Shown here: positions 1-32,000 of the stretch, piece by piece | How the letters are laid out: each line of letters begins with the position of its first letter | Position numbering within the stretch: the stretch's first letter is position 1 | Assembly (NCBI RefSeq): GCF_002075285.3 | Contig: NZ_CP021983.2 | Location: 3,540,001-3,572,000 of the forward strand | DNA from: Halomicronema hongdechloris C2206 | Lineage (GTDB): Bacteria; Cyanobacteriota; Cyanobacteriia; Phormidesmidales; Phormidesmidaceae | Direction of reading: 5' to 3' | Length of the DNA: 32,000 nt | Position numbers and translations under genes: made by a program | The notes under the pieces: model-generated | What the model was told of the DNA's origin: nothing | Seen by the model: only the letters and a program-made list of their open reading frames with translations | The model's database searches: none

Positions 1-52
1 GCCTATCCACCCTGTTTGAGGTAGATATACTGCAACTGTCGATCTAATAAGA

Positions 53-59
53 GTTGGAC
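53..59 (+). repeat. GTTGGAC, the right-hand (R'-type, GTTRRRY) core of an attC-like site whose body lies left of the window
   Basis: It is the exact reverse complement of GTCCAAC at 855-861, the left box of the next attC-like site downstream. Confidence 0.4.
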
Positions 60-95
60 AGCGCTCGAACACGATCGTGAAACGCACAGTGCCCG

Positions 96-899
96 ATGAG
101 AGAAGTGCTATCTGAACACCTAGCCACGTTCATCCGGTCCCTCCCGGAGAAGCGCGAGTACGCCCGCGACGATCTTCTCGTTCCTGCGCTGAAGGTCGCC
201 GAGGATGCCGACAAGGGGCTTGCCGTGTACGACGCTCCGTTCGGCTGGGGCAACCAAGAAGCGCGTGTGGCCCTGATTGGCGTGACGCCGGGTTTCACCC
301 AGATGCAGATTCTCTATCGCGTAGTGCGGAGGCACCTCCTGTTGGGTGCGAGCCCCGAAGACGCTTGCAGGTTGGCCAAGTACGAAGCCAGCTTTGGTGG
401 CACCATGCGCGGGAATCTCGTTCGGATGCTGGACGAGCTCGGGGTGCCGGAACTCCTCGAGGTCGCATCCACCGCCGATCTCTTTGGTTCCAGTTCCCAT
501 CTTCTGCACACCACTTCGGCTGTTCGGTACCCGACGTTCCTCCACGGGCAGAACTACACTGGCAGTCAGCCGCGGCTCGTGAGGTCCGCCTTCTTGATGC
601 GATACGTTCGGGACGTTCTTGCGCCGGAGCTGTCCCGGCTCCATGCTGCAGTCTTCGTTCCACTCGGCAAGAGCGTCGCCGAGGCCTTGGAGCTACTGGA
701 GACCGAGCAGCGCATCCCGGCTGGTCGAACGCTACATGGATTCCCACATCCATCGGGCGCGAACGGTCACCGCGCGCGGCAATTCGAGAAGGGGAAGCCC
801 GCGATGAGGCGGCGGTTCGAGGAGATCTTGTGTGGAGGTGCCTCGGCGGGCGCTGTCCAACAACAGCATGCAGCGGACGGCGCTGCGCGCCGCCGCTGA
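96..899 (+). CDS. Uracil-DNA-glycosylase-superfamily-like protein (267 aa)
   Basis: This long ORF is in G+C-rich DNA. ALIGVTPGF (aa 59-67) sits where the UDG-fold GxxPG motif A lies, and GFPHPSGANGH (aa 215-225) matches the HPS-type motif B. The low-complexity C-terminus runs into attC-like site 855-914, with the stop TGA at 897-899 inside its stem. The overlapping ORFs in other frames are shadows. Confidence 0.55.
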   Translation: MREVLSEHLATFIRSLPEKREYARDDLLVPALKVAEDADKGLAVYDAPFGWGNQEARVALIGVTPGFTQMQILYRVVRRHLLLGASPEDACRLAKYEASFGGTMRGNLVRMLDELGVPELLEVASTADLFGSSSHLLHTTSAVRYPTFLHGQNYTGSQPRLVRSAFLMRYVRDVLAPELSRLHAAVFVPLGKSVAEALELLETEQRIPAGRTLHGFPHPSGANGHRARQFEKGKPAMRRRFEEILCGGASAGAVQQQHAADGAARRR

Positions 900-914
900 T
901 GCCACACGTTATGC
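855..914 (+). repeat. attC-like site D (60 nt)
   Basis: Left box GTCCAAC (855-861) and right box GTTATGC (908-914). Between them, 871-898 folds as CAGCGG-a-CGGCGC / GCGCCG-CCGCTG, a 12-bp stem with one bulged A and a 3-nt loop. It sits exactly at the switch from G+C-rich to AT-rich DNA. Confidence 0.55.
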
Positions 915-1030
915 GGCTTTAACTTTTGGTGGTGAGACGGTATTTGAAGGCTACTGACTAGATGATGCGAGTTTAGAAAAGTCATGGTGAGATAGATCGC
1001 TCTTAGCGAGGAATATGACTTTTGTATAGG

Positions 1031-1876
1031 TTATGTTAAAAAGTTGTAGTGCTCACAAAGCTTCTTCAACTTGCTTATTAATTGATTTTGTACGCTTGCA
1101 GGAGATAAAACTAGACATTCTTCCCCATAACGTAGGATCTCTCGAATAAACCAGAATGTATTTGATACACGTCTAACTATGTAGCGAGCATCGTCCTTTA
1201 CCTCATTGGTTATGTCATCTGGTTTAGGTTCATAAGCTTTTACCAACCTTCCCAATACTTGTAAGTGCACTTCGATATATTCAAGCCGATCTTGCCAACT
1301 GCCACTTGCTGGCAAGACGTTGATAATTCTATCTAAACGGAAGCAACGGTTATGGATTAGCTCGGGTAGATTCAAGCTACCCTCCGTTTCCTCACACCAT
1401 GCTTCTAGATAGAATCGCTTTTCCCAAAAGCGAATTTCGCCGTAGCGAACGGTAAATTCCATCTGTTTGTTTTGAGAGTCTTCATAAAACAGATGAAAAG
1501 GCTGTTTAGCTTTAATTTGCTGATCAATGACTCTACGCCATGATTCAGTAGGATGACTAACTTGTTCCAGCAGTGCCTGGCGTAAAGGTGTCTCTAAATT
1601 GCCATGTTCTAGTAGGAAAAGGGCCAAAGTCTGTGCATCGGCAATATGACCAGAATCAACCAATAGTCTTATAGCTTGTCTGATGGCTGTATTTTGACTT
1701 GGGTCAAGTGCAAGTACACTGCCAACCTCAAGTTGGTGTTGAGCGATCGCCACGACTAACCCTGAAATACTGGGTTTATCGCCCCACATAATGCCTAAGC
1801 CATCAGCTATTGCCTCTAACTGCTCTTTAGTTCCAGGTGGGATGGAAAGTGTGATTGTCTCCTTTCTACGCGCCAT
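1031..1876 (-). CDS. WYL-domain transcriptional regulator with an N-terminal ribbon-helix-helix-like segment (281 aa)
   Basis: The N-terminus TITLSIPPGTKEQLEAIA is RHH-like. A WYL-type core (FTVRYGEIRFWEKRFYLEAWCEE ... RCFRLDRI) is followed by a C-terminal extension, as in BrxR/CapW-class regulators. It is transcribed divergently from the operon starting at 2182. Confidence 0.75.
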   Translation of the reverse strand: MARRKETITLSIPPGTKEQLEAIADGLGIMWGDKPSISGLVVAIAQHQLEVGSVLALDPSQNTAIRQAIRLLVDSGHIADAQTLALFLLEHGNLETPLRQALLEQVSHPTESWRRVIDQQIKAKQPFHLFYEDSQNKQMEFTVRYGEIRFWEKRFYLEAWCEETEGSLNLPELIHNRCFRLDRIINVLPASGSWQDRLEYIEVHLQVLGRLVKAYEPKPDDITNEVKDDARYIVRRVSNTFWFIREILRYGEECLVLSPASVQNQLISKLKKLCEHYNFLT

Positions 1877-2181
1877 TTTAGTTATACTTGCACCTTTCAG
1901 GAAATGTCGTTAGTATACATATATAGTCCATTCTCTCAAAATCTTACCTGAGTTTACTCAATTGTATCACCGTCTCAGTGAGGGATTCCCAGCATTACCC
2001 TGGAAATCAATATCTGCTGTGTGTCAGTGAAGAATCCTGGATCACGTGGATTTACAGAGATACTTCGTGAGAATAACCCTGTTCTTCGGCTTCAGCTAAT
2101 TGAGTCAAGAAGTCTGTAAACCAAAGCTAGCAGTAAACTTCAAACTCATTCACTCGAGTTCAATTCCCAGCGAGGTCTCAA
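1877..2181. promoter_or_regulatory. Divergent intergenic control region (305 bp) between the WYL regulator and the MBL/E2-E1-JAB operon
   Basis: Both genes must be promoted from here. It contains an imperfect palindrome GATTCCCAG-N7-CTGGAAATC (1984-2008) and related half-sites (GAATCCTGG / GTGGATT, about 2031-2055). No promoter boxes are called with confidence. Confidence 0.4.
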
Positions 2182-3327
2182 ATGCACAAAGTTATTTTCT
2201 ATCCAGTACAAAATGGTGATACGAGCCAAATTATTTTGAGTAATGGTAAGCGCCTATTATTTGACTTTCGCCATTTGAATCGTGGGGAGAAGGAGGATGA
2301 TCCTGCTATTGATCTCAAAAGCCAACTAAATAGCGAACTTGCGAAAGCAAAACGCGATTACTTTGATGTTCTAGCTCTTACCCACGCAGATTTGGATCAC
2401 ATCTTGCATAGCACCGAGTTCTTTGAGCTACAGCACAATCCTGCTTATCAAGGCAATGGACGAATCAAGGTTAATGAGTTGTGGGTTCCAGCCGCCATGG
2501 TACTGGAGACAGCTACAACCGAGCAGTGGAAAACAAAAACAGAGTTTGTCCTTTGGCGTCAGGAGGCTCGGCACCGTCTTCTTAGAGGCGAGGGTATTAA
2601 GGTTTTCTCAAAACCGAAAAAGTTGAAAAGCTTCCTTGAGGAAAATGGGCTAACTGTAGAGTCACGTCGTGGCCTAATTGTTGATGCTGGAAAACCAGCT
2701 GTTCCAGGATTCTCTCTTGAGAAAGATGGCGTTGAATTCTTCTGCCATTCTCCATTCGTTAAGCATGTTGATGAAGGCGATGACTTACGAAATGATGCCT
2801 CGCTTATTCTCCAAGTTCGTTTTGAAGTTGCAGGTATTCAAACCAACTACCTTGCTGTGGGGGACTCAACCTGTGGCGTGCTTGAAGATATTGTACACAC
2901 CACTAAAGAGCACGAAAATGAAGACAGATTGGAATGGCATTTGTTTAACATCCCTCATCATTGCAGCCATCACGCCCTGAATTCAGACGACAAAGGTGAT
3001 AAAGAAACAGTTCCCCTTCCTTTAGTGAAAGAACTGCTCATGTACGGTCAATCAGGAGCCTACATTGTGAGTTCAAGCAAGCCAATTCCTGATACTAAAG
3101 GAGCCTACCAACAGGAACTCCCACCCCATATCCAAGCAAGAAAATGCTACGAACGGTACTTGAGGCAGATCGGTGGACGGAGGTTCGTTGTCACTATGGA
3201 GGAGCCGAACGAACGAAAGCCACAGCCTTTGGAGTTTGATATCACCAGCGCAGGAGTCAGTTTGAATACGACTGGAAACTCTGGTGTTAACATCATTGTC
3301 TCTTCTCCAACACCAAGGGCAGGTTAG
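2182..3327 (+). CDS. Metallo-beta-lactamase-fold protein, ComEC/Rec2-like subtype (381 aa), ending in ...PRAG
   Basis: THADLDH (aa 67-73) occupies the HxHxDH position. IPHHCSHH, followed by AYIVSSS...PPH, resembles the HHGS...HP tail of ComEC-type MBL domains. GCGAGG lies about 12 nt upstream of the ATG. The stop TAG (3325-3327) directly abuts the next ATG. Confidence 0.8.
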   Translation: MHKVIFYPVQNGDTSQIILSNGKRLLFDFRHLNRGEKEDDPAIDLKSQLNSELAKAKRDYFDVLALTHADLDHILHSTEFFELQHNPAYQGNGRIKVNELWVPAAMVLETATTEQWKTKTEFVLWRQEARHRLLRGEGIKVFSKPKKLKSFLEENGLTVESRRGLIVDAGKPAVPGFSLEKDGVEFFCHSPFVKHVDEGDDLRNDASLILQVRFEVAGIQTNYLAVGDSTCGVLEDIVHTTKEHENEDRLEWHLFNIPHHCSHHALNSDDKGDKETVPLPLVKELLMYGQSGAYIVSSSKPIPDTKGAYQQELPPHIQARKCYERYLRQIGGRRFVVTMEEPNERKPQPLEFDITSAGVSLNTTGNSGVNIIVSSPTPRAG

Positions 3328-5571
3328 ATGGCAGATACATATACCAACTTTGGTGAGGTAATTTCTGAACTCACCGAAGACACCTTGGTTATCCCAATCT
3401 CGCGTCGAGTTTTTAGAGCTTGTTCTACCCATAATTTATTTGAGCTTATCGAGCTAAGATGTTTTGTTCACGACGGGCAACGCACAGCGGAAATGCTCGT
3501 TGTTGATTGCACTAATGACAGTGTCCCTACCAAAAACGAAATTGGGATCCTCTACCAAGAGCGTATTGGCTTAATCTTCAGTACTGAAGAAACCAAAATG
3601 CCTGAGATACGAGCGTTGCGAAAAGATTTCCCCGTAACCTCACACCAAAATCTTGTTAGAAAGGATGAACCTGCGTCGTTGTGCCTTTATTTTGAACCTT
3701 GGGAAGTAGTGCAACGTTCTTGGACTCCTCGAAGCCATCTTAATCGAGTATTATGGTGGCTTTCTGAAACCGCTAGAGGCACTTTACATCGTGAAGATCA
3801 ACCAGTTGAACCGTTCTATTTTCGCAGTCTCTTCGAGATTATCCTACCTCCAAATTTTGACGAAAAAATTCAGCATCCTGATTTTTTTCTGACGCTCAAA
3901 AGAGTAGAGAATAGAGTCTTTTTAGGATGCTTTTTACAAGCTTCCAGGAAAAAAAGTGTTCAGATAGAGCTAACCTGTCTCGCTATTGCTCTTCAACCAG
4001 TAACTCACGGCTTTATTGAACCTTTTCCATATGATTTAGGAACACTTGACAAGCAATTTTCAGCGCGAGGCGCTACTCTGTTCGATTTGCTTTGTGCTGA
4101 GATCAAGCGTAGCGTGAATGGAGAAGGAACTCCAAAGGTATCTGATAGTAAAACACTTCTTATTTTTCAGATACCTGTTCAACGAAGTGGCAATAGTGTT
4201 GTAGAGCGAAATGAATACAAAGCGTTCTATCTCAACATCAATCTTGGGAAGTTAGGCGAAGCATGCGGTGTGTTAACAGATGGCACAGATGGTAACTACT
4301 ACAATATTCCTGCTTTTGGCGAAGATTTGAGTTCCAATGATGCTTGGCGCTCTATTGACGTTGAACCGATCGAGATTATATTCTCTCTGACTTATGAAAC
4401 TGCACGCCAAGCTTCTGGTATCACTGCTGACACTGCTGAACTTTCTGGTGTTCTTGCAGGTGTTGGGGCACTTGGTAGCAGTCTTGCCGACATCTGGTAT
4501 CGAGAGGCGTGGGGCACCTGGACATTTGTTGATATCGATTACATTAAGCCGCATAATTTAGCCCGACATACAGCTAAACATTTTCAGGTTGGTCAGTTTA
4601 AAGCAAATGCAGTCAAACAAACAGTAGAGGAAACCTATTTTGACGGCTATGCAAAAGCTTCTGCTATTGTCGATAGTGTGACTAATTGGTCAAATGCAGA
4701 CTTGAAGACTGCTGTTGAAAGTGCAGATTTAGTAGTTGATGCAACAACTACGCTTGCAGTGCCGCGTGATTTAGCGATCGCTGACCTTAAACGATCAGCA
4801 TCTATTTTTCTAACTCCTTCTGGACACGACTCTGTTTTACTTCTCGAAGATTCCGATCGGAACGTACGCTTAGATGGACTGGAGGCACAATATTACGAAG
4901 CCATCTTGAATAATGCTTGGGGTGAGCAACATCTGCTTGGACATCAAGGGCATCTTTGGGTTGGTGCAGGATGTCGTGATGTATCAAGTGTGATACCAGT
5001 CGAGCTTCTTCAGCTTCATGCTGCAACACTTGCACGGCAAGTTAGGCTCAGATGTGAGCAACCCGATCCTGTAATCTCGGTATGGCATGTTGAGCAGCTA
5101 TCTGGGACCATTAATGTTCACACAATATCTGTGGCTGCAAACCTAACTGTGGCTGCTAATGGTTGGAACATTATATGGAACGCTCGCTTGCAGGATAAGG
5201 CTAGGCAAATTCGTGCTGCTAATCTTCCAAATGAAACGGGCGGAGTCTTACTCGGCTATTTTGATCAAAAATTACAGTCAATCTTCGTGGTCGATATCCT
5301 CTCTGCTCCCTTAGACAGTGCAGCAGATTCAAGTGGATTTATACGCGGCGTTCAGGGTCTTGAGGAACAGATCAAAATGGCGCAAGCACGGACAGCTAAC
5401 ATTGTGTCCTACATTGGTGAATGGCATTCTCATCCACCAGGAATCTCAGCTAGACCGAGTGGATACGATATCAACCTCTTGAGCTATCTTGCTGAGATTC
5501 TCAATCGTGATGGACTGCCAGGTGTAATGCTCATTGTTGGTGAAAATCAGGAAACATGGTCAATCCGATAA
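3328..5571 (+). CDS. Single-chain E2-like / E1-like (ThiF) / JAB (JAMM) fusion protein (747 aa)
   Basis: E2-like module: SHQN (aa 105-108) then SLCLY, with Cys119 at nt 3682-3684. E1 module: GVGALGS (aa 378-384), FVDIDYIKPHNLARH (aa 400-414) and GAGCRD (Cys549). JAB module: NETGGVLLG (Glu636) and HSHPPGISARPSGYD (aa 700-714, His700 at nt 5425-5427). Confidence 0.85.
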   Translation: MADTYTNFGEVISELTEDTLVIPISRRVFRACSTHNLFELIELRCFVHDGQRTAEMLVVDCTNDSVPTKNEIGILYQERIGLIFSTEETKMPEIRALRKDFPVTSHQNLVRKDEPASLCLYFEPWEVVQRSWTPRSHLNRVLWWLSETARGTLHREDQPVEPFYFRSLFEIILPPNFDEKIQHPDFFLTLKRVENRVFLGCFLQASRKKSVQIELTCLAIALQPVTHGFIEPFPYDLGTLDKQFSARGATLFDLLCAEIKRSVNGEGTPKVSDSKTLLIFQIPVQRSGNSVVERNEYKAFYLNINLGKLGEACGVLTDGTDGNYYNIPAFGEDLSSNDAWRSIDVEPIEIIFSLTYETARQASGITADTAELSGVLAGVGALGSSLADIWYREAWGTWTFVDIDYIKPHNLARHTAKHFQVGQFKANAVKQTVEETYFDGYAKASAIVDSVTNWSNADLKTAVESADLVVDATTTLAVPRDLAIADLKRSASIFLTPSGHDSVLLLEDSDRNVRLDGLEAQYYEAILNNAWGEQHLLGHQGHLWVGAGCRDVSSVIPVELLQLHAATLARQVRLRCEQPDPVISVWHVEQLSGTINVHTISVAANLTVAANGWNIIWNARLQDKARQIRAANLPNETGGVLLGYFDQKLQSIFVVDILSAPLDSAADSSGFIRGVQGLEEQIKMAQARTANIVSYIGEWHSHPPGISARPSGYDINLLSYLAEILNRDGLPGVMLIVGENQETWSIR

Positions 5572-5587
5572 ATACAGGAGTAAACAT

Positions 5588-6376
5588 ATGGTTATAGATT
5601 TTATTGAAAAGAACTTTGATGATTATAACCGCAAGGCTAGACTAGCACCTGCCTTACTTGTTAGTTTACCGATCGCATTGACTGTCATTGCATTTTCCCC
5701 AAATCATGTTTGGTCATGGGGAGGAGTAGCCAGTTTGCTTGCTTGGTTTGGAATACTCAAGCTCTTGGCACAACTTGCTCGTGATATGGGTAAAGCTAAA
5801 GAAGAGGAGTTATACACTGCTTGGGGTGGTAAACCTACAACGTACTTTCTGCGGTACCGTACTACACGAAACAAAGTAAATTTGGCTCGTCAACATAGAA
5901 AGTTACATGAGTTAACAGGGCAGTCTATACCGAATGAAAGCGAAGAATTGGCTAATCCAGATTTAGCAGATCAAATATACGATACGTGTACTCAATTTTT
6001 GCTTTCTAAGACACGCGATCATAGTAAATTTTTTCTGATTTATGAAGAAAATTGCAATTATGGTTTTCGACGAAATTTACTAGGAATGAAATTCCTTGGA
6101 ATTTTAACTTCATCTATAGGTGTGTTTTTTATTGGAGCACAGTGTATTTCCAAAATTGGATTGCTTAATATATTTGCAGCCAGGCAAGTCAATAGTTTAA
6201 TTCAGGCAGGAACGAATTTACAATTCTCTAACTGTTCTTCATTATCAGTTGCTTGTTTACTGGTAAATTTTTTTCTGCTTATCGCCTGGTTATTGTGGAT
6301 CAATTCGGGTTGGGTGAAAATAGCAGCTGATGCATATGCGATCAGGCTACTTGAATCTTGTGAAAATTTACCCTAA
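5588..6376 (+). CDS. Membrane protein with about four predicted TM helices (262 aa), last gene of the operon
   Basis: The ATG at 5588 is preceded by AGGAG (5576-5580). The 5534 start in the ORF track would overlap the previous gene and has no RBS. Hydrophobic segments are LAPALLVSLPIALTVIAF, GGVASLLAWFGILKLLAQL, FLGILTSSIGVFFIGAQ and LSVACLLVNFFLLIAWLLWI. I recognise no family. Confidence 0.7.
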   Translation: MVIDFIEKNFDDYNRKARLAPALLVSLPIALTVIAFSPNHVWSWGGVASLLAWFGILKLLAQLARDMGKAKEEELYTAWGGKPTTYFLRYRTTRNKVNLARQHRKLHELTGQSIPNESEELANPDLADQIYDTCTQFLLSKTRDHSKFFLIYEENCNYGFRRNLLGMKFLGILTSSIGVFFIGAQCISKIGLLNIFAARQVNSLIQAGTNLQFSNCSSLSVACLLVNFFLLIAWLLWINSGWVKIAADAYAIRLLESCENLP

Positions 6377-6469
6377 TGCTTCCTAAAGTTAGGTTTCTGC
6401 GCTATTTATAATGTTGAGTAACTCAGGCTGAATTGCGGTTTGTAGTTGCGAATCAGGCAAGCGCCAGCC

Positions 6470-6557
6470 ACATAACATTGCGCTGAACCGGAACGGAGCG
6501 TAAGCTTTCTGCTAAGTTGCAAAGGCTGTCGCCGTCCGGTTAGCTTAAACGTTAGAC
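6470..6557 (+). repeat. attC-like site A (88 nt)
   Basis: Left box ACATAAC (6470-6476) and right box GTTAGAC (6551-6557). The stem is AACCGG-a-ACGG (6486-6496) / CCGT-CCGGTT (6532-6541), with the same bulged-A architecture as sites D and B. It shares about 100 nt of similarity with sites B and C. Confidence 0.55.
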
Positions 6558-6745
6558 CGCTTAGCCCCAGTGGAGACAGTAACCTAAAAATCAAGCAAAC
6601 GTTCAATAATTGGTGAAAATAAAACCAAGGAGCTATCAAGGAATTTGACAGTGCAATTTAAATCTTGTTGTACTGTCCTCGTTTTCGAGAGTAAGATTTA
6701 AAGAAGATTTTTATCCCACTGTTCAAATACAGGGAGAGTGTAAAA

Positions 6746-8158
6746 ATGACTTCCATCAAAATCTCTGGTTCACATGATGACTTAGAGATGATTGAGTCAT
6801 TAAGCAAAGAGATTTTTCGAGAAAATGAAATCCCAGTTAAAACTCAAATTTCTGAGTTTCGTAAAGATAGCATTGATGCAGAAATCGTTCTGCCTGTACT
6901 TTCAGTTACTTTTAGTGGGGTGATAGCAGTTGCTCAAATAATTAATCTTATACTAAATATACAGGAGAAGAGAAGCAAGAGTATTGCCCAAAAAGATACT
7001 CCTATCTCCCTCAAAATTGAGGCAAGTAATGGAAAAGAACTAGATTTTAGGATTTCTGGTAGCACGACAAACGAAGAAATAAGAAAGTATTTGAGTTCTG
7101 TCAATCAATTTATTGATGATTTTCTTCGAGATGATGATGGCATTTCATTAAATAATGATCAGCTAGGAGAGACTGCAAGCTCAACAGATATCGAAAAGAT
7201 CAATTTGCTATTTAGAGGTTTGTTAAGCAATCTGACTGATATAAGAGAATGGAAATCTTTACCTCCAAAAAAGAATGGAGAAATAATTACTTTTAAATCA
7301 ACTTTTGAGAAAACTAGCTTGAGAAAACTTATTTGTAACTCCAGAGTTTCAAAGATCTACTTAAACTATGAGGAAGCCAAGCTTTGTAAAGGGCTATTCT
7401 ATATCTTGGAAAGGGAAAACATTTTAACTTTTCATGAATTAAGCGATGATTTTCGTGTAATTGACATGGAAAATATGTTTGTCAGATATGAAGTAGAAGA
7501 GCTTGCAATATTTAATAGAGTAAATCATCTTAAAAACTTTTTTCTAAACGATATATCCTCTCCATCTGCTACTGAAAACCTAGGTGAAGTAATTTCAATT
7601 TTGCTACTCTCAGCCGATCCATCTGATGCTACTAGATTAAGGATCGGAGAAGAATTTAGAGAAATCCAAGATAAGCTTCAACTAGCACAATTAAGAGAAC
7701 GGTTTAGACTAAATCTTCGGATGTCCGCTCGCCCAGAAGACATCAGCCAATCATTACTAGATTCGCAGCCACAAATTGTGCATTTTTCTGGTCATGGCTT
7801 AGCTACTGGTGAGTTGTGTTTTGAAGACAAAATAGGAAAAGTACATCCAGTTTCACCTGATGCCTTGGCAGCTTTATTTGAGCAATTTGCAAGTCAAATC
7901 AAATGTGTGCTGCTCAATGCTTGTTACTCAAAAGCTCAGGCGATTGCCATTGCTCAGCACATTGACTACGTGATTGTTATGAATCAAGCTATTGGCGATA
8001 AAGCTGCAATTGCATTCACTATTGGTTTTTATCAAGCACTAGGGGCAGGACGTACGTTCAAAGAAGCTCATAAATTTGGATGTATCCAAATTAGGTTACA
8101 AAGTATTCCCGAACACTTGACTCCTATTCTTCTTGAGAGAGGCGCATGTGATTACTAA
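6746..8158 (+). CDS. Membrane-anchored CHAT/caspase-like protease-domain protein (470 aa)
   Basis: RBS-like GGGAGAG lies upstream of the ATG. The N-terminal ~90 aa contain one hydrophobic helix (IVLPVLSVTFSGVIAVAQIINLIL), reminiscent of EACC1-type effector-associated modules. The C-terminal ~185 aa match the cyanobacterial CHAT-type module (ILLLSADPSD..RLRIGEEFREI..) with the His/Cys dyad in IVHFSGHG (His350) and LLNACYS (Cys393). The stop TAA lies in a TACTAAC box. Confidence 0.75.
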   Translation: MTSIKISGSHDDLEMIESLSKEIFRENEIPVKTQISEFRKDSIDAEIVLPVLSVTFSGVIAVAQIINLILNIQEKRSKSIAQKDTPISLKIEASNGKELDFRISGSTTNEEIRKYLSSVNQFIDDFLRDDDGISLNNDQLGETASSTDIEKINLLFRGLLSNLTDIREWKSLPPKKNGEIITFKSTFEKTSLRKLICNSRVSKIYLNYEEAKLCKGLFYILERENILTFHELSDDFRVIDMENMFVRYEVEELAIFNRVNHLKNFFLNDISSPSATENLGEVISILLLSADPSDATRLRIGEEFREIQDKLQLAQLRERFRLNLRMSARPEDISQSLLDSQPQIVHFSGHGLATGELCFEDKIGKVHPVSPDALAALFEQFASQIKCVLLNACYSKAQAIAIAQHIDYVIVMNQAIGDKAAIAFTIGFYQALGAGRTFKEAHKFGCIQIRLQSIPEHLTPILLERGACDY

Positions 8159-8167
8159 CGCTGTCTA

Positions 8168-8563
8168 ATCGGGATAGGGGAAAACCTCACGGTCTCCCCC
8201 TCCCACACCACCCATCGTGCGGGTCCGCAATGGGCGGTTCTCAACCTAAGTGCTAGACAGACTGACGGACTTGTCCTCGTAGCCCTGAACCTTCATCCAG
8301 AGGTCACGAATCGAAAGCAATCCCTGTTGTGCTAACCACTCATTCGTCATCCCTGTCTGCGTCGCCAACGTCCGCGACAACCGCCAATATCCCTTCCGGC
8401 TCAAGCCAGTGGAAAGGGCGTGCTGCCTCGGCGTTCCCAGTTTCAACAAATTGCCGATGCGCGTCCTCGGTCTACGCCATTGTTTCCAATAACACATCCG
8501 GATTCGTCGCCTCAGTGCGATCGCATATCGCCGTAGGTTGGGTTGAGACACGAAACCCAACAC
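8168..8563 (-). mobile_element. 5'-truncated group II intron remnant (3' end of the intron-encoded protein plus domains V and VI)
   Basis: The minus strand encodes the maturase tail. It is followed by a domain-V-like hairpin (8207-8238: 9-bp outer stem, 2-nt bulge, 4-bp inner stem, tetraloop). Next is a domain-VI-like helix (8171-8204) with a bulged A at 8175, 7 nt from the inferred 3' end at about 8168. The upper boundary is approximate. Confidence 0.7.
8246..8563 (-). pseudogene. Group II intron reverse transcriptase/maturase, C-terminal fragment only
   Basis: RRRIRMCYWKQWRRPRTRIGNLLKLGTPRQHALSTGLSRKGYWRLSRTLATQTGMTNEWLAQQGLLSIRDLW is the characteristic maturase (X/thumb) tail of intron-encoded proteins. 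The RT domain is absent. Confidence 0.75.
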
Positions 8564-8591
8564 TCACAGGCTTTAGCCAGTATAATTGTAC

Positions 8592-8719
8592 GGTGGGCAT
8601 TATCTTTTCCGAGATCCTTGCTAACCCATACTCAACCTACAATGCCCACCACTGAAAAAAGGTGGGCAAACAAAGCTTAGAGACGATAGCAAGGGGTGTC
8701 TATTATGGCTTTGCCCACC
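8592..8719. repeat. Two tandem 59-nt hairpin units built on GGTGGGCA / TGCCCACC arms
   Basis: GGTGGGCAT (8592-8600) pairs with ATGCCCACC (8642-8650). GGTGGGCAAA (8661-8670) pairs with TTTGCCCACC (8710-8719). Confidence 0.5.
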
Positions 8720-8747
8720 CTACTTCACTACTTCACTACTGACCGCT

Positions 8748-8822
8748 GGTGGCACAGATGACATCGACAACATACAGCCCCTTTGTTATCAGTGCAATTC
8801 ATCCAAGTTCAATGGTCGTTGA
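8748..8822 (+). pseudogene. HNH endonuclease C-terminal fragment
   Basis: It translates to GGTDDIDNIQPLCYQCNSSKFNGR*, which has the GG..N..LC..C..K end of the HNH motif. The upstream His residues and a start codon are missing. Confidence 0.4.
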
Positions 8823-8830
8823 AAAGAACA

Positions 8831-9163
8831 CTAATGAAGTTCCAGACAGTGCAACTCGGGATTGTTCAAGAGTTCTTGAATTGCTGTTGCTCCGGAACGA
8901 ATTAATGCTTCGACTTGATTAGTTGGTGCATTGCCACATCGCAACCAAACAACTTTGGGTGGAGAGCCATAAAGCCGACTTCTTTCAGAGAAATCTGCAT
9001 CTTGCGTCACTATGCAAAAGTCATTGAGCTTAGCAAAATCCCAGATTTCAGTATCTGTTTTCTCAGCTAGGTCATGGAATTGAACGTGGCTGGATTCAGG
9101 AAAAATATCAGCCAACCGATTAATCAGCTTACGGCTAAGGTTTTGGTCAAACAGCAGCTTCAA
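8831..9163 (-). CDS. DUF5615-family (PIN-like/Mut7-C-like) putative toxin (110 aa)
   Basis: MKLLFDQNLSRKL...IWDFAKLNDFCIVTQDADFSE is typical of DUF5615 partners of DUF433. It overlaps the upstream gene by 4 nt. Confidence 0.75.
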   Translation of the reverse strand: MKLLFDQNLSRKLINRLADIFPESSHVQFHDLAEKTDTEIWDFAKLNDFCIVTQDADFSERSRLYGSPPKVVWLRCGNAPTNQVEALIRSGATAIQELLNNPELHCLELH

Positions 9164-9414
9164 GCAGCACTCACCGATGCAACTAAACGATGTTCGCGAT
9201 CAGCTGCGAACTCTAAACAAGCCCTAATGTCAGTTTCCGTTAATTCTGGAAAGTCGTCAATGATTTCAGCGGTAGACATACCAGCCGCTAACCAGCCCAA
9301 GACATCGTAGACCGTAATCCGCATCCGGCGGATGCATGGCTTGCCACCACGCTTATCAGGCTCAATCGTAATGATGTCGCGATAGCTCATAATACGGACA
9401 GGCTGCTTGTGCAT
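9160..9414 (-). CDS. DUF433-family putative antitoxin (84 aa; alternative start at 9390)
   Basis: ITIEPDKRGGKPCIRRMRITVYDVLGWLAAGMSTAEIIDDFPELTETDIRACLEFAA is the DUF433 signature. Confidence 0.75.
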   Translation of the reverse strand: MHKQPVRIMSYRDIITIEPDKRGGKPCIRRMRITVYDVLGWLAAGMSTAEIIDDFPELTETDIRACLEFAADREHRLVASVSAA

Positions 9415-9430
9415 ACCTAAGTCTAAAGCA

Positions 9431-9517
9431 GGCTAACACCTCGCTGCAACGGACGGCGATTAGTTGGTCGATCTGAGGCAAGAGGTTGTCTGCCGCCGTT
9501 GAGCTTCACCGTTAGTC
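9431..9517 (+). repeat. attC-like site B (87 nt)
   Basis: Left box GGCTAAC (9431-9437) and right box GTTAGTC (9511-9517); the reverse complement of the left box matches the right box at 6 of 7 positions. The stem is CAACGG-a-CGGC (9447-9457) / GCCG-CCGTTG (9492-9501). Confidence 0.55.
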
Positions 9518-10010
9518 CGCAAGGTTATCTTTGGAGCGTTCATCAATCTTATTTGTTGGAATTCAGCAGCTAGCCACTGCGAGTCCGTCTGAGGGCGACG
9601 CGCTTGAAAACTACTATAGAGAACTAATTTCCAGATGTCGTTGCAAGTTAAACTAGCGTTAGCTGCCAATTCGCTCGATCTGAACTGTACACTGTTGCCA
9701 TAGGTAGAAAGTGTTAAATACAAGGATTTTGCACCTAGAGTTACGAAACGAGGCCCTTTCGGAGGTGCTACCGAAATAGATTGTTTCTCCGCTGCTGTCA
9801 GTGCTGCGAATCATTGGCTTGAGAGTAACCCCGTACAAGTTGTGAATATCGAGACAATAATGTCGCCGAATGTCAAAAGTGCTACAGATGCTGGGGCATA
9901 CAGATTTGGTATGGGGTTAGATAACTGGCATCAGTATGTACATGTCTGGTATATGGAAGAACAGGAAAGTTATAATAATCCTTAAAATTATTGCGACAAT
10001 TGATTGGGGT

Positions 10011-10289
10011 ATGAGTCAGCAGCTAGTTTTGGAAATCAGCGATGAAGTTTACGCAGACTTGCAGCGTAAGGCGAATGCAGTGGGCGTATCCATCCCGGAG
10101 TGGATAATTACTGTTCTCAGCAGGCAAGGGGAAGCTGTCACCAAATTAATACTGTCTCCGGAGCGGCAAGAGCAAGCACGACAGAAATTCAAGAGTCATG
10201 CAGGTGCAATTAGTCTAGGGCACGCGACGGGTTCTGATAACCAAGCGATTGATGCTGATCTCGCAAGAGCTTATGCCGATGAGTATTAG
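10011..10289 (+). CDS. Antitoxin-like small protein, partner of the PIN toxin (92 aa)
   Basis: I prefer the start MSQQLVLEISDEVYADLQRKA at 10011; the 9936 start adds an implausible hydrophobic leader. The C-terminal GHATGSDNQAIDADLARAY motif is common in cyanobacterial PIN-associated antitoxins. The gene lies 15 nt upstream of the PIN gene. Confidence 0.65.
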   Translation: MSQQLVLEISDEVYADLQRKANAVGVSIPEWIITVLSRQGEAVTKLILSPERQEQARQKFKSHAGAISLGHATGSDNQAIDADLARAYADEY

Positions 10290-10304
10290 GCGCGGAGTGA
10301 CTTT

Positions 10305-10709
10305 GTGCTTCTAGATACATCAGGCTTGTTGTGCTACGTCCATCGTGACGAACCGCAGCATGAAAAGGCAGTTCAGTTAGTCGATGGTGCAGGCAGTAGA
10401 CTCTTGACTCACAGCCATGTTTTAGCTGAGTTGATTGCTCTTGCACTGGTTCGCCGACTTCCTCGGACAAAAGTTCTAGAGTTTGTGGTTGACCTGGTTG
10501 ATAACCCGGACATAGAAATAGTCTGGGTTGATGAGTCGCGACACCGAGAGGCAATGCAGCTTTTGGTTAATCGACAGGACAAAACCTACTCATTGTGCGA
10601 TGCGGTCAGTTTTGTCCTGATGCGCCAGCGTGGCATCAGCGATGCATTAACGACAGACTGTCACTTTGAGCAGGAGGGGTTTATCAGGTTGTTGCCGCCA
10701 GCAAGCTAA
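10305..10709 (+). CDS. vapC: PIN-domain ribonuclease toxin, VapC-like (134 aa, GTG start)
   Basis: LLDTSGL (first acidic residue), LTHSHVLAELIAL, SLCDAVSF and LTTDCHFEQEGF give the PIN acidic-residue pattern. The stop TAA lies inside the AGCTAAC box of attC-like site C. Confidence 0.75.
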   Translation: MLLDTSGLLCYVHRDEPQHEKAVQLVDGAGSRLLTHSHVLAELIALALVRRLPRTKVLEFVVDLVDNPDIEIVWVDESRHREAMQLLVNRQDKTYSLCDAVSFVLMRQRGISDALTTDCHFEQEGFIRLLPPAS

Positions 10710-10788
10710 CACCTCAGCGCAGCGAACAGTCAAAGTTTTCTGGTGAAATGCCGAGGGTGTCTGCCGCCGCTGGCTTTCACCGTTATGC
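10704..10788 (+). repeat. attC-like site C (85 nt, more degenerate stem)
   Basis: Left box AGCTAAC (10704-10710) and right box GTTATGC (10782-10788). Its right half, CTGCCGCCGCTGGCTTTCACCGTTATGCGGCT, closely matches 888-918 of site D. Confidence 0.5.
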
Positions 10789-11046
10789 GGCTGCAGTCCC
10801 TGGTGAAAGCAATCCCTGTAACCCTCGGTCAGCATGAAGGGCTGCTCTTCTACCGCTCTCTGGGTAAGCGGTGTAGGATGGTAGCAAGGAGGGTAATACG
10901 AATGTTCCTATCATCGACGAAGTCGTTGAACAGTTGAAAGCTATGCCTCAGCCTTTGCAAAGGCAGGTGCTTGAGTTTGTTATATCAAATCCGCTAAGAC
11001 AGGCAACATTACGATGATGTATCACAACTGCAATCCGTCATTCCGG

Positions 11047-11170
11047 GCAAGCGCAGCGCGCCCCGGAATCTAGGCAGAGCGCTTTGGGCGTAGCTGAGAT
11101 TGATGCCCTGGATTCCCGCCTTAAGGCCTCCGGCCTCGCTTCGCGAAACGCGGGAATGACAGAGATCTGT
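11047..11170. repeat. MITE-like palindromic element (124 bp) at the right edge of the island
   Basis: The termini are GTCATTCC (11047-11054) and GGAATGAC (11163-11170). Internal hairpins are ATTCCGGG/CCCGGAAT (11050-11079) and ATTCCCGC/GCGGGAAT (11122-11167), the latter with a nested AGGCC/GGCCT hairpin. Confidence 0.5.
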
Positions 11171-11288
11171 TTTCCTAGGTGAATTAACCGGATTTCATAT
11201 TAGATCATTGGTGAAAGCAGAGGTTTGAGGTACACCAGGGCAACAATTGCTGCGTTTTGCTGGTTCAATTCCTTGCCGCCGCATAACA

Positions 11289-12266
11289 TCAGCTCTCCCG
11301 GTCGGGTTCATCGCTCTGGGCGAGCCTCGTCGACTCCTTTCTGTTTTCCTCGGTTCGGCCCCACTGCTCCGCCCGGGGAGACATCGGTAGATGCTGTAGG
11401 ATGGCAGAGGCCGTAGCCTCTGGTCGTTCCAGATGGGGCACATGGCCACAGTCGGCAATCCACACCAGTTGGCTGTGGGGAATAGCCTGTTGGAAGCGGG
11501 TAGCATCTTTGGTGCCTAGGATGCGGTCTTGCTCTCCCCAGAGGATCAAGGTGGGGCAAGTTATCTGTGGGAGTTTGGCCTGCAGGGAACGGTAGCCACC
11601 GCTTTTGGTGAAGGCGATTAGGGCCTGTTTCCAACCTGGCATGGCCACATGCAGTGAGGTGCAGCAATCGGCATCGGGAGTGACTAAGGTGCGATCGCAA
11701 TAGGCCCGCAGACTGATGCGGTGACGCACCCAGGCATTCTGCAAAAAGGCGGTGGCCCAACCATCCAGGGGCGGTACCATCACCTTATCTATGGCCGGCC
11801 CCGCCGATAAGCCAGCGCTATCGATTAACACCAGCTGCTCGACACAGTCGGGATAGGCCAGGGCGAACTCGAGGGCGGCAGCCCCGCCCATAGAAGCTGC
11901 CACCAAGATTACTGGGCGTCCGATCAACTGCTGCCAAGCGCTATGGAGATGCTGCTGGATCGCCGCTGGATCGAAGCGGGGGCTGACGATGCGATCGCTA
12001 AAGCCAAACCCCAGCAGGTCAATGGCCCAAACTTGGGTGCGGGCCGCCAGCCGCGGCAGTAACCGTCGAAACTCTAGCAGAGAGCTATCGAAACCATGCA
12101 GCAACAGTAGAGGGGGTTCCCCAGCCCCCTGACAGACATAGGCAGTGGCGATGGGGTCAGGGCTCAGGGGCGTAATCACATCCTGCCGCTGCATCTGCTG
12201 GGCCATCTCAATGGAGGTGGCCTCGCTGAGCTGATGGACCGCCGGGGGCAGAAACTCGGGAAACAT
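11289..12266 (-). CDS. Alpha/beta-fold hydrolase (325 aa)
   Basis: PLLLLHGFDSS, a nucleophile elbow in VAASMGG and a C-terminal ADCGHVPHLE are present. I chose the start MFPEF at 12266, because the 12518 start in the track would overlap the preceding gene by about 200 nt. Confidence 0.8.
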   Translation of the reverse strand: MFPEFLPPAVHQLSEATSIEMAQQMQRQDVITPLSPDPIATAYVCQGAGEPPLLLLHGFDSSLLEFRRLLPRLAARTQVWAIDLLGFGFSDRIVSPRFDPAAIQQHLHSAWQQLIGRPVILVAASMGGAAALEFALAYPDCVEQLVLIDSAGLSAGPAIDKVMVPPLDGWATAFLQNAWVRHRISLRAYCDRTLVTPDADCCTSLHVAMPGWKQALIAFTKSGGYRSLQAKLPQITCPTLILWGEQDRILGTKDATRFQQAIPHSQLVWIADCGHVPHLERPEATASAILQHLPMSPRAEQWGRTEENRKESTRLAQSDEPDRES

Positions 12267-12313
12267 TATCGACGTGGCCTGTGAGAAGACACTCTGATGG
12301 TAAACAATCGGCC

Positions 12314-13711
12314 CTAGGATGCGGTTTCTTGGCTCGGTGTCTGAGCCGATTGAGGTTGGTAATAGCTGGCCACCAGAGCCATCATCAGCCACCACAGGGT
12401 GCTCACCTGGGGCCGATACCAGACGGTGTCCACCAGCCCGTGGGCCAACATGCCACCCTGACCCGCTAGGGCCGCCATCAACCAGTAGCCCTGGGCCGCT
12501 TGCTGCTGTCGCAACCACTGCAACCGTTGCCAGCCCTGACGCCAGGTGATGGCTACCAACCAGAGAAAACTGGCCAGGCCTACTAGGCCGGCCTCCACGG
12601 TAATTTCTAAGAAGACAGAATAGGCACTGAGGGCGGTGAAGCGGGGCCGTTGATAGAGGGGATAGATCTGGTTGAAGGCATCGTTGCCGGGGCCGATGCC
12701 CAGAATCGGGTAATCGCGAATCATATCGACGACGGCGGCCCAGACATTGAGACGAAAGTTGTTGCTACTATCCTCACGACCGGCAAAGATGCTCATGACC
12801 CGCTGTTGCAGGGTATCTACCCCCAGGACCGCGATGATCAGCACAGCGGTGAGACTGCCCAGCAGTGCTGGAATGGCCCAGCGCCGCCAACGGGGAGAAA
12901 ACCAGATGCTCCAGTACTGCACGACCAACAGCAATAGCACAAACCCCGCCGCCACGAAGCCGATCCAGCCGCCGCGGCTCAGGGTTAGCACCAGGCAGAC
13001 CGTCGTCACGCCGGTCATGACCAGAGCCAGGAGCTTGGGCAACCAACGGGGCCAGACGAAGATGGCGGCGCCACTGAAGCAGACGGCGGGCACCAGATAC
13101 CCGGCTAGCAGGTTGGGATTGCCTAGGTAGCTATAGATACGGGTGGTGTCAGCCAGAGAGGAAGTGGGATCCACCCAGGTGGCCAAGGCCTCGGCTCCGA
13201 AGATCCACTGCCGCAACCCGTAGACCGAGACCGCCAGCGCTGTCAGTAGATAGATCAAAATCAGCCAATTGCGGGCCCGGGGCCGCCGCAACACCCGAGC
13301 CAGCAGTAGAAATAGCCCTAAGTTGAGGGTGAGCTTGATCAATCCCTGCAAGGCGGCCAGTTTCACTGGCGACAGGGCCGTGGCCAGGGCCATAACTCCC
13401 CAAAATAGCATCACCAAGACATGGATCGGAGTCAGCCCTCCACCAGCCTCGTCGCTGAGGGTCAAGAGGGCCCACAGGGCACCGGCCGCTAGCATCAGCA
13501 CCCCTAGCAGGGGGGTGGACACATAGGGGGCCAGGCCGTAGAGCAACAGGGCAATCCCTAAGCCGATCCAATCGGCCCAGGGCAGGAGCCGGCTACTCTG
13601 GCGCCAGCGCCGCCAGGGGCCCAGCCAGCGATGGAGAATGCTGACCTGACGCCATTGATCGAGGGCAACGCCATCGAAGGTAATCCAGTTGGCCATGATG
13701 CGATCGCACAA
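12314..13711 (-). CDS. ictB: IctB-family membrane protein (O-antigen-ligase-like, 465 aa; alternative start MANW at 13696)
   Basis: It is a multi-TM protein whose blocks (YSYLGNPNLLAGYLVP, GREDSSNNFRLNVW, GIGPGNDAFNQIYPLYQRPRFTALSAYSVFLE) match my recollection of Synechococcus IctB. Confidence 0.8.
   Translation of the reverse strand: MCDRIMANWITFDGVALDQWRQVSILHRWLGPWRRWRQSSRLLPWADWIGLGIALLLYGLAPYVSTPLLGVLMLAAGALWALLTLSDEAGGGLTPIHVLVMLFWGVMALATALSPVKLAALQGLIKLTLNLGLFLLLARVLRRPRARNWLILIYLLTALAVSVYGLRQWIFGAEALATWVDPTSSLADTTRIYSYLGNPNLLAGYLVPAVCFSGAAIFVWPRWLPKLLALVMTGVTTVCLVLTLSRGGWIGFVAAGFVLLLLVVQYWSIWFSPRWRRWAIPALLGSLTAVLIIAVLGVDTLQQRVMSIFAGREDSSNNFRLNVWAAVVDMIRDYPILGIGPGNDAFNQIYPLYQRPRFTALSAYSVFLEITVEAGLVGLASFLWLVAITWRQGWQRLQWLRQQQAAQGYWLMAALAGQGGMLAHGLVDTVWYRPQVSTLWWLMMALVASYYQPQSAQTPSQETAS
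13700..13707. repeat. HIP1 octamer GCGATCGC (one example of many)
   Basis: The same palindrome also occurs at 1743-1750, 4774-4781 and 8517-8524 inside the island, and many times in the core part. It is a hallmark of cyanobacterial genomes. Confidence 0.9.
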
Positions 13712-13811
13712 ATAACCTCCCCATCATGCCAAAGAATCGGAATCCCAGGCACCCCGTCTATACCGGAAGCGATAGGGGCGTCAGGGCCAGAGTGGGCTCC
13801 CTCAGCCGAGG

Positions 13812-14672
13812 CTAAGCAGACTGCCGCTGCCCTATGTTAACAACGCAGACATTGGTATATAGTCGGGCGATTAGCTGACACCCCACCTTAGTCGTCCCCA
13901 AGTAGGTTAAATAGGGCTGTAGATGGGGATAGGCCACCTGCCAGAAAAACTGTGGATAGCTGCGGCGTAAATCCTCAACGCTACGATAGCCCCAGTGCTG
14001 ATGCCACCCCACTGCCTGTAATTCCTCAAATAAATCTGGCAGGCGTTGCAAATAGCGGGCATCTCCCAACTGCCCTAGGAGGTCAGCCGCACGACACAGA
14101 CTACCGTATCCAGTCGTATCCTGATAGGCCGGGAGCTCTGGTACCGGGAAGCGAGTCATCTCGATGCAGGCGACCATGGCGTCAGCATCAAACAGGGGAC
14201 GATGGGCCAGGCGTTGGCGAACAAATTGCTGCCCCCGCTCGATGTGATAAGGCGCCAGGAGGGCATCACTACTGCCAGCGGGTAACTGCACCAGCTCATC
14301 GCCCCAGCCAGTGCTGTAGTGATGCTGGCAAGGACAGTCCTGTTGACACACCCCTCGGCAATAGCCCAGATCATGACAGAGGAGCGCCCCCATGACCGTG
14401 AGCCAGTCCTTGGGAGTCACGCTGCCTTCCCGGATTTGCTTCCCGTCTAAGAGCATCTGACCAGCCCAGAGCACTTGCAGCGTGTGGTCTACCGTGTGAT
14501 AGGGGGCATTGCCCTCAGCCAGAATCGGCAGCACTGCCGTAGTCAGGTTGGTAAAGGCTTGCCATACCTCCATGGGAGGGGCCACGAATAGACTGCGATA
14601 GGCCGTGGCGAGTCGATTTAGCAGAGTATTAATGCCTAGAAAGGGAGTGTTGTTGGCCATGTGCTTGCTCAC
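13812..14672 (-). CDS. HD-domain metal-dependent phosphohydrolase-like protein (286 aa)
   Basis: YHTVDHTLQV and LLCHDLGY form an H...HD pattern. It is a single clean ORF. Confidence 0.6.
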   Translation of the reverse strand: MSKHMANNTPFLGINTLLNRLATAYRSLFVAPPMEVWQAFTNLTTAVLPILAEGNAPYHTVDHTLQVLWAGQMLLDGKQIREGSVTPKDWLTVMGALLCHDLGYCRGVCQQDCPCQHHYSTGWGDELVQLPAGSSDALLAPYHIERGQQFVRQRLAHRPLFDADAMVACIEMTRFPVPELPAYQDTTGYGSLCRAADLLGQLGDARYLQRLPDLFEELQAVGWHQHWGYRSVEDLRRSYPQFFWQVAYPHLQPYLTYLGTTKVGCQLIARLYTNVCVVNIGQRQSA

Positions 14673-15436
14673 TCGTTACGTCAACGTTTCTAACTGCCGA
14701 GGACGACTCTCAATCAGGAAGGCCTCATCTTTGGCCTTGAATCTATGGACCCATGACTCATGATCATGAAAGTTCTGTAATCTGTTGTTGCTCTTGGCAT
14801 AGTATTTTGCGGCAGATCAACAGATAAGCAACCATAAAACCCCATCATTTTTGGCCAATTTCAACTGCGTCTCTCCCGAGAGACGATGATCATTGTTCCC
14901 TAGTGATCCCGATCAGATCTCCGTAATCTTACTGGCGATATCTTAGGACAGACACCAATAGTCTCAGTATCACAAGACGTTGAATATAGGCTGGCTTCAA
15001 CCTGCAGTGACGAGGACAGTAATCGCGAGTAGCATTGCCGACAAGGCTCTAGACGGGCGGGTCAGCCAATTGATCGTTGTATCCCAATGCCTTAGATTCC
15101 AGCGACGCTTGAGTAGGTCATACTGCCTGGTGATGGCTCTTAGAGGATGTTTGGAAAGTACCCTGCAACCTTTCTCCAGACTAGTGTCTGGCCAGCAGGG
15201 CCATACACTCTAAAATGCCTACCTTACAGGCCTTTCAGCCGAGTTTTCAAATGTCCTCTTATACCCCCCTGTTGACTTAGAGAAATGTCCTGACGTCGAA
15301 ATTATTCATCTCAAGTAGGATCTGACTACTTTATTTTTCTATTGGTTTATCCATCAGGAAATTGTGCAGCCGATTGATGATGAGCAGCCGTGTAAATTGA
15401 TCCATCTTTTGGGTCAAATCACTCCAAAATAATGTG

Positions 15437-15925
15437 ATGGATACTTTCAATAATGCCCCTGAATTAACGGCCGAAACAGCCCTTGATTATGTTGATTGGT
15501 GCTACTTTGACCATACAGGTCACCACCTTACTGATTTAGAACGCCAGGTATTTTTAGGCTCGTGGCAAGGACAGACCTATGAGGAAATCTATCCGTCTAA
15601 TCCTGAGTACTTAGAAAAAAACGTGGCCTATAAGCTCTGGCGAAAGCTATCGCAGGTCTTAGGAGAACGGGTCCATAAGAAGCACCTGCGTGGGGCGGTG
15701 ATGCGATCGCACCAACGCCAAGGGAGCTGGCAGATCGCCATTTACCATCGCCAGAGTCCCTCAGACCGACGCTTAGCAGAAGAACTGGAACGGTTGCTGC
15801 AGGTCTTTGGCCACCGGGTTACCCGGTATTCTGTAGATGGCATCGCCTCAGACAAACGGCGGCACCACCTTGGGGACTGTGGGGTACACCTGACCACAGT
15901 CTCACCCCGGCTGCCATCCCCCTAA
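15437..15925 (+). CDS. HTH-domain protein with a truncated TIR-like start, probably an N-terminal remnant of a larger STAND/TIR-type gene (162 aa; GTG at 15434 also possible)
   Basis: LTDLERQVFLGSWQGQTYEEIYPSNPEYLEKNVAYKLWRKLSQVLGERVHKKHLRGAV is the LuxR/sigma-4-like N-terminal module seen on many cyanobacterial NTPase/TIR/WD40 proteins. The following IAIYHRQSPSDRRLAEELERLLQVFGHRV looks like the first strand and helix of a TIR domain, after which the ORF ends. Confidence 0.5.
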   Translation: MDTFNNAPELTAETALDYVDWCYFDHTGHHLTDLERQVFLGSWQGQTYEEIYPSNPEYLEKNVAYKLWRKLSQVLGERVHKKHLRGAVMRSHQRQGSWQIAIYHRQSPSDRRLAEELERLLQVFGHRVTRYSVDGIASDKRRHHLGDCGVHLTTVSPRLPSP

Positions 15926-16180
15926 GGGAGCCAGGGATTCCCTCGAATCAGGGGAGTCGCCGAAAAAACACTACATTTAGTGATCACAAATCTGCCAAAC
16001 CCACAGATATTGAGTATAGTGGGAGCGTATTTTCCGGAAAGTTGCCGCTTGCAGCTGTTGTTCCCTGCAGATATCAAATAGTGGCCGATGCTTTGGTTTC
16101 CTGGCAGAGACTGGAGCGGCTGCTCTGTTGCTGTTCCCTGCTACGCCTTGCATGACCGCAACTACGCCTGGTTGACATCC

Positions 16181-16351
16181 ATGCTTTCCATCGAAATCGT
16201 CATCGTATGTATCATCGTCCTCTATATCTGGACCAAGGAAGTCTTTAAGCCACCCAAGCAGAAAAGCGTTGAAGAACAGTTGGCCGAGGCTCTGAAAAAG
16301 TACTTAGAGAAGGGGGTGAAGATCCGCAGTGGTGATGACAAGTCATCATAG
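16181..16351 (+). CDS. Small single-pass membrane protein (56 aa), hypothetical
   Basis: MLSIEIVIVCIIVLYIWTKEVF is followed by a charged tail. Internal ATG taken as the start, since the longer 16088 start adds an N-terminal extension I see no support for. There is no homology evidence. Confidence 0.3.
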   Translation: MLSIEIVIVCIIVLYIWTKEVFKPPKQKSVEEQLAEALKKYLEKGVKIRSGDDKSS

Positions 16352-16467
16352 GGGGCGCTAGGGAATCTATTCGTTGAAGTGGCGGCGGGCTGCTCTGCCC
16401 TTCTCGTGCTCTACGGGCAGGCTGTATCAATGGCTCCATGGCACGTGTAGGGCACTCAGCGGCTCCG

Positions 16468-16880
16468 CAGGAGCAACGAAGTCGAGCCACTGCCCTGGAT
16501 CCCGTGGACGGGCTTGTTGGTCAGTAGTCATAGACCTCGGTAAGACCACACTTAATTGCACCAGTCAAAGCGCTCACCCGGGGGAATTTCGCTTCCCCCG
16601 GCCCCCTACGACCAGGGCAAACCGCTTGTGGTGTTCGCAAAGCGGCTCCGCTCGTAGTGAGCGAAGTCGAACTGCAGGAGCAACGGAGTCGAACTACTGC
16701 CCTGGACCTGCGGAAGGGCTGGTCGGTGAGTAGTGATAGAGATCGCGTCGCATCGGTAAGTGGTGAGGAGCATGTTTTCGGCTTCTGCCTTCCCCTCTGT
16801 TTTCTGCCTTTCCCACGCTGCTGCCCTGGACCTGCGGAAGGGCATATCGGTGAGCCGTGATAGATCGCGTCGCATCGGCA
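16468..16880. repeat. Three copies of a ~60-78-nt dispersed repeat with an embedded hairpin
   Basis: The copies are at about 16468-16545, 16684-16760 and 16821-16880 (the last is 5'-truncated). They share GCAGGAGCAACGrAGTCGA..ACTGCCCTGGA..GGGC..GGTGAGTAGTGATAGA..CGCATCGG. Additional GC hairpins lie at 16578-16601 and 16902-16920. Confidence 0.7.
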
Positions 16881-17013
16881 GGGTAGCCGGTTTTCTGCAT
16901 TGGGCGCGGCAACCGCGCCCTACCCTGTCCCCTTACCCTCTCTTACCCTCTATCCGCTATCGGCCTACTCGCCCGCTCATCCACCGTTTGACAGGGAACC
17001 AAACCATTCACTC

Positions 17014-17046
17014 ACTCAACACTCAACACTCAACACTCAACACTCC
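17014..17046. repeat. Heptamer tandem repeat (ACTCAAC) x4 plus a partial copy, STRR-like
   Basis: Read directly from the sequence: four complete copies at 17014-17041, then ACTCC. Confidence 0.9.
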
Positions 17047-17084
17047 AGGCAGGCTCCGCCTTTCTTGAATGCCGCTAGGCTATA

Positions 17085-17108
17085 CACCCCATCACCCCAT
17101 CACCCCAC
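17085..17108. repeat. Octamer tandem repeat (CACCCCAT) x3
   Basis: Read directly from the sequence. It is followed by two copies of CACCCTTTAC (about 17108-17136). Confidence 0.85.
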
Positions 17109-17200
17109 CACCCTTTACCCATCCACCCTTTACTCACTCTTCACTCTGCTGCTACGCACGGGCTAAGCCCTCCGGGCAGGCTACGCCAACGCCCTATACT

Positions 17201-17228
17201 CTTCACTCTTCACTCTTCACTCTTCACT
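17201..17228. repeat. Heptamer tandem repeat (CTTCACT) x4, STRR-like
   Basis: Read directly from the sequence. It overlaps the stop codon (17224-17226) of the minus-strand kinase-like gene. Confidence 0.9.
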
Positions 17229-18003
17229 CCACTCCATCCACTTCCTCGCAGTCCCAACGTTGATCCTGGCCATTCGCTAGATGAATCTGGAGCCGCGCTC
17301 CGCCGGGAGTATCTTGCCGGGGAGGGTCTAGGCAGACTCGGGCCTGCACCTGTTGCAACACTTGCAGGGCTAATCCCAGCCGCAGGCCAGGGGATAGGAT
17401 GGCAGGCCCTCGCTGTGGCCATTGTTGCCATAGCTCGCTAGGCTCTTGCCACTTGCTGTCAGGGCAATCGTGATCGAGTTGCAGGATTAGTGATGGAGCG
17501 GTGGGTGCTGAGACCAAGCGCAGGGCAATTTGACGGCTGTCGTTGGCCACACAAATCTCGATCAGCATCACCAGGGCTTGCCGTAACCAGATCGGGTCAC
17601 TGAGGCCATAGACCTCTGTTGGGGGCAGCTCCAGGCTGAAGCGACAGTTGCGATTAGCTACCTGCAACTGGGTTAGCTGTTGCACCTCACTGAATAGCTG
17701 CTGCAGACAGACGGGTTGGATCGCCGCTGCGATCGCACCGATCTGTAACTTAGAGATGGCAGTGAGTTGATCGAGCAAGGCCAACACTTCCTGGGTAGCG
17801 GTCTGGGCCTGCTGCAGAAACTCCCGCTCTTCCTCGGGGCTGTCGCAGAGGTCCTCCAGGATCATCTGGTGTAGGCTAATCACCCGATTGATGGGCGATC
17901 GCAACTCGTGGGAGGTGCGGGCCAGAAAGCCTCCCTGAAACTGAGCCTGTTCTAGGGCCCGGCCATAGGCCAGGCGGTAGCGCTGGATGTCTTGATCAAC
18001 CAT
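17224..18003 (-). CDS. Histidine-kinase-like protein with a HisKA domain and a degenerate ATPase domain, and no sensor domain (259 aa)
   Basis: It has the H-box FLARTSHELRSPIN. Downstream N/G1/G2 boxes are poorly conserved (LDHDCPD, SPGLRLGLA). I chose the start MVDQD at 18003, because the 18162 start would overlap the upstream gene. Confidence 0.6.
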   Translation of the reverse strand: MVDQDIQRYRLAYGRALEQAQFQGGFLARTSHELRSPINRVISLHQMILEDLCDSPEEEREFLQQAQTATQEVLALLDQLTAISKLQIGAIAAAIQPVCLQQLFSEVQQLTQLQVANRNCRFSLELPPTEVYGLSDPIWLRQALVMLIEICVANDSRQIALRLVSAPTAPSLILQLDHDCPDSKWQEPSELWQQWPQRGPAILSPGLRLGLALQVLQQVQARVCLDPPRQDTPGGARLQIHLANGQDQRWDCEEVDGVE

Positions 18004-18016
18004 GACCACAGAACGA

Positions 18017-18691
18017 TTAAGGACGAGACGTTTCGGCGGCGTCCTCTTGCCCAGCATCGGGAGGGAGAGACACGACCCCGGAGCGCAGGGTGACCCATTC
18101 CCCTTGGCTCCACTGCACCACTGTAGACGCCTGACCGGAAGCGGCCCCATCTCCGTCGCCATTGGCCGCCATGCCTAGGTCATTTGTCGCCAGGGACGAT
18201 TGGGCTTCAGTGGATAAGAGCAAGGCCTCGGGAAATTGGGCCGCAATGGCGGCCATGCGGGTGAGGGGCGCACTGCCTGAGGTGTTGGCACTGGTGGTGG
18301 CCAGGGGACCGGTGCGGGCCAACAGGTAGCGGGCCAGGGGATGGTCGGGGACGCGGATGCCCAAGGTGCCAGACCGGGTGGGATTCATGGCCGCCGGCAT
18401 GCGGTCGCTGGCGGGCAAGACCAGGGTCAAGGGACCGGGCCAGTAGCGATCGGCTACCCGCTGCCAGATCAGGCGCTCTGCTGCGGTACCCGTCACATAG
18501 GCAGCAGGGTATTGAAGGTGGCCCCCCCATCAGAATCAGAGGCTTATCCTGGGCCGCTGCTTGGCCGCGTAGATGCGATCGCAAGTTATCGGGCAGGGCG
18601 GCCAGAGCCCGCACTGTATCAGTGTGGGAAAACTAATCAGGGCGCCAGCCCGCAGGCCCTCGATCAAGGCTGAGAGTGTAACCTGTGGCAT
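18017..18691 (-). pseudogene. tsaC: L-threonylcarbamoyladenylate synthase (TsaC/Sua5, YrdC domain) with its 5' part split across reading frames
   Basis: Conserved blocks sit in alternating frames: MPQVTLSALIEGLRAGALISFPT (frame a), DTVRALAALPDN (frame b), DRIYAAKQRP (frame a), QDKPLILMGG (frame b), then VTGTAAERLIWQRVADRYWPGPLTLVLPAS...TTSANTSG (frame a). In-frame TGA codons follow ...RISL. Confidence 0.7.
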
Positions 18692-18785
18692 ATATCCTAA
18701 GCGGCCAATAACTGTCGCAGCACATAGGGCAAGATTCCCCGTGGCGGTAATACTCCACCTCATCTAGGGTATCAATGGCGGCAGA

Positions 18786-21398
<2,613 letters not shown>

Positions 21399-21752
21399 GA
21401 TGGCTCTTCTGTATTTGATCTGTATCTGAATCTATACACGACTGCAAGGGAGTGGCGGCTAGAAACGAAGGGCTCCCTCCCAAACAGCTAGGCTCACGAT
21501 GTTTCATCGTGACAAACTAGCGTCAGCTTTGGCAAGCATAGACCACGACTCTTGGGTGCTTGCTGCTACCTCTATTTTAGGCGGAACTGGATTGCCCTTA
21601 CCTTTAGCAGGGTCGCCCTTGGGAAAAAGCTATGTAGGCTACGGGTGGGCAGGCAATGGGGTAACGAAGTTATGGCGGCTCAGCCTTATTCAGTCTCAGA
21701 AAACGGTCAAAGAGCAGATCCCAGTTGCTTGCAGGAAGCGAGCATCTAAATG

Positions 21753-24059
21753 CTAGCGGGTTTCGACGGCTATTGGCTCTGGCTCGTCTCGCTGGGTGGG
21801 CTGATGAAAAATGGAGTACACGGTCCGTACGGTAAATAGCACCATGCCTATGGCACCAATGGTAAAGACGATGTCTCCAGGGATGCGTAGCCACACGGTC
21901 CACTGCATCCAAGGGGAACCGATTACCTCGGCACTACGGGCATACCAGGTGCCATGGTTGACCGATTGCATCAGCTGATAGAAGCCGTTGGGAATCAAGC
22001 CCAGCACCATCATCATTCCCAACCCCCCGTTGAGGCTCCAAAAACAGACCCGCAGTAGGGGTTCATTCCAGGCCGGTTCGGGGACAATTTCTCGCAGAGA
22101 AAATAGCATCAGGGCAATGGCCAGGGAGCCATAGACCCCAAATAGGGCACTGTGGGCGTGGATTGGGGTGGTATTGAGGCCCTGGGAGTAGTAAAGGACG
22201 ATCGGCGGGTTAATCAAAAATCCAAACACACCGGCCCCCACCAAGTTCCAGAAGCAGGTGGCCAGAAAAAAGCGCAGGGGCCAGCGGTAGAAATTCTCGG
22301 CCTGCTCTGACATGCGCAGGGTTTTTACCACTTCAAAGCCAATCAGGGTGAGGGGCACCACTTCCAGAGCTGAGGCTACGGCTCCAGTGGCGGCGATGAA
22401 GGAGGGGGTCCCGGCGAAGTACAGGTGGTGCAGGGTGCCAATGACGCCGCTACCTAGATACAGGATGGTGGTGAGATAGGTGGCCCGCAGGGCCGAGGAC
22501 TTTCTCAAAAAGCCCAGTTCACTGCACAGATAGGCAATAGCAACGGTGGCAAACACCTCAAAGAAGCCTTCTACCCACAGATGGACTACCCACCAGCGCC
22601 AATATTCTGCCACGCTTACCGGGGTGTGGTTGGTGTACATCAAGCCGGAGGCATAGAACAGGGGGATGGTAATGGCACTGTAGAGGAAAAAGTGGTTGAG
22701 GCCGGTTTTGCTGCCTTCGTGTTTTAGGGCTGGCCGTAGGGCACGGAACATTAGCCACAGCCAAAACACCATGCCGCCAATCAACAGCAGTTGCCAAAGG
22801 CGCCCCAGTTCCACGTACTCATAGCCTTGGTGACCGAAGAAAAAGCTAGTATTGCCGCTGAGAATGCCCTGGACACTGGCCCAAGAACCGGCAAGGGAGC
22901 CGACAACAACGACGGTGAGAGCGATGAGCAATGTGCTGTTGCCCCAGACTTGGCCCTTGGGTTCTTGCTTACCAAAGCGAGGGGCGAAGTACAGCCCAGC
23001 AGCTAGCCAGCAGGTGGCAATCCAGAATACTGCCAACTGCAGATGCCAAGTACGGGAGGCGGCGTAGGGAAGGTATTGCTGTAGGGGGATGCCATAGAAA
23101 CCGTCGCCCTCGACGGCATAGTGGGCGGTGACCATGCCCATGGCAATTTGTACGCCAAATAGGGCCATGGCCACACCGAAGAAGAGGCTGGTGGCCTTTT
23201 GGCTGGGGGTAGGCCAGCGGATGGCCGGGCGTTCTGGTACCGTTTGCACCTCGTCGGTGTCTTCCTGGGTCAGGTAGAGAAACAGGAAGGCTGCGATCGC
23301 AAATATCAGCACGATCACCGACACAATCGACCATACCAGAAATTGACCAGGAGCCTGGTTGCCAATCAGATCATCGTGGGGCCAGTTGGCGGTGTAGGAG
23401 AAGGGGGCATGGGGCCGATTCGCTGAGGCCGCCCAGGCGGTCCAGGCAAAGAAGGCTGTAACATCGTGAATATCCTGCTCACGCTCGAACCAGCCCTCGG
23501 GAATGGAGTGGGTCACCGAGCCGTGGGCCAGCAGATCCTGGTAGTCGGCAAACACCTGTTTCAACCCCTGGGTTTGGGCGTTGGTGAGCAGTAAGGTATC
23601 GGTATCGGCCTGGTAGCGGTTGGGCTTGAACTGGTCACTCACCTGAGCTTTCAGCACCGCCCGCTCCGGGGAGCTGAGGGCATCTAGATCGGCCTGGGAA
23701 AAGTCGGGGTCGTTGGCGTAGAGGACCCCAGCGGTGGCTAGGCCCCAGCGATGCAGCACATCTGCGGTCCAGTCTGGGGCTAGATAACTGCCATGGCCCC
23801 AAATACTGCCAATGTGCTGGCCGCCGCGACCCAGATAAGTGATCTGACCGTTTTCGATATCATCGGCAGTGAAGATCACCTCTGCCTGGGGGGATTGCAC
23901 CGTGGCCGGTTGAGGCGGCGCGAACTTGGCAATAGCTACCCCCGCCCCCAACAACACACTGAAGGTAACCACACAGATCAGCACCAGCCACACCGGCAAG
24001 CTGAACTGTCTAAATTGGGAGCGGGCGGCAGCCACGTCCCCAATGGATGGATTCGCCAT
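21753..24059 (-). CDS. norB: Quinol-dependent nitric oxide reductase (qNOR), NorB/NorZ type (768 aa)
   Basis: The length is ~760 aa, with an N-terminal TM helix plus a periplasmic domain fused to a heme-copper-oxidase-like core. Motifs include WGHGSYLAPDW, WWVVHLWVEGFFE, HHLYFAG and HAHSALFGVYG. Confidence 0.85.
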   Translation of the reverse strand: MANPSIGDVAAARSQFRQFSLPVWLVLICVVTFSVLLGAGVAIAKFAPPQPATVQSPQAEVIFTADDIENGQITYLGRGGQHIGSIWGHGSYLAPDWTADVLHRWGLATAGVLYANDPDFSQADLDALSSPERAVLKAQVSDQFKPNRYQADTDTLLLTNAQTQGLKQVFADYQDLLAHGSVTHSIPEGWFEREQDIHDVTAFFAWTAWAASANRPHAPFSYTANWPHDDLIGNQAPGQFLVWSIVSVIVLIFAIAAFLFLYLTQEDTDEVQTVPERPAIRWPTPSQKATSLFFGVAMALFGVQIAMGMVTAHYAVEGDGFYGIPLQQYLPYAASRTWHLQLAVFWIATCWLAAGLYFAPRFGKQEPKGQVWGNSTLLIALTVVVVGSLAGSWASVQGILSGNTSFFFGHQGYEYVELGRLWQLLLIGGMVFWLWLMFRALRPALKHEGSKTGLNHFFLYSAITIPLFYASGLMYTNHTPVSVAEYWRWWVVHLWVEGFFEVFATVAIAYLCSELGFLRKSSALRATYLTTILYLGSGVIGTLHHLYFAGTPSFIAATGAVASALEVVPLTLIGFEVVKTLRMSEQAENFYRWPLRFFLATCFWNLVGAGVFGFLINPPIVLYYSQGLNTTPIHAHSALFGVYGSLAIALMLFSLREIVPEPAWNEPLLRVCFWSLNGGLGMMMVLGLIPNGFYQLMQSVNHGTWYARSAEVIGSPWMQWTVWLRIPGDIVFTIGAIGMVLFTVRTVYSIFHQPTQRDEPEPIAVETR

Positions 24060-24253
24060 AGGTCAGTTGCCTCAATTCGACGGCTGGTCTCCATTGTGTC
24101 AAGTTGGGCAACAGGATTCTATGAGATAGCTCATGGGCAAGACGATTAGGGGCAAGGACCTAGTTCGCTCAGTCAATAGCGGCGTTATTGCTGTTGCAGA
24201 GGCCTCGGTCGTGTCTGCTAGAGCTCGAGCCGCAGGACGACAGGCGATGCCAT

Positions 24254-25264
24254 CTATCCTGCAGGCATTTGCAATACAACCTTACCGATCACCTGGCCCG
24301 ACTCCACTAGGCGATGGGCCTCAGCCGCCTGGCTCAGGGGGAACGTTTGCCCCACGTGAATGTGCAATTTCCCGGCATCAAACCAGCGGGTGCATTCCTG
24401 CAAAATCCGCACCTGGTGCTGTTGGGCTTGGGTCAACCCCTGCAGGGCCGGGGTGAGCATGAGTTCATACCCTACGCGCAGGTTACGGGTGCGGGCCGTC
24501 TTCCAGTCGGTGTCTGGGGTCGGCGATAGCAGAGTGACGATGTCACCATAGGGTTTCACGGCGGCAAAGGTGCGTGATAAGACCGGTTCTCCCACGGTAT
24601 CGAAGGCCACATCGACCCCCTGGTCGCCGGTCCAGTTCATGACGCCGGCCACGAAGTCGATGCGGGGATAGTAGATGGCGTGATCGACCCCTAGGGCAGT
24701 GACGAAGTTGGCCTTGTCTTCGGTGCTAATGGTGGTACAGACATGGGCCTCCCGTAGTTTGGCCAGCTGAATCGCCACATGGCCAACGCCTCCGGCTCCG
24801 CCGTGAATCAAAACCCGTTGCCCCATGCCCAGGCGAGCCCGGTCATAGAGGGCTTCCCAGGCGGCGATCAGTACCAGGGGGGCCGCCGCTGCCTGCTCGA
24901 AGCTGAGGCATGTGGGTTTGGGGGCCACCCAGCGTTCATCAATGACGGTATATTCAGCATAGTTGCCGGGGGCCGCCCCTAGCCCCCCGTGGCAAAAGTA
25001 GACCTCATCGCCAACGCTGTAGTGACGCACACCGGGACCAATGGCTTCCACCATGCCGGCGCCATCACAGCCAAGGATCATGGGCAGGGCATTGGCATGG
25101 TAGGGCCCCCGTTGGCGAATTTTCGTGTGGACCGGGTTGACCCCGGCGGCCCGTAGCCGTACCAATAATTCTGTGTCTCGCTGCAGGGTGGGGGTGGGAA
25201 TTGTGTGCGATCGCAACACCTCCGGGCCTCCCGGCTGGTGCATTAGTATCGCTTCCATGGTCAA
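24254..25264 (-). CDS. Medium-chain (zinc-type) dehydrogenase / NADPH:quinone oxidoreductase family protein (336 aa)
   Basis: GVNPVHTKIRQG-type N-terminal domain, the Rossmann motif IHGGAGGVGHVAIQLAK and a C-terminal GKVVL. Confidence 0.8.
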   Translation of the reverse strand: MTMEAILMHQPGGPEVLRSHTIPTPTLQRDTELLVRLRAAGVNPVHTKIRQRGPYHANALPMILGCDGAGMVEAIGPGVRHYSVGDEVYFCHGGLGAAPGNYAEYTVIDERWVAPKPTCLSFEQAAAAPLVLIAAWEALYDRARLGMGQRVLIHGGAGGVGHVAIQLAKLREAHVCTTISTEDKANFVTALGVDHAIYYPRIDFVAGVMNWTGDQGVDVAFDTVGEPVLSRTFAAVKPYGDIVTLLSPTPDTDWKTARTRNLRVGYELMLTPALQGLTQAQQHQVRILQECTRWFDAGKLHIHVGQTFPLSQAAEAHRLVESGQVIGKVVLQMPAG

Positions 25265-25374
25265 CCAACTCCCTTCACATCTGTTGACTACTTTAGGGGA
25301 AAGCCTTCAGGGCTGGGATGTGAATTTTCTTCCCCGGCCTCTCCTCAGTTGGAGAGACCCGCACTAGGCTGGAC

Positions 25375-26124
25375 ATGAATGGACACGAACACATGAACGC
25401 TAGACACCTTGGGATTTCAGCCGGGCTATTGAGCCTATTACTCGGTACCGCCTGTGGCGCTCCCCCTGACCTGCCATCGGACGCCTCTGCCCCTGGCGAC
25501 TCCGCCCCTTCCCCGGCGTCTCCATCGACGCCATCGGCAATCCCCTCCCAGCCCGAGGCCGAGGCCGACCCTATTGCTGACTTCGAACCGGTGGTGATTC
25601 CGGGCGAGCGAGTCGGCCCCATCACTGCCACCACCAGCCGGGAAACATTGGCCAACTTAGTCGGGGCGGAGCATCTGCGGGATGAGTCCATCCCCGTCGG
25701 TGAAGGCTTCAGTGAACCAGCCACCGTCGTCGATCTGGGGCCTGAATATGGCGTCACCCTCACCTGGACTGATGACAGCCGCACCCGAATCGCCACCGCC
25801 AGAGGCTTTGGCTCTGCCTGGGAAACCCCGGAAGGCATTGGGGTAGGCCTTTCCTTCGCCGAACTGAAAACTATTTTGGGCTCCTTTCAGGTCTATGGCT
25901 TCGCCTGGGACTACGGCGGCAGCGTCGTCTTAGAAGGCAGCGACTTGAACCAATACTACGGGGATTTAGTATTGCGGCTTAAGCCCAGCCAAAGTGCCAT
26001 CGATATATCTCCCCAGGCCTACCAAGCCGTTACCGGCGATAGCCTCTTTGCCTCCGACAACCCCAATCTGGAGGCACTGGATCTCTATGTCGACGAAATG
26101 ATTGTGTATCTAATCGCTCCCTAG
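25375..26124 (+). CDS. Putative lipoprotein, hypothetical (249 aa; alternative start at 25393)
   Basis: A signal peptide with a lipobox-like LLGTAC is followed by a Pro/Ser/Ala-rich linker. I recognise no family. Confidence 0.6.
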   Translation: MNGHEHMNARHLGISAGLLSLLLGTACGAPPDLPSDASAPGDSAPSPASPSTPSAIPSQPEAEADPIADFEPVVIPGERVGPITATTSRETLANLVGAEHLRDESIPVGEGFSEPATVVDLGPEYGVTLTWTDDSRTRIATARGFGSAWETPEGIGVGLSFAELKTILGSFQVYGFAWDYGGSVVLEGSDLNQYYGDLVLRLKPSQSAIDISPQAYQAVTGDSLFASDNPNLEALDLYVDEMIVYLIAP

Positions 26125-26128
26125 TCCT

Positions 26129-27136
26129 ATGGCCTCCCTTCCTCCTGGACTCATCGTCCGCACCGGCAAATTCATCTGGACCACCCTCTGGCAGCAGATG
26201 ATGGCCCGTCTGGCTCCCCGGGATCCCCAGGGAAACTATATTCGGCCCGAGAGTGAGTTTCGCCATAGTATTGGCCCCGGCACCGACCGAGCCGAGCCCC
26301 CGACCCCAGGTCGGTATTGCCTGATTGTGGGCATGGGCTGCCCCTGGGCCCATCGCACCTTGGTAACCCGAGTGCTGAAGGGCTTAGAAGAGGCTATCCC
26401 CGTGATCTTGGTGCAGCCCGCCGCCGCCGAAGGCATCTGGGTGTTTCAGCAGCCGTTCCTCGGCTGTCGCAGCCTGCCAGAGCTATACCAACGGGCCCAG
26501 CCTGGCTACCAAGGCCGCAGTACTGTCCCCGTCCTCTGGGACAGCCAGAGCCAGACCATCGTCAATAACGAGAGTGCCGACATCATTGTCATCCTCAACC
26601 GGGCCTTTGATTCGGTGGCCCATCATGCCCAGCAGGATCTCTATCCGGAGCCGTTGCGGCCCCAGATCGATCAGTGGAACGCCAAGATTTACCCGGCCGT
26701 CAATAACGGGGTCTATCGCTGCGGCTTCGCCCAAACCCAGACTGCCTATGATCGTGCCTGTGCCGAGTTGTTTGCCACCCTGGACGAGATCGATGCGGCC
26801 TTAGCCCAGCATCGCTATCTCTGTGGCGACTCGGTGACCCTGGCCGATGTGCGCCTCTTTACTACCCTGTTTCGCTTCGACGCGGTCTATTACAGCCTGT
26901 TCAAATGTAATCGCCGCCGCATTGCCGACTATCCTCACCTGGGTCCCTACGTCCGCGACCTCTATCAGCTGCCGGGGGTAGCGTCTACCTGTGATCTGGA
27001 GGCCATCAAGGCAGACTACTATGGCAATCTCTTTCCCCTGAATCCAGGGGGCATCATTCCGGCAGGACCAGACATGGACGGTTGGCTCCAGCCCCATGGT
27101 CGGGAACGGCTGAGCCAGTCCCCGGCATCCCTGTGA
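26129..27136 (+). CDS. Xi-class glutathione S-transferase / glutathionyl-hydroquinone reductase family (335 aa)
   Basis: The CPWAHR active-site motif, TVPVLWD, NNESADII and the YRCGFAQTQ..Y blocks are typical of the YqjG/ECM4 family. Confidence 0.8.
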   Translation: MASLPPGLIVRTGKFIWTTLWQQMMARLAPRDPQGNYIRPESEFRHSIGPGTDRAEPPTPGRYCLIVGMGCPWAHRTLVTRVLKGLEEAIPVILVQPAAAEGIWVFQQPFLGCRSLPELYQRAQPGYQGRSTVPVLWDSQSQTIVNNESADIIVILNRAFDSVAHHAQQDLYPEPLRPQIDQWNAKIYPAVNNGVYRCGFAQTQTAYDRACAELFATLDEIDAALAQHRYLCGDSVTLADVRLFTTLFRFDAVYYSLFKCNRRRIADYPHLGPYVRDLYQLPGVASTCDLEAIKADYYGNLFPLNPGGIIPAGPDMDGWLQPHGRERLSQSPASL

Positions 27137-27318
27137 CTGATGGATTAGCCCACCCCATCAATGGATTGGCCCACAGAACCACCTGCAGCGACTCATCAAC
27201 GCCGACACATTGCTGATGCGATCGCATCACCTGATCAGTTCCGTTAAAACACCGCCTATACTCTAAGCTATCTGGCTAGAGTCATATACCGGAACCAAGC
27301 CGGTAGGAGGTAAAGACC

Positions 27319-27615
27319 GTGTCTGCGAACGGAGTAGAACGGGGAGAGCAGCAGCATCCCCAGTATCGGGTCGATCGCCAAACCGTCAATCAACTCATCG
27401 CGGGGGACCCGAGCAATACTAATCTGATCGAACTAGCCCGGCTATTGATTCGCTACAAAGGCTTTCCGGGGGCCCAAGACATCCAGCAAGATTTACAAGC
27501 CACGCTACAGCGGTGGGACTTGACGGAAGACAGTCTCTACGAGCAGACCCGCTCTCTGCATCAACAGGGGTTGGGCTATCGCCATGGGGGCCGAGAAGGG
27601 GAAGATTGGAGCTGA
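27319..27615 (+). CDS. DUF3288-family cyanobacterial protein (98 aa, GTG start)
   Basis: HPQYRVDRQTVNQL...LIELARLLIRYKGFPGAQDIQQDLQATLQRWDLTEDSLYEQTR matches my recollection of DUF3288. Confidence 0.6.
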   Translation: MSANGVERGEQQHPQYRVDRQTVNQLIAGDPSNTNLIELARLLIRYKGFPGAQDIQQDLQATLQRWDLTEDSLYEQTRSLHQQGLGYRHGGREGEDWS

Positions 27616-27682
27616 TATTCAGCCAGACAGTACCACTCGCCATCGGCGTGTCCCGGGAATAGGGTGATTTTTGATACAAAAC

Positions 27683-27718
27683 CAGTTTGAATGTTATTTG
27701 AAGCACAAATTCAAACTG
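27683..27718. repeat. Perfect 10-bp inverted repeat CAGTTTGAAT-N16-ATTCAAACTG in the natF-like upstream region
   Basis: Read directly from the sequence. It lies 68 nt after the DUF3288 stop and 100 nt before the natF-like ATG. Its function (terminator or operator) is undetermined. Confidence 0.5.
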
Positions 27719-27817
27719 CGAAGCGGGGGAATGTAAAGCAAGTTAAAGCAGTGGTCTGCTGTCCTAGCGCGGGTTCAAGTTTAGTGATGTGTGTGCAATG
27801 TGAGAGAGGTGAGACTT

Positions 27818-28885
27818 ATGCGCAAATGGGGTCTTTTAGCGGTAGCGATGACGCTAACCCTAACCGCCTGTGCTAGCCGGGAGCCGACCGGCACAGCTAC
27901 CTCGGGCGAAGCAGGTGAGGCCACTACGGCAACGGCAGCGAGCCGCTTAGATATCGTCAAGGAGAGAGGCACCCTCATCTGCGGCGTCGAGGGCACGATT
28001 CCTGGGTTCAGCTCAGTCGAATCTGACGGCAGCTATTCTGGCCTGGATGTCGATGTCTGCCGGGCAGTGGCGGCGGCGGTGCTGGGCGATCCAGAGGCAG
28101 TCGAGTATCGCAACCTGGATTCTACCGAGCGGTTTACGGCCCTACGGGGTGGGGAAGTAGATATGCTCTCCCGCAATACCACCTGGACCCTGAGCCGGGA
28201 TGCCACCGGCGGCAATGCCATGGAGTTTGCGCCGACCACCTTCTATGATGCCCAGGGAATGATGGTCAGAGCCGACAGCGGCATCACCAGCCTGGAGGAT
28301 TTTGAGGGGCTTTCCATTTGTGTGGAAACCGGCACCACGACGGAGCTGAATCTGACCTCCCGCATGACGGAACTGGGGGTTAACTATACTGATGTGAAAT
28401 ACCAGGATGGCAATGAAACGGCTCAGGCCTATCTAGAGGGGCGCTGTGAAGGCTTTACCTCTGATAAGTCTCAGCTCAACGCCCGCCGGACCAAGTTCCC
28501 CGATCCGAGTGCCCATGTCATCTTAGATGTGTCTATGTCTAAGGAGCCGTTGGGGCCTGTGACCATGAATAATGACTCCCAGTGGTTTGACGTGGTCAAG
28601 TGGGTGACCCATGGCCTGATTCAGGCCGAGGAATTTGGCGTTACCCAAGCCAATGTCGCAGCCATGGCAGAGACCACTGAAAACCAGGACATCAAGTTGT
28701 TGTTGGGGGTCGAAGGCGATCTAGGGTCCCAATTGGGCCTGGAGAATGACTTCATGATGCAGGCGATCATGGCCGTGGGTAACTACGGAGAAATCTACGA
28801 GCGCAATATCGGCGACGATATTCCTCGCGGGCTGAACCGGCTCTGGACCGATGGGGGGCTAATGTACTCGGCGCCATTCCGTTAA
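27818..28885 (+). CDS. natF: Amino-acid ABC transporter substrate-binding lipoprotein, AapJ/NatF type (355 aa)
   Basis: The ATG at 27818 is preceded by GAGAGGTGAG. It has a signal peptide with lipobox LTLTAC. GTLICGVEGTIPGF, GLDVDVCRAVAAAV and DMLSRNTTWT blocks are typical of AapJ-family binding proteins. Confidence 0.8.
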   Translation: MRKWGLLAVAMTLTLTACASREPTGTATSGEAGEATTATAASRLDIVKERGTLICGVEGTIPGFSSVESDGSYSGLDVDVCRAVAAAVLGDPEAVEYRNLDSTERFTALRGGEVDMLSRNTTWTLSRDATGGNAMEFAPTTFYDAQGMMVRADSGITSLEDFEGLSICVETGTTTELNLTSRMTELGVNYTDVKYQDGNETAQAYLEGRCEGFTSDKSQLNARRTKFPDPSAHVILDVSMSKEPLGPVTMNNDSQWFDVVKWVTHGLIQAEEFGVTQANVAAMAETTENQDIKLLLGVEGDLGSQLGLENDFMMQAIMAVGNYGEIYERNIGDDIPRGLNRLWTDGGLMYSAPFR

Positions 28886-29165
28886 AGTCTAGTACTCTGC
28901 GGCAGAAATAACGCCTCTATTGACTAGAGCGGCAGGGCTAAATTTATCAGGATCTCTCTTTCTGCCGTCTGCCTTCCTACTTCTGCCTTGGCATACTAGC
29001 GGCTCCCTGACTGGACCAGGGGCAGAGACTCGCTGATGGCTGACTGCTGCGGTTCCGATGGCAGTTCCCGGTGGCCGTTGCTTGCCGGTCCTCTGCCGAG
29101 GGTCTCTCCGCTTGGCCCTGATTCCCTCCGTCGGTACTGCTAACGTCGTTGATGTCTTTTGCGCC

Positions 29166-30332
29166 ATGACTAGCCGACCCGAAACCAGTGTGCCGCTCTG
29201 GCGGGATGACCGATTCTGGAAAATTGTGTTTCAGCTTGTGGTTGCGGGAATTGTGATCGCCATCTTGGGCCTGTTTATTCACAATTTGAGGGTGAATCTG
29301 GAGCGGGCTGGGCTGGAGTTTACCTTCAGCTTTCTGACCAATTCGGCGGGCTTTAGCATCGGCGAGACATTGATTGAGTATTCCCCCAGCGATACCTATA
29401 TCCGGGCGTTGCTGGTCGGTATTTTGAATACCCTGCGGGTGGTTCTGGCTGGCATTGTGTTGACGACGATTCTGGGGGTGATCGCGGGGGTGGCGACGTT
29501 CTCGGATAACTGGTTGCTGCACAAACTCAGCTTGTTATATGTCGAGCTTGTGCGTAACATTCCCCTGTTGCTGCAGTTGATTTTTTGGTACTTTCCTGTA
29601 TTCCTCAGCTTGCCTCCGCCCCAGGAACAATTGCAGGTAATGGGCCTGATCTATATGAGTAAGACGGGGATTTATCTCCCCTGGCCGACGATAGGCCTGC
29701 CGTTTTGGCTCTCTTTGGGGGCCGTCATTGCCCTTGCGATCGCAGCCTGGACCCTTCTACAACGGCGCACTAGAGCCATGGTTGAGCGGGCAGCCTCTGG
29801 ACGGCCCCAAGCCATTGCCCTCAGCCTCATTGGGGGGATAGTCGTAGTGCTAATCGCCCTAGGCTTCAACTGGCAGATTCCCCAATCCCCTGACCCCGGA
29901 CAGGTGCAGGGAGGCTTGCGACTGTCCTTAGAATACTCCGCCATCTTAGTCGGGCTAGTCGTCTATACCGGGGCCTTTATCGCTGAGATTGTCCGGGGTG
30001 GCATTCAGTCAGTGTCTAAAGGGCAGTGGGAAGCCGCTCGCTCCCTGGGATTAACCCCTAGCCGTGTGATGCAGCTGGTGGTCTTTCCCCAGGCCATGCG
30101 AGTGATTATTCCTCCCCTCAACAGTCAATACATGAACTTAGCCAAGAATTCTAGCTTGGCCCTTGCCATCGGCTATCCCGATATCTTCTCAGTGGCCAGT
30201 ACTTCTCTCAATCAGACTGGCCGGCCTGTGGAGGTGTTTATCTTACTGATGGCCATCTATTTACTCATTAACCTAATCATTTCCCTGGGCATGAACCGTC
30301 TGAATCAGGCAGTTCAATTCACAGAACACTAA
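29166..30332 (+). CDS. natG: Amino-acid ABC transporter permease, AapQ/NatG type (388 aa)
   Basis: It is a multi-TM protein with the EAA-loop region GQWEAARSLGLTPSRVMQLVVFPQA. I chose the start MTSRPE at 29166, because the 29058 start adds a non-hydrophobic, Arg/Cys-rich leader. Confidence 0.8.
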   Translation: MTSRPETSVPLWRDDRFWKIVFQLVVAGIVIAILGLFIHNLRVNLERAGLEFTFSFLTNSAGFSIGETLIEYSPSDTYIRALLVGILNTLRVVLAGIVLTTILGVIAGVATFSDNWLLHKLSLLYVELVRNIPLLLQLIFWYFPVFLSLPPPQEQLQVMGLIYMSKTGIYLPWPTIGLPFWLSLGAVIALAIAAWTLLQRRTRAMVERAASGRPQAIALSLIGGIVVVLIALGFNWQIPQSPDPGQVQGGLRLSLEYSAILVGLVVYTGAFIAEIVRGGIQSVSKGQWEAARSLGLTPSRVMQLVVFPQAMRVIIPPLNSQYMNLAKNSSLALAIGYPDIFSVASTSLNQTGRPVEVFILLMAIYLLINLIISLGMNRLNQAVQFTEH

Positions 30333-30347
30333 CCTCTGTAGACGAGT

Positions 30348-31553
30348 ATGACCGCAACTTCCCCCTCCCTAAGCCCCGCTACTATCCGCCATTCCCCTGT
30401 TGCCTGGCTGCGGAAGAATCTCTTCAACAGCTGGTTTAACAGCATGCTTACCCTAGTCCTCGGGGGGATACTGCTATGGGTCGCCTATAGCCTAGTGAAT
30501 TGGGCGTTTACCATGGCCCAGTGGCAGGTGCTCTCCGCTAACCTACCGCTCTATTTTGTGGGGCGCTACCCATCCGACCAGTACTGGCGGCTGTGGACAG
30601 CATTGGCCCTGATTACCCTGGCCTCGGGGTTGAGTTGGGGACTGTTTTCTCGCCATCTTTCTGTCCTCTTTTCCCGGGGAGTATTGATGGGCTTAGGGGG
30701 GATCACAGTGCTGATCGTGCTGGTGCCGATGCCAGGGCCCTATCGCGCGAGAATGATAGGCCTGATTCTCCTCTGCACCTTAGCAGCCTGGGCAGGGCGC
30801 CTCTGGGCTCAACGGGTTACCTCCTTAGGGCGATGGCTCTCCCTGGCCTGGTTGCTCTCGTTCTTTGTCACCCTATGGCTGATGGCAGGCGGCCTAGGGC
30901 TACCCGCAGTGTCTACCAATAACTGGGGCGGATTGTTGCTGACGTTATGTATATCGGTGGTTAGCATCGCCCTGTCCTTTCCCTTCGGGGTGTTACTGGC
31001 CCTAGGGCGGCAGAGCTCGTTGCCGATCATTCGCTGGCTTTCGATAATCTATATTGAGCTGATTCGTGGCGTGCCGCTGATTTCCATTTTGTTTATGGGG
31101 CAAGTCATGATTCCCCTGTTTCTACCAGAAGGGATGCGACCCGATCGAGTCCTGCGGGCCATTGTCGGGATGACCCTGTTTACGGCGGCCTATCTGGCAG
31201 AAAATGTGCGAGGAGGGCTACAGGCAGTTCCCCGCGGCCAGATCGAAGCAGCCCGCTCTATGGGCCTGAACGCTCCCCTGACCCTTGGCCTCATCGTACT
31301 CCCCCAGGCTCTCAAGATTGCCATTCCAGCCATCGTGGGACAATTCATCAGTCTGTTTCAGGACACCACCCTGGTTTCCATCGTTGGCCTCTTAGAACTG
31401 TTAGGAATCAGTCGCTCCATCCTGGCCAACCCCGAGTTCCTCGGTCGCTATGGAGAAGTGTATCTATTTATCGCCGCCATTTACTGGTGCTTCTGCTATG
31501 CCATGTCACTGGGGAGTCGCAAGATTGAAGAGGCGCTTAACACCGATACCTAG
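30348..31553 (+). CDS. natH: Amino-acid ABC transporter permease, AapM/NatH type (401 aa)
   Basis: It is a multi-TM protein with the EAA loop GQIEAARSMGLNAPLTLGLIVLPQA. No ATPase gene follows, as in the Anabaena natFGH arrangement where the ATPase is encoded elsewhere. Confidence 0.8.
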   Translation: MTATSPSLSPATIRHSPVAWLRKNLFNSWFNSMLTLVLGGILLWVAYSLVNWAFTMAQWQVLSANLPLYFVGRYPSDQYWRLWTALALITLASGLSWGLFSRHLSVLFSRGVLMGLGGITVLIVLVPMPGPYRARMIGLILLCTLAAWAGRLWAQRVTSLGRWLSLAWLLSFFVTLWLMAGGLGLPAVSTNNWGGLLLTLCISVVSIALSFPFGVLLALGRQSSLPIIRWLSIIYIELIRGVPLISILFMGQVMIPLFLPEGMRPDRVLRAIVGMTLFTAAYLAENVRGGLQAVPRGQIEAARSMGLNAPLTLGLIVLPQALKIAIPAIVGQFISLFQDTTLVSIVGLLELLGISRSILANPEFLGRYGEVYLFIAAIYWCFCYAMSLGSRKIEEALNTDT

Positions 31554-31603
31554 TTCCTGGAACTCTGCCGATATCAGGGTAAAGCCAGCTGACCTGCTCC
31601 AGA

Positions 31604-32000
31604 TCAAAAAATAAAGTCTAGGGCAATGTGCCAACTCGCCTCTTCCCGTACGATCTGAATCTGGCGGATAAACTCACGAAAGAAAAAGCGCCGTTCGGCC
31701 TCCGAGAGATCGAGCCAAAACTGGGGAATAGAAACCGTCTGGGCTAGTTCTTGCAGATTGACTGGGGATTGCTGAGCCTGCTGTTGTCGGAGTTGAGCGA
31801 TTTCGCTATGTAGTCGATAGGCTCGCAGATCGGCAGTGTCCTGGTCTAGGATGCCCTTGGTCACCAGCTCTGGGAGTTGCTCTAGGGCTGATTGCTTGGT
31901 GGCCAAATCGGTAGCGCTGCACTCAGACGGGCCGCTGACTGCCGCATCTTCAGGGGCAGCTGGGCTAGCCTGCATCAACGCAGCCACCGCTTGGGGCAAC
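31604..32000 (-). CDS. C-terminal part of a recombinase-family (serine-recombinase-like) protein; the N-terminus lies beyond the window
   Basis: The ORF is open to the window edge. The coiled-coil-like tail ...LRAYRLHSEIAQLRQQQ...IPQFWLDLSEAERRFFFREFIRQIQIV resembles the C-terminal region of cyanobacterial recombinase-family proteins as I recall them. The catalytic domain is not visible. Confidence 0.45.
   Translation of the reverse strand, partial: LPQAVAALMQASPAAPEDAAVSGPSECSATDLATKQSALEQLPELVTKGILDQDTADLRAYRLHSEIAQLRQQQAQQSPVNLQELAQTVSIPQFWLDLSEAERRFFFREFIRQIQIVREEASWHIALDFIF

Follow-up and report, generated by a model that had tools for sequence, protein, structure and literature searches.

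Positions 53-11287 of the window, as we call the 32,000-nucleotide stretch of DNA from Halomicronema hongdechloris C2206 analysed here, belong, with a probability of about 0.9, to a chromosomal integron array of gene cassettes or to a CALIN (a group of attC sites without an integrase), of which they form the integrase-distal part. The repeats in this region are genuine integron attC recombination sites, for which we infer recombination activity, and each unit of the array ends in an attC of the known cyanobacterial type. The cargo consists of a UDG-like gene, a 6A-MBL anti-phage system, a CHAT protease, two toxin-antitoxin pairs, and a broken antitoxin (Table 1).

Table 1. Features of the array; positions are those of the window.
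Feature	Position	Strand	Details
R'-type box GTTGGAC, cassette 1 start	53-59	+	crossover G/TT at 53/54
Cassette 1 gene XM38_033600, uracil-DNA-glycosylase-superfamily-like	96-899	+	unit 63% GC
attC site D	855-914	+	60 nt; R1 43.8 bits, E 7.5e-9, full length; pairing 13/13
Four-gene 6A-MBL anti-phage module	1020-6387	mixed	5.37 kb, between attC D and A
6A-MBL module, WYL/WCX regulator	1031-1876	-	
6A-MBL module, MBL-fold enzyme	2182-3327	+	
6A-MBL module, E2-E1-JAB 'cap2_3' protein	3328-5571	+	
6A-MBL module, 262-aa protein without family matches	5588-6376	+	
attC site A	6470-6557	+	88 nt; R1 52.5 bits, E 4.8e-11; published HMM 39.3 bits, E 2.1e-11; pairing 13/13
Cassette 3 gene, CHAT-domain (caspase-like) protease	6746-8158	+	Pfam PF12770, PADLOC 'chat'; unit 36% GC
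Left box GTCTAA/(C) of CHAT cassette attC	8163-8168	+	intron cuts between AA and C
Group IIC-attC-type intron 3' fragment	8169-8571 (right limit approximate)	-	~400 nt; maturase remnant, domains V/VI
Toxin-antitoxin pair, DUF433 (9160-9414) and DUF5615/PIN_10 (8831-9163)	8831-9414	-	Pfam E 1.6e-25, 1.7e-35
attC site B	9431-9517	+	87 nt; R1 61.7 bits, E 2.2e-13; published HMM 37.5 bits; pairing 13/13
Antitoxin-like ORF (9936-10289) and PIN-domain toxin (10305-10709)	9936-10709	+	Pfam PF01850, E 2.7e-13
attC site C	10704-10788	+	85 nt, partly degenerate; R1 36.1 bits, E 6.5e-7; published HMM 30.3 bits; pairing 11/13
Last, decayed unit	10789-11287	+	small antitoxin-like ORF, split and truncated (translation)

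The first-pass annotation had described four full attC-like sites and suggested a scan with an attC covariance model; every site on its list is present in the sequence where it had been placed. Our model, R1, was made from 56 metagenomic sites only, all in arrays and some adjoining IntI genes; 14 of its 20 base pairs carry compensatory changes, and the observed values were reached by 0/500 shuffles. When both strands of the window (64 kb) were scanned, R1 returned exactly four full-length matches, D, A, B, and C, all on the + strand and with the ends annotated earlier (36-62 bits, E 2e-13 to 7e-7), and no further match at E<1. As a positive control, attC_aadA1 (38.7 bits) and attC_dfrA1 (24.4 bits) were recovered from a class 1 integron, and D, A, and B scored above clinical attC sites. 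The published Cyanobacteria attC profile (Ghaly 2021, PMC8352920), rebuilt from supplement 3, aligned with A, B, and C on the + strand over nearly their full length (E 2e-11 to 1.4e-8); site D, a 60-nt short-loop variant, was missed by this sequence profile alone. Metagenomic sites of the same type form arrays on one strand, with as many as 14 sites within 9 kb. Such sites also adjoin integron integrases, and the four full-length integrases among these reach 409-449 bits with TIGR02249 (cut-off 265) and contain the KYP..A...W.W.VFP patch. The attC identity, strand, bulged-A stem, and crossover logic proposed earlier hold with two independent models and the class 1 integron control.

The sites share the layout R''(7) - 5 nt - 3 bp - bulge - 6 bp - bulged A - stem ... 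6 bp - 3 bp - 6 nt - R'(7), which D, A, and B fit at 13/13 and C at 11/13, whereas 200 composition-preserving shuffles of the window yielded zero sites with a 13/13 fit; the common stem of a 6-bp helix, a bulged A, and further pairing was corroborated. Sites A, B, and C agree, almost position by position, with the 87-position consensus published for Cyanobacteria (PMC4889954; PMC8352920), GcCUAAC AAgUC GcU G cAGCGG A Cggg ... gccG CCGCUg AgC UuaGuC GUUAGgC, and resemble that type in length (85-88 nt), in the strand-specific top-strand bulges G and A, and in chromosomal location. Site D reads GTCCAAC AACAG CAT G CAGCGG A CGGCGC tgc GCGCCG CCGCTG ATG CCACAC GTTATGC and equals attC_aadA1 in length (60 nt) and layout. 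Both attC_aadA1 and attC_aadA7 of class 1 mobile integrons have the identical layout 7-5-3-bulge-6-bulge(A)-stem / 6-3-6-7, with the second bulge likewise A in the top strand and T in the bottom strand, and R1 scores both the H. hongdechloris and the class 1 kinds of site. The first top-strand bulge, however, is G in the H. hongdechloris sites and C in aadA1, which makes the first extrahelical base of the bottom strand C here and G in attC_aadA1, a difference we count against the array reading. Bottom-strand folding, also suggested earlier, placed the bulges on the 3' arm, with extrahelical C and T in site D, but site C folded no better than shuffles.

For the single-stranded bottom strand of each attC, a hairpin is predicted in which the R boxes pair, the spacer stays unpaired, and two bases are extrahelical. 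By analogy with the integron literature, the hairpin would be a substrate for an IntI tyrosine recombinase, whose cut, between A and C in AAC of the bottom strand, would excise or insert units as circles. Because units would move as circles, the left box of each should be complementary to the box at its own start. The first-pass annotation had reported such box-swapping, and the match extends beyond 7 nt in cassette 1 (14/16; 16 nt from position 53 compared with the reverse complement of the 16 nt ending at D's R''), in the D-A unit (11/16), and in the last unit (13/16, or a 13/14 inverted repeat). The rule fails at site C, whose box matches the preceding R' at only 8/16, and this too counts against the array reading. 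Cassette 1 is also present in contig L004 of a high-GC, unrelated MAG, where homology begins exactly at G/TT (GTTGG) and the attC left half is the same; its relatives with 70-73% identity are found in Gammaproteobacteria MAGs, and the XM38_033600 ORF extends into its own attC. The 52 nt to the left of the 53-59 box are AT-rich, lack an attC L' arm, and gave no truncated R1 match at the window's left edge; they could be attI or a divergent attC. GC content by unit is 63%, 43%, 36%, and 46-47%, compared with 58% for the host.

The interrupted site behind the CHAT gene, recognized in the first-pass annotation, is real, but its left box had been placed at TACTAAC (8153-8159). We rejected this candidate; the true box is GTCTAA/(C), beyond which the remainder of the attC is missing. 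With the box relocated, the CHAT cassette also obeys box-swapping, since GTCTAAC, when reverse-complemented, equals the R' of site A, GTTAGAC (7/7). It also follows that the CHAT stop codon lies 5 nt upstream of the box and not inside it; of the stop codons earlier assigned to the TAAC of left boxes, that of PIN (site C) retains this position.

A group II intron inside this attC, as had been suggested, is confirmed by the canonical AA/C position, a maturase remnant, domain V/VI hairpins (fold z = -3.5), and a junction match to a class 1 integron. The fragment has lost its 5' part, retains the maturase C terminus together with domains V and VI, and is oriented opposite to the cassettes. The maturase remnant was seen by translation and by tblastn against ltrA genes (47-68% identity, E 1e-17 to 2e-26). 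The junction TGTCTAA/TCGGG is identical to that of the IIC-attC intron in attC_aadA1 on plasmid NZ_OQ420468.1, and the fragment aligned to the intron of that class 1 integron. None of the Rfam group II models scored it. Group IIC-attC introns of the S.ma.I2 lineage (PMC3001079) likewise insert into the attC bottom strand, opposite to cassette transcription; here, in contrast, only the 3' ~400 nt are left and the host is a cyanobacterium.

Beyond the intron, the DUF433-DUF5615/PIN_10 pair is inverted relative to the array. A MITE-like insert (~11037-11165) interrupts the antitoxin-like ORF of the last unit, and the ORF is cut short after ...GTPGQQLLRFAGSIP. The array terminates in an isolated R''-type box, GCATAAC (11281-11287), with no complete attC, which counts against the array reading; chromosomal sequence common to a related strain starts at 11289. 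A later-truncated IIC-attC intron in one attC, the degenerate site C, and the broken last unit are signs of age at the distal end.

The 6A-MBL module was identified by NF058524 (387 bits, cut-off 220) and NF058523 (682 bits, cut-off 320) and also by Pfam and PADLOC. Of the 5.6-kb multi-gene, self-regulated cassette described earlier, the multiple genes and own regulator stand, but the unit is better cast as a 5.37-kb module with unique flanks of 105 nt (915-1019) and 82 nt (6388-6469). The 5.6-kb spacing from D to A exceeds the 4-kb IntegronFinder clustering rule, again a point against the array reading. The module is 84-90% nucleotide-identical to L129-L135, where it has the same ends as far as the contigs reach them. 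Because it occurs in other cyanobacteria without attC sites, it may have inserted secondarily or been recruited recently. We lean slightly toward the view that the D-A interval (915-6557) did not originate as one cassette, and that the module either entered an existing cassette that was small or empty, by a route independent of attC recombination, or was recently recruited, the flanking attC sites bracketing it by chance. With the same identity and ends, the module is found in at least three other cyanobacterial contexts, which include an ICE-like region with TraC and TrbI, a position between fecCD and its ABC ATPase, and one beside PemK/MazE; no attC match (E<=5) was obtained at the four other 6A-MBL loci searched, which also counts against the array reading. 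The module has its own WYL regulator and a divergent promoter region, in which it differs from typical cassettes, which are promoter-less. Integron defence cassettes reportedly have a small, streamlined size (bioRxiv 10.1101/2024.07.02.601686), and the flanks separating the module from D and A are unrelated sequence. Against this, the ends of the interval are still complementary at 10/11 (GTTATGCGGCT compared with the reverse complement of AGCCACATAAC), so the interval as it stands would behave as one excisable unit; neither a target-site duplication nor a transposase marks an insertion, and at the left end the other loci share ~25-100 nt more than the window does.

It is very improbable that the repeats have no relation to integrons and represent a generic REP/MITE-like palindrome or transcription terminators. 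They are imperfect palindromes between genes, small repeats abound in cyanobacterial genomes, and a true MITE family is present in the same region (11037-11165, also L125). However, two attC models match with strand specificity, the sites have conserved, asymmetric spacers and bulges as well as conserved AAC/GTT boxes, and a T-run is lacking. The repeats also lie at the 3' ends of gene units whose neighbours are linked by box-swapping, their relatives adjoin IntI genes, and the window's 20.7 kb of host DNA contain zero copies. Whether integron or CALIN, the array has no integrase and no recognisable attI in the 32-kb window, as had been stated earlier, and this is counted against the array reading. 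By orientation, an integrase, if present, should lie left of the window, a placement supported by the TIGR02249 confirmation of the four metagenomic integrases. That the genome has no functional integron integrase, with the sites fossils of a dead CALIN that no longer recombine, is a real possibility to which we give somewhat less than an even chance. Consistent with it are the missing intI, the decay (degenerate C, truncated intron, one attC half lost, MITE in the last unit, terminal isolated R''), the related strain, in which no attC adjoins the orthologous abhydrolase, and the report that CALINs are common and most have no nearby intI pseudogenes (PMC4889954). Sites D, A, and B are nonetheless structurally perfect, the window takes in no more than the distal end, a place where decay would be expected, and the side where the integrase should lie is beyond it.

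Contrary to what had been proposed, the cyanobacterial host is not itself unusual, because integrons have been reported in Cyanobacteria (Cury 2016, PMC4889954) and a Cyanobacteria-specific attC model is published (Ghaly 2021, PMC8352920); both the cyanobacterial integrons and this attC type are already in the literature. No mention of the H. hongdechloris array was found in the cyanobacterial integron literature and supplements searched. Unlike class 1 mobile integrons, the array is chromosomal rather than on a plasmid or transposon, and its cargo is not antibiotic resistance. It resembles the sedentary chromosomal integrons of Vibrio and Xanthomonas (PMC13108822; bioRxiv 10.1101/2024.07.02.601686) in its interspersed toxin-antitoxin cassettes, one inverted, its defence genes, and its heterogeneous GC, but only 4-6 sites are present in the window and they are less uniform than Vibrio cholerae repeats. 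The defence system also differs from theirs in being full-size rather than streamlined, with four genes, 5.4 kb, and its own regulator. The unusual feature of this array is a complete 5.4-kb anti-phage system between two attC sites.

The four attC sites in the window very probably form an integron cassette array (probability about 0.9). Sites D, A, B, and C are 60, 88, 87, and 85 nt long, respectively, and in each the left box (R'') fits the inverse core RYYYAAC and the right box (R') fits the core GTTRRRY, in opposite orientation and within the range of 57–141 nt apart. The AAC and GTT of the boxes are invariant, and the remaining positions fit the consensus loosely. A scan of the window for a layout with fixed spacers (7-5-3-bulge-6-bulge-4 / 4-6-3-6-7) gave 13 of 13 pairs for D, A, and B, with spacers of exactly 5 and 6 nt, and 11 of 13 for C. 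The three sites with all 13 pairs are on the + strand; there were none on the - strand and none in 200 shuffled windows. The layout of site D is identical to that of attC_aadA1, which is also 60 nt long. When folded as DNA, the bottom strands of D, A, and B pair their TAAC/GTTA boxes; beyond an unpaired spacer come helices of 3–4 bp and 6 bp, each followed by one extrahelical base (C and T, respectively), and then a stem with a variable loop. Both bulges are on the 3' arm. The folding check proposed in the first-pass annotation, therefore, bears out the attC shape for these three sites, but site C has the hairpin only in part, with 11 of 13 pairs and a fold no better than shuffles. An additional candidate at 917–1036 (12/13 in a loose architecture scan) was rejected because its bottom strand lacked an attC fold and it was matched by neither of the models described below.

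No attC family was found in Rfam; taxon-specific attC covariance models were deposited as text by Ghaly et al. (2021; PMC8352920), whose Cyanobacteria model comprises 51 chromosomal sites and 87 positions. Only the HMM part, rebuilt from supplement 3 and run with nhmmer, was used here. It matched sites A (E = 2.1e-11), B (7.8e-11), and C (1.4e-8) near full length on the + strand, and at nearly every position all three agree with the consensus and structure line of the published model, the unpaired G and A among them. Site D was recovered only in part because its centre is 7 nt long, compared with approximately 35 model positions. Independent sites were collected by a degenerate-pattern scan of metagenomes, which yielded 120 loci; the published profile found 179 sites in 64 of these, always on one strand per locus and in arrays of up to 14 sites in 9 kb. 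A second covariance model, R1, was built from 56 diverse metagenomic sites, none of them from the window. In the R1 alignment, 91% of cells were paired, a percentage inflated by pre-selection of the 56 sites for at least 12 of 13 pairs, and 14 of 20 pairs had changed on both sides, which the pre-selection does not affect. None of 500 shuffles reached the observed values, slid controls had 29–39% of cells paired, and the attC stem is kept by covariation across the family. An R1 search of the window with filters off recovered the four sites, each complete and on the + strand, and no further match with E < 1. A class 1 integron (plasmid NZ_OQ420468.1) served as the positive control, in which R1 scored attC_aadA1 at 38.7 bits and attC_dfrA1 at 24.4 bits. 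All sites listed in the first-pass annotation were found where it had placed them, and models independent of the window agree with its identification of A, B, and C (both models) and of D (R1, and the published profile in part) as attC, with R1 boundaries that coincide exactly with its own.

Features of the array with model scores or gene identity
Feature	Position (nt)	Strand	R1 score or identity
UDG-like gene	96-899	+	XM38_033600 (100% identity)
attC site D	855-914	+	43.8 bits, E 7.5e-9
attC site A	6470-6557	+	52.5 bits, E 4.8e-11
attC site B	9431-9517	+	61.7 bits, E 2.2e-13
attC site C	10704-10788	+	36.1 bits, E 6.5e-7

IntegronFinder groups attC sites into an array when they lie on one strand and no more than 4 kb apart. 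The A-B (2.9 kb) and B-C (1.2 kb) intervals are within this limit, and the D-A interval (5.6 kb) is above it; the toxin-antitoxin genes that precede site B are encoded on the strand opposite to the array. Cassette boundaries were compared by matching the reverse complement of the 16 nt ending at each left box with the 16 nt starting at each right box. The left box of D matches the box at position 53 in 7/7 positions (14/16 extended), and every other right box reaches at most 9/16. The left box of A matches the right box of D (6/7, 11/16), and the terminal box at 11281–11287 matches the right box of C (7/7, 13/16). The exchange of boxes expected from a crossover between G and TT had been proposed from the sequence and stands for D, A, the terminal unit, and the corrected site of the CHAT cassette described below (7/7), but the left box of site C breaks the rule (5/7, 8/16).

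The CHAT cassette ends in an attC site interrupted by a group II intron. Translation of 8169 to approximately 8571 on the minus strand gave the C terminus of a group II intron maturase, which is 47–68% identical to ltrA genes (E down to 2e-26). Hairpins of domains V and VI follow the maturase remnant (fold z = -3.5); an Rfam search of the fragment gave no match even at E ≤ 1. The remnant is a 3' fragment rather than a complete intron, and its 5' part has been lost together with the rest of the host attC. A plasmid homolog of the intron lies between the aadA1 and qacEdelta1 genes of a class 1 integron and runs against the direction of the cassettes. At the plasmid junction, the top-strand sequence is ...AATGTCTAA/TCGGGTAGCC..., and the C AATTC GTT... 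of attC_aadA1 has been displaced to the far end of the intron; the corresponding sequence at the window junction is ...GCTGTCTAA/TCGGGATAGG..., and the alignment of the two introns extends across domains VI and V. Group IIC-attC introns are reported to insert in the bottom strand of attC at the AA/C position (PMC3001079). From the junction match and the intron alignment, the left box of the interrupted site is GTCTAA/C, with GTCTAA at 8163–8168 and the cut between AA and C, and this replaces the TACTAAC (8153–8159) of the first-pass annotation, which is the stop-codon region. The corrected box has GTTAGAC as its reverse complement, a 7/7 match to the right box of site A, so the CHAT cassette also obeys the boundary rule. 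The fragment, therefore, has the features of a group IIC-attC intron (bottom-strand insertion in attC, maturase, and domains V/VI), and the earlier placement of a group II intron inside an attC site holds, with a junction identical to the attC_aadA1 copy and a maturase C terminus that matches ltrA.

Four copies of GGTGGGCA/TGCCCACC in alternating orientation lie in 8572–8830, the stretch that separates the intron fragment from the DUF5615 toxin gene. Its first seven nucleotides, TTTAGCC (8572–8578), agree in 6/7 positions with GTTAGCC, the predicted start box of the toxin-antitoxin cassette, so the deletion that removed the 5' part of the intron may end at the old crossover point.

The UDG-like gene of cassette 1 has a relative, 70% identical at the protein level, on a contig from a high-GC metagenome-assembled genome (MAG; L004). 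Nucleotide homology between the two begins exactly at GTTGG, preceded in L004 by a different GC-rich attC-like hairpin, and the L004 gene is followed by an attC left half, GTCCAAC GGCAG CAT G CAGCGG A CGGGGC, as in the window. On this comparison, L004 would be external support for the boundaries of cassette 1, as supporting evidence only. Its attC-like flanks were treated as relics rather than working attC sites; R1 scored none of them at E ≤ 1. In three Gammaproteobacteria MAGs (L001, L002, and L003), the UDG-like gene follows an acyl-CoA dehydrogenase gene in a fixed chromosomal context with no attC. At its 3' end (L001:10760–10800), the last ~22 nt (CCAAACAACTGCATGCAGTGA) have kept a resemblance to the attC D left half (CCAACAACAGCATGCAGCGGA), through which the window ORF reads. 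These genes are either domesticated former cassettes, or the attC half derives from the end of the gene.

At the other end of the array, the sequence from 11289 to 32000 is ordinary chromosome with 58% GC, encoding an abhydrolase, a Wzy_C ligase, aconitase, a NorB-like oxidase, and others, and the 11.3 kb before it has a mosaic GC content (63%, 43%, 36%, 46–47%, and 51%). Like the UDG-like protein, the abhydrolase and the E2-E1-JAB protein of the D-A interval are identical to proteins of Halomicronema hongdechloris C2206. A metagenomic relative (L125–L128) has an abhydrolase 88% identical to that of the window and the same Wzy_C-abhydrolase synteny, and its homology to the window begins at the abhydrolase stop codon (11289). 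Leftward of this point, the relative carries MITEs and a different toxin-antitoxin pair, and no attC was found there. Because the shared sequence starts at 11289 and the relative has no attC, the array ends at 11287/11288, after an isolated R''-type box. Together with its flank, this box repeats the beginning of the last unit in inverted orientation (13/14 positions); that unit holds a truncated antitoxin-like ORF split by a MITE. The MITE-like element (11037–11165) has terminal inverted repeats GTCATTCCGGGCAAGCGCAGCGCG...CGCGGGAATGAC, and several copies of its family lie beside the abhydrolase gene of the relative (L125:9560–10420). A terminal attC candidate at 11281–11393 (spacers of 5/6 nt, 11 bp stem, and R' = GTAGATG) was rejected: its fold was no better than shuffles (z = -0.2), R1 did not match it, and from 11289 onward it belongs to the 3' coding sequence of the abhydrolase gene, which is conserved in the relative, where the stem is not kept. 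The abhydrolase has a C-terminal extension of ~30 aa (PMSPRAEQWGRTEENRKESTRLAQSDEPDRES; 11289–11385, minus strand; P0121 and P0122) that abuts the array end and, among eight homologs aligned, is common only to the close relative. Further into the host part, 16467–16864 contains three to four direct repeats of ~47–80 nt with a period of 124–207 nt (GCAGGAGCAACGAAGTCGAGCCACTGCCCTGGA...).

Sites of this attC type adjoin an IntI homolog in six metagenomic loci. Four of the proteins are full-length, score 409–449 bits on TIGR02249 "integron integrase" (cut-off 265), and all carry the IntI-specific KYP..A...W.W.VFP patch. It is very improbable that the sites of the window, which share the covarying stem of this family and mostly exchange boxes as cassettes do, are a generic repeat; site C, with its partial hairpin and deviating left box, is partly degenerate. 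The integrase is on the R'' side of the attC sites in 6/6 loci (four divergent and two co-oriented), so any intI belonging to the window array would lie to the left of position 1, as its orientation had suggested in the first-pass annotation, and the right flank of the array consists of host genes syntenic with the related strain. In two metagenomic integrons of this attC type (L118:810–2362 and L105:1269–3291), the integrase is co-oriented with attC in the "inverted integrase" arrangement, and the L105 IntI has a tandem GHMVL x3 repeat. The reported absence of intI was confirmed by tblastn, which found no IntI homolog, intact or decayed, in the 32-kb window (E > 0.4). Positions 1–52 are AT-rich and have no attC-type L' arm before the GTTGGAC box (53–59), and R1 gave no truncated match there; this is compatible with attI and no proof of it. 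A CALIN is an attC cluster without an integrase: two or more attC sites that have no intI within 4 kb to their left or right. That the array is a dead CALIN is a serious possibility that we hold at somewhat less than even odds, given a window that has no IntI homolog.

The D-A interval encodes a WYL/WCX regulator, an MBL-fold enzyme, an E2-E1-JAB fusion, and a 262-aa protein that matched no family. With equivalog scores of 387.4 bits for NF058524 (cut-off 220) and 682.1 bits for NF058523 (cut-off 320), the MBL-fold enzyme and the fused E2-E1-JAB (cap2_3) protein are predicted by the NCBIfam cut-offs to be a 6A-MBL anti-phage system. Stretches that share the ends of positions 1020–6387 and are 84–90% identical to them at the nucleotide level occur on contigs from other cyanobacteria, so the D-A interval consists of this module and two unique flanks of 105 and 82 nt. 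Elsewhere the module is found in an ICE-like region, between fecCD and its ABC ATPase, and beside PemK/MazE, and the four module loci searched gave no attC match. In cyanobacteria, the four genes of the WYL + 6A-MBL module behave together as one discrete mobile unit: copies (L129:1–4752, L131:7704–13060, L132:4281–9630, and L134:7698–13051) have the same ends in at least four unrelated neighborhoods. One copy (L132/L133) is inside an iron ABC-transporter gene cluster, and the ICE-like region that holds another (L130/L131) also encodes TraC, TrbI, an integrase, and ParAB. Neither attC nor a transposase was seen in the copies inspected, and no terminal repeats were obvious.

The module either entered a pre-existing cassette or was recruited into one. 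We lean slightly toward the module being a secondary arrival. Its ends are the same where attC is absent; in the window, it lies in a D-A interval that has complementary ends and intact attC sites and could in principle be excised as a single unit. A 5.6-kb unit would be exceptional because integron defense cassettes are described as streamlined to small size (bioRxiv 10.1101/2024.07.02.601686), and Ghaly et al. (2021; PMC8352920) took 4 kb as twice the largest annotated cassette. It is unlikely, in our estimate, that the interval is a functional 5.6-kb cassette mobilizable by IntI. On that reading, it would hold a complete 6A-MBL system of four genes with its own regulation, observed shortly after it joined an integron; the recruitment would be recent because the same module persists free of attC in other cyanobacteria. 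Two GTTRRRY-like boxes lie at the module edges: GTTATGT (1030–1036), over the WYL stop codon, is a 7/7 reverse complement of site A's left box and is lacking in the other module copies, and GTTAGGT (6388–6394) directly follows the right end. They could be chance or a trace of the module's entry.

Integrons and CALINs are known from Cyanobacteria (Cury et al., 2016; PMC4889954), so the host is not unusual as the first-pass annotation had supposed, and the cyanobacterial attC type has been modeled (Ghaly et al., 2021; PMC8352920). The toxin-antitoxin modules and the group II intron inside an attC that it cited as integron features are indeed both already described, the latter as IIC-attC introns, and so are defense cassettes; apart from the defense unit and the intron, the array is an ordinary member of a described integron class. 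A literature search for Halomicronema hongdechloris and "integron" returned no paper combining both. CP021983 is the chromosome accession of H. hongdechloris C2206. Neither Halomicronema nor CP021983 is mentioned in the supplements searched from the IntegronFinder 2.0 paper and Ghaly et al. (2021).

These data add a documented cassette array for a chlorophyll-f cyanobacterium and show that careful reading of raw sequence can recover attC sites to the base. The array contains an IIC-attC-type intron at its canonical target; an E. coli plasmid carries a class 1 integron with an identical intron junction. If the D-A unit is a functional cassette, it would be among the largest known, a natural snapshot of cassette birth, and an exception to the view that integron defense cassettes must be streamlined. 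A full-size defense system between intact attC sites, together with its attC-free twin, offers a sequence pair for studying the creation of cassettes and their size limit.

Follow-up and report, generated by a model that had tools for sequence, protein, structure and literature searches.

Why would a genome encode a complete ubiquitin-like conjugation machinery in one protein, with no separate ubiquitin-like protein (Ubl) for it to conjugate? Positions 1031-6376 of a 32,000-nt stretch of Halomicronema hongdechloris C2206 DNA (hereafter the window) contain four genes, one of which is predicted to encode a single-chain E2-E1-JAB enzyme. The original prediction took this locus for a candidate new defence system based on conjugation, to which no experimental function had been assigned, raising the questions of whether the system is new and what the enzyme would act on.

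Organization of the locus

ORF coordinates bore out the four genes of the original prediction and both of the junctions described for them. The first gene, on the minus strand (1031-1876), is predicted to encode a 281-aa transcription regulator that combines WYL/WCX domains with an N-terminus resembling a ribbon-helix-helix (RHH-like), and it points away from the other three. It is separated by a divergent intergenic (promoter/operator) region (1877-2181) from three genes on the plus strand. These are predicted to encode a ComEC-type MBL-fold metallohydrolase (2182-3327; 381 aa), the E2-E1-JAB enzyme (3328-5571; 747 aa), and a protein with four hydrophobic segments (5588-6376; 262 aa), as the early call of about four transmembrane helices implied, that we call the 4-TM protein. 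The MBL ORF ends in P-R-A-G followed by a TAG codon at 3325-3327, which directly abuts the ATG of the E2-E1-JAB gene at 3328. The stop codon of the latter (TAA, 5569-5571) is followed by a 16-nt spacer, atacAGGAGtaaacat, that includes AGGAG and leads to the ATG of the 4-TM gene at 5588.

The locus has a GC content of 0.35-0.44 compared with approximately 0.60 in its flanks, and this low-GC island also holds a CHAT protein and PIN-type toxin genes, in keeping with the accessory, defence-associated island originally proposed. The flanks of the locus are unrelated from genome to genome among the relatives compared, where neighbours include type I restriction-modification, pPIWI_RE, and AbiE systems.

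The locus is very likely a 6A-MBL anti-phage system

Both core proteins passed curated equivalog models of NCBIfam release 20. The window MBL scored 387.4 bits against NF058524 ("anti-phage 6A-MBL system MBL-fold protein"; cutoff 220), with aa 6-358 spanning the full model, and the E2-E1-JAB protein scored 682.1 bits against NF058523 ("anti-phage 6A-MBL system cap2_3 protein"; cutoff 320) and is called Cap2_3 from here on. Divergent relatives from Oscillatoria, Acidobacteria, E. coli plasmids, and Acinetobacter plasmids also pass these two models. The earlier attribution of the operon to the comparative surveys of Iyer, Burroughs and Aravind was correct, as row "6a" in Table 1 of their 2006 paper (PMC1779556) is exactly the MBL + E2-E1-JAB operon type, described there as "usually two genes". 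The 6A-MBL system was named by van den Berg et al. in 2024 (Cell Host Microbe 32:1427), and citing papers credit that study with experimental confirmation that it is anti-phage in Pseudomonas aeruginosa. The same gene pair occurs in 260 plasmid records, 167 of them from Klebsiella, and is frequent on conjugative plasmids.

Because the equivalog models are passed far above their cutoffs and anti-phage activity was, per those citing papers, reported in 2024, the claim of novelty is out of date, and the statement that no experimental function had been assigned no longer holds. Several features could still make the locus look like a genuinely new conjugation-based system of defence unlike any described: PADLOC-DB v2.0.0 (2023) has no dedicated model and matches the core proteins only with generic CBASS E1-E2/JAB and MBL models, their public names are "hypothetical protein" and "ThiF family adenylyltransferase", and the fourth gene is unannotated everywhere. 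Against the wide NCBIfam margins, an operon class known since 2006, the reported phage test, and the many plasmid records, we regard this as highly improbable, and for the core pair of MBL and Cap2_3 it is refuted. We consider it very likely that the four-gene locus is a cyanobacterial copy of the already named, phage-tested 6A-MBL system, carried on a low-GC mobile cassette and a sister of type II CBASS, with a role in defence predicted from family membership.

Like other 6A-MBL systems, the window copy has an MBL gene followed by an adjacent, co-directional Cap2_3 gene, an arrangement common to all sampled relatives; among 80 metagenomic loci, Cap2_3 lies directly 3' of the MBL gene in every one whose flank is long enough to tell. 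It also shares the C-terminal RAG tail of the MBL, the catalytic residues, and the mobile or defence context. It differs in being cyanobacterial, in having an added 4-TM gene (approximately 5% of sampled loci), and in its WYL protein with an RHH-like N-terminus, which has no BLAST similarity to the WYL genes of enterobacterial copies. Only the 4-TM gene and this particular regulator are outside existing models. The original prediction had been staked on no existing model covering the exact gene set; MBL and Cap2_3 are covered and the 4-TM gene is not.

Cap2_3 is predicted to be a catalytically competent E2-E1-JAB enzyme

Cap2_3 contains three Pfam domains in the order first read from its sequence: Prok-E2_A (PF14457) at aa 48-176 (E = 1e-28), ThiF (PF00899) at aa 374-479 (E = 1.2e-11), and Prok-JAB (PF14464) at aa 619-744 (E = 1.1e-11). 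The corresponding modules, all on the plus strand, are an E2 module at 3469-3855 with the catalytic Cys119 at 3682-3684, a ThiF-type E1 adenylation module at 4447-4980 with GxGxxG at aa 378-383 and the catalytic-loop Cys549 at 4972-4974, and a JAB/JAMM metallopeptidase module at 5182-5559 with E636, H700-S-H702, S711, and D714. The E2-E1 and JAB modules are homologous to those of type II CBASS, with matches to the PADLOC E1-E2 (E = 2e-23) and JAB (E = 3.5e-23) models and weak sequence similarity to the Cap2 structures 7to3 and 7tsq, as well as to the JAB peptidase 9ild. The Cap3 NCBIfam model scored 29 bits, far below its cutoff of 200.

Across 55 homologues (36-72% identity to the window protein), Cys119, Cys549, R550, G378/G380/G383, D402, D404, R413, H700, S701, H702, S711, and D714 are kept in all, and Glu636 and the E2 residues H106 and N108 in 54. 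The catalytic residues named at the outset (Cys119, Cys549, Glu636, and His700/His702) are thus conserved in 54 or 55 of the 55 sequences. With the E2, E1, and JAB catalytic residues intact, Cap2_3 is predicted to be catalytically competent.

An E1 module of this type could alternatively belong to a housekeeping sulfur-transfer or cofactor pathway of the ThiF/MoeB type, and Cap2_3 does weakly match NCBIfam models of ThiF/MoeB adenylyltransferases. None of these matches exceeds 37 bits, far under the cutoffs of 152-510. The ORF listing of the locus contains no ThiS/MoaD ORF, the E2 cysteine and JAB modules are conserved, and the locus, which is frequent on conjugative plasmids, lies in a low-GC island whose flanks are unrelated from genome to genome. 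The housekeeping context with ThiS or MoaD that had been named as a possible refutation was thus not found, and we consider this pathway effectively refuted and exceedingly improbable.

The MBL is predicted to be the conjugated substrate

ORF listing and profile searches of positions 1-9000 yielded no separate Ubl or CD-NTase ORF, in agreement with what had been claimed for the locus. The missing Ubl is no anomaly, since the MBL itself carries a universally conserved C-terminal RAG tail. P-[RK]-A-G is found in 181 of 181 full-length MBL homologues, forming the exact C-terminus in 158 and followed by 1-7 further residues in the other 23. The NF058524 HMM stops at about residue 358, so that the tail is an observation independent of the curated model. 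In an AlphaFold2 model of the MBL (pLDDT 82.9, pTM 0.86), residues 366-381 (3277-3324, plus strand) have a pLDDT below 50, indicating a disordered tail, and the C-terminus of the model contains no beta-grasp domain. MBLs that lack a Cap2_3 partner also lack the P-[RK]-A-G motif. Based on the motif in all homologues, the disordered tail, and the absence of the motif from MBLs without Cap2_3, the MBL is predicted with high confidence to be the conjugated substrate, its own "ubiquitin", like the CD-NTase in type II CBASS, with the tail as the putative site of adenylation and conjugation.

In CBASS, only operons that carry Cap2 and Cap3 conserve a C-terminal Gly or Ala, and thioester formation and conjugation depend on this residue. 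The parallel with type II CBASS extends to a conserved C-terminal Gly on the disordered tail of an enzyme (here the MBL) and not of a Ubl, to upstream CapW-like WYL or CapH/CapP-like regulators in 6A-MBL loci, and to a third or fourth gene that varies between loci and is patatin in some. The window locus differs in lacking a CD-NTase and a cyclic-nucleotide receptor domain, in the fusion of Cap2 and Cap3 in one chain, and in the conjugated enzyme, which would be a ComEC-like MBL hydrolase. The Bil (BilABCD) and Bub systems likewise use E1, E2, and JAB-type chemistry for anti-phage defence, but there the beta-grasp Ubl has a gene of its own and E1 and E2 are distinct proteins, whereas no Ubl ORF is present at this locus.

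The MBL is probably a nuclease

MBL residues H68, D70, D72, H73, H189, D228, H259, and H260 are invariant (n = 42 sequences), and among solved folds the MBL model comes closest to 9ic4, the beta-lactamase-like domain of ComEC (E = 7.7e-13). This confirms the ComEC-type assignment and the His68/Asp70/Asp72/His73 residues named at the outset. The identity of ComEC to the window MBL is 15% and the ComEC NCBIfam models were not passed; among PADLOC models, only RTasMBL, LmuA, and Avs1a matched. From the modelled fold and the metal ligands, the MBL is probably a nuclease, with nucleic acid as its presumed substrate.

A variable third gene and the 4-TM protein

The position after Cap2_3 varies. Across 48 loci this slot holds a patatin gene (16), a second MBL gene (about 10), another TM protein gene (3), a 4-TM family gene (1), or a metallophosphatase gene (1), and in an Acinetobacter plasmid it holds DUF6338. 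The patatin genes either overlap the Cap2_3 stop codon or lie immediately next to it. Because a patatin-like gene directly follows Cap2_3 in a third of sampled loci, the MBL fits poorly as sole effector. This raises the possibility that the MBL takes the part of the CD-NTase, as a sensor or as an enzyme that generates a signal, and is not the final effector; killing would then fall to the variable third gene, here the 4-TM gene. The slot varies as a CBASS effector slot does, and a passage of a Corbett-lab text terms conjugated proteins "signaling enzymes". Nonetheless, many loci lack a third gene, among them the common form on enterobacterial plasmids, and the class is "usually two genes" (PMC1779556), so that MBL and Cap2_3 must suffice on their own. 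The closest fold to the MBL is a nuclease domain, and the 4-TM protein also partners MBLs that lack conjugation machinery. We know of no signal-making MBL. On balance we think it quite unlikely that the third gene is the killer, and we favor the MBL as the acting enzyme.

The 4-TM protein of the window has no Pfam, NCBIfam, or PADLOC match. Its AlphaFold2 model (pLDDT 91.2) is all-helical and has no fold match in the PDB or BFVD (best E = 0.27 and 0.26, respectively), and it contains a conserved cytoplasmic domain of approximately 105 aa (aa 65-170) with the motif EENCNYGFRRNL. The family comprises 3147 unannotated clusters at 50% identity. Its genes lie directly 3' of Cap2_3 in six of six cyanobacterial loci with differing flanks and in loci L014, L007, L094, and L096, and directly 3' of lone MBL genes in L009, L011, L093, and L095. 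They always adjoin an MBL-fold gene, located after Cap2_3, after a second MBL gene, or before the 6A MBL gene.

The family was found in 3 of about 48-68 sampled 6A-MBL loci, is outside the NCBIfam definition, and most of its members seem to sit in MBL-only modules, as might be expected if the 4-TM gene were an unrelated passenger outside the system. We judge this unlikely given the 16-nt spacer with AGGAG between it and Cap2_3, its retention in all six cyanobacterial loci, its recurrence beside 6A-MBL pairs so divergent that their MBLs share only about 27% identity (L094 versus L096), and its constant proximity to MBL genes from variable positions. Some of those genes resemble component B, a ComEC-like MBL, of the PADLOC candidate PDC-M48: the 4-TM family is directly 3' of PDC-M48B-type MBLs (E-values as low as 1e-101) in L009, L011, L043, L056, L093, and L095. 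The window MBL has no PDC-M48B match, PDC-M48B-type MBLs have neither the RAG tail nor Cap2_3, and the 4-TM protein is absent from the PADLOC models of this candidate as from all others.

This consistent gene association suggests an optional partnership of the 4-TM protein with ComEC-like MBL enzymes, a role that we infer from its neighbours. The pairing of an MBL with a membrane protein recalls the TM-plus-MBL layout of ComEC/Rec2, as an analogy only, since neither profile nor fold searches detected similarity of the 4-TM protein to a solved structure or to the competence domain of ComEC. More tentatively, it may be a membrane partner dedicated to these enzymes and needed for function, serving as anchor, activator, or conjugation target of the primed MBL, although we lean against this. 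If true, the three-gene subtype would amount to a ComEC-like membrane nuclease in two parts that targets phage DNA as it enters. On a broader view, the third-gene slot of 6A-MBL would then have the character of a CBASS effector slot, with a final killer other than the MBL.

Proposed mode of action

By analogy to CapW and BrxR, the opposite-strand WYL regulator would keep expression of the operon down until a cue of stress or infection arrives. The E1 module of Cap2_3 would then adenylate Gly381 at the MBL tail, and the MBL would pass as a thioester to Cys549, then to the E2 Cys119, and finally to lysines of targets. The fused JAB module may trim the short extensions after RAG where these are present, reverse conjugation, or both, and so set the threshold. 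The conjugated, "primed" ComEC-type MBL would degrade nucleic acid and end the infection. The 4-TM protein would most likely place or couple the enzyme at the membrane, or might add a membrane effector.

The divergent WYL regulator

The regulator (public name "WYL domain-containing protein", WP_080814145.1) matched Pfam WCX above its cutoff (E = 5.6e-8), Pfam WYL just under the cutoff (19.9 versus 21.8 bits), two PADLOC WYL models (E = 3e-15 and 5e-12), and, weakly, Pfam RHH_1, its N-terminus being RHH-like and not wHTH-like. This regulator is present in three of the six cyanobacterial relatives and in L013. Opposite-strand WYL genes were found in 7 of 49 metagenomic loci and on E. coli and Acinetobacter plasmids, where unrelated WYL genes occupy the equivalent position; in many 6A-MBL loci other regulators replace WYL. 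By analogy, the WYL protein is probably a repressor or sensor of the cassette. It resembles CapW/BrxR-type regulators in its WYL and WCX domains and divergent position, but those are wHTH-WYL-WCX proteins with a palindromic operator. The intergenic region 1877-2181 contains no inverted repeat of at least 8 nt and yielded no operator for the WYL protein, and promoter-like matches in it are no commoner than chance. It does contain conserved blocks, such as ATGTGTCAGTGAA and TTGTTCTTCGGCTTCAGCTA, that are shared across five related loci.

The operon encodes a cyanobacterial 6A-MBL system

The locus in Halomicronema hongdechloris C2206 (locus tags XM38_033610 to XM38_033640) comprises four genes. 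The six-frame ORF list contains a WYL regulator gene at 1031-1876 on the minus strand and, on the plus strand, a gene for a protein with a metallo-β-lactamase (MBL) fold at 2182-3327, a single-chain E2-E1-JAB gene at 3328-5571, and a gene for a 262-aa membrane protein that we call the 4-TM protein, running from an ATG at 5588 to 6376. These are the coordinates of the original prediction and its gene junctions were also exact, with 'cca agg gca ggt TAG ATG' read at 3313-3330 and 'TAA atacAGGAGtaaacat ATG' at 5569-5590 ahead of the 4-TM gene.

The prediction took this operon for a candidate novel conjugation-based defence system. Using NCBIfam release 20, we found that the MBL matches NF058524 at 387.4 bits (cutoff 220) and that the 747-aa E2-E1-JAB protein matches NF058523, '6A-MBL_cap2_3', at 682.1 bits (cutoff 320). 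Both models are equivalogs named for the 'anti-phage 6A-MBL system', and both are passed by all the examples that we inspected, from E. coli, Acinetobacter, Oscillatoria, and Acidobacteria. The ThiF, MoeB, and Cap3 models of NCBIfam are matched by the 747-aa protein only far under their cutoffs. The '6A' name traces to row '6a' in Table 1 of Iyer, Burroughs and Aravind 2006, where row 6b is a nucleotidyltransferase operon that is now type II CBASS. A 2026 review counts 6A-MBL among the P. aeruginosa components with 'experimental confirmation of antiphage activity', crediting van den Berg et al. 2024, and the Brouns group places 6A-MBL among 'known jumbo phage defense systems'. Thus, the claim of novelty fails, since the core is a named, curated system with published anti-phage activity. 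The window locus is a cyanobacterial member of 6A-MBL and no new system.

The locus can now be labelled 6A-MBL in annotation. XM38_033620 is the 6A-MBL enzyme and XM38_033630 is cap2_3; their public names are still 'hypothetical protein' and 'ThiF family adenylyltransferase'. No dedicated 6A-MBL model is present in the PADLOC-DB of 2023. The descriptions available to us do not account for the family of the 4-TM partner or for the third gene, which varies in the manner of an effector.

Conserved residues of Cap2_3 and the MBL enzyme

The three-module E2-E1-JAB chain that had been read from the sequence is borne out by Pfam, which finds Prok-E2_A at aa 48-176 (E = 1e-28), ThiF at aa 374-479 (E = 1.2e-11), and Prok-JAB at aa 619-744 (E = 1.1e-11). 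We aligned 55 non-redundant Cap2_3 homologues that are 36-72% identical to the window protein. The residues named beforehand (Cys119, Cys549, G378/G380/G383, D402, D404, R413, H700-S-H702, S711, and D714) are kept in all 55, and Glu636 is kept in 54.

A Pfam profile search of the MBL found no domain. Its AlphaFold2 model (pLDDT 82.9, pTM 0.86) is a compact MBL fold with a low-confidence tail at aa 366-381. Among solved structures, the best fold match is ComEC's beta-lactamase-like (nuclease) domain (9ic4; E = 7.7e-13, TM 0.70 on target), followed by the Pce phosphodiesterase. In an alignment of 42 sequences, the ligands H68, D70, D72, H73, H189, D228, H259, and H260 do not vary. The enzyme is most likely a nucleic-acid or phosphodiester hydrolase. 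A Ubl hidden at the C-terminus of the MBL was rejected, as the 16-residue tail is disordered in the model and no beta-grasp domain is seen. The MBL matches the generic PADLOC defence MBL models RTasMBL, LmuA, and Avs1a weakly; it does not match PDC-M48B, and membership in PDC-M48 was rejected.

The MBL carries a C-terminal signature linked to Cap2_3

The window MBL ends at Gly381 in P-R-A-G, a form of the P-[RK]-A-G motif that we call the RAG tail. Among 183 unique MBL homologues, drawn from 120 database proteins and the metagenomic loci, 158 have the exact [RK]-A-G terminus and 23 have P-[RK]-A-G followed by 1-7 residues (C, VK, SR, VINQ-like etc.). The last two are truncated fragments, and P-[RK]-A-G occurs in all 181 full-length proteins. 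The curated MBL HMM ends at about residue 358 and does not include the tail, which is thus an independent feature. ComEC-like MBLs with no Cap2_3 neighbour have other termini (…VEE, …FEE, and …TNA).

In type II CBASS, a C-terminal Gly/Ala of the CD-NTase is conserved only where the operon has Cap2 and Cap3, and this residue is needed for the Cap2 thioester, conjugation, and defence. 6A-MBL is similar in that a C-terminal signature is carried by the partner of the conjugation enzyme, which is the MBL here and the CD-NTase there. Because the RAG tail is tied to Cap2_3 and parallels the type II CBASS signature, it is quite probable on sequence evidence that the MBL is itself the substrate of the E1. 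In 13% of the homologues a short extension lies beyond the RAG motif, which suggests that precursor maturation is a further role of the fused JAB module. One such precursor-like MBL, from the E. coli plasmid locus L098, ends in '…APRAGVINQ', where trimming after the Gly would be needed. Our search for literature on the mechanism of MBL-type conjugation found nothing beyond a discussion by the Corbett lab. The RAG tail gives a sharp test of whether entire enzymes, and not ubiquitin-like tags, are conjugated in bacteria; if this is so here, the 'cGASylation' principle of CBASS extends to a hydrolase.

By analogy, the WYL protein would repress the operon and let go on a stress cue. Residue conservation, the RAG tail, and the precedent of CBASS lead us to infer a conjugation step in which the E1 would adenylate Gly381 and form a thioester at Cys549 that would be passed to Cys119, giving an isopeptide on target lysines. 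The JAB module may trim, deconjugate, or both. Hydrolysis of a predicted substrate by the MBL, with its observed ComEC-like fold and ligands, would be the antiviral act, and the associated 4-TM protein would be a putative membrane partner.

The third gene of 6A-MBL loci is variable

The MBL, Cap2_3, and 4-TM genes occur together in six of six cyanobacterial genomes (L001-L006), with flanks that differ in every one. A gap of ~200 nt separates Cap2_3 from the 4-TM gene in L004-L006. Beyond these genomes, Cap2_3 comes after the MBL wherever the contig permits (80 metagenomic loci, 68 distinct). We examined the slot after Cap2_3 in the 48 loci with sufficient flank. It holds a patatin-like phospholipase in 16, overlapping or abutting the Cap2_3 stop, a second ComEC-like MBL in ~10, another TM protein of ~234 aa in three, a member of the window's 4-TM family in one, a metallophosphatase in one, and nothing convincing in the remainder. 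An Acinetobacter plasmid has DUF6338 there and an E. coli plasmid has nothing. This slot varies like the effector slot of CBASS, and its variability is a property of the wider 6A-MBL family rather than of the window. NCBIfam has no models for these third-gene partners. Both the 4-TM partner and the changing occupant of the third slot (patatin, second MBL, or TM proteins) bear on what the MBL does and where.

The frequency of patatin in the third slot is the main tension with the MBL as the killer, and it leaves room for the MBL to be an upstream enzyme instead. We consider this improbable and favor the reading in which the MBL would perform the antiviral act. The patatin-like genes (PF01734, E = 5e-15) start -58 to 0 nt from the Cap2_3 stop and are translationally coupled to it; they are found in L016, L021, L022, L037, L038, L046, L048, L051, L055, L065, L067, L071, L076, L077, L086, and L091.

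The 4-TM protein belongs to a family associated with MBL-fold enzymes

The 4-TM protein has hydrophobic segments at about 17-37, 44-64, 171-195, and 223-247. Most of the invariant positions fall between them, in a conserved, basic domain of ~105 residues, with R65, G68, W79, G81, P83, R89, H103, E120, Y131, R143, and the motif EENCNYGFRRNL as invariants. The AlphaFold model of the 4-TM protein is confident (pLDDT 91.2, pTM 0.85) and all-helical. Fold searches with it gave nothing meaningful, with best E-values of 0.27 in the PDB and 0.26 in BFVD. No profile in Pfam, NCBIfam, or PADLOC matches the protein.

An exhaustive profile search gave an unannotated family of 3147 clusters at 50% identity, with E ≤ 1e-30 for 1360 of these. 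Nearly all members are stand-alone proteins of 235-260 aa. A Rosetta-stone search for fusions covered the top 150 of the 3147 matches, among which only two proteins are longer. The apparent MBL/4-TM fusion in one of them, P0347, was not counted, as it is half an MBL joined to the 4-TM domain through an Arg/Ala/Pro-rich stretch and resembles a frameshift or a read-through between overlapping genes.

In every sampled context the 4-TM gene adjoins an MBL-fold gene, showing that the family is associated with MBL-fold enzymes. It follows MBL-Cap2_3 in the window, L001-L006, L014, L007, L094, and L096 (the MBLs of L094 and L096 are 27% identical), and a lone PDC-M48B-type MBL in L009, L011, L093, and L095. 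A further MBL often comes after the 4-TM gene, for example in L093, L097, and L007, and in L043 and L056 an MBL and 4-TM module adjoins the 6A-MBL pair. The 4-TM protein may be a membrane anchor, a coupling partner, or an effector.

Modules that stand alone, in which a ComEC-like MBL gene (PADLOC PDC-M48B, with E-values as low as 1e-101) is followed by a 4-TM gene and often by a second MBL, were seen in L011 (5916-7729), L093 (3935-6765), L095 (3892-5729), L009 (5993-7720), and L097 (5001-6787). Such modules lie in defence islands with type I R-M, SLFN/AlbA_2, and AbiE. The 4-TM-bearing 6A-MBL cassettes also have defence neighbours; that of Oscillatoria sp. FACHB-1407 (L094, 5830-10732) adjoins pPIWI_RE and that of a metagenomic contig (L096, 6143-7653) adjoins AbiEi/AbiEii and an integrase.

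Regulators upstream of the MBL gene are exchangeable

CapW/BrxR-type WYL regulators usually have a winged HTH at the N-terminus. The window regulator matches Pfam WCX above the cutoff and WYL just below it, and its N-terminal ~50 aa (…ETITLSIPPGTKEQLEAIADGLG…SISGLVVAIAQ…) gave a weak match to RHH_1 (CopG), so that this region looks like a ribbon-helix-helix rather than a winged HTH. BLAST detected no similarity between this protein and the WYL proteins encoded in the 6A-MBL loci of E. coli and Acinetobacter. The WYL/MBL intergenic region contains conserved blocks only; an operator search found no inverted repeats, and promoter-like matches were at chance level.

Three of the six cyanobacterial genomes have a WYL gene, and opposite-strand WYL genes were also seen in the plasmids of E. 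coli and Acinetobacter and in seven of 49 metagenomic loci. In L014 an HTH-Peptidase_M78 protein is encoded where the WYL gene would be, and HTH/M78 (CapH/CapP-like) proteins lie upstream in several further 6A-MBL loci. In the Nostoc loci L004-L006, a conserved co-directional ORF of 120-124 aa (MSQGQCPSSTLLLQGLTPDTIANLGAAIEFRHLKLAF…) at ~4373-4747 (+) replaces the WYL gene directly upstream of the MBL. The description of the operon as WYL-regulated thus holds in that WYL genes are common in 6A-MBL loci, but they are exchangeable for other regulators.

Genomic setting

Relatives of Cap2_3 occur in 260 plasmid records, of which Klebsiella accounts for 167. The enterobacterial plasmid form, seen in the E. 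coli plasmid pKMi029_1 (L098; NZ_CP147110.1, 91237-95640), has a divergent WYL gene, MBL, and Cap2_3 with no third gene; it lies between umuD/umuC' and integrase/IS1 and near ardA. RefSeq still names its products 'hypothetical protein' and 'Mov34/MPN/PAD-1 family protein'.

The window cassette is part of a low-GC accessory island of ~10 kb (about 950-11200), with a GC content of 0.35-0.44 across 1001-8000 versus ~0.60 in the flanks. The island is bordered by a UDG-like gene (96-899) on one side and by alpha/beta hydrolase, O-antigen ligase, aconitase, and NorB housekeeping genes on the other; no tRNA or Rfam features marking its borders were found. The next gene downstream of the cassette, at 6746-8158 on the plus strand, encodes a 470-aa protein with a caspase-like protease domain of the CHAT type at its C-terminus (Pfam E = 3.8e-7; PADLOC 'chat' E = 3.5e-14). 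Its N-terminal ~280 aa match no profile and include a hydrophobic stretch around aa 47-70. We rejected this gene as part of the 6A-MBL cassette because no related locus has it downstream or anywhere beside the cassette, making it a separate island gene, possibly for a stand-alone defence protease. A 105-aa ORF at 8246-8563 on the minus strand, rich in Arg, Trp, and Lys (…RRRIRMCYWKQWRRPRTRIGNLLKLG…), looks by eye like the maturase region at the C-terminal end of a group II intron reverse transcriptase and is probably a remnant; in an Rfam search no intron RNA reached the gathering threshold. The island also contains toxin-antitoxin-like pairs, one at 8831-9414 on the minus strand with DUF5615/PIN_10 (E = 1.7e-35) and an overlapping upstream 84-aa ORF, and one at 9936-10709 on the plus strand in which a 117-aa ORF is followed by a 134-aa ORF (10305-10709) that is PIN (VapC)-like by eye.

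Follow-up and report, generated by a model that had tools for sequence, protein, structure and literature searches.

The locus examined here raises the question of what an E1 enzyme acts on when the operon that encodes it holds no gene for a ubiquitin-like protein (Ubl). Within a 32,000-nucleotide stretch of the genome of the cyanobacterium Halomicronema hongdechloris C2206 (contig NZ_CP021983.2; hereafter the window), the gene for an MBL-fold hydrolase is directly followed by one encoding a protein in which E2, E1 and JAB modules are fused. The original prediction was that the MBL protein, by way of its own C-terminus, is the conjugated moiety. Sequence comparison and structure modelling support this proposal through a conserved tail and terminal glycine, the absence of a Ubl, intact motifs in the partner protein and the kinship of that partner with Cap2. 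We consider it probable that the locus is a 6A-MBL ('type 6a') anti-phage operon in which the MBL protein is conjugated through Gly381 by E2-E1-JAB; most likely it is the MBL enzyme that the latter conjugates, just as the cyclase is conjugated in type II CBASS.

The 'type 6a' operon, usually of two genes, was described by Iyer, Burroughs and Aravind in 2006 (PMC1779556), and a Pseudomonas 6A-MBL system was reported to be anti-phage by van den Berg et al. 2024, according to passages in PMC13276650, PMC11601596 and 10.1101/2025.09.30.679545. [quoted passage not shown] The Halomicronema operon is thus a cyanobacterial member of an already known system and the idea of conjugation is not new; since the core of it is in the literature, what is gained here is confirmation and detail rather than discovery. 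Our literature search, whose reach stopped short of the original 6A-MBL report, found neither biochemical proof of MBL conjugation nor a paper dedicated to the 6A-MBL mechanism.

The locus and its gene order

The MBL gene occupies positions 2182..3327 of the window (forward strand, as for all features below unless stated otherwise) and encodes a ComEC-like hydrolase of 381 aa, 100% identical to XM38_033620 of H. hongdechloris C2206. It ends in the codons for P378-R379-A380-G381 (CCA AGG GCA GGT, 3313..3324), Gly381 being the proposed site of adenylation and conjugation, and in the stop codon TAG (3325..3327). The ATG of the E2-E1-JAB gene (3328..5571, 747 aa) follows at 3328 with zero spacer, forming a TAG-ATG junction (3325..3330); the abutment that had been pointed out at the outset is read directly from the sequence. 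On the reverse strand, divergently transcribed, lies the gene for a 281-aa WYL/WCX-domain regulator (1031..1876; Pfam WCX 5.6e-08 and WYL 7.3e-04, the latter under the curated cutoff; PADLOC WYL 3e-15). This regulator is kept 5' of the MBL gene at 90-93% identity in three related loci (L001-L003), and a WYL protein is found upstream of MBL in five further ones. A third gene (5588..6376), encoding a 262-aa protein with four predicted TM segments by hydropathy, starts 16 nt past the E2-E1-JAB stop.

These genes, together with a CHAT gene, lie in a low-GC island without strand assignment (900..8160) that stands out in composition profiles, with a GC content of 30-47% against about 58-60% for the genome and a sharp fall from 0.66 to 0.39 near position 900. 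For the Halomicronema genome, this amounts to the annotation of a horizontally acquired low-GC defence island. A promoter and terminator scan of positions 900-8400 gave results at or below shuffle expectation, and the reading of the ORF at 8246..8563 as a fragment of a group II intron maturase was rejected for lack of Pfam support.

The MBL gene lies immediately upstream of E2-E1-JAB in all 80 related genomic loci. Among the 70 distinct junctions, the spacer is 0 nt or the genes overlap in 56: the two genes abut in 21, overlap by 1 nt (TGATG/TAATG) in 27 and overlap by 4 nt in 8, the other 14 having other short spacers or overlaps. This pattern of junction and tail is far beyond chance. No conserved small Ubl ORF was found within +/-6 kb of the MBL loci when 6,173 ORFs from the 80 loci and the window were clustered, which bears out the earlier claim that no Ubl is encoded; the hidden Ubl candidates that the clustering yielded were rejected as shadow ORFs or Arg/Pro-rich, GC-rich artefacts. 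It may still be asked whether the E1 really acts on a Ubl that has gone unrecognised or whose gene lies in another part of the genome, with MBL only a target or neighbour, and Iyer et al. (2006) did suggest possible use of 'the available ThiS/MoaD' (PMC1779556). The cassette, however, moves horizontally as one unit, being found in the low-GC island, on plasmids in two loci (L005 and L007) and across many phyla, and no Ubl travels with it in the 80 loci. An external Ubl would moreover leave unexplained why a disordered tail of constant length carries an invariant glycine, and we regard it as very unlikely.

The E2-E1-JAB partner

The partner protein is matched in Pfam by Prok-E2_A (residues 48-176, 1e-28), ThiF (374-479, 1.2e-11) and Prok-JAB (619-744, 1.1e-11), and its best PADLOC matches are CBASS E1-E2 (2.1e-23) and JAB (3.5e-23). 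The best PDB match of its profile is Cap2 (7to3, 6.1e-11), to whose adenylation domain the E1 module aligns, and the JAB part matches the peptidase 9ild (6.1e-10). Among 73 distinct homologues only two cysteines are invariant: Cys119 (codon 3682..3684), which falls inside the Prok-E2_A match and is the putative catalytic residue of the E2, and Cys549 (4972..4974) in the E1 module. These are the two residues on which the original prediction had MBL adducts depend. The adenylation module (4447..4974) retains G378xG380xxG383, D402, R413, K425 and D471 in all 73 homologues, its GxGxxG, Asp and Arg motifs thus being intact, and the JAMM motif of the metallopeptidase domain (E636, H700-S-H702, S711 and D714; 5182..5559) is likewise invariant.

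Among PDB entries, ThiF, MoeB and MccB are also related to the adenylation domain, and the prokaryotic ancestors of E1 work by non-conjugative chemistry (PMC1779556). The E1 might accordingly adenylate Gly381 for thiocarboxylation, in the manner of ThiS/MoaD, or for another modification, in the manner of MccB. Against this stands the fact that in every homologue the E1 is fused both to an E2 whose cysteine is invariant and to a JAB isopeptidase, that the top-scoring relative, Cap2, does conjugate, and that no sulfur-transfer or rhodanese partner is seen in the related loci. Such chemistry strikes us as quite unlikely, and conjugation of the MBL protein remains the preferred reading.

The MBL protein and its C-terminal tail

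The MBL protein has no match in Pfam, and a PDB sequence search with it returned chance matches only. Its AlphaFold2 model (mean pLDDT 92.2, pTM 0.90) adopts the MBL fold without a separate beta-grasp domain, loops of lower pLDDT being found around residues 111-120 and 191-210, and the top Foldseek match is the ComEC beta-lactamase-like domain (9ic4, 1.1e-13). The protein carries the motif H68-A-D70-L-D72-H73. In an alignment of 46 sequences (A2, 42% mean identity), Gly381 is one of 16 invariant columns, the remaining ones including the MBL-core residues H68, D72, H189, D228 and H260, and R379 is conserved in at least 90%.

The model is ordered up to residue 362 and continues into a predicted disordered C-terminal tail (residues 363-381, TTGNSGVNIIVSSPTPRAG; 3268..3324), for which block-mean pLDDT falls to 61, 51 and 53 over residues 361-381 and below 50 for 366-375. 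A flexible tail of about 30 residues had been expected; the disordered tail exists, but its length is about 19, as the model confidently folds residues 350-362 (LEFDITSAGVSLN) into a beta-hairpin of the MBL core. Column entropy is about 3 bits over residues 359-377, then 1.19 at P378, 0.26 at R379, 1.56 at A380 and 0 at G381, so that the linker ahead of the P-R-A-G motif is highly variable, unlike the last four residues of a protein that ends ...IVSSPTPRAG before its TAG.

The same feature runs through the family. An [R/K]-x-G motif is located at the C-terminus, or at most 10 residues from the end, in 254 of 268 full-length members, and 183 of these 254 finish exactly at the glycine; the distance from P314 to this glycine is 67 residues in 165 of the 254. 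AG are the final residues in 107 of 120 close homologues, and another 12 carry RAG plus 1-3 residues; one homologue (P0167) ends GTGRFA. About a quarter of homologues have extensions of 1-9 aa past the glycine that resemble pro-peptides removed by the JAB peptidase. The conservation of both the terminal residues and the tail length, put forward as the comparative check on the idea, is thus observed, and a flexible tail whose terminal glycine is invariant makes it likely that the MBL protein itself is conjugated by E2-E1-JAB.

The conserved codons are purine- and G-rich, lie 4-15 nt 5' of the ATG, and precede starts that abut or overlap in most loci, all of which would suit a constraint at the nucleotide level, namely a ribosome-binding site for the E2-E1-JAB start with no protein function. 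Across the 70 distinct loci, however, the amino acids are unchanged while Arg is encoded by all six of its codons (AGG 26, CGG 23, AGA 8, CGA 6, CGC 6, CGT 1) and Ala and Gly by four each, and the motif is retained where the next start lies upstream or beyond it, or where extensions follow. Because all synonymous Arg, Ala and Gly codons are in use, selection acts on the protein rather than on a ribosome-binding site, and the latter account, extremely improbable in our estimation, is effectively refuted.

The glycine could in principle serve solely for recognition or cleavage by JAB, the tail being the site at which a latent ComEC-like nuclease is switched on or off by proteolysis, with E1 and E2 acting elsewhere. 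Such gating would resemble trypsin-MBL pairs, in which the gene of the MBL nuclease, itself activated by cleavage, lies directly 5' of one that bears a protease (PMC12799240). The MBL protein has a ComEC-like fold and matches PADLOC MBL models of DRT, Lamassu and Avs systems (RTasMBL 6.7e-12, LmuA 1.1e-10 and also Avs1a), and the quarter of homologues with residues past the glycine would need their removal. In the majority, however, nothing is left to cleave, since they already end at Gly; with no Ubl encoded, there would be no substrate for the two catalytic cysteines and the invariant adenylation motifs of the E1; and cleavage of HamM takes place in internal insertions, not at the C-terminus (PMC12799240). 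Proteolytic gating alone is in our view unlikely, and conjugation through Gly381 better accommodates the partner's E1 and E2 modules.

The third gene and relatives without the partner

Hydropathy places the TM segments of the third-gene protein at residues 17-42, 47-65, 165-198 and 214-247 (numbered on a 263-aa translation from 5585, one residue before the ATG at 5588). The gene is kept 3' of E2-E1-JAB at 45-88% identity in nine loci (L001-L005 and L007-L010), and is also present in L084. Its product has no match in Pfam or PADLOC and is possibly a membrane effector. In most loci a modular third gene trails E2-E1-JAB, coding for a patatin, a TM protein or a second MBL. Proteins of these types recall the effector classes of CBASS; for the patatin and TM proteins, PADLOC gave no CBASS-effector match. 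Given this modular third gene, naming the MBL protein "the effector" may be too simple. The second MBL is found in about 19 loci and is Gly-terminated in 19 of 20 cases.

In some MBL homologues an AGS-C domain replaces the tail, and two contigs encoding such proteins (7.1 kb and 2.5 kb) are without E2-E1-JAB. In two MBL-TM locus types, unrelated MBLs accompany the same TM family, again without E2-E1-JAB, and their C-terminus is not Gly. As negative controls, these loci form a small sample. When a metagenome scan was queried with P0124, a variant with AGS-C, it brought up a relative of the tail type (L081) and no AGS-C locus.

A broader reading, tentative and on balance rather doubtful, is that MBL systems are a family akin to CBASS, the place of the cyclase as the regulated upstream enzyme being filled by an MBL phosphodiesterase of ComEC type. 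The family would comprise a 'type I-like' form, with an AGS-C sensor and without E2-E1-JAB, and a 'type II-like' form, with a Gly tail and E2-E1-JAB, served by swappable effectors (patatin phospholipase, 4-TM protein, second MBL). In that case, the MBL enzyme would make or destroy a small-molecule or nucleic-acid signal, going beyond a plain killing nuclease, and the second, Gly-ending MBL could be a further conjugation substrate.

A proposed mechanism

We propose that the disordered tail of the ComEC-like MBL protein presents Gly381 in place of a ubiquitin C-terminus and would enter the adenylation site of the E1 module in the co-translated E2-E1-JAB protein. Gly381 would there be adenylated, passed as a thioester to Cys549 of the E1 and then to Cys119 of the E2, and finally ligated to an amine on a presumed target. 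The fused JAB domain would cut after the glycine, both trimming short C-terminal extensions and reversing conjugates. Conjugation is activating in CBASS, where the JAB protein opposes it; if type II CBASS is a guide, the MBL protein is most likely primed or activated on conjugation and damped by JAB. The downstream 4-TM protein may act as a separate effector.

If the MBL protein is conjugated via its own C-terminus, 'substrate-as-modifier' chemistry is not peculiar to CBASS cyclases, and bacteria would possess a portable ubiquitin-like regulatory module that they attach to unrelated enzymes. Clean mutational and comparative handles on this chemistry are offered by the invariant glycine and the constant length of the tail, by the naturally occurring pro-peptide-like extensions, and by relatives in which AGS-C takes the place of the tail.

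Comparison with known systems

The triple-module E2-E1-JAB protein (Prok-E2_A, ThiF and Prok-JAB) adjoining a specialised MBL gene, the lack of a ubiquitin-like beta-grasp gene and the occurrence of the cassette in defence or mobile contexts are all shared with 6A-MBL; the divergent WYL regulator and the conserved 4-TM third gene set the Halomicronema operon apart from the operon as described in 2006. The Bil and Bub systems (Chambers 2024; Hor 2024; PMC11601596) are likewise anti-phage operons built on E1, E2 and JAB enzymes, the JAB enzyme processing C-terminal extensions, but encode a dedicated beta-grasp Ubl; the Halomicronema operon encodes none, and MBL is not a beta-grasp protein. Trypsin-MBL pairs (HamM-HamAB, Avs1/2, Lamassu and DRT; PMC12799240) also have a ComEC-like MBL directly 5' of a peptidase-bearing multidomain partner. 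In the present operon, by contrast, the peptidase role falls to a JAB metallopeptidase joined to E2 and E1, with no trypsin-like protease, and the pairs are regulated by cleavage of internal gating insertions rather than through a C-terminal Gly tail (PMC12799240).

Type II CBASS (CD-NTase, Cap2 and Cap3; Ledvina et al. 2023, Jenson et al. 2023) differs in that Cap3 is a separate protein, whereas JAB is fused to E2-E1 here, and in that the candidate substrate of the Halomicronema operon is a ComEC-like MBL hydrolase, not a nucleotidyltransferase; no island ORF has a Pfam or PADLOC match to a nucleotide cyclase. Both systems have a Cap2-like E2-E1 with cysteines in both modules, modular downstream genes that include patatin and TM proteins, and AGS-C as an alternative C-terminal module, in MBL relatives as in cyclases. 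The analogy drawn in the original prediction proves close in detail: the cyclase CdnD of E. cloacae, adenylated by Cap2, is also 381 aa long with a disordered 19-residue tail, ending GRFA (Ledvina preprint), and thus shares with the PRAG tail its length of about 19 aa, an R at -3 and a small last residue, and the cysteines of Cap2 (C109 and C548) stand at nearly the same positions as C119 and C549 of E2-E1-JAB.

The C-terminal glycine of the MBL protein

The metallo-beta-lactamase-fold (MBL) protein of the window is XM38_033620 of Halomicronema hongdechloris C2206 (100% identity), a 381-aa product of an ORF at 2182..3327 (+) whose C-terminus reads NIIVSSPTPRAG. Its TAG stop (3325..3327) is followed directly by the ATG, at 3328, of the 747-aa ORF for the fused E2-E1-JAB partner, and the window sequence thus bears out the original prediction on both the C-terminus and the abutting start. 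That prediction also proposed that the MBL may be conjugated through its own C-terminus. Every comparative test run agrees, with three adjustments, and from the conservation patterns and the structure model described below Gly381 is probably the E1 substrate.

The first adjustment concerns the tail. In an AlphaFold2 model built from a 46-sequence alignment (mean pLDDT 92.2, pTM 0.90), the ordered fold extends through a final β-hairpin at 350-362, and the block-mean pLDDT over residues 361-381 drops to 61, 51 and 53, with values below 50 at 366-375. Since the model is of low confidence past this hairpin, the flexible tail is predicted to comprise about 19 residues and not the ~30 first proposed.

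Conservation of the terminal glycine and of the tail length, which the conjugation proposal called for, is found in most of the family. The 120 closest homologues (61-100% identity) include 107 with AG at the end and 12 with RAG followed by one to three residues (C, KDE, NV, VK, SR, RR or VR); the last is truncated. In a more diverse set, 65 full-length sequences that represent clusters at 50% identity (28-61% identical to the window protein), the motif [R/K]-x-G is terminal in 24 and followed by at most eight residues in another 24; eight have a final G with no R or K at -3, two end in A, and in most of the remaining seven a Gly still occurs close to the end, a few residues before it. Across all 268 family members fetched, of roughly 2,300 in the family, the motif lies within ten residues of the end in 254, and the Gly is exactly terminal in 183. 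In the 46-sequence alignment, which has a mean column identity of 42%, only 16 columns are invariant; G381 is among them, together with others that include core His and Asp residues (H68, D72, H189, D228, H260). R379 is conserved in at least 90%. Column entropy is about 3 bits at 359-377 and falls to 1.19, 0.26, 1.56 and 0 bits over P-R-A-G. In 165 family members the Gly lies 67 residues from the conserved P314 (range 61-77), and this near-constancy indicates that the length of the tail is conserved as well.

Because the motif sits just upstream of the next start codon, its conservation could instead reflect a nucleotide-level constraint, namely a ribosome-binding site for the partner gene. 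This explanation is ruled out by free synonymous codon use in 70 distinct loci, where the Arg is written with all six codons (AGG 26, CGG 23, AGA 8, CGA 6, CGC 6, CGT 1) and the Ala and the Gly with four each; selection therefore acts on the amino acids of the motif.

Several unusual termini were also seen. Tandem motifs (PPRAG-YRAG, PPRAG-WRAG, PPRAG-LESRPIRAG, APRAG-RGPSRAG) occur in the MBLs of loci L036, L041, L060 and L077 and in cluster representative P0133, so that RAG also terminates the C-terminal extension. Representative P0141 has a 348-aa N-terminal extension ahead of an MBL ending in PRAG, and P0200 joins an MBL fragment to a JAB domain and has the end ...AYRG.

The E2-E1-JAB partner and its linkage to the MBL gene

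The partner comprises the Pfam domains Prok-E2_A (48-176), ThiF (374-479) and Prok-JAB (619-744), and its best PADLOC matches are CBASS E1-E2 (2.1e-23) and JAB (3.5e-23). In 73 distinct E2-E1-JAB proteins, C119 and C549 are the only invariant cysteines; G378xG380xxG383, D402, R413, K425 and D471 are likewise invariant, as are the JAMM residues E636, H700, H702, S711 and D714. The best solved relative of the family profile is Cap2 (7to3, 6.1e-11), with ThiF, MoeB, MccB and the eukaryotic E1s scoring lower against PDB, and its C-terminal domain matches a 156-aa JAB peptidase (9ild).

A scan of a genome collection yielded 80 related loci from cyanobacteria, beta-, gamma- and deltaproteobacteria, Nitrospirota, Acidobacteriota, Patescibacteria and others, some of them plasmid-borne (L005, L007). 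In all 80, the MBL gene is followed by an E2-E1-JAB homologue on the same strand, and among 70 distinct junctions the genes abut in 21, share 1 nt in 27 and 4 nt in eight, and show short spacers or overlaps of other lengths in 14; tight coupling of the two genes is a family trait. A conserved small ubiquitin-like protein (Ubl) gene in such loci would have spoken against the original prediction, and clustering of all ORFs of at least 45 aa returned no conserved Ubl-sized gene outside the core, which favours it. The small ORF "families" that did appear were rejected as Ubl candidates, being shadow ORFs within large genes or Arg/Pro-rich artefacts.

An identical MBL tail and junction sequence recurs in eight loci (L030, L032, L034, L035, L037, L039, L040, L043) whose genomes are assigned to widely separated genera (Melaminivora, Pseudomonadaceae, Ectothiorhodospira, Stutzerimonas, Allochromatium, Sinimarinibacterium). 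Upstream there is a RadC-like JAB gene, scanned in L034, whose ORF family is present in ten loci. This pattern suggests a recently spread mobile element.

MBL proteins without the glycine tail

Four cluster representatives (P0124, P0136, P0171, P0187) align to the window MBL over residues 1 to ~360 at 36-49% identity, and in them the tail is replaced by an AGS-C domain (PF18134, up to 2.8e-40). This domain is also C-terminal in CBASS and Pycsar cyclases (PADLOC Cyclase 4.6e-51, PycC 2e-08), where it is the sensor. No E2-E1-JAB gene was found on the contigs recovered for two AGS-C loci (L082 and L083); downstream of the MBL, one of them encodes a weak patatin-like protein and the other a membrane protein. 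A relative at 69% identity that carries the RAG tail (L081) is accompanied by both E2-E1-JAB and patatin. Another MBL family (PDC-M48B-like), paired with homologues of the window's transmembrane (TM) protein and lacking E2-E1-JAB, has no terminal Gly. The Gly tail goes with the presence of E2-E1-JAB, a correlation that runs in the expected direction in a small sample. In locus L084 (Oscillatoria sp. FACHB-1407) the MBL ends in ...PLPHG, retaining the Gly with no R at -3; the MBL/E2-E1-JAB/TM cassette there sits between an MZB/PLD pair and a pPIWI_RE system.

Fold, downstream genes and the role of the MBL

The MBL protein has no Pfam match and is recognized by PADLOC models of defence-associated MBLs (RTasMBL 6.7e-12, LmuA 1.1e-10, Avs1a 2.6e-04). 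A PDB sequence search and Foldseek found no solved structure of a family member; the nearest Foldseek structure to its core is the ComEC beta-lactamase-like nuclease domain (9ic4, 1.1e-13), followed by Pce esterase and remoter MBL-fold proteins including tRNase Z and CPSF-type nucleases. The motif H68-A-D-L-D72-H73 is the ComEC-type HADxDH variant. This ComEC-like fold, and kinship to HamM-type nucleases, make a nuclease effector a candidate reading of the MBL.

The genes downstream bear on that reading. Behind E2-E1-JAB, about 30-35 loci have a gene for a patatin-like phospholipase, which usually overlaps it by 4 nt; about 19 have a second MBL, of 289 aa, and a few have the PADLOC candidates PDC-M48A/B. 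In others nothing follows (examples among L011-L080 are L048:9386-10504, L036:8737-9606 and L023:9570-10067). A 4-TM protein (~240-280 aa) occupies this position in nine of ten cyanobacterial loci, the window and L084, with L006 too short to tell. The window's copy (5588..6376, +) has 262 aa, four predicted TM segments and no Pfam or PADLOC match; it belongs to a family of 429 members that is also found in two-gene MBL-TM modules without E2-E1-JAB, beside R-M systems (L085-L088). The modularity of these third genes and the existence of AGS-C variants suggest that the MBL takes the place of an upstream enzyme under regulation and need not be the only effector; as a further adjustment, the "effector" label may therefore be an over-simplification.

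Of 20 loci, 19 have TE-x-x-G at the end of the second MBL (L029-L060) and the remaining one has Ala, with a tail of only 3-4 residues beyond the final strand. This protein may be another substrate for conjugation, or its Gly end may be a family quirk.

Genomic setting

The cassette lies in a low-GC island (900..8160; 30-47% GC against about 58-60% for the genome) with a sharp edge near 900, where GC falls from 0.66 to 0.39, and which carries genes for a WYL regulator, the MBL, E2-E1-JAB, the TM protein and a CHAT protein. No tRNA gene was found within the window. On the basis of the low GC, the sharp boundary and the gene content, this is probably a horizontally acquired defence island. The 470-aa CHAT-domain (caspase-like) protein (6746..8158, +; Pfam 3.8e-07, PADLOC "chat" 3.5e-14) is not conserved beside the cassette in related loci and is thus probably an independent defence gene. 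On its flank the island has two toxin-antitoxin-like pairs: DUF433 (9160..9414) with DUF5615/PIN-like (8831..9163), spanning 8831..9414 (-), and a small ORF (9936..10289) before a PIN/VapC protein (10305..10709), spanning 9936..10709 (+).

Comparison with known systems

With the window cassette, the known 6A-MBL system gains a new cyanobacterial member. Iyer et al. 2006 (PMC1779556) did not propose the MBL as a substrate, and later papers cite 6A-MBL as an anti-phage (jumbo-phage) system confirmed by experiment, with van den Berg et al. 2024 as the source. The proposed conjugation mechanism is already stated in the literature, and our search there found no paper with biochemical proof of MBL conjugation. 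The remaining adjustment concerns the direction of regulation: by analogy with CBASS, conjugation would activate, with JAB antagonising and trimming.

In type II CBASS, Cap2 adenylates its cyclase at the very C-terminal end, removal of 19 residues abolishes the reaction, and Cap3 cuts exactly after the last residue; E. cloacae CdnD has 381 aa and ends in ...KTGRFA, and the Cap2 cysteines are C109 (E2) and C548 (E1) (Ledvina preprint, 10.1101/2022.03.31.486616). The window proteins mirror this arrangement closely: the MBL has 381 aa and a predicted tail of ~19 aa that ends in a small residue with R at -3, and the cysteines of its partner are C119/C549 against C109/C548 of Cap2. The likeness extends to a distant MBL homologue (P0167) that ends in ...GTGRFA, its last five residues being those of CBASS CdnD.

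Follow-up and report, generated by a model that had tools for sequence, protein, structure and literature searches.

Introduction

Bacterial gasdermin systems keep a latent pore-former that is activated when a protease removes an inhibitory piece, and in animals the equivalent logic takes a sensor, a caspase and a gasdermin. To our knowledge, the bacterial systems that follow this logic consist of at least two genes. EACC1 has been described as built around one conserved hydrophobic helix, in the middle of which small residues cluster, with short alpha+beta flanks, and occurs with a caspase in the two-gene "System 4" (Kaur, Burroughs, Iyer, Aravind 2020, PMC7159879). KrEACC1-KrAvs12 has been characterised, and in this case caspase cleavage frees the EACC1 toxin through an activating cut at Asp49 (Evans et al. 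2025, 10.1101/2025.11.14.688446). EACC1 is harmless while its N-terminal strand-helix-strand caps the hydrophobic helix and the beta-hairpin, and the cut in the loop leads to an oligomeric membrane pore (10.1101/2025.11.14.688446). In the CHAT protease SAVED-CHAT, unstructured peptides enter the active-site channel, and filament formation, or oligomerisation, activates the enzyme (10.1101/2023.06.23.546230). Phage-defence genes are also known to be carried on integron cassettes (Kieffer et al., 10.1101/2024.07.02.601719).

Here we describe a CHAT gene located in a stretch of 32,000 nucleotides of Halomicronema hongdechloris C2206, called the window. The encoded protein most likely works by itself as a cell-suicide or anti-phage switch, outside the ubiquitin-like defence operon next to it.

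A single-gene integron cassette

6470–6557, + strand: attC closing the preceding (WYL + 6A-MBL) cassette; left box ACATAAC, right box GTTAGAC (6551–6557)
6552–8168, + strand: CHAT gene cassette, 1617 nt, starting with TTAGAC and ending with the complementary left box GTCTAA; the equivalent unit is attC-bounded in two metagenomic copies (L008 and L009)
6552–6745, + strand: cassette leader, kept in three copies according to the alignment, with TTGACA at 6645–6650 and the ribosome-binding site GGGAGAG at 6732–6738
6746–8158, + strand: ORF P0001, 470 aa
8163–8168, + strand: GTCTAA, the left box remaining from the attC of the cassette itself, with the other parts of the site missing; the intact L008 and L009 sites read GTCTAACAA... 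and GTCCTAACAA...
8169–8515, − strand: group II intron remnant, the 3'-terminal 347 nt (end of the maturase ORF, domains V and VI), antisense in the attC and truncated on its 5' side

The ORF is as given in the preliminary description, with an ATG start, GGGAGAG 7 nt 5' of the start and an in-frame stop upstream at 6692, and the N-terminus MTSIKISG is common to all homologues in the alignment. The family is rare, with eight full-length relatives.

The stretch 6552–8168 is a horizontally acquired integron gene cassette with a single gene, since the attC right box is precisely where homology with the two metagenomic copies sets in, and in both of them a complete attC lies 3' of the gene. That the gene is carried as its own cassette, as first proposed, agrees with the attC logic at both ends: the crossover of the upstream attC lies between G6551 and T6552, at the G|TT boundary of the right box, and the site at the 3' end is truncated in the window. 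The upstream attC forms an imperfect hairpin (−15.1 kcal/mol, z −2.9 with DNA folding parameters), and more attC-like sites occur in the window at 855–914 and 9431–9517. The array adjoins an integron integrase (TIGR02249) 137 nt before the window; its matches are split over two adjacent ORFs (model positions 1–179 and 183–301), thus the gene is broken. The GC content of the cassette is 35.6% versus 53% for the window, and that of all three cassette copies is 35–36% versus 45–53% in their flanks. The neighbouring cassettes carry 6A-MBL and a DUF433/DUF5615 toxin-antitoxin pair. No NTPase gene lies within the CHAT cassette, consistent with the earlier remark that a sensor NTPase partner is missing. 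A conserved partner gene of any other kind is likewise lacking.

The sequence that interrupts the cassette's own attC was assigned to a group II intron because it shares 74% DNA identity with the 3' end of a complete intron (L024, G000:C1:875.5–877.4 kb), which has Rfam D1–D4 and RF00029 matches and a 445-aa ORF. The ORF fragment of the remnant matches GIIM weakly, and the Rfam search of the window gave no group II intron match for the remnant itself.

A consensus TTGACA had been noted upstream of the gene. The hexamer is present, but a promoter scan of the leader found no −10 partner for it and no consensus promoter pair, and the L008 and L009 cassettes read TGAACA and TCAGCA at this place; judging from the aligned copies, TTGACA is not a conserved promoter element. 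A leader of this kind, together with a broken integrase and an attC destroyed by an intron fragment, would suit a stranded passenger gene whose expression is not ensured and whose function has been lost. We regard this as improbable, as nothing interrupts the 470 codons of the ORF, a second member in the database shares 97% identity with it, and both the catalytic dyad and all family-invariant residues are kept; the leader is conserved, too.

Relation to the 6A-MBL operon

The CHAT gene directly follows the 6A-MBL operon (MBL + E2-E1-JAB) in the same orientation, with 370 nt between it and the last gene of the operon, and the preliminary description asked whether it encodes an independent effector or cross-talks with this operon. 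In other systems, an MBL effector can be activated by a protease (Evans et al., 10.1101/2025.11.14.688446), and the CHAT protein could act as an accessory effector of 6A-MBL, for example by being (de)conjugated by the system or by processing its MBL protein. The chance of this is very small in our view. An attC separates the operon from the CHAT gene, the GC content differs (35.6% for the CHAT cassette versus 42.8% for the operon), and the cassette neighbours in L008 and L009 are different ones (IS1 and a tachylectin-like gene in one copy, DUF362 and a sulfatase in the other). The NCBIfam 6A-MBL equivalogs match only 2182–3327 and 3328–5571, so that the CHAT gene does not figure as an operon component, and 6A-MBL cap2_3 was not found in the 400 other cyanobacterial genomes searched. 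Because none of the three homologue contexts holds the 6A-MBL operon, the genomic comparison indicates that the CHAT cassette is independent of it and that the adjacency is a product of cassette order. Of the two options raised at the outset, independence is the one supported.

A CHAT protease module with an intact dyad

7592–8137, + strand: compact CHAT (caspase-like) module, residues 283–464 (Pfam, PADLOC, Foldseek, phmmer)
7793–7795, + strand: codon of His350
7922–7924, + strand: codon of Cys393

The C-terminal part of the protein matches the CHAT profile of Pfam (PF12770, 30.3 bits at a cut-off of 24, residues 287–441) and the PADLOC "chat" model (3.5e-14). AlphaFold2 models the module with block pLDDT values of 76–96, and Foldseek places this model in the caspase-hemoglobinase fold, with the SAVED-CHAT filament 8tl0 (E 1e-8, probability 1.0) and caspases 4, 6 and 9 (probability 1.0) among its matches. 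The sole PDB sequence match by phmmer is 8tl0_A as well (5e-7), with the GHG His and the NAC Cys aligned, and these two residues lie 47 positions apart in 8tl0, just as in its published dyad H375/C422. The residues named in the preliminary description are numbered correctly (HFSGHG at 346–351, hence His350; LLNACYS at 389–395, hence Cys393), and the caspase-like fold it proposed is supported by the structure model, Foldseek and the phmmer alignment to 8tl0. In related modules, the His is kept in at least 231 of 245 and the Cys in at least 223 of 245. Based on the model and these alignments, residues 283–464 form a caspase-like protease of the CHAT type, in which the His350/Cys393 dyad is intact and proteolytic activity is predicted.

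The module is not of the EACC1-associated caspase type, as it scores 12.6 bits with NF047832 ("caspase, EACC1-associated type") against a cut-off of 140. Among the partners thought usual for such modules, TPR and WD40 were indeed seen, together with TIR, kinase, REC, GUN4, HEAT and EAD, but STAND fusions were not seen in the word-based search, which covered proteins of 258–823 aa only. The compact CHAT module keeps 65–77% identity in thousands of proteins that are unrelated outside it, a degree of conservation for which this analysis found no explanation.

An N-terminal module resembling EACC1

6746–7129, + strand: N-terminal EACC1-like module, residues 1–128 (strand, helix, strand, loop, hydrophobic strand and helix, beta-hairpin, helix)
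6860–6880, + strand: loop, residues 39–45, R-x-D-[S/G]-I-[D/E], candidate cleavage site, in all 12 family members, pLDDT below 50 in both models
6884–6961, + strand: uncharged hydrophobic stretch, residues 47–72, with a small-residue patch at S57 and G58 (Kyte-Doolittle 2.14)
7130–7180, + strand: inter-domain loop, residues 129–145, with D131-G-I-S-L, candidate second site of a putative cleavage

The N-terminal segment had been described as about 90 aa long with a single transmembrane helix and as reminiscent of EACC1. The unit measures about 128 aa, and its architecture is the one expected of EACC1, with residues 47–72 uncharged and holding S57 and the invariant G58, a strand-helix-strand before them and a hairpin and helix after them. 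The best 19-residue Kyte-Doolittle window falls on residues 47–66 (2.14), charged residues are absent from 47 to 73, and the hydrophobic stretch is kept family-wide at values of 2.0–2.3.

The Pfam EACC1 model (PF19953, cut-off 23.6 bits) gave no match at E up to 10 to residues 1–100 or 1–286, none in a six-frame search of the genome, and was not found in 251 cyanobacterial genomes. The comparison for homology rests on syntenic cyanobacterial ORFs and not on accepted Pfam members, that is, on small ORFs located directly 5' of NCBIfam "caspase, EACC1-associated type" genes, with which the N-terminal module shares the order of elements and the size. Two of the seven such ORFs scanned match Pfam EACC1, below threshold (14.5 bits); there is an annotation gap here, in that the Pfam model misses cyanobacterial EACC1-like proteins. 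With hhalign, the module matched these ORFs at P 4.5e-4 (score 28.4 versus a maximum of 21.9 in 60 column shuffles), with a probability of 16–33% over about 40 columns, and the match is co-linear and covers the hairpin and helix that come after the hydrophobic stretch. Reciprocal hmmsearch gave 5–12 bits in both directions, with a median above 99% of the shuffles, and an Atlas search also gave a lead to EACC1. The global mode of hhalign found no match, BLASTP against a cyanobacterial EACC1-like ORF found nothing, and the EACC1-like ORF at L015 was an orphan in the word-based search. The module is also not a small stand-alone protein encoded 5' of an EACC1-type caspase gene, but is fused to a middle domain and CHAT. 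The resemblance proposed at the outset gains some support from weak reciprocal profile matches, the element order and the Atlas lead, and none from PF19953. We infer from these sequence comparisons that residues 1–128 and EACC1 are distantly related or, at the least, functionally analogous. A word-based search with residues 1–130 gave no short relatives, and a match in G213 was rejected as a relative, because that protein resembles a pilin and owes the match to its hydrophobic segment.

The loop at residues 39–45 is the most conserved part of the N-terminal module, yet it is predicted to be disordered. According to the sequence conservation and the models, a cut in this loop would detach the N-terminal strand-helix-strand, leaving the hydrophobic core uncapped. 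The D-G-I-S-L motif of the inter-domain loop occurs in all nine CHAT-fused members and in P0016, is replaced by DGTPL in P0010 and is absent from the most distant homologue (in G230). The block averages of pLDDT in the two models are 53–59 at residues 131–140 and 67–71 at 141–150. Two conserved D-[S/G]-I motifs, both in loops predicted to be disordered, flank the hydrophobic core.

A separable N-terminal half with a middle domain

7181–7525, + strand: middle alpha/beta domain, residues 146–260, packing on the N-terminal module in the AlphaFold2 model (pTM 0.70)
7526–7591, + strand: linker, residues 261–282, of variable length and poorly conserved in alignments, pLDDT below 50 at 269–280

The middle domain matched nothing in Pfam, Foldseek (PDB and BFVD), VIA-align wide, Atlas or the PDB sequence profile. 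By eye, the helix-strand-helix-helix-hairpin order at residues 192–252 recalls a winged helix. One protein that seemed to share the middle region (P0123) was rejected, since it is merely a tandem CHAT protein. Because three relatives carry the N-terminal and middle part without CHAT, all ending at the linker, their sequences indicate that this part forms a unit of its own, which would fit a substrate or effector.

The same part was found in one of 400 other cyanobacterial genomes and in neither of two same-family genomes; two scans of genome contigs and one of viral contigs gave nothing. This distribution bears on a role as a regulatory or housekeeping protease, of the kind of HetF, which cuts PatU3 in Anabaena. 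Cyanobacterial CHAT proteases with developmental roles exist (PMC9457339, PMC8406250), but a gene this rare, with foreign composition, borne on a cassette and placed in varying contexts, is highly unlikely to serve such a role.

Membrane anchor or a proposed releasable core

The protein was initially called membrane-anchored. In the AlphaFold2 model, residues 1–128 adopt a soluble ferredoxin-like fold, to which the hydrophobic stretch contributes a core strand and a helix; the hydrophobic stretch is therefore real, but is better read, on this model, as part of a latent membrane-active module than as an anchor. A plain anchor (N-out, C-in) would make the protein a membrane-anchored or membrane-associated CHAT, whose killing or signalling would come from cleavage of other proteins of the host or phage, its N-terminal and middle part serving to localise or sense. 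PCaspase, once activated by SAVED-CHAT, cuts other proteins in this way (10.1101/2023.06.23.546230). The uncharged stretch at 47–72 is followed by a K/R-rich segment, in line with the positive-inside rule, about 10 other proteins among 242 collected have clear transmembrane helices, and a near-constant CHAT unit on many domains suits a generic output protease with conserved targets of its own. However, the hydrophobicity of 2.1–2.3 is below that of clear anchors (2.6–3.2), AlphaFold2 confidently folds the stretch into a soluble domain together with residues 1–36, and the conserved disordered loop before the stretch is left unexplained. In addition, the N-terminal and middle part exists without any protease, and it is difficult to see what an anchor or localiser would do in a protein that has nothing to attach. 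We consider a plain anchor unlikely.

Proposed mechanism

Based on the sequence features, the structure models and the analogy with EACC1, we propose that the cassette gene encodes a self-contained, protease-gated cell-suicide or anti-phage effector, in which an EACC1-like pore-former and a CHAT protease share one chain; we assign this reading a probability of roughly 0.45. In the resting state, the N-terminal strand-helix-strand would cap the hydrophobic helix and beta-hairpin, as in EACC1. CHAT would be switched on, probably by oligomerisation as in other CHAT/caspase enzymes, with the middle domain (146–260) as the only candidate sensor for the switch. Active CHAT would then cut the R-x-D-[S/G]-I loop (39–45), and perhaps the D-G-I-S-L loop (131–135) too, by which the hydrophobic core (about residues 42–131) would be released, the membrane permeabilised, and the infected cell killed or arrested.

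The more far-reaching claim that this is the first single-polypeptide "caspase + pore-former" suicide switch, with a core (about 42–131) set between an N-terminal cap and a sensor-protease, self-excised at two D-[S/G]-I sites and mobile as one cassette, is put forward tentatively, and we consider it less likely than not. If true, a full trigger-protease-pore death pathway would be packed into one 470-residue protein, which would offer a minimal system for how a caspase-like protease is switched on, how latent pore-formers are restrained and how such modules spread on integron cassettes.

Several observations speak against the proposed mechanism. PF19953 is silent and the profile likeness spans about 40 residues with low scores, ferredoxin-like folds are common, the most distant homologue lacks the second motif, and one cut alone would leave 340 residues attached to the core. 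Besides, the CHAT is not of the EACC1-associated type, and the gene is perhaps a stranded passenger, given the destroyed attC and broken integrase.

Comparison with known systems

As in the EACC1-caspase system, a caspase-superfamily protease is combined here with a module of about 125 aa of matching element order, and membrane permeabilisation would be the expected outcome by analogy. At the place where EACC1 is cut (Asp49), the protein described here has a conserved exposed loop, with R39 and D41. Unlike that two-gene system, the locus encodes one polypeptide on an integron cassette, its protease is a compact CHAT that falls short of NF047832, and it has an extra middle domain of 115 aa, with no STAND, DGR or other sensor fused.

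The proposed logic would also be analogous to that of bacterial gasdermins with caspase-like or CHAT proteases, in which a protease strips an inhibitory piece from a latent pore-former, as summarised by Evans et al. (10.1101/2025.11.14.688446). The protein differs from them in having no gasdermin fold or sequence signal, and the inhibitory piece would here be N-terminal and on the single chain.

As in the phage-defence cassettes of integrons (Kieffer et al., 10.1101/2024.07.02.601719), the gene is a compact, attC-bounded gene of defence type in an array beside other defence cassettes. In contrast to those, the integron that carries it is chromosomal, belongs to a cyanobacterium and has a broken integrase, and the defence role of the gene is a candidate one.

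The closest solved structure is SAVED-CHAT of the Haliangium ochraceum type III-B CRISPR system (PDB 8tl0; Steens et al., 10.1101/2023.06.23.546230), with which the CHAT module aligns in its dyad at about 21% identity. SAVED-CHAT has a SAVED sensor and a cyclic-nucleotide signalling partner, whereas the protein described here has neither. The substrate of SAVED-CHAT is a second protease, PCaspase, while the candidate substrate of the present CHAT module lies on its own chain.

The gene and its CHAT protease module

The open reading frame at 6746-8158 (+), proposed in a preliminary description, is real: it spans 470 codons from an ATG that an RBS-like GGGAGAG precedes by 7 nt, an in-frame stop lies further upstream at 6692, and the N-terminus MTSIKISG is common to all relatives. 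The TTGACA at 6645-6650 is present as described, but a promoter scan found no -10 partner for it, and it is not conserved, being TGAACA and TCAGCA in the aligned homologous cassettes of metagenomic contigs L008 and L009.

Modelled over its full length with AlphaFold2 (33 aligned sequences, mean pLDDT 79.5), the protein contains a confident alpha/beta module at residues 283-464, and Pfam CHAT matches residues 287-441 with 30.3 bits against a cut-off of 24 (PADLOC 'chat' model, 3.5e-14). Foldseek matched the module to 8tl0, the SAVED-CHAT filament in its activated form (E 1e-8, probability 1.0), as well as to caspases 4, 6 and 9, which bears out the C-terminal caspase-like fold suggested earlier. 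The sole PDB match by sequence was 8tl0_A (5e-7), with IGHG aligned with SGHG and LNAC with LNAC. The aligned His and Cys of 8tl0_A are 47 apart, counted along the chain shown, and the published SAVED-CHAT dyad (H375/C422) also has a spacing of 47 (10.1101/2023.06.23.546230). Because of this alignment and the equal spacing, His350 and Cys393 are predicted by homology to be the catalytic pair; their earlier numbering was exact (HFSGHG, 346-351; LLNACYS, 389-395). The CHAT protease module is intact.

An exhaustive HMMER search with the ~185-residue module returned 3937 clusters (50% identity) with E <1e-30; over the module, most of the best 150 matches share 60-76% identity with the query. These sequences show the compact CHAT module to be very widely distributed and highly conserved; a constancy of ~60-76% is unusual for a conflict-system domain. 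Among 245 full CHAT modules in the collected proteins, the module was C-terminal in 192, internal in 36 and N-terminal in 17; at least 231 of the 245 retain the His and at least 223 the Cys, and six of the collected proteins carried two copies. Partner domains were TIR, LRR, WD40, TPR, protein kinase, receiver, GUN4, HEAT, peptidoglycan-binding and the effector-associated domain PF19960. The genome of the window contains one further copy, 53% identical, at the N-terminus of a 501-aa protein. We also observed that the module (window 7592-8137; collected proteins P0011-P0242), present in at least 3937 clusters with very different partner domains, comes from sources named as cyanobacteria, Proteobacteria, Chloroflexota (Caldilineaceae), Zixibacteria and a Nitrososphaera bin.

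A single-gene integron cassette

When metagenomes were scanned with residues 1-286, two full-length copies emerged, on L008 (Ga0224723_1008505) and L009 (QLAH01001091.1). The right box of attC, which reads GTTAGAC in L008 and the window (6551-6557) and GTTAAAC in L009, is the precise starting point of the three-way DNA homology, which extends from there across a conserved leader and on into the gene. Both contigs have a complete attC after the stop codon, GTCTAAC...GTTAGAC in L008 and GTCCTAAC...GTTAGAT in L009. In the window, the cassette runs from TTAGAC to GTCTAA (8163-8168); the two ends are mutually complementary, as excision at G|TT would leave them. The attC sites fold as imperfect hairpins (z -1.5 to -4.2 for the five sites scored, the L009 site being left out). 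The gene has a GC content of 35.6% (window as a whole 53%, its right-hand part 57.5%), and the L008 and L009 copies have 35% within flanks of 45% and 53%. The CHAT gene is foreign in origin and makes up a cassette by itself, and its earlier reading as a cassette of its own holds, given the attC-bounded homology and the complete attC 3' of the gene on both contigs. Upstream of the L009 cassette (L009:6590-6840), alternating short repeats of GGTTATCTG and GCTGGATAA units were observed where an attC would be expected.

Integron and intron features of the genome
L022:3806-4864 (stretch ahead of the window, 137-1195 nt before it), (-), split integron integrase, TIGR02249
8169-8515, (-), group II intron 3' fragment, 347 nt, 74% identity to the 3' end of the complete intron
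G000:C1:875528-878873 (locus L024, ~0.88 Mb in the window's own genome), complete group II intron with Rfam D1-D4 and domain V/VI matches and a 445-aa ORF

The integron recombinase is broken, as TIGR02249 is spread over two adjacent ORFs (model positions 1-179 and 183-301). The attC of the cassette itself also breaks off after GTCTAA, where the antisense intron fragment directly follows. Group IIC introns are known to target attC sites, a habit that the placement of the fragment would fit. The fragment is itself cut short by a 107-nt stretch (8514-8620) that recurs with 100% identity at G000:C1:3110405-3110511 (3.11 Mb) and with 92% identity at a site nearby; this stretch is probably a small mobile repeat.

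Independence from the 6A-MBL operon

The upstream E2-E1-JAB genes form a named 6A-MBL system (NCBIfam equivalogs: MBL protein, 387 bits; cap2_3, 682 bits), and cross-talk between this operon and the CHAT gene had been raised as a possibility. An attC (6470-6557) lies between them, GC is 42.8% in the operon versus 35.6% in the gene, and the three homologue contexts read have unrelated neighbours and no 6A-MBL genes: IS1 and a tachylectin-like gene in L008; DUF362, sulfatase and Uma2 genes in L009; and CobN, Fic, a DUF433/DUF5615 pair and a C5 methylase in G230, another cyanobacterial genome. Since, in addition, a search of 400 other cyanobacterial genomes found no cap2_3, the CHAT gene stands outside the 6A-MBL system, the proposed cross-talk is not supported, and the adjacency therefore reflects cassette order. 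The same absence (0/400) makes the 6A-MBL cassette (window 2182-6376) itself a rare import in the phylum.

Features beside family members
L004:9156-9989 (G230), (-), stand-alone N+middle ORF, after cobN and before a Fic gene
L004:6752-7371 (G230), (-), DUF433/DUF5615 (PIN-like) pair
8831-9414 (window), (-), DUF5615 gene with an adjacent 84-aa ORF (9160-9414)

The presence of DUF5615 near both family members could be coincidence or shared island flora.

A separable N-terminal and middle unit

Residues 146-260 form a confident alpha/beta domain packed on the N-terminal module (pTM 0.70, model of 1-286), for which Pfam, Foldseek (PDB, BFVD), VIA-align, Atlas and a PDB sequence profile gave no assignment. 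Three relatives, P0010, P0016 and the 277-aa ORF in G230, consist of the N-terminal and middle parts alone and end at the linker; the space downstream of the G230 ORF is too short to accommodate a CHAT module. These relatives thus indicate a separable unit to which CHAT was added at the linker. If this unit is a protease-activated toxin, stand-alone copies would need a protease in trans.

Homology searching shows the family to be rare: eight full-length relatives (58-97% identity) were found among 5.8 billion proteins, no further relatives of the N-terminal part among 1.8 billion representatives, and one true relative in 400 other cyanobacterial genomes. A second match of that last search, a pilin-like protein, was spurious.

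Resemblance of the N-terminal module to EACC1

Both models of the N-terminal module have the same elements: strand 2-7, helix 10-26, strand 31-36, a loop at 39-45 (pLDDT <50), strand 51-56, helix 62-79, a hairpin (87-93 and 98-103) and helix 109-128. Residues 47-72 are uncharged, and Kyte-Doolittle hydropathy peaks at 2.14 (19-residue window). Pfam EACC1 (PF19953) did not match the protein (residues 1-100 and 1-286, E up to 10) or the six-frame genome, and was not found in 251 cyanobacterial genomes.

Because comparable EACC1 sequences were needed, a set was drawn from loci of the NCBIfam 'caspase, EACC1-associated type', which exceeds its cut-off in 34 of 301 cyanobacterial genomes, twice in the window's own (G000:C1:2002751-2003395 and 4565704-4566354). 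An ORF of 116-143 aa lies directly 5' of the caspase gene at ten of the 12 best loci (e.g., L010:1081-1458:+, L015:2157-2507:-), with the element order of the N-terminal module. Pfam EACC1 reached two of the seven ORFs scanned, below threshold (E 0.03) but over nearly the whole model; the model misses or barely touches these caspase-linked ORFs, which is an annotation gap.

The profile of these ORFs was compared with that of family residues 1-135. Using hhalign, P was 4.5e-4 and the score 28.4, against 15-16 for reversed profiles and a maximum of 21.9 in 60 column shuffles, and in HMM searches in both directions the median real score exceeded 99% of 480 shuffles. The match is confined to the hairpin and the next helix, at the same place in both (84-123 here, 88-123 in the ORFs), with a common local motif, roughly I-x-[LI]-x-[IV]-E-A-x-N-G-K-x-L. 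In an Atlas feature search, eight of the 30 nearest clusters bore PF19953 (score 0.90). BLASTP against a cyanobacterial EACC1-like ORF gave no match. The earlier likening to EACC1 gains some support from element order and from weak, reciprocal profile scores, but none from Pfam EACC1 or BLASTP, and we consider the N-terminal module probably homologous to EACC1 (roughly 0.6).

Comparison with known EACC1 systems

EACC1 has one conserved transmembrane helix with a central small-residue patch and short alpha+beta extensions on either side, and its gene lies 5' of the caspase gene (Kaur et al., PMC7159879). Cleavage of EACC1 by the KrAvs12 caspase domain falls at about Asp49, toxicity resides solely in the C-terminal fragment, and cleaved EACC1 permeabilises liposomes; in the modelled EACC1, the N-terminal fragment lies in a sheet with two C-terminal strands (Evans et al., 10.1101/2025.11.14.688446).

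In the protein studied here, the densest invariant run of the N-terminal module lies in and around the disordered loop (I35, R39, D41, I43, L49, P50, L52, F56, G58). The following loop of low confidence carries a further motif, D131-G-I-S-L, which P0016 and every one of the nine CHAT-fused members share. Both D-[S/G]-I motifs may be cleavage sites. The main rival reading is a membrane-tethered protease acting on other proteins. For the reading that we prefer, self-contained toxin activation, the middle domain would be the only candidate sensor and oligomerisation the likely switch. The small-residue patch of EACC1 would have its counterpart in S57-G58 of the hydrophobic stretch, with G58 invariant, and its toxic part would correspond to residues 42-131, bracketed by the two D-[S/G]-I motifs, so that we infer a single-chain version of the protease-activated pore-toxin logic.
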